NCBI GenBank assembly: GCA_050014855.1
Contig: JBEKCN010000001.1
Span: 1-31,500, forward strand
Direction: 5' to 3'
DNA length: 31,500 bases
Source: Streptosporangiaceae bacterium
GTDB taxonomy: Bacteria; Actinomycetota; Actinomycetes; Streptosporangiales; Streptosporangiaceae
A program made the position numbers and the translations under genes. Position 1 is the first letter of the stretch, and the number at the start of each line of letters is the position of its first letter. The notes beneath the pieces were generated by a model. It was not told where the DNA came from, ran no database searches, and was given only the letters and a program-made list of their open reading frames with translations. This document shows, one piece after another, positions 1-31,500 of the stretch.

Positions 1-99
1 GACGGTCCGCCGCCCGGGCTGGGCGGCCCAGCCGGAGAAGCCGGAACCGTCGTAGGCCAGGTCCAGCCGCAGCCGGACGAGCGCAGCGTCGGTGTTCAC
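1..99 (-). CDS. truA: tRNA pseudouridine(38-40) synthase TruA, 5' fragment running off the window
   Basis: Manual translation from GTG at 99 gives MNTDAALVRLRLDLAYDGSGFSGWAAQPGRRTV, the TruA N-terminal (L.YDG..F.GW..Q) motif. Usual position after rplQ. Confidence 0.9.
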   Translation of the reverse strand, partial: MNTDAALVRLRLDLAYDGSGFSGWAAQPGRRTV

Positions 100-190
100 C
101 TGGCTGATCTCCCCTCGGCGGCCCGCAGACGCAGCGACGGGCTGCCCCAATGCAGGGACAGCCCGGGCTGGATTTCTCCGATGCGATCGG

Positions 191-817
191 TCAGGCGGAC
201 TCTTCGCCATCCGCCGACGCGGGCTCCGCGGACTCCTCGTCCGCGGACTCCTCGTCCATGGGGGTCGCGTCGGCCGCCGTCCCGTCCTCAGCCTGAACAG
301 ACCCGGCCTCATCGGCCGTGTCGGCACTGGCGGCAGCCGACTCGGTACCGTCGTCGGCGACCGCGGTGTCCCCGGCCGTCTCCGTGGCTTCGGTGGCGGG
401 AGCGGCCGCTGGCGCCTCGTCCCGCGACCGGCGGATCCGCCGGCGCGGCCGGGACGTCACCTCGTCCCGGACCAGCTCGATCACGGCCATCGGGGCGTTG
501 TCGCCCTTGCGCGGCCCGATCTTGGTGATCCGGGTGTAACCGCCCGCACGCTCGGCGAAACCCGGCCCGATCTCGGTGAAGAGCGAGTGCACGACGCCCT
601 TGTTGTTCACGACCGAGAGCACACGCCGCCGCGCGTGCAGGTCGCCCCGCTTCGCGAACGTGATCAGGCGCTCGGCGACAGGACGCAGCCGGCGCGCCTT
701 GGCCTCGGTCGTGGTGATCCGCCCATGCTCGAAGAGCGCGGTGGCCAGGTTCGACAGAATATGCCGCTGGTGGGCCGAGCTGCCGCCCAGCCGCGGCCCC
801 TTGGTGGGCGTGGGCAT
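191..817 (-). CDS. rplQ: 50S ribosomal protein L17 with long acidic C-terminal extension
   Basis: [41 protein letters not shown]...[25 protein letters not shown]; follows rpoA. Confidence 0.98.
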
Positions 818-857
818 TCGTTTCCTCTTTCGGTGTCAGTTGCTGGCTAGACGTGCG

Positions 858-1874
858 TCAGTACTGCTCGGTCTCGACGTAGCTGTCGTCCTCGTCGGGC
901 GCGTAGTTGTCCACCGCGCTGCTCGGGTCGAACCCGGGCGGGGAATCCTTGAGGGCCAGCCCCATGTCGATCAGCTTCTGCTTGACCTCCTCGATGGACT
1001 TCGCACCGAAGTTGCGGATGTCCAGAAGGTCCTGCTCACTGCGCGACACGAGCTCGCCGACGGTGTGGATGCCCTCACGCTTGAGGCAGTTGTACGACCG
1101 GACCGTGAGGTTCAGGTCCTCGATCGGCAGGGCCAGGTCCGCGGCCAGGGCCGCGTCCGTGGGCGACGGGCCCACGTCGATGCCCTCTGCGTCGACGTTG
1201 AGCTCGCGCGCCAGCCCGAACAGCTCGACAAGGGTCTTACCGGCGCTGGCGACCGCATCCCGCGGCCGGATCGAGGATTTGGTCTCCACATCCAGGATCA
1301 GCCGGTCGAAGTCGGTCCGCTGCTCGACACGGGTCGCCTCGACCTTGTAGCTCACCCGGGTCACCGGGGAGTAGATCGAGTCGATCGGCACCCGGCCGAT
1401 CTCCTGGCCGGGCTGCTTGTTCTGGGTGGCCGAGACGTAGCCGCGGCCGCGCTCGACGGTGAGCTCCATCTCGAGCTTGCCCTTGCCGTTCAGCGTGGCG
1501 ATGTGCAGCTCGGGGTTGTAGACCTCAACGCCCGCGGGCGGCGTGATGTCCGCCGCGGTGACCTGGCCCGGCCCCTGCTTGCGCAGGTACATCACCACGG
1601 GCTCGTCGTGCTCGGAGGAGACGACCAGGCCCTTGAGGTTGAGGATGATGTCGGTGACGTCTTCCTTCACGCCCGGCACGGTGGAGAACTCATGCAGGAC
1701 TCCCTCGATGCGGATGCTGGTAACGGCCGCTCCGGGGATCGACGACAGCAGCGTGCGGCGGAGCGAGTTGCCGATCGTGTAACCGAATCCCGGCTCCAGC
1801 GGCTCGATGACGAACCTGGACCGGGCGTCACCTATCTGCTCTTCCGTCAGGGTGGGACGCTGAGCGATAAGCAT
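858..1874 (-). CDS. rpoA: RNA polymerase alpha subunit
   Basis: [28 protein letters not shown]; alpha-[19 protein letters not shown] and NFGAKS. Confidence 0.99.
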
Positions 1875-1887
1875 GTGGTGCCTTCCT

Positions 1888-1953
1888 TCCCGTGACGCCC
1901 GCTATTTGACGTCACGATTCCGTCCCGCGACGCCCGCTATTTGACGTCGCGAT
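1888..1953 (-). promoter_or_regulatory. Tandem pair of 31-nt hairpins abutting the rpoA Shine-Dalgarno (candidate ribosomal-protein leader)
   Basis: Copies at 1888-1918 and 1923-1953 are identical except for one compensatory pair (U-A versus C-G) in a 7-bp stem. Function is inferred. Confidence 0.7.
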
Positions 1954-2015
1954 GGTGCCGGCGACCGCGTGGCCGCCGGCTCCCCCCGGCGCGGGGCCAG
2001 GGGGAAGCTAGCTGC

Positions 2016-2642
2016 TTACTTCGAGTAAAGCTCAACGATGAGCTGTTCCTGAACCTGCGTGTCAATCTGCGCCCGGACCGGCAGCGCGTGTACCAGGATG
2101 CGCATCTGGTCCGGGACGACCTCGAGCCACGCGGGAACCTGACGCTCGCCGGCCTCGGCCTGCGCCACGACGAACGGGGTCATGTCGCGCGACTTCTGCC
2201 GGACCTCGATGATGTCGTTCTCGGCCACCCGGTAGGAGGGGATGTCCACCTTCTTGCCATTGACCGTGATGTGGCCGTGCGTGGTGAGCTGGCGGGCCAT
2301 GTCCCGGCTCTTGGCAAAGCCGGCCCGGTACACCACGTTGTCCAGGCGGCTCTCCAGGATCTGGAGCAGGTTGTCGCCGGTCCGGCCGTGCCGGCGGGTG
2401 GCCTCTTCGTAGTAGTTGTGGAACTGCCGCTCCAGCACGCCATACATCCGGCGGGCCTTCTGCTTCTCGCGGATCTGGAGAAGGTACTCGCTCTCCTTGG
2501 GGCGGTTCCTGCCGTGCTCACCCGGCGGGTAAGGCCGGATCTCGATCGGGCACTTCGGCGAGTCGCACTTGGCGCCCTTCAGGAACAGCTTCATCTTCTC
2601 GCGGCGGCAGCGCTTGCAGTCCGCGCCTGTGTCTCGAGCCAT
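2016..2642 (-). CDS. rpsD: 30S ribosomal protein S4, Cys-containing zinc-binding type
   Basis: DCKRCRREKMKLFLKGAKCDSPKC, LESRLDNVVYRAGFA and S4 RNA-binding domain; alpha-operon position. Confidence 0.98.
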   Translation of the reverse strand: MARDTGADCKRCRREKMKLFLKGAKCDSPKCPIEIRPYPPGEHGRNRPKESEYLLQIREKQKARRMYGVLERQFHNYYEEATRRHGRTGDNLLQILESRLDNVVYRAGFAKSRDMARQLTTHGHITVNGKKVDIPSYRVAENDIIEVRQKSRDMTPFVVAQAEAGERQVPAWLEVVPDQMRILVHALPVRAQIDTQVQEQLIVELYSK

Positions 2643-2660
2643 CTGCTCTGTAACTCTCCC

Positions 2661-3065
2661 TCAGACCCGGCGCCGCTTCGGCGGCCGGCAGCCATTGTGC
2701 GGAACCGGGGTGACGTCCTGGATCGACCCGACCTCCAGGCCGGTCGCCTGCAGCGACCGGATGGCGGTCTCCCGGCCCGAGCCAGGGCCCTTGACGAAGA
2801 CGTCGACCTTGCGCATGCCGTGCTCCATCGCGCGGCGCGCGGCGGCCTCGGCGGCCATCTGCGCGGCGAACGGCGTCGACTTGCGCGAACCCTTGAACCC
2901 GACCTGCCCGGAAGACGCCCATGAGATGACGGCTCCGGCCGGGTCGGTAATTGAGACGATGGTGTTGTTGAATGTGCTCCTGATGTGCGCGTGCCCATGA
3001 GCAACGTTCTTCCGCTCCTTGCGGCGCACCTTTTTGGCGCCCGCATTGCGGCTCCTCGGCGGCAT
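2661..3065 (-). CDS. rpsK: 30S ribosomal protein S11
   Basis: [39 protein letters not shown]. Confidence 0.99.
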
Positions 3066-3098
3066 CTGCTTTTAACTCCTGAGGTGATCGGTCCGTTT

Positions 3099-3133
3099 CG
3101 GGGGGTCCGGGGGATCGTCCCCCGGGCTAACAC
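3099..3133 (-). repeat. Short G/C-run palindromic repeat (element B), copy 1
   Basis: Minus strand GTGTTAGCCCGGGGGACGATCCCCCGGACCCCCCG closely matches plus-strand 22585-22616. Confidence 0.65.
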
Positions 3134-3191
3134 TGCGGGTGACCGGGAAGGTGGCCTGAGGACACCGAGCAGGGTCAGCCGCCCCGGACTA

Positions 3192-3572
3192 CTACTTCTT
3201 GCCGGCCTTCTTCTTGCCGGCCACGGTCTTCTTCTTGCCCTTGCGGGTGCGCGCGTTGGTCTGCGTCCGCTGACCGTGCACGGGCAGCCCCCGGCGGTGC
3301 CGGATCCCCTGGTAGCAGCCAATCTCGATCTTGCGCCGGATGTCGGCCTGGACCTCACGGCGCAGGTCACCCTCGATCCGGTAGGTCGCATCGATCCAGT
3401 CCCGGAGGCGGATCAGGTCGTCTTCGCCGAGCTCATGGACCCGGGCGTCGGGGCTGACCCCAGTCGCCTGCAGCGTCTCCAGGGCCCGGGTACGGCCGAT
3501 GCCGTAGATGTAGGTGAGCGCGACCTCCATCCGCTTCTCGCGGGGGAGGTCAACGCCGGCAAGGCGTGCCAC
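3192..3572 (-). CDS. rpsM: 30S ribosomal protein S13
   Basis: [14 protein letters not shown] (GTG start), [31 protein letters not shown]. Confidence 0.99.
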
Positions 3573-3659
3573 GTCGGGCAGTTCTCCTTCGGTAGGTGGG
3601 AGGTCCTTCGCGCCGCTCCCTGGCCCTGCCCGAGCCAGCCCCGGCCTCCCCCGGGGGTT

Positions 3660-3689
3660 GTCCCGTGACCATGGTGGCGGTCACGGGAC
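3660..3689. other. Perfect 11-bp stem-loop in the rpmJ-rpsM spacer
   Basis: GTCCCGTGACC (3660-3670) / 8-nt loop / GGTCACGGGAC (3679-3689). No U-tract. Confidence 0.6.
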
Positions 3690-3770
3690 TGCGGTACGCG
3701 TTTTCAGTTATTCGGCTATACGGCCAGGCTTACCGGCTGCCAACCCGGGCCTTCCCCCGGGCCAGCACCG

Positions 3771-3884
3771 CTAACCCTGGCGCTGCTTGTGCCGCGGATC
3801 CGAGCAGATGACCATCACCCGGCCGTTGCGCCGGATGATGCGGCACTTGCTGCAGATCTTCTTGACACTCGGCTTGACCTTCAC
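3771..3884 (-). CDS. rpmJ: 50S ribosomal protein L36, zinc-binding type; absent from the ORF track
   Basis: Manual translation from GTG: [37 protein letters not shown]; SD GAGGAG upstream. Confidence 0.97.
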
Positions 3885-3950
3885 GGCCTGCGTCTCCTCA
3901 TGGGACCGCCCGTGTGGACGGCCCGCTCACGGTGCTCTTCGCTGCTCGTC

Positions 3951-4172
3951 TTACTTGTACCGGTACACGATGCGCCCGCGGCTCAGGTCATAGGGACTGA
4001 GCTCAACCACGACCCGGTCGTCAGGCAGGATGCGGATGTAGTGCATCCGCATCTTCCCGCTGATGTGAGCGAGAACCTGGTGCCCGTTGTCTAGCTCCAC
4101 CTTGAAGAAGGCGTTTGGCAGGGACTCGACAACCGTGCCTTCAATCTCGATGGCGCCGTCTTTCTTGGGCAT
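3951..4172 (-). CDS. infA: Translation initiation factor IF-1
   Basis: [64 protein letters not shown]. Confidence 0.99.
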
Positions 4173-4399
4173 GTCCTCCGCGTTTCACTATCCGGCTCGG
4201 CCGCGCGCACAGCGCACGGCGTCGCACTGCTACATATCCTGAGTGGGTTGCCTGACGAGGTACGGCGCGTACGTCCTGCACTCCGCCGGACTCACAGGGC
4301 CCGCCGATACGGGATCCGTATCGACAGGATCGGTACGGCCGAGCAGGCGTTGCTTCGCGGTAGAGCTACGCGAGAAGAACAGCCCACAGGCCGTGTGCG

Positions 4400-4429
4400 A
4401 GTTTACGCGATCCGCGTCACCAATGCGAA
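4400..4429 (-). promoter_or_regulatory. Putative housekeeping-sigma promoter for infA-rpmJ-alpha cluster
   Basis: TTCGCA (4429-4424), 18-nt spacer, TAAACT (4405-4400). The -10 fits TANNNT; the -35 is weak. Confidence 0.4.
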
Positions 4430-4502
4430 CCCAACGGCCCGCCCGGAACCACGGCTCCGCCCTGAATCACACCACGGGCCCGGCAGCAGTCATGCGGCCG
4501 GC

Positions 4503-4805
4503 TCAGGACGCCCGTCCTGGACCGTATAAGCGATGCGGGCCCGGTTTTATGCCCGTGGCGGGGAGTAGGCCCTGGGCCGGGGGCCGGTGCAGCGAGGCAT
4601 CCGGCAGCGTGTAGCGCTTCAGGTCAATGTGCGGCAGGTCGGCCAGCAGCTCATCGAGCTCACCGAGGGTCCGGGCCCGCAGCGCCGCGTCGATCCGCTC
4701 ACTGAACTCCTCCGCCGTCAGCCGCCCGGCCGCGTGGTGCTCCTGCAGGAGCGCCACGACCCGGTCCCGGTCCGCGTCGGAAGCGCGCATCCGTGCGTCC
4801 GGCAT
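4503..4805 (-). CDS. DUF1707 (SHOCT-like) domain protein, about 100 aa
   Basis: MRASDADRDRVVALLQEHHAAGRLTAEEFSERIDAALRARTLGELDELLADLP matches the DUF1707 pattern. SD GAGGAGG precedes ATG 4805, preferred over GTG 4820. Confidence 0.85.
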   Translation of the reverse strand: MPDARMRASDADRDRVVALLQEHHAAGRLTAEEFSERIDAALRARTLGELDELLADLPHIDLKRYTLPDASLHRPPAQGLLPATGIKPGPHRLYGPGRAS

Positions 4806-4879
4806 CGGCGTCCTCCTCACCTGTCGCCCGGGACCGCCCGGGTGATCCCGCCGGCCGCTGGCCGGCGGTGGCCCGGAGC

Positions 4880-5755
4880 CTAACGCCGGGGCCTCTCTTC
4901 TGAGAGTGCCTCTTCGGGTGCCCGGACGGCAACTGACGGCTGGCCGATGGCGGTGAATCCGGCCGTCCCGCCGTCCTCCGCGGTCAGCACCCAGGGACCC
5001 TCCGGGGTGATCGCGACCGTGTGCTCATAGTGCGCGGCGTAGCTGCCATCCGCACTGACGACCGTCCACTCGTCTTCGAGCGTCTCGGTCTCGGCGCGGC
5101 CGAGCACGACCATCGGCTCCACCGCGATGGCCATCCCCTCCCGCAGCCGCGGGCCGCGGCCCGGGCGGCCGTAGTTGGGCACCGGCGGTTCCATGTGCAT
5201 GGCGCTGCCGATGCCGTGCCCCACGTACTCCTCGATGATCCCGTACGATCCGGCGGCCTGGATGGTCGCCTCGACCGCGTGGGAGACGTCGGTCAGCCGG
5301 CCGCCCACCTGCGCCTGGGCCAGGCCCTGCCACAGCGAGGTCTCGCAGACCTCCAACAGCCGGGCCAGCTCCGGGGCGATCTCCCCGACACCGACGGTCA
5401 GGGCCGCGTCGCCGTGCCAGCCGTCGACGATGGCGCCGCAGTCGATGGAGATGATGTTCCCCTCGTGCAGCACCGTGTCCGGGCGGGGGATGCCGTGCAC
5501 GATGACCTGGTTGACCGACGTGCAGACCGACGCCGGGTATCCGTGGTAGCCCAGGAAGGAGGGCGTCGCCCCCGCCCCCCGGATCTCACGCTCGGCCAGC
5601 TCGTCCAGGTCGGCGGTGCTGATGCCGGGCCTGACCGCCTCGCGGAGGACGGCCAGGGTGCGGGCCACCACCAGTCCGGCCTGCCGCATCGACCGGATCT
5701 GCTCCGGGGTCTTGATCTCGATGCCGGACCTGGGCCTCATCCGCGCCGCTCCCAT
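4880..5755 (-). CDS. map: Type I methionine aminopeptidase
   Basis: Metal-ligand motifs SIDCG..DGWHGDAA, GHGIG, AVEPM, AHYEHTV; follows adk. The start could be ATG 5740. Confidence 0.97.
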   Translation of the reverse strand: MGAARMRPRSGIEIKTPEQIRSMRQAGLVVARTLAVLREAVRPGISTADLDELAEREIRGAGATPSFLGYHGYPASVCTSVNQVIVHGIPRPDTVLHEGNIISIDCGAIVDGWHGDAALTVGVGEIAPELARLLEVCETSLWQGLAQAQVGGRLTDVSHAVEATIQAAGSYGIIEEYVGHGIGSAMHMEPPVPNYGRPGRGPRLREGMAIAVEPMVVLGRAETETLEDEWTVVSADGSYAAHYEHTVAITPEGPWVLTAEDGGTAGFTAIGQPSVAVRAPEEALSEERPRR

Positions 5756-5797
5756 TTCGTCCTGGGCCTCCTTATCAACGGGCTCGGGGTGGCCTCG

Positions 5798-6451
5798 TCA
5801 GCGAGCGAACGGCCGCAGCGCGGCCAGCGCCCGTTCGGTGATCTCCTCGACCGGCCCGGTCGCATCGATCCCGATCAGGATGCCCTCGTCGGCGTAGTAG
5901 GCGACCAGCGGCGCGGTCTGCTTGGTGTAGACCTCGAGGCGGTGCCGGACGGTCTCTTCACGGTCGTCGTCCCGCTGAAACAGCTCACCGCCGCAGGCGT
6001 CACAGATCCCGTCCTTGCTGGGCGGGTCGAACAGGATGTGCCACACCCGCTCGCACCGTCGGCACGTCCGGCGCCCGGACAGCCGACGGACCACTTCGTC
6101 CTCGTCCACGACCAGCTCGAGGACGACGGTGAGCCGGGTCTCCCAGTCGGTGAGCATCTTCTTCAGCGTTTCGGCCTGCGGCACGTTCCGCGGGAAGCCG
6201 TCCAGCAGGAAGCCCGCCTGGGCGTCGTCCTCGCCGAGCCGGTCATGGACCATGGCGATGGTGACCTCGTCGGGCACCAGGTCGCCGCGGTTCATGTACC
6301 CCTTGGCCTGCACACCCAGCGGCGTCCCGTTGGTGACGTTGTGCCGGAAGATATCACCTGTCGATATCTTCGGGATCGCCAGATGCGATGCGATGAATTG
6401 GGCCTGTGTCCCCTTGCCCGCTCCGGGGGGCCCGACGAGGACGATGCGCAC
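5798..6451 (-). CDS. adk: Adenylate kinase with Cys4 zinc LID
   Basis: P-loop [24 protein letters not shown]...CDAC. GTG start overlaps the secY TAG. Confidence 0.99.
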
Positions 6452-7764
6452 TATCGGAGGAAACCCTCATAGTTGCGCTGCTGCAACTGGCTCTCGATCT
6501 GCTTCACCGTGTCCAGGCCGACACCGACCATGATCAGCAGGCTCGTGCCGCCGAAGGGTATCTCGTTACTCACGTTCATCAACGCGAACGCCACCATCGG
6601 GATCAGGCCGATCACCGCGAGGTACAGCGAACCGGGCGCGGTGAGGCGCGTGAGCACGTAGTTCAGGTACTCGGCGGTAGGCCGGCCGGGCCGGATACCG
6701 GGAATGAAGCCACCGTACTTCTTCATGTTGTCGGCGACTTCGGTCGGGTTGAAGGTGATCGAGACGTAGAAGTACGTGAAGCCGATGATGAGCAGGAAGA
6801 AGATGACCATGTAGAGGGCCGAGTCGGTCTGCGCGAAGTAGCGGTCGACCCAGGCCACCCAGCCTTGCGGGCTGTTCTGGTTCCCGAACAGCGACGCCGC
6901 CAGCTGGGGGATGTACAGCAGGGACGAGGCGAAGATGACCGGGATGACCCCGGCCTGGTTGACCTTCAGCGGGATGTAGGTGGATGTCCCGCCGTACATG
7001 CGGCGGCCGACCATCCGCTTGGCGTACTGCACCGGGATCCGCCGCTGCGCCTGCTCCATGAACACGATGAACGCGACGATCGCGATCAGCACGACCACGG
7101 TGATGCCGGTGACGAACGCCGACTTGGTGCGGTAGATCTCCAGCAGGCCGCCGGGGATGACCGCGATCACCTGCGTGAAGATGATGACCGACATGCCGTT
7201 GCCGACGCCGCGGTCGGTGATCAGCTCGCCCATCCACATGATGACGGCCGTGCCGGACACCATGGTGATCACCATCGTGGCGATGGTGAAGACCGACGAG
7301 TTCGGGATGAGGTTCTCGCTGCAGTTCGGGTACAGCCGGCCCGACCGGGCCAGCTCCACGTACCCGGTGGACTGCAGCACGCCCAGCCCGATGGTCAGGT
7401 ACCGGGTGTACTGGGTGATCTTGGCCGTGCCCGCCTGGCCCTCGTTCTTCAGCGCCTCGAGCCGCGGGATGACCACGGTGAGCAGCTGCAGAATGATGCT
7501 GGCGGTGATGTATGGCATGATGCCGAGCGCGAACACCGACATACGCAGCAGCGCGTTACCGCTGAGCAGGTTGATGAGCTGGTAGACGCCCTGCGCCGCG
7601 CCGGTGCTCGACTCGACGCCGGCGCAGTAGGTGATCGCCTTCTCGGAGATGCCCGGGGTCGGTACGGCCGCCCCGAAGCGGAACAGCGCGATGATGCCGA
7701 TGGTGAAGAGCAGCTTCTTGCGCAGGTCTGGCGTCCGGAAGGCCCGGAGGAACGCGGTCAGCAT
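6451..7764 (-). CDS. secY: Preprotein translocase subunit SecY
   Basis: [70 protein letters not shown]. Confidence 0.99.
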
Positions 7765-7854
7765 GCGCAGCCCTCGGTTCGATTGATCGGTGTCACCCAG
7801 CCGTGCGGCTTCCGTATCCTACCCGGCAGTTCCGGCATTGTCTTCTCCAGAAGG

Positions 7855-7885
7855 TCGGAGCGCCCGCCTGAGGCGGGCGCTCCGA
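7855..7885. terminator. Perfect 14-bp hairpin between rplO and secY (terminator, attenuator or processing site)
   Basis: TCGGAGCGCCCGCC / TGA / GGCGGGCGCTCCGA. Only a weak pyrimidine tail (CCTTCT) on the minus strand. Confidence 0.45.
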
Positions 7886-7915
7886 AAACTACTAAGGGCC
7901 ACGGATGGGACACGC

Positions 7916-8497
7916 TCAGAGCTCCGTGACGGACCCGCCGGCACCGGTGATCCGCTCCCGCGCCGACGCGGAGAACGCGTGCGCGCTCACCCGCAGGGCG
8001 ACCGAGAGGTCGCCGTCGGCGAGCACCTTGACCCGCTCGCCCTTGCGGATGGCGCCCCTGGCCACGAGGTCGTCCGGGGTCACGTCGCCGCCCGAGGGGT
8101 ACAGCTCCGCGAGCCGGCCCGTGTTCACCACCTGGTACGTCGTGCCGAACCCGGCGTTGGAGAAGCCCCTGAGCTTCGGCACGCGCCGGTACAGCGGCAT
8201 CTGGCCGCCCTCGAAGCCCAGGCGCATCGTGTTGCGCGCCCTGGTGCCCTTGGTGCCGCGCCCCGCGGTCTTGCCCTTCGAGGCCTCACCGCGGCCGACC
8301 CGGGTCTTGGCGGTGCGCGCCCCGGGCGCCGGCCTGAGGTGGTGCAGCTTCAGGCCGCGGCCGGTAGCGCCTTCCCGGCCGGTCGCCGCCGTCTCACCGG
8401 CGCTCCCGGCCCCGGAGTCTCTGGCGGCCTTGGGAGCGTCCTCCTGCGCGGCGTCTTCCTGCGCGGCGTCTTCATTCTCTGGCTTGGCTGGTGGCAT
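7916..8497 (-). CDS. rplO: 50S ribosomal protein L15 with N-terminal extension
   Basis: [49 protein letters not shown] lies 1 nt after the rpmD stop. Confidence 0.97.
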
Positions 8498-8498
8498 G

Positions 8499-8681
8499 TC
8501 AGTCCACCTCCTCCACGCTTACCAGGTGGCGAACGGCCTGGATCATGCCGCGGAACTCAGGCTTGTCCGGCTTGAGGACAACCTGCCCGATCCGCTTCAG
8601 GCCGAGCGAGCGCAGCGAATCACGCTGCGGCCGCGTACCACCGATCTCTGACTTGATCTGAGTGACCTTCAACTGTGCCAT
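8499..8681 (-). CDS. rpmD: 50S ribosomal protein L30
   Basis: [15 protein letters not shown]...[10 protein letters not shown]...[11 protein letters not shown]. Confidence 0.97.
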
Positions 8682-8695
8682 GCTGCTGCTCCCGC

Positions 8696-9295
8696 CTAGC
8701 TGGCCGCGGCCGCGCGGGCCCGGAGCATCGCCGCCGGAGCGACGTCCTCGATGGGCAGGCCGCGCTTGGCCGCGATCTCCTCCGGCCGGCTCAGGCCCTT
8801 CAGCGCCGCCACTGTCGCGTGCACGACGTTGATCGGGTTGGAGGAACCGAGCGAGCGGGAGAGCACATCATGGATGCCCGCGCACTCGAGCACGGCACGC
8901 ACCGGGCCACCGGCGATGACACCGGTACCGGGGCTGGCGGGCTTCAGCAGCACGACACCGGCCGCGTCCTCGCCCTGCACCGTGTGCGGGATGGTGCCGG
9001 CGATACGCGGTACCCGGAAGAAGTGCTTCTTGGCCTCCTCGACACCCTTGGCGATCGCCGCGGGCACCTCCTTGGCCTTGCCGTACCCGACGCCGACCAT
9101 GCCGTTGGCGTCACCCACCACGACGAGCGCGGTGAAGCTGAACCGGCGGCCACCCTTGACCACCTTGGCCACCCGGTTGATGGTGACCACGCGCTCGAGG
9201 TAGGCCGGCTGCTTGTCGGCCCCGCCTCCACGTCGGTCGTCACGGCGTTCCCGCCGCTCGCCGCCGCCGCCACCACGCCGCGGAGCTCCTGGCAT
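8696..9295 (-). CDS. rpsE: 30S ribosomal protein S5
   Basis: [45 protein letters not shown]. Confidence 0.99.
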
Positions 9296-9483
9296 TAGTT
9301 CATCCTCATCTCAGGTATTACGTTCATGCGGTGCCGAATTATTAGAAAGCTCACGTTATTCAAAGATCCCGCTGCATTCAAAGATCCCGCTGCGCTTTCT
9401 GCCGTAGACGCCTGCACTGGCCGCTCACCCGGGCCAAAAGGCCCGGGTTCGCTAGCCAGTTTTGAATAACGTTCGCGGGCCAT
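9295..9483 (-). CDS. Hypothetical 62-aa ORF bridging rplR and rpsE (may be untranslated or non-functional)
   Basis: ATG overlaps the rplR stop (TGATG) and its stop overlaps the rpsE ATG (TAATG). Atypical codon usage; no recognisable homology. Confidence 0.35.
9358..9393. repeat. Perfect 18-nt tandem duplication
   Basis: ATTCAAAGATCCCGCTGC at 9358-9375 and 9376-9393. Confidence 0.95.
9416..9460. repeat. Dispersed hairpin repeat (element A), copy 1
   Basis: ACTGGCCGCTCACCCGGGCC-AAAA-GGCCCGGGTTCGCTAGCCAGT shares both arms with 22647-22689 and 22735-22780. Confidence 0.7.
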
Positions 9484-9881
9484 CAGAAACCGAGCCCGCC
9501 TTCCCGGGCGGCATCGGCGAGCGCCGCCAGCCGGCCGTGGTAGGCGTAACCGCCACGGTCGAACACCACAGCCGTGATACCGGCCTCGGCGGCCCGCCGT
9601 GCCAGCAGCTCGCCGACCTGGCGGGCCTTGGCCGTCTTGTCGCCGTCGCCGCCGCGGATGTCCGCATCCAGTGAGGACGCGGACGCCAGCGTGCGGCCCG
9701 CGGTGTCGTCGACGATCTGCGCGAACATGTGCCGCGCGGAACGGTTCACGACGAGCCGGGGCCGCTGCGGGCTGCCGGTGACCTTCTTGCGCACCCGCAG
9801 GTGCCGCTTGGCCTGTGCCGCGGAGCGGGCACTCAGCCGCCGCCCGCTGCGCGCACGCGACCTGGTCTTCGTGCTAGCCAT
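9483..9881 (-). CDS. rplR: 50S ribosomal protein L18
   Basis: [51 protein letters not shown]. Confidence 0.98.
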
Positions 9882-9883
9882 GG

Positions 9884-10420
9884 CTACTTCCCAGCCTTCC
9901 CGACCTTGCGGCGAATCTGCTCGCCCTGGTACCGCACGCCCTTGCCCTTGTACGGGTCGGGCTTGCGCAGCTTGTGAATCTTGGCCGCGATCTCGCCGAC
10001 CTGCTGCTTGTCGATGCCCTCGACCACGAACCGGGTGGGCGCCTCGACCCGGAAGGTGATGCCCTCCGGGGGCGCCACGGTCACCGGGTGGCTATAGCCG
10101 AGCGCGAACTCCAGGTTCTGCCCGCGGGCCTGGACCCGGTAGCCGACCCCGACGATCTCCAGGGTCTTGCGGTAACCGTCGGTCACGCCGGTCACCATGT
10201 TGGCGATCAGGGTGCGCGACAGACCGTGCAGGGCCCGGACCCTACCTTCGTCGTTGGGCCGGGTGACCTTGACCTCGCCGTCCTCGCGGACAACCGTCAG
10301 CGGCTCCGGCACGCTGTAGCTCAGCGTTCCCTTCGGCCCATTGACGGTGACGTCCTGCCCCTCGATGGCGACATCGACGCCGCTGGGCACCGTGATGGGG
10401 AGCCGTCCGATCCTTGACAT
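9884..10420 (-). CDS. rplF: 50S ribosomal protein L6
   Basis: [37 protein letters not shown]. Confidence 0.99.
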
Positions 10421-10433
10421 AGCCGCTCCCCTC

Positions 10434-10832
10434 TTACCAGACGTAGGCGAGGACTTCGCCGCCCACGCCGCGCTTGTTGGCCTGCTTGTCGGTCATCAGG
10501 CCGTTGGACGTCGAGATGATCGCGACACCTAGCCCGCCCAGGACCTTCGGCAGGTTGTCCTTCTTCGCGTACACCCGCAGCCCCGGCTTGGACACCCGCT
10601 TGATACCGGCGATCGAGCGCTCGCGCGAGTTGCCGTACTTGAGGTTGATCACGAGCTTCCTGCCCACCTCGGCGCTCTCCACCGACCAGCCGGCGATGTA
10701 GCCCTGCTGCTGGAGAATCTCGGCGATGTGGGACTTGATCTTGGAGTAGGGCATGGAAGCGGTGTCGTGGTACGCGGAGTTCGCATTACGCAGACGGGTC
10801 AGCATGTCTGCGATCGGGTCGGTCATCGTCAT
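10434..10832 (-). CDS. rpsH: 30S ribosomal protein S8
   Basis: [39 protein letters not shown]. Confidence 0.99.
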
Positions 10833-11004
10833 GGCCTGATGGCCCTCCTCACCGCGGTTTCCGTCCTCCGCTCCGGCTGCCTGCCCGGGCGGTACGGACC
10901 TACGGTGTGGTCGGTGGGCGCGCGGTGCGCACCCAGGGGTCGGTCTATTTCCTCATCGGTGTTTGCTCATGGGGGGCCGCCGAGGCACGGCGGCCGCCCG
11001 TGGA

Positions 11005-11190
11005 CTACCAGCTGGACTTGGTGATGCCCGGCAGCTCTCCGGCGTGCGCCATCATGCGGAAGCAAATACGGCAGAGACCGAACTTGCGGTAAACGGCCCG
11101 CGGCCGCCCGCAACGGGTGCACCGCGTGTACGAACGCACCGCGAACTTGGGCTTCCGGTTGGCCTTGACCACCAGCGCCTTCTTCGCCAC
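11005..11190 (-). CDS. rpsZ: 30S ribosomal protein S14, type Z (zinc-binding)
   Basis: GTG start at 11190: MAKKAL...[25 protein letters not shown]...LPGITKSSW, 61 aa. Confidence 0.97.
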
Positions 11191-11192
11191 TA

Positions 11193-11783
11193 TCAACCCT
11201 CCCTGAAGGGGAAACCGAGGCGCCGCAGCAGCGCGCGGCCCTCTTCATCGTTGGTTGCCGTCGTGACGAACGTGATGTCCATCCCGCGCTGCCGGTCCAC
11301 CCGGTCGGGGTCGATCTCATGGAACATCAGCTGCTCGGTCAGGCCGAACGTGTAGTTGCCGCGGCCGTCGAACTGACGGGGCGACAGGCCGCGGAAGTCA
11401 CGGATCCGCGGCAGCGCGATCGTCAGCAGCCGGTCGGCGAACTCCCACATCCGGGTGCCGCGCAGCGTCACGTGCGCGCCGATCGGCATGCCCTCGCGCA
11501 GCTTGAACTGGGCGATGGACTTCTTCGCCCGGGCCACAGCCGGCTTCTGCCCGGTGATGAGGGACAGGTCGCGGACCGCACCCTCGATCAGCTTGGCGTC
11601 CCGGGCCGCCTCGCCGACACCCATGTTGACCACGATCTTGGCCAGGCCGGGCGTCTGCATGACGTTGCCGTACTTGAACTCGTCCCGGAGCGCCGGCGCG
11701 ATCTCGCTGTGGTAGCGCTCCTTGAGGCGCGGCACCGCCGGCTGGGGCGCAGCCGTGCTCGCCTCTTTCGTCGCTGCTGGCAT
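11193..11783 (-). CDS. rplE: 50S ribosomal protein L5
   Basis: [40 protein letters not shown]. Confidence 0.99.
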
Positions 11784-12100
11784 CAGATGTCCTTACCGCT
11801 CGGCCGGGCAACCCGGACCTTCTTGCCGTCTTCATCAACGCGGTAGCCGACGCGGGCCGGCTTCTTCGTGTCCGGGTCGACGACCTGCACGTTGCTCACG
11901 TGGATCGGCGCTTCGGCGTGGACGATGCCGCCTTCCTTGTTCCCGCGCATGCCCTGGGTGACCTTGGTGTTCTTCTTCACCATGTTCACGCCCTGGACCA
12001 GCACCCGCTGGCGCTCGGGGTAGGCGGCGATGACCGTGCCCTCACGGCCGCGGTCCCGGCCCGCCACGACGATCACGTGATCGCCCTTCTTGATCTTCAC
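11783..12100 (-). CDS. rplX: 50S ribosomal protein L24
   Basis: [27 protein letters not shown]. Confidence 0.98.
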
Positions 12101-12468
12101 TAGAGCACCTCCGGCGCGAGCGAGATGATCCGCATGAACCGCTTCTCACGCAGCTCGCGGCCGACCGGGCCGAAGATACGGGTACCGCGGGGGTCCCCGC
12201 CGTCCCTGATCAGGACCGCGGCGTTCTCATCGAAGCGGATATAGGAGCCGTCACCGCGGCGGCGCTCCTTGCGGGTACGCACGACGACCGCCTTGACGAC
12301 ATCACCCTTCTTCACACCGGCACCGGGAAGCGCGTCCTTCACGGTTGCCACGATGACGTCGCCGATGCCCGCGTATCGCCGGCCCGAACCGCCGAGCACA
12401 CGGATGCACAGAATCTCCTTGGCACCCGTGTTGTCGGCGACCTTGAGCCGCGACTCCTGCTGGATCAC
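12100..12468 (-). CDS. rplN: 50S ribosomal protein L14
   Basis: [45 protein letters not shown]. Confidence 0.99.
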
Positions 12469-12514
12469 GTCAACTCCTGCTTCCTCACGCCGGGCATCGT
12501 GGCCGGCGAGTTAC

Positions 12515-12805
12515 CTACTTGGCCTTTTCGAGGATCTCGGCCACGCGCCACCGCTTGGTGGCCGACATCGGCCGGGTCTCCATCAGCAGCACACGGTCGC
12601 CGATGCCACAGGTGTTGGCCTCGTCGTGTGCCTGGTACTTCTTGGTACGGCGGATGACCTTGCCGTACTTGGGATGCTTCACGCGGTCCTCGACCTCGAC
12701 CACGACGGTCTTGTCCATCCTGGCGCTGGTCACCAGGCCCTCCCGGGCCTTGCGGTAACCGCGGGCCGCGTCCCGGCTGGCAGCGGTCCCCGTGTTCTCA
12801 CTCAT
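12515..12805 (-). CDS. rpsQ: 30S ribosomal protein S17
   Basis: ATG 12805 (MSENTG...), [31 protein letters not shown]. Overlaps the rpmC stop by 8 nt. Confidence 0.96.
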
Positions 12806-13055
12806 TGGTGTCCGCCTCCTGCTCGGCGTCCTCATCGGAAAGCTCCACGATGATGCCGAGCTCGCGCTCCCGCATCACCGTGTAGATGCGGGCGATCTCC
12901 TTGCGGACGGCATGCAGCCGCCCGTGGTTCTCAAGCTGGCCGGTGGCACCCTGGAAGCGGAGGTTGAACAGCTCCTCCTTCGCCTCGGCCAGCTTGCTGC
13001 CCAGCTCGTCCTCGGTGGACGTCCGCAGCTCGTTGGCGGTCAGGCCCGTTGCCAT
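12798..13055 (-). CDS. rpmC: 50S ribosomal protein L29
   Basis: [34 protein letters not shown]; TGATG overlap with rplP. Confidence 0.97.
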
Positions 13056-13474
13056 CACGCCTCACCGCCCTCTCGGGTAACGACCTTGCACTTCATAGGG
13101 AGCTTGTGGATCGCCCGGCGAAGTGCCTCCCGAGCGACCGGCTCAGACACACCGGACAGCTCGAACATGACCCGGCCCGGCTTGACGTTGGCCACCCACC
13201 ACTCGGGCGAGCCCTTGCCGGAGCCCATCCGGGTCTCGGCCGGCTTCTTGGTCAGCGGCCGGTCCGGGAAGATGTTGATCCAGACCTTCCCGCCACGGCG
13301 GATGTGCCGCGTCATGGCGATACGGGCCGCCTCGATCTGCCGGTTGGTCACGTACGAGTGCTCCAGGGCCTGGATACCGAACTCGCCGAAGGCCACGCTT
13401 GTGCCGCCCTTGGCCTGACCCCTGCGGGGCGGCCGGTGCTGCTTACGGTGCTTGACTCTGCGTGGAACGAGCAT
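13055..13474 (-). CDS. rplP: 50S ribosomal protein L16
   Basis: True start ATG 13474 ([13 protein letters not shown]), [23 protein letters not shown]. The track's longer ORF is an in-frame upstream extension. Confidence 0.98.
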
Positions 13475-13476
13475 GA

Positions 13477-14334
13477 CTAACCCTCCGCTCCGGTTGCGCC
13501 CGCCGGGCTCGCCGACGCGGTGGCCGGGGCCTCGGCCGGGGCCGCAGCGGGCCCGCCCGCGCCACCAGGGCCGCGGTCGGGACGGTCGACCCGCTCGCGG
13601 CGGTCCGGACGGTCCTGGCGGCCGCGACGCGGCGCGGGGCCACCCGGCCGGTCCCGGCGCGGGCCGCCGGCCCGCAGAGCGGCAGCCGCCGCCTCGCGGG
13701 CCGAGCGGGTCGCGAGCGCCTCGCCCTTGTAGATCCAGACCTTCACGCCGATCCGGCCGAACGTGGTACGCGCCTCGTAGAAGCCGTAGTCGATGTCCGC
13801 CCGCAGCGTGTGCAGCGGCACCCGCCCCTCCCGGTAGAACTCCGAGCGGGACATCTCCGCGCCGCCGAGGCGGCCGGAGCACTGCACCCGGATGCCCTTG
13901 GCGCCGCCCTTCATCGCGCTCTGCATCGCCTTGCGCATGGCCCGCCGGAAGGACACCCGGCTGGACAGCTGCTCGGCCACGCCCTGCGCGACAAGCTGGG
14001 CGTCGATCTCGGGGTTCTTGACCTCGAGGATGTTGAGCTGGATCTGCTTGCCGGTCAGCTTCTCCAGGTCGGTACGGATGCGGTCCGCCTCGGCGCCGCG
14101 GCGGCCGATCACGATGCCCGGGCGCGCCGTGTGGATGTCCACCCGGACGCGGTCCCTGGTCCGCTGGATCTCGACCTTGGAGATGCCGGCCCGCTCCATG
14201 CCGCGCTGCAGCATGCGGCGGATCGCCACATCTTCCTTGACGTATTCCTTGTACAGCTTGCTGGCGTACCAGGTGCTGTTGAAGTCGGTGGTGATGCCGA
14301 GCCGGAACCCGTGCGGGTTCACTTTCTGTCCCAC
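13477..14334 (-). CDS. rpsC: 30S ribosomal protein S3
   Basis: [40 protein letters not shown]; Arg/Pro/Ala-rich tail. Confidence 0.99.
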
Positions 14335-14687
14335 TAGCGGGTCCCTCCTTCGGCCTCGTCAGAGACGATCACCGTTATATGACTGGTGCGCTTGTTGATC
14401 CGGTAGGCGCGGCCCTGGGCCCGCGGGCGAAACCGCTTGAGCGTCGGACCCTCGTCGACCCAGGCCCGGCTCACCACGAGCGCGCCGCGGTCGGACCGCC
14501 GGTCGCCGCCACCTGCGTTGGCGATCGCGCTCGCCAGTACCTTGCCGACCGGGCCGCTGGCGGACTGCGGCGCGAAGGCGAGCACCGCCTGGGCCTCCTC
14601 GGCGGGCATCCCGCGGATCAGGTCCACCACACGGCGGGCCTTCCGCGGCGTGACACGCGCGTAGCGCGCCTTTGCCCTCGCTTCCAT
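14334..14687 (-). CDS. rplV: 50S ribosomal protein L22
   Basis: True start ATG 14687 ([26 protein letters not shown]), [20 protein letters not shown]. Confidence 0.97.
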
Positions 14688-14716
14688 CAGTATCTCCGTC
14701 TCTGCGTCAACTGGAT

Positions 14717-14995
14717 CTAGCGCCGGCTGCGCCGATCGTCCTTCACGTGGCTGCGGAACGTCCGCGTGGGCGCGAACTCCCCGAGCTTGTGGCCGACCAT
14801 CGACTCGGTGATGAACACCGGGATGTGCTTGCGGCCATCGTGGACGGCGATCGTGTGACCCAGCATGGCCGGGATGATCATCGAGCGCCGGGACCACGTC
14901 CGGATGACGTTCTTGCTGCCCTTCTCGTTCTGCGTGTCCACCTTCTTCAGCAGGTGGTCGTCGACGAAAGGGCCCTTCTTAAGGCTACGAGGCAT
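14717..14995 (-). CDS. rpsS: 30S ribosomal protein S19
   Basis: [31 protein letters not shown]. Confidence 0.99.
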
Positions 14996-15007
14996 CGGCC
15001 ATTGCTC

Positions 15008-15841
15008 CTACCGCTTCTTCCTGCTCCGACGGCGGCTGATGAGCCGGTCGCTGGGCTTGTGGGCCCGCCGGGTACGCCCTTCGGGCTGGCCCCAGGGGCT
15101 GACTGGATGGCGGCCGCCGGAGCTCTTGCCCTCGCCGCCGCCGAGCGGGTGGTCAACCGGGTTCATCGCGACGCCGCGCACGGACGGGCGCTTGCCCTTC
15201 CACCGGTTGCGTCCCGCCTTGCCGAGCTTGATGTTGCCTTGCTCGGCGTTGCCGACCTCGCCGACCGTGGCCCGGCAGCTCACGTCCACCCGCCGGATCT
15301 CACCCGAGGGCATCCGGAGCTGGGCGTAAGCGCCCTCCTTGGCCAGGAGCTGGACGCCGGACCCGGCCGACCGGGCAATCTTGGCCCCGCCGCCCGGCCG
15401 GAGCTCGATGGCGTGCACCACCGTGCCGGTCGGGATGTTGCGCAGCGGCAGGCAGTTACCGGGCTTGATGTCGGCCGCGGGGCCGTTCTCCACCCGGTCC
15501 CCCTGGGACAGTCCCTGGGGGGCGATGATGTAGCGCTTCTCGCCGTCGGCGTAGTGCAGCAGCGCGATACGGGCGGTCCGGTTCGGGTCGTACTCGAGGT
15601 GCGCGACCTTGGCCGGGACACCGTCCTTGTCGTGCCGCCGGAAGTCGATCAGCCGGTAGGCGCGCTTGTGCCCACCGCCCTGGTGCCGCGTGGTGATCCG
15701 GCCGTGCACGTTGCGGCCGCCCTTGGAGTGCAGCGGACGCACCAGCGACTTCTCCGGCTCGTCCCTGGTGATCTCGGCGAAGTCGGAGCCGCTGGCACCG
15801 CGCCGGCCCGGCGTGGTCGGCTTGTACTTACGGATAGCCAT
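15008..15841 (-). CDS. rplB: 50S ribosomal protein L2
   Basis: [43 protein letters not shown]. Confidence 0.99.
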
Positions 15842-15872
15842 GAGTGCTCAATCTCCTGTATCGTGCCTGCCG

Positions 15873-16175
15873 CTACCGGACCGGGCCGCCGAAGATGTCG
15901 ATCCGCTCGCCCTCGGCGAGGGTGACGATCGCCCGCTTCGTGTCCGGCCGCTTGCCCCAGCCCACCCGGGTCCGGCGGCGCTTGCCCCGCCGGTTCACCG
16001 TGTTCACCCCGGTCACCTTGACGCCGAAGACCGACTCGACGGCCAGGCGGACCTCGGTCTTGTTGGCGTCCGGCGCCACGATGAACGTGTACTTCCCCTC
16101 ATCGAGCAGGCCGTAGCTCTTCTCGGAGATCACTGGCCGCAAGAGGATGTCCCTGGGATTGTCGCTGCCCTTCAC
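15873..16175 (-). CDS. rplW: 50S ribosomal protein L23
   Basis: [34 protein letters not shown]. Confidence 0.98.
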
Positions 16176-16834
16176 TGGGCTGCCTCCTCGCTACCCGTCG
16201 CGTTGCCCCGGCTGGTGAAGGCCTGCAGCGCCTCGGCGGTGAAGACCACGTGATCGGCAGCCAGCACGTCGTAGGTGTTGAGCTGGGTGTCGGCGAGCAG
16301 TCGCAGCCCCGGGACGTTCCGCAGGCTCTTCCAGGTCAGCTCGTCGCCACGGCGCGCGACGACCAGCACGCTGGCGCCGCGGGCGATGCCGGTGGCCGAG
16401 CTCAGCACGGCCAGCGCGTCCTTCGTCCGCGGCAGGTCGCCGTCGACGAAACCGCTCACGACCTGCACCCGGCCGTGCCGGGCCCGGTCGGACAGGGCGC
16501 CGCGTAGCGCGGCCGCCTTCATCTTCTTGGGGGTGCGCTGCGCGTAGGAGCGCGGCTGCGGGCCGTGCACCGTGCCACCGCCGGTGTACTGCGGGGCACG
16601 CAGCGAGCCCTGCCGGGCCCGGCCGGTGCCCTTCTGCCGGTAGGGCTTCTTGCCGCCGCCGCGGACCATGCCGCGCGTCTTGGTCGCGTGCGTGCCCTGC
16701 CGGGCCGCCGCGAGCTGCGCCACCACGACCTGGTGCATCAGCGGGATGTTGACCTTGGCGTCGAAGATCTCGTCGGGCAGCTCGGCGGTCTCGCTCGTGC
16801 TGCCGGACGGGCCGACGATGTTGACGGCGGTCAT
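16172..16834 (-). CDS. rplD: 50S ribosomal protein L4
   Basis: [41 protein letters not shown]. Confidence 0.99.
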
Positions 16835-17493
16835 CAGGCCTCCTTCGCGGCGGGCGCCTTGGCGGCGCTGCGGACCAGGACGAGGCCACCGGCCGCACCC
16901 GGGACCGCGCCCTTGATCAGCAGCAGCCCGCGGTCGGTGTCGACCGAGTGCACGGTGAGGCTCTGCACGGTGGTCCGCACGGCGCCCATCCGGCCCGCCA
17001 TGCGCAGGCCCTTGAAGACCCGGCCCGGCGTGGCACAGCCGCCGATGGAACCGGGCGAGCGGTGCTTGCGCTGGGTACCGTGCGAGGAGCTGAGGCCCTT
17101 GAAGCCGTGCCGCTTCATGACGCCGGCCGTGCCCTTGCCCTTGCTGGTGCCGGTGGCGTCGACAAGCTGACCGGCCTCGAAGACCTCGGCCGTGACCTCC
17201 TGGCCGACCTGGTACTCGGAGGCATCGTCCGTGCGCAGCTCGGCGAGGTACCGGCGCGGCGTCACGCCCGCCTCGGCGAAGATCCCCCCGAGCGGCTTGT
17301 TCACCTTGCGCGGGTCGATCTCGCCGTAGCCGAACTGGACGGCCGAGTAGCCATCACGGTCCGGCGTACGCACGGCGGTGACGACGCACGGGCCGGCCCT
17401 GACGACGGTGACGGGCGTAACCTGCCCGCTCTCGTCGAAGACCTGGGTCATGCCGAGCTTGGTGCCCAGGATGCCTTTTATCTGCTTGGCCAT
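16834..17493 (-). CDS. rplC: 50S ribosomal protein L3
   Basis: [41 protein letters not shown]. Confidence 0.99.
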
Positions 17494-17506
17494 GTCGGTG
17501 CGTTCC

Positions 17507-17815
17507 TCAGAGCTTGATCTCGATGTCGACGCCGGCAGGCAGGTCGAGGCGCATAAGCGAGTCGACCGTCTTCGGCGTCGGATCGATGATGTCGATCAGC
17601 CGCTTGTGCGTCCGCATCTCGAAGTGCTCTCGCGAGTCCTTGTACTTGTGCGGTGAGCGGATGACGCAGTACACGTTCTTCTCGGTAGGCAGCGGCACAG
17701 GGCCCGCGACGCGCGCGCCGGTCCTGGTCACCGTGTCGACGATCTTGCGCGCCGAGCTGTCGATGACCTCGTGGTCATATGCCTTGAGCCGGATGCGGAT
17801 CTTCTGTCCCGCCAT
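17507..17815 (-). CDS. rpsJ: 30S ribosomal protein S10
   Basis: [41 protein letters not shown]. Confidence 0.99.
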
Positions 17816-17871
17816 TGGCTTAATTGTCCTTCGCTTCCGTGATGCCGATGCCGCTGTCCCCTGGCGTGGTA

Positions 17872-17899
17872 AGCGGCCGGGCCGGTTGGCCCGGCCGCT
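17872..17899. terminator. Perfect 12-bp hairpin after tuf (terminator-like or processing structure)
   Basis: AGCGGCCGGGCC / GGTT / GGCCCGGCCGCT. No U-tract. Confidence 0.45.
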
Positions 17900-17912
17900 C
17901 AGTCACAGCCGT

Positions 17913-19106
<1,194 letters not shown>

Positions 19107-19192
19107 TGGTGTCTCCTCGTTGCGATCCGCCCCACCGCGGTGGGGCCAGGCGCTCCCGTCGGGCGCCGTGATTTCCTTACGTTTCCTTTTGC

Positions 19193-21289
19193 CTACTCGC
19201 CGCGGGCCTTGGCGATGATCTCCTTGGCAATGCTGGGCGGCACCTCTGCATAAGAGTCGAACTGCATGGTGTAATCCGCCCGGCCCTGTGTGCGGCTGCG
19301 CAGGTCTCCCACGTAGCCGAACATCTCCGACAGCGGCACGTGAGCCTTGATGACCCGGGCTCCGGAGCGTTCCTCCATCGCCTGGATCTGGCCACGCCGG
19401 CTGTTGAGGTCCCCGATGACGTCACCCATGTACTCATCGGGGGTCCTGACCTCGACCGCCATGATCGGCTCGAGCAGCACCGGGTTGGCCTGCGCCGCCG
19501 CCTTCTTGAAGGCCATCGAGCCCGCGATCTTGAAGGCAAGCTCCGAGGAGTCCACCTCGTGGTAGGCGCCGTCAGTGAGCGTGACCTTCAGGTCGACCAT
19601 CGGGTAGCCAGCCAGCACGCCGAACTCGGCCGCCTCCTGGCACCCCGTGTCAACCGAGGGAATGTACTCGCGCGGGATCCGGCCGCCGGTCACCTTGTTC
19701 TCGAACTCGTAGCCACCGCCGTCGCCGCCGGTCGGCTCCAGGTTGATGACCACCCGGGCGAACTGACCAGAACCACCGGTCTGCTTCTTGTGCGTGTAGG
19801 CGACCTTCTCGACCTTCTTGCGCACGGTCTCCCGGTAGGCGACCTGCGGCCGGCCGATGTTGGCCTCGACCCTGAACTCCCGGCGCATGCGGTCAACCAG
19901 CACCTCGAGGTGCAGCTCGCCCATGCCGGAGATGATGGTCTGGCCGGTCTCCTCGTCCGTCCGCACCTGGAAGGTTGGGTCCTCCTCAGCGAGGCGCTGG
20001 ATCGCGGTCCCCAGCTTCTCCTGGTCGCTCTTGGTCTTCGGCTCGATCGCGACATTGATTACGGGCGCCGGGAACGTCATGGACTCCAAGACTACGGGCT
20101 TGCCCGGGTCGCACAACGTGTCACCCGTGCTCGTGTCCTTCAGTCCCATCACGGCCACGATCTGGCCAGCCACCGCGACGTTGCGCTCCTCGCGCTTGTT
20201 CGCGTGCATCTGGTAGATCTTGCCGATCCGCTCCTTGCGGCCCTTGATCGCGTTCAGCACGCTGGAGCCGGTCTCCACCGTACCGGAGTACACCCGGACG
20301 TAGGTGAGCTTGCCGAGGTGCTGGTCGGCCATGATCTTGAAGGCCAGGGCCGAGAACGGCTCCTCGGGGTCGGCGTGCCGCTCGACCGTGGTCTCCTCGT
20401 CGTTCACGGCGTGCCCCTGGATGGAGGGGACGTCGACCGGGCTCGGCAGGTAGTCCACGATGGCGTCGAGCATCGGCTGAACGCCCTTGTTCTTGAAGGC
20501 GGTCCCGCACAGCACCGGGGTGGCACCCCCGGCGATGGTGACCCGCCGGATAGCAGCGACGAGCTGCTCCTCGGCGGGCTCGGTGCCCTCCAGGTAGAGC
20601 TCCATCATCTGCTCGTCGTTCTCGGCGACGGCTTCCAGCAGGCGGTCCCGCCACTCACGCGCGGCGTCGGCGTGGTCGTCGGGGATGGCGACGACGTCGT
20701 ACTTGTCGCCCTTACCCTCGGTCTGCCAGAGCAGCGCGCGCATCCGGACGAGGTCGATGACCCCGCGGAAGTCAGCCTCGACGCCCCACGGCAGCTGGAC
20801 CACGATGGGCTGCGCGCCCAGCCGGTCCACGATCATGTCCACGCAGCGGTGAAACTCCGCCCCGACCCGGTCCATCTTGTTGACGAAACAGATCCGGGGC
20901 ACCTTGTAACGGTCAGCCTGCCGCCACACAGTCTCCGACTGCGGCTCGACGCCGGCCACGGCGTCGAAGACGGCGACCGCGCCGTCCAGAACACGCAGGG
21001 AGCGCTCGACTTCGACGGTGAAGTCCACGTGCCCAGGCGTGTCGATGATGTTGATGGTGTGGTCGCGCCACGTGGTGGTCGTGGCCGCGGAGGTAATCGT
21101 GATCCCCCGCTCCTGCTCCTGCTCCATCCAGTCCATGGTGGCAGCGCCCTCATGGACCTCACCGAGCTTGTAGTTGATGCCGGTGTAAAAGAGAATCCGC
21201 TCGGTCGTCGTCGTCTTGCCAGCGTCGATATGCGCCATGATCCCGATGTTGCGGACCTTGGCGAGATCAACAGCCGTCCTGGTGGCCAC
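19193..21289 (-). CDS. fusA: Elongation factor G
   Basis: [33 protein letters not shown]. Likely start GTG 21289 ([16 protein letters not shown]). Confidence 0.98.
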
Positions 21290-21321
21290 TATGACTTGCC
21301 CTCGTTCCCTAAGCTCTACAT

Positions 21322-21792
21322 TCACCAGCGGTAATGCGCGAACGCCTTGTTCGACTCGGCCATCTTGTGGGTGTCCTCGCGCCGCTTAACGCTCGCGCCC
21401 AGGCCGTTGCTCGCATCCAGGAGCTCGTTCATCAGCCGCTCTGTCATGGTCTTCTCGCGGCGCGCCCGTGCGTACTGCACGATCCAGCGCAGGGCCAGCG
21501 TGGTGCTGCGCGACGCGCGCACCTCGACCGGGACCTGGTAGGTCGCGCCACCGACCCGGCGGCTGCGCACCTCCAGCGTCGGCTTGACGTTGTCGAGCGC
21601 ACGCTTCAGCGTGACCACGGGGTCGTTGCCCGACTTGTCCCGGCAGCCCTCGAGGGCCCCGTAGACGACGCGCTCGGCGAGCGACCGCTTGCCGTCTCGC
21701 AGCACCTTGTTGGCCAGGGCGGTGACGAGCGGCGAGCCGTAGACCGGATCGGTGACGAGCTGCCGCTTCGTCGCTGGGCCTTTGCGCGGCAT
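21322..21792 (-). CDS. rpsG: 30S ribosomal protein S7
   Basis: True start ATG 21792 (MPRKGP), [30 protein letters not shown]. Confidence 0.99.
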
Positions 21793-21793
21793 G

Positions 21794-22168
<375 letters not shown>

Positions 22169-22463
22169 CGAGTCTCCGTCTTCCCTGTATCTTCGCTGAC
22201 GCACCGAAGCACGTTTTTCCTGCTAATCCGCGCGGTTAGGCGCAGCTGGCCTGCGGTTTCATCTCCCCTTCCGACCCCCGTGGTCGGGCGTGTCGCCGAC
22301 CCCAGGGCAGGCCCGGCCCATTACGAGCCGGAACTGGTCGGGGAGTAACCAAGCGGTCAGGGCTATCCAGTTCCCGCCCGATACGACCAAGGGGTCGCGG
22401 GTTCAAAACCGGCCTACCTACTGACACACATACGTACCCGCCATGTGACAGGCACGAAGACAC

Positions 22464-22492
22464 AGGTTACCTAGCCAGGCCTCAGTGGTCAA
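22464..22492 (-). promoter_or_regulatory. Putative housekeeping-sigma promoter of the str operon
   Basis: TTGACC (22492-22487), 17-nt spacer, TAACCT (22469-22464). Implies a leader of about 290 nt. Confidence 0.65.
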
Positions 22493-22584
22493 AACGAAGG
22501 CCCAGCGCGAGGTCCCTTGTGCCTCGGACAGTCTACACAACACTGAAGGTGGCGAATGTATTTCGCGGTGTTCGCCCCGGGGCT

Positions 22585-22616
22585 GTGCTAGCCCGGGGGC
22601 CCCCCGGAACCCCCCG
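22585..22616 (+). repeat. Element B, copy 2
   Basis: GTGCTAGCCCGGGGGCCCCCCGGAACCCCCCG compared with the minus-strand copy at 3099-3133. Confidence 0.65.
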
Positions 22617-22637
22617 CGACGCCCCGCGGTGGTACAT

Positions 22638-22792
22638 CGCCGACACACCGGCCGCTCACCCGGCCTGCGACCGGGGTCGCTGGGCCGGTCACGAGCGCCT
22701 CGCCGTAAGTCCCGCTGCGGTCCCCGCCGACAGCACCGGCCGCTCGCCGGGGCCTTCGGCCCCGGGCTCGCTGGTCCGGTAGCGCCTCGCCG
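22638..22792. repeat. Two degenerate 68-nt direct repeats, each with an element A hairpin
   Basis: 22638-22705 and 22725-22792 share CGCCGACA, ACCGGCCGCTC, TCGCTGG, CCGGT and AGCGCCTCGCCG. Confidence 0.75.
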
Positions 22793-22817
22793 GCCCCTCC
22801 GCGCCGCGTACTTACCT

Positions 22818-22869
22818 GGGTAATGGCGCCATCACCAAGCCCCTGGGAGGGGTGATGGCGCCATTACCC
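22818..22869. repeat. Perfect 19-bp inverted repeat
   Basis: GGGTAATGGCGCCATCACC (22818-22836) / 14 nt / GGTGATGGCGCCATTACCC (22851-22869). Confidence 0.9.
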
Positions 22870-23009
22870 GTGTTGGTGCGGCCGCGCAGGAGGGAGGACC
22901 GCGCACCAGGGTCCGTTCGGGATCCCTATGGGCAGGCGGCGGACCACGCTGGCGCGACGGTCCAGCGGAGCGGCGCAGCCGCGCGGCGGGGGCCCGGGCC
23001 GGGACGCGG

Positions 23010-23054
23010 GCACGCAAAGGGGCTCCCGGGGGCACCGGGAGCCCCTTCGCGTGC
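23010..23054 (-). terminator. Probable intrinsic terminator of rpoBC
   Basis: 13-bp perfect stem AAGGGGCTCCCGG/CCGGGAGCCCCTT, extended by a G-U pair and 6 more bp on the minus strand, 15 nt past the rpoC stop. Confidence 0.7.
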
Positions 23055-23069
23055 GATCCGCAGGTGCGG

Positions 23070-26945
<3,876 letters not shown>

Positions 26946-26996
26946 TTGCACTTCCCCTGGTTAGATCCTAATTAGATCCGGATTACGAGCGCGGGC

Positions 26997-27023
26997 GGGC
27001 AGCCCCGGCGTACGGGGCTGCCC
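26997..27023. other. 11-bp hairpin between rpoB and rpoC
   Basis: GGGCAGCCCCG / GCGTA / CGGGGCTGCCC, 8 nt after the rpoB stop. Confidence 0.6.
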
Positions 27024-27031
27024 CGGCGCAC

Positions 27032-30000
27032 TCAGACCTCTTCAACGCTGCTTGGCTCACGCCGCGACAGGTCGATACCGAGCTCCTCGGCAGCACGGAA
27101 CACGTCCTCGTCGGTATCCCGCATCTCGATCGCCGCGCCGTCGCTCGACAGCACCTCCACATTGAGGCAGAGCGATTGCATTTCCTTGATGAGCACCTTG
27201 AAGGACTCGGGGATACCCGGCTCGGGCACGTTCTCGCCCTTGACGATCGCCTCGTACACCTTCACGCGGCCGAGCACGTCGTCGGACTTGATCGTGAGCA
27301 GCTCCTGCAGGGCGTAGGCGGCACCGTAGGCCTCCAGCGCCCACACCTCCATCTCACCGAAACGCTGGCCACCGAACTGCGCCTTACCACCCAGCGGCTG
27401 CTGGGTGATCATCGAGTACGGGCCGGTCGAGCGAGCGTGGATCTTGTCGTCGACCAGGTGCAGCAGCTTGAGGATGTAGATGTAGCCGACCGCGATCGGG
27501 TCCTTGAAGGGCTCACCGGTGCGGCCGTCGAACAGCCTGGCCTTGCCGCTTTCGCCGACCATCTGCCGGCCGTCCCGGTTCGGCAGGGTGCTGCCGAGCA
27601 GGCCGGTGATCTCCTCTTCGCGGGCGCCGTCGAACACGGGCGTGGCCACGGGCGTGCCGGCCGGGGCACTGTCCACCCCGGCACTGCGCAGCCGGTCCTT
27701 CCAGGTCTCGTCATCGCCCTGGACCTGCCAGCCGGTCTTGGCCACCCACCCCAGGTGGGTCTCCAGAACCTGGCCGACGTTCATCCGGCCCGGCACACCG
27801 AGCGGGTTGAGCACGATGTCGACCGGCGTGCCGTCCTCCAGGAACGGCATGTCCTCGACCGGGTTGATCTTCGCGATGACACCCTTGTTGCCGTGCCGGC
27901 CGGCGAGCTTGTCGCCGTCGGTGATCTTGCGCTTCTGCGCCACGTACACCCGGACCAGCTCGTTCACGCCGGGCGGGAGCTCGTCGCCGTCCTCGCGGGT
28001 GAACACCCGGACGCCGATGATCTTGCCCTCCTCGCCGTGCGGCACCTTCAGGCTCGTGTCCCGGACCTCGCGGGCCTTCTCACCGAAGATCGCGCGGAGC
28101 AGGCGCTCCTCCGGGGTCAGCTCGGTCTCGCCCTTGGGGGTCACCTTGCCCACCAGGATGTCGCCGTTGACGACCTCCGCGCCGATCCGGATGATGCCCC
28201 GGTCGTCGAGGTCGGCGAGGACCTCCTCCGACACATTCGGGATGTCGCGGGTGATCTCCTCGGGACCCAGCTTGGTGTCCCGCGCGTCGACCTCGTGCTC
28301 CTCGATGTGGATGGAGGAGAGCACGTCGTCCTGCACCAGTCGCTGGGACAGGATGATCGCGTCCTCGTAGTTGTGGCCTTCCCATGGCATGAACGCCACG
28401 AGCAAGTTCTTGCCCAGCGCCATCTCACCGTTGTCGGTGCACGGCCCGTCCGCCAGGACCTGCCCCTCGTGCACCCGCACGCCCTCGTCCACGATGGGCT
28501 TCTGGTTGAAACAGGTGCCCTGGTTGGACCGGCGGAACTTGGAGACCAGGTAGGTCTTGCGGGTCCCGTCGTCGTGCATGACGGTGATGAAGTCGGCACA
28601 GACCTCCTCGACCAGGCCCGCCTGCTCGGCGACGATGACGTCACCGGCGTCGGTCGCGGCCCGGTACTCCATGCCCGTGCCGACCAGCGGAGCCTCGCTG
28701 CGCAGCAGCGGCACCGACTGGCGCTGCATGTTCGAGCCCATCAGCGCGCGGTTCGCGTCGTCGTGCTCGAGGAACGGGATCATGGCGGTAGCCACGGACA
28801 CCATCTGGCGCGCGGACACGTCCATGTAGTCGACGTCGTCCGGGCGGATCAGGTCGACCTCGCCGCCCTTCCGGCGGACCAGGACGCGCTCCTCCGCGAA
28901 CGAGCCGTCATCCGCCAGCGGCGTGTTGGCCTGGGCGATGACGTGCCGGTCCTCCTCGTCGGCGGTCAGGTAGTCGATCTGATCGGTTACCTTGCCGGCC
29001 CGGATCTTGCGGTACGGCGTCTCGACGAAGCCGAACGCGTTGACCCGCGCGTAGGAGGACAGCGAGCCGATCAGGCCGATGTTCGGTCCTTCCGGCGTTT
29101 CGATCGGGCACATCCGGCCGTAGTGGCTGGGGTGCACGTCACGAACCTCGAACCCGGCCCGCTCGCGGGACAGGCCGCCTGGGCCCAGCGCCGACAGGCG
29201 GCGCTTGTGGGTCAGCCCGGCCAGCGGGTTCGTCTGGTCCATGAACTGCGACAGCTGGCTCGTGCCGAAGAACTCCTTGATGGAGGCGACGACCGGCCGG
29301 ATGTTGATCAGCGTCTGCGGCGTGATCGCCTCGACGTCCTGCGTCGTCATCCGCTCGCGGACCACGCGCTCCATCCGGGCCAGGCCCAGCCGGACCTGGT
29401 TCTGAATCAGCTCGCCGACCGTGCGCAGCCGCCGGTTGCCGAAGTGGTCGATGTCATCGGTCTCCAGCGGGATGGTGGCCGAGTTGACCTCCATCTCCTC
29501 CTCGCCGGCGTGCAGCCGGACGAGGTACTCGATGGTGGAGACGACGTCTTCCTCGGTCAGCGTGCCCTTCCGCAGCTCCACGTCGAGGCCGAGCTTCCGG
29601 TTGAGCTTGTAGCGGCCGACCTTGGCCAGGTCATAGCGCTTGGAGTTGAAGTACAGGTTCTCCAGCAGCGCCTGCGCCGACTCACGGGTCGGCGGCTCGC
29701 CCGGCCGCAGCTTGCGGTAGATGTCGAGCAGGGCGTCGTCCTGGCCGGTGGTGTGATCCTTCTCCAGGGTGGCGCGCATCGACTCGTAGCCGCCGAAGCG
29801 CTCGAGGATGCGGGCATCGTCCCAGCCGAGCGCCTTGAGCAGCACGGTGACGCTCTGCTTGCGCTTCCGGTCGATGCGGACGCCGACGGCGTCCCGCTTG
29901 TCGATCTCGAACTCCAGCCAGGCCCCCCGCGAGGGGATCACCTTGCAGCTGTAGATGTCCTTGTCAGAGGTCTTGTCCACCTGGCGGTCGAAGTAGACAC

Positions 30001-30493
30001 CCGGCGAGCGGACGAGCTGGGAGACCACGACCCGCTCGGTGCCGTTGATGATGAAGGTGCCCTTGGCGGACATCAGGGGGAAGTCCCCCATGAAAACCGT
30101 CTGGCTCTTGATCTCACCGGTGGTGTTGTTGATGAACTCCGCGGTCACGAACATGGGAGCGGAGTACGTCATGTCCTTGTCCTTGCACTCCTCGGAGGAG
30201 TACTTGGGCGGCTCGAACCGATGGTCACGGAACGAGAGGGACATGGTTCCCGAGAAGTCTTCGATGGGGCTAATCTCCTCGAAGATCTCCTCGAGCCCGG
30301 ACTGCTCAGGGACATCCTTGCGCCCTGCCGCCTTGGCGGCCTCCACCCGGGACTTCCACTTGTCATTACCCAGCAGCCAGTCGAACGACTCGGTCTGCAA
30401 GGCAAGCAGATCCGGAACCGTCAGCGGTTCCTGGATACGAGCAAAAGAGACGCGGCGAGAATCATGAGCGGAGGCGCTGCGCGATGCTGCCAA
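27032..30493 (-). CDS. rpoB: RNA polymerase beta subunit
   Basis: TTG start; [50 protein letters not shown]. Confidence 0.99.
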
Positions 30494-30608
30494 CAGGGAT
30501 CCTTCCGAACTTGTGGCGGACCTATCACCGCACGCACGCCAAACGCCCCACGGCGATGCCGTTTGAGAACGAGGAGGCCGAGGACGTTAGAGTGCAGCGC
30601 AAATGAGC

Positions 30609-30638
30609 AGTGTAGCCCAAGGCCACACCGCTAGTCAA
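30609..30638 (-). promoter_or_regulatory. Putative housekeeping-sigma promoter of rpoBC
   Basis: TTGACT (30638-30633), 18-nt spacer, TACACT (30614-30609), about 110 nt upstream of the rpoB start. Confidence 0.7.
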
Positions 30639-31073
30639 CTATACGCCACTATCGGGATCACGACTGCTCCGCAGCATTTCTCGTCAGCGCCAAAACGTCA
30701 AGCCTCAACCCGGCAGATCGGGCGACTTCATACAGTGACAGATGCCACACAAGGCTGCACGTGTGAGCCGCTCTCAGCAGGGTATACCTCTAGGATTTAG
30801 CAGGTGAGCCGCATCTTAGCGACTCCGCCGATCACGCGCCGACCCGGGTGGGCGGGCACTGAGCGGTACCGTCGGTGTTGCTGTGGAACAGGCCGGGGAA
30901 CCAGACGTGGTTTCTGACCGCTTAGCACAACCAGCTCGCCGACGCAAACATTCCGTGCCCCAGAAAATTTTTTTTGCTGCTGCTCGGTCGGCCCGCCGAA
31001 GGCGGCGCACGGGGCAGCGACAGGGCTGCGGTGGATGCGGCGTCTGAGCAGGCGCGGCTCCTGCGGGAACGAA

Positions 31074-31108
31074 CGCGGCGCGGGCCGGGTGAGCCGGCCC
31101 GCGCCGCG
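31074..31108 (-). terminator. Probable intrinsic terminator after rplL
   Basis: 15-bp perfect stem CGCGGCGCGGGCCGG/CCGGCCCGCGCCGCG followed by TTCGTTC on the minus strand. Confidence 0.75.
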
Positions 31109-31126
31109 GCGCGTCGTGCAGGATTC

Positions 31127-31168
31127 GGTCCTGCGGGACCTGCTTGAGGTCCTGCGGGGACCTACTTG
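31127..31168. repeat. 21-nt tandem duplication spanning the rplL stop
   Basis: GGTCCTGCGGGACCTGCTTGA and GGTCCTGCGGGACCTACTTGA, 20/21 identical. Confidence 0.9.
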
Positions 31169-31500
31169 ACGGTGACGGTGGCGCCAGCGCCCTCGAGGGC
31201 CGCCTTCGCCTTGTCCGCCGCCTCCTTGTTGACGTTCTCGAGCACGAGCTTCGGTGCGCCGTCGACCAGGTCCTTGGCCTCCTTCAGCCCCAGGCTGGTG
31301 AGGCTGCGGACTTCTTTGATGACCTGGATCTTCTTGTCGCCCGCGGCCTCGAGCGTGACGTTGAACTCGTCCTTCTCCTCGGGCGCCTCGGCCGCGGCGC
31401 CACCGCCGCCGGCGGCCGGGGCCGCCGCGGCGACCGGCGCGGCCGCCTTGACGTCAAACGTGTCCTCGAACTGCTTCACGAACTCCGACAGCTCAAGGAG
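31162..31500 (-). CDS. rplL: 50S ribosomal protein L7/L12, 5' end outside the window
   Basis: [17 protein letters not shown]...[25 protein letters not shown]...[11 protein letters not shown]. Confidence 0.98.

Follow-up and report, generated by a model that had tools for sequence, protein, structure and literature searches.

The alpha subunit of RNA polymerase is encoded by rpoA, an essential gene located within a ribosomal-protein operon, and it is needed in amounts other than those of the ribosomal proteins encoded by the neighbouring genes; we know of no mechanism by which actinomycetes uncouple the synthesis of alpha from that of the ribosomal proteins. In a Streptosporangiaceae bacterium (assembly GCA_050014855.1, contig JBEKCN010000001.1) the spacer preceding rpoA harbors two almost identical hairpins, which raises the question of what these structures are, whether they belong to an already described leader, what they might do for rpoA, and why there are two of them. 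The DNA analysed, hereafter referred to as the window, is a stretch of 31,500 nt, and the organization of the genes in this region is the following:

3192-3572, minus strand: rpsM (ORF list and translation)
2661-3065, minus strand: rpsK (ORF list and translation)
2016-2642, minus strand: rpsD, encoding S4 (208 aa), the gene upstream of the hairpin pair (ORF list and translation)
1981-2005 and 1957-1980, minus strand: two G+C-rich 10-bp hairpins right after the rpsD stop codon, with no U tract (folding and terminator scan)
1875-2015: rpsD-rpoA spacer, 141 nt, containing both hairpins of the pair
1881-1890, minus strand: Shine-Dalgarno (SD) region of rpoA, GGAAGGAAGG, 6 nt 5' of the AUG (sequence reading)
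858-1874, minus strand: rpoA, encoding the RNA polymerase alpha subunit (338 aa), with the AUG at 1872-1874 (ORF list and translation)
191-817, minus strand: rplQ, encoding L17 (208 aa), 40 nt 3' of rpoA (ORF list)

The Pfam domains RNA_pol_L, RNA_pol_A_bac, and RNA_pol_A_CTD are present in a homologue of rpoA (L158). As regards the two G+C-rich hairpins that follow the rpsD stop codon, the second (1957-1980; CCGGCGGCC-AYGC-GGYCGCCGG) is kept across the genus and the first (1981-2005) evolves fast.

The original prediction of two near-identical hairpins before rpoA proved to be correct. They are embedded in a 35-nt direct repeat, arranged head-to-tail (1883-1917 and 1918-1952), whose units are identical at 32/35 positions and share one RNAfold fold, that is, a stem UCGYGACGUC/GGCGUCRCGG of 10 bp, two of which are U.G pairs, closed by the 8-nt loop AAAUAGCG. 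The stem of 7 bp and the loop of 12 nt previously proposed describe the same hairpin, from which two inner pairs had been omitted. The scores reported below for the single copies were obtained with RNAfold and with the model R1, which was built from orthologous spacer sequences of relatives:

1925-1952, minus strand: distal hairpin, with 5' arm 1943-1952, loop AAAUAGCG 1935-1942, and 3' arm 1925-1934 (RNAfold -16.7 kcal/mol, z -3.7; R1 46.7 bits)
1918-1924, minus strand: inter-hairpin linker, GGACGGAAU region, a decayed SD copy duplicated along with the hairpin
1890-1917, minus strand: proximal hairpin, with 5' arm 1908-1917, loop AAAUAGCG 1900-1907, and 3' arm 1890-1899 (RNAfold -15.2 kcal/mol, z -4.6; R1 50.1 bits, E 1e-11)

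On the mRNA, each 35-nt unit consists of the hairpin followed by a purine-rich tail; it is GGGAAGGAA, the SD in use, in the proximal unit and GGGACGGAA in the distal one. The end of the proximal stem (1890) adjoins the SD (1881-1890), in agreement with what had been claimed, and the distance between the loop and the rpoA start is 34 nt for the proximal copy and 69 nt for the distal one. Both copies read GUC-AAAUAGCG-GGC, i.e., the loop AWAURGYG that is typical of the class (see below), with a C-G closing pair and inner pairs G-U-C/G-N-C. The 20-nt core occurs exactly twice in the window (expected 0.01), and the tandem pair represents its only occurrence in the 5.2-Mb, 83%-complete assembly, even when up to three mismatches are allowed; the scan of the window with R1 likewise returned the two copies alone, the next best match scoring 14 bits. 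A dispersed repeat of the REP/MITE type was considered and rejected, since only two copies exist in the 5.2-Mb assembly and, elsewhere, there is one high-scoring match per genome, with the exception of the genome G167.

Two of the differences between the units, T1893/C1928 and A1914/G1949, are pairing partners on the rpoA-sense strand, forming a U-A pair in the proximal hairpin and a C-G pair in the distal one, as had already been noticed; the 35-nt unit contains a third difference, T1887/G1922. If three differences are placed at random in 35 nt, simple arithmetic gives a pair of pairing partners in about 5% of the cases and a compensatory pair in about 2%. The comparative data (the relatives and the covariation across the class) make the possible chance origin of this single compensatory pair irrelevant.

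The presence of the hairpin was checked, as the original prediction had proposed, in the orthologous spacers of relatives (rpsD-rpoA or rpsK-rpoA, 29 loci from 11 families), and it was found in 29/29 of them, directly 5' of the rpoA SD. One long spacer deserves a separate mention, i.e., that of L017 (G011:C28), where 257 nt separate rpsD and rpoA and a stretch of N is flanked by G/C homopolymer runs, suggesting an assembly join rather than a biological feature. The element of the class was defined by means of the models R1 and R2, and the scan of whole genomes with R1 disclosed a high-scoring match in 64/151 genomes of the class, belonging to 30 families; the number of genomes is a minimum, as the whole-genome scan overlooked G083 and G033, in whose spacer the hairpin is present. 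Leaving aside the genome with the tandem pair described here, 63 genomes have a match, and in 62 of them there is one site, the exception being G167, and 28/29 of the best R1 loci are located directly before rpoA, the exception being again in G167. In this genome the second match (L119; G167:C157, about 270-300) shares a 19-nt identity with the core and scores 37 bits; it lies on the opposite strand of an unrelated coding sequence, where it encodes DARYLT. It is a chance match, the only false positive given by the model, and it shows that high-GC coding sequences can produce the core word by chance. The element occurs in at least 30 actinomycete families, Streptomyces included, and the mycobacterial group probably carries it as well, judging from loci that resemble Mycobacteriaceae.

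When the distinct 38-mers were folded, 73/76 gave the same 8-nt loop closed by a C-G pair, the three exceptions being L129 and the two chance pattern matches outside Actinomycetota (L094 and L095). Among the 38-mers, the loop is AAAUAGCG in 39, AUAUAGCG in 13, AAAUAGUG in 9, and AUAUGGCG in 9, with the consensus AWAURGYG. The stems, on the contrary, are 8-13 bp long and have many different sequences, the pairing being kept by compensatory changes. The distance between the C that closes the loop and the rpoA start codon is 30-40 nt, most often 32-34, and in most lineages the base of the stem is located 0-2 nt from the SD.

Double changes were detected at 7/10 pairs, and the covariation score of the alignment (0.252; the alignment is ungapped, so that sequences with a 1-nt bulge are misaligned in it) exceeds that of the shuffles (0.149 +/- 0.012; 0/500 reach 0.252) and of the slid controls (not above 0.124). 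In the species and copies of the genus, the Y-R pair that distinguishes the two hairpins of the window is C-G, U-A, or U.G, and C x A is never found. The idea that selection acts on the RNA structure, originally based on the two copies of a single genome, is thus borne out. Besides, U.G pairs are common, occurring in 37/56 and 27/56 sequences at two positions of the stem, and the antisense strand would have A x C in place of each of them; hence, the folded species is the rpoA-sense RNA.

In Streptomyces-type genomes, rpsD lies outside the operon and the hairpin is located 3' of rpsK. Since the hairpin stays before rpoA regardless of whether rpsD or rpsK is the upstream gene, the element belongs to rpoA. 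The window holds two copies, arranged in tandem, of an RNA element that acts in cis and is conserved in the rpoA leaders of actinomycetes.

Outside the class, a scan of whole genomes with the model (about 139 genomes from other classes of the phylum) gave no match. A targeted view of 25 regions upstream of rpoA outside the class yielded weak matches in three genomes from two families (L129, L130, and L133), with the loop GUCAUAUGGCGGGC in the expected position. A different conserved hairpin can be seen in other classes of the phylum (L132, L134, L137, and L140) between rpsK and rpoA, about 30-70 nt before the rpoA start; it has a stem GGCGGGG/CCCCGCC and a loop of about YAGNNRUGGMUGAU, and no Rfam match. 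In addition, three actinobacterial tandem repeats in other contexts (L075:4022; L086:505, minus strand; L091:5805, minus strand), with periods of about 23-42 nt, contain the word GTCAAAT(A/G)GCGG, which in L075 encodes Val-Lys-stop at the end of a gene; these repeats were discarded as copies of the hairpin, because the 12-nt word is present and no such hairpin is formed. Some of the genomes used are unpublished, namely G025 (L019) and G052 (L049) among the hairpin carriers and G184 (L145), G200 (L143), and G228 (L144) among the motif-free genomes of other classes, and the conclusions are independent of them.

The gene context, rpoA followed by rplQ, had suggested that the two hairpins might be copies of the predicted L17 leader (RF03132), a motif that has been predicted in Actinobacteria (PMC7247131) and that is actually found in the same GTDB family, where it scores 54.3 bits in L022 and 43.9 bits in L024 and served here as a positive control. 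This identification did not hold. Neither RF03132 (gathering score 34.9 bits) nor any other Rfam family has a match anywhere in the window at gathering score, and the search of Rfam at E<=10 in the 341 nt around the site (1780-2120), which had been suggested as a check, retrieved no ribosomal-leader family. The only matches at this threshold (a partial RNase P, mir-1908, TCV_Pr, and Ysr276) were dismissed as chance, the RNase P match reflecting a long-range complement. In the published motif, rplQ is the sole regulated gene (PMC7247131, Table 1), and in the relatives RF03132 is indeed located after rpoA and before rplQ (L022:579-638, minus strand; L024:2869-2928, plus strand; G107:C1:5261763-5261819), with two hairpins and the loop GGUACCUGAUACGGCC; each unit in the window is, instead, a single hairpin with the loop AAAUAGCG. 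The two elements also differ in their distribution, as RF03132 was found in 13/151 genomes of the class, including all 7 of genus g36, versus at least 64 for the rpoA hairpin. Furthermore, they coexist in at least 7 genomes, as in G107, where the rpoA hairpin lies at 5260554-5260587 and RF03132 at 5261763-5261819. Lastly, the rpoA-rplQ spacer in the window (818-857) is 40 nt long and the RF03132 model spans 56 nt, so that the spacer is too short to host an L17 leader; the genus to which the window belongs lacks RF03132. On this basis, the membership of the hairpins in RF03132 is refuted, and their being copies of the known L17 leader is hardly tenable; L17 itself could be the ligand of the rpoA hairpin. 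The existence of a separate L17 leader beside the rpoA hairpin in the same genomes argues for a distinct job tied to rpoA. What RF03132 shares with the rpoA hairpin is that both are predicted cis-regulatory RNAs of the same actinobacterial operon, supported by covariation only and with no ligand shown experimentally; they differ in their position (before rplQ rather than before rpoA), in the number of hairpins (two, over 56 positions), and in the conserved loop, as well as in the fact that RF03132 is missing from the window.

No family of Rfam 15 matches the rpoA hairpin loci of the window or of the relatives, and a literature search (on L17 leaders, on rpoA upstream regions, leaders, and translation, and on structured-RNA discovery) returned no account of this hairpin. 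What is doubled in the window is thus an rpoA leader hairpin of wide occurrence; since it has no counterpart in Rfam 15, current annotation pipelines miss it.

The surrounding region (1700-2700) was inspected for signals of transcription, and neither promoter-like sites (consensus scan) nor terminator-like sites with a U tract were found in it. Two TSSs assigned to rpoA in Mycobacterium smegmatis, which is not a confirmed carrier of the hairpin, are located inside rpsD, 292 and 320 nt upstream, and no TSS is assigned to the rpsD-rpoA spacer in the accessible part of the supplement of PMC6448022. The lack of a promoter or terminator near the hairpins and the far-upstream position of the M. smegmatis TSSs, as far as that part of the supplement goes, point to the hairpin being RNA inside a longer transcript. 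An intrinsic terminator or attenuator was rejected, given that no U tract is present and that the stems are followed by the purine-rich SD. The arms of the hairpin are an inverted repeat in the DNA too, so that a palindromic site for a transcription factor, or a promoter of rpoA, might be imagined; the pattern of conservation, however, with arms that vary with compensation and a loop that is invariant, is the opposite of that of a dimeric DNA-binding site. Moreover, the abundance of G.U pairs makes the structure strand-specific, the search for a sigma-70-like promoter was negative, and the M. smegmatis TSSs, in the accessible part of that source, are far upstream. We consider a DNA-level element very improbable. 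In the same context, a CRP/FNR-like palindrome was rejected because its spacing is wrong and its arms are not conserved.

The conservation pattern suggests what the RNA might do. An almost invariant 8-nt loop, AWAURGYG, is presented on a 9-10-bp stem that is free to change provided that it stays paired, and a trans-acting factor would recognise the loop in a sequence-specific manner. The bound factor would hinder the binding of the 30S subunit (the opposite effect, i.e., helping 30S, appears less likely), and in this way the synthesis of alpha, together with that of L17 encoded 40 nt downstream, might be set apart from the ribosomal-protein genes located upstream on the same transcript. The factor would probably be a protein having a single mRNA site besides its main job, and putative binders are the free alpha subunit or an intermediate of RNA polymerase assembly, L17, and S4, S11, or S13. 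A sequence-specific translational operator for rpoA (and possibly rplQ) is the model that best fits the invariant loop, the free stem, the fixed distance from the start, the contact with the SD, the single site per genome, the location inside a transcript, and the coexisting L17 leader, and it is from these features that we infer binding, the nature of the binder, and the sign of the effect; we give this model an even chance of being right.

Two further candidates for the role of the loop were set aside. An upstream ORF or leader peptide has no conserved start or frame, and the UAG of the loop alternates with UGG; a pairing of the loop with the beginning of the rpoA coding sequence would involve 4 nt at most, at a variable third-codon position.

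A different possibility is that the structure concerns the processing and stability of the message. The mRNA might be cut before rpoA, leaving a 5'-terminal hairpin that shields rpoA-rplQ from RNases that depend on the 5' end (RNase E/J), so that the half-life of the alpha message would differ and a second hairpin would add protection. Stable stems are indeed placed at the 5' side of the rpoA cistron, the separate G+C-rich hairpins of the upstream spacer could be 3' stabilisers of the rpsD message, and the accessible part of the M. smegmatis TSS data assigns no start to the spacer. A stem that protects, on the other hand, can do with any loop, but it is precisely the 8-nt loop, with its closing pairs, that is conserved best in the element across at least 30 families, and the distance between loop and start is held at 30-40 nt; as a weaker point, no cleavage site in the spacer is present among the M. 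smegmatis entries listed in the accessible part of the PMC6448022 supplement. Overall, a stabilising function seems to us rather unlikely.

A stable hairpin beside the SD could also work with no ligand at all. It might keep the SD single-stranded, by sequestering the G+C-rich sequence upstream, and possibly stack on the SD/anti-SD helix, or else the loop might be a standby or enhancer contact for the 30S subunit. The base of the stem lying 0-2 nt from the SD in most lineages, the fixed position with respect to the start codon, and the SD being mostly unpaired in the MFE fold are what such an initiation element would look like. Nevertheless, the loop region has no complementarity of 7 nt or more to 16S or 23S rRNA, plain insulation leaves the invariance of the loop unexplained, and recognition by the ribosome predicts more than one gene per genome, the element being essentially unique; we regard this explanation as unlikely. 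Hence, the invariance of the loop and its uniqueness in the genome argue both against a stabiliser and against a ligand-free or ribosome-directed element.

Coming back to the operator, the loop was compared with rRNA. Mimicry of an rRNA binding site is frequent, although not obligatory, in the operators of ribosomal proteins. In a genome of the same genus, allowing for at most one mismatch, the loop word is found in 16S and 23S rRNA at the chance rate only, as judged at the level of sequence, and the model R1 retrieves nothing within the rRNA genes on the rRNA strand. The hexamer UAGCGG, which the loop shares with the helix-23 region of E. coli 16S rRNA, was discarded, because the match in the 16S rRNA of the same genus is at chance level and a 6-mer is expected in 1.5 kb. 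The facts that the element tracks rpoA rather than the ribosomal-protein genes, that the L17 leader is separate, that no rRNA mimicry shows at the level of sequence, and that the site is near-unique in each genome allow a control exerted by alpha itself. According to this idea, a free alpha dimer, or an early intermediate of RNA polymerase assembly, would bind the AWAURGYG loop and shut off the translation of rpoA (and perhaps rplQ) throughout the class, and in the lineages with two hairpins 34-36 nt apart there would be one site for each protomer; this specific version is, in our opinion, doubtful. Autoregulation of rpoA is not, to our knowledge, an established phenomenon.

Translational feedback by RNA polymerase subunits has a precedent in E. 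coli, where beta and beta' are under autogenous translational control; it concerns another gene (rpoBC) and involves no comparable defined hairpin operator. We know of no control of this kind for rpoA. It is also known that E. coli rpoA escapes the control exerted by S4. The S4 operator of the E. coli alpha operon (RF00140, Alpha_RBS) and the predicted S4 leaders of Clostridia, Bacteroidia, Flavobacteria, and Fusobacteriales (PMC7247131) resemble the rpoA element in being RNA structures at a ribosome-binding site of the rpsM-rpsK-rpsD-rpoA-rplQ cluster through which a protein sets translation. Their place is the gene that opens the regulated block (rpsM or rpsD), and they fold into pseudoknots or multi-helix structures, whereas the rpoA element is a simple hairpin that is tied to rpoA alone and is retained even where the operon no longer includes rpsD. 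The closest likeness of design is with the operators of the MS2 and PP7 coat proteins, which are generally known to combine a short stem of free sequence with a conserved loop read by the protein, within the 30S footprint; these are phage systems with no sequence relationship to the rpoA hairpin, in which the rpoA start codon is outside the stem. A hairpin with an invariant loop, present once per genome at a fixed distance from the rpoA start, offers an easily mutated handle on the uncoupling of alpha from the ribosomal proteins, in a class that includes antibiotic producers (Streptomyces).

The doubling had been indicated as the unusual part of the structure, and this view is corroborated by the comparison, one copy being present in all the other genera sampled; the cooperative or steeper control that might follow from two sites is a speculation. 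In the genus to which the window belongs, the hairpin is doubled in 13 species, with 35-36 nt from copy to copy, and single in L013 and L015. A pattern scan of the genomes of 185,579 species disclosed 16 doubles before rpoA, which is a minimum, as the pattern demanded that both loops match. This genus accounts for 12/16 (MAGs titled 'uncultured Actinomycetes' or 'Streptosporangiaceae bacterium'); the remaining ones are Streptomyces polyrhachis with Streptomyces sp. NPDC051940 and Nakamurella sp. with the Actinomycetota MAG MFD01275. The Streptomyces and Nakamurella-like doubles combine identical loops and a spacing of 34 nt with stems that are wholly different between the two copies; these doublings arose independently. 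The doubling is thus rare and was found only in most species of this genus and two other small lineages.

As for the origin of the second copy, the 35-nt unit, comprising hairpin and SD, was duplicated in this genus, after which the upstream SD copy decayed and the upstream hairpin was retained, leaving two candidate binding sites 35 nt apart. It might be objected that slippage during replication produced the distal copy as a neutral by-product, the proximal hairpin alone being at work: the unit repeated head-to-tail includes a copy of the SD, and a single copy suffices in L013 and L015, within the same genus, and in all the other genera. However, the distal hairpin has been kept in 13 species, with about 4/28 columns variable and with compensatory states, while the SD copy decayed, and doubles with a spacing of 34-36 nt arose independently twice more; a merely neutral distal copy appears quite unlikely. 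The degree of variation is informative in this respect. In the first 120 codons of rpoA of the 13 doubled species, 49/73 fourfold-degenerate sites are variable (67%), and within the genus hardly a column of the linker, i.e., of the SD copy that arose with the duplication, is invariant; the variable columns are only about 4/28 in the distal hairpin and about 6/28 in the proximal one. The low variation of the hairpins compared with the fourfold sites and the linker indicates that both copies are under purifying selection and are not merely young. The variants with one and two copies found in close relatives represent a natural experiment on the number of sites.

Two minor observations were made in the course of the analysis. 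The first one concerns a possible alternative pairing of the proximal hairpin with the beginning of rpoA:

1822-1831, minus strand: rpoA codons 15-18, GUGACGCCCG, complementary at 10/10 positions to the 3' half of the proximal hairpin (1892-1901)

Within the window, the complementary word is present only at 1822-1831 and 1892-1901. Across the genus this duplex persists, with energies of -18 to -25 kcal/mol and in part by virtue of G.U pairs, and L006 shows one change that appears compensatory; the other genera lack the duplex. The MFE fold prefers the local hairpins over this pairing, which could represent an alternative conformer, predicted to enclose the SD and the AUG in a 60-nt loop. The second observation regards the Streptomyces-like genome G107, which contains a second rpoA-like sequence (G107:C1:5622837-5623430) that is 85% identical to the N-terminal 200 aa of the alpha subunit encoded in the window; its reading frame is 681 aa long, far longer than a normal alpha subunit.
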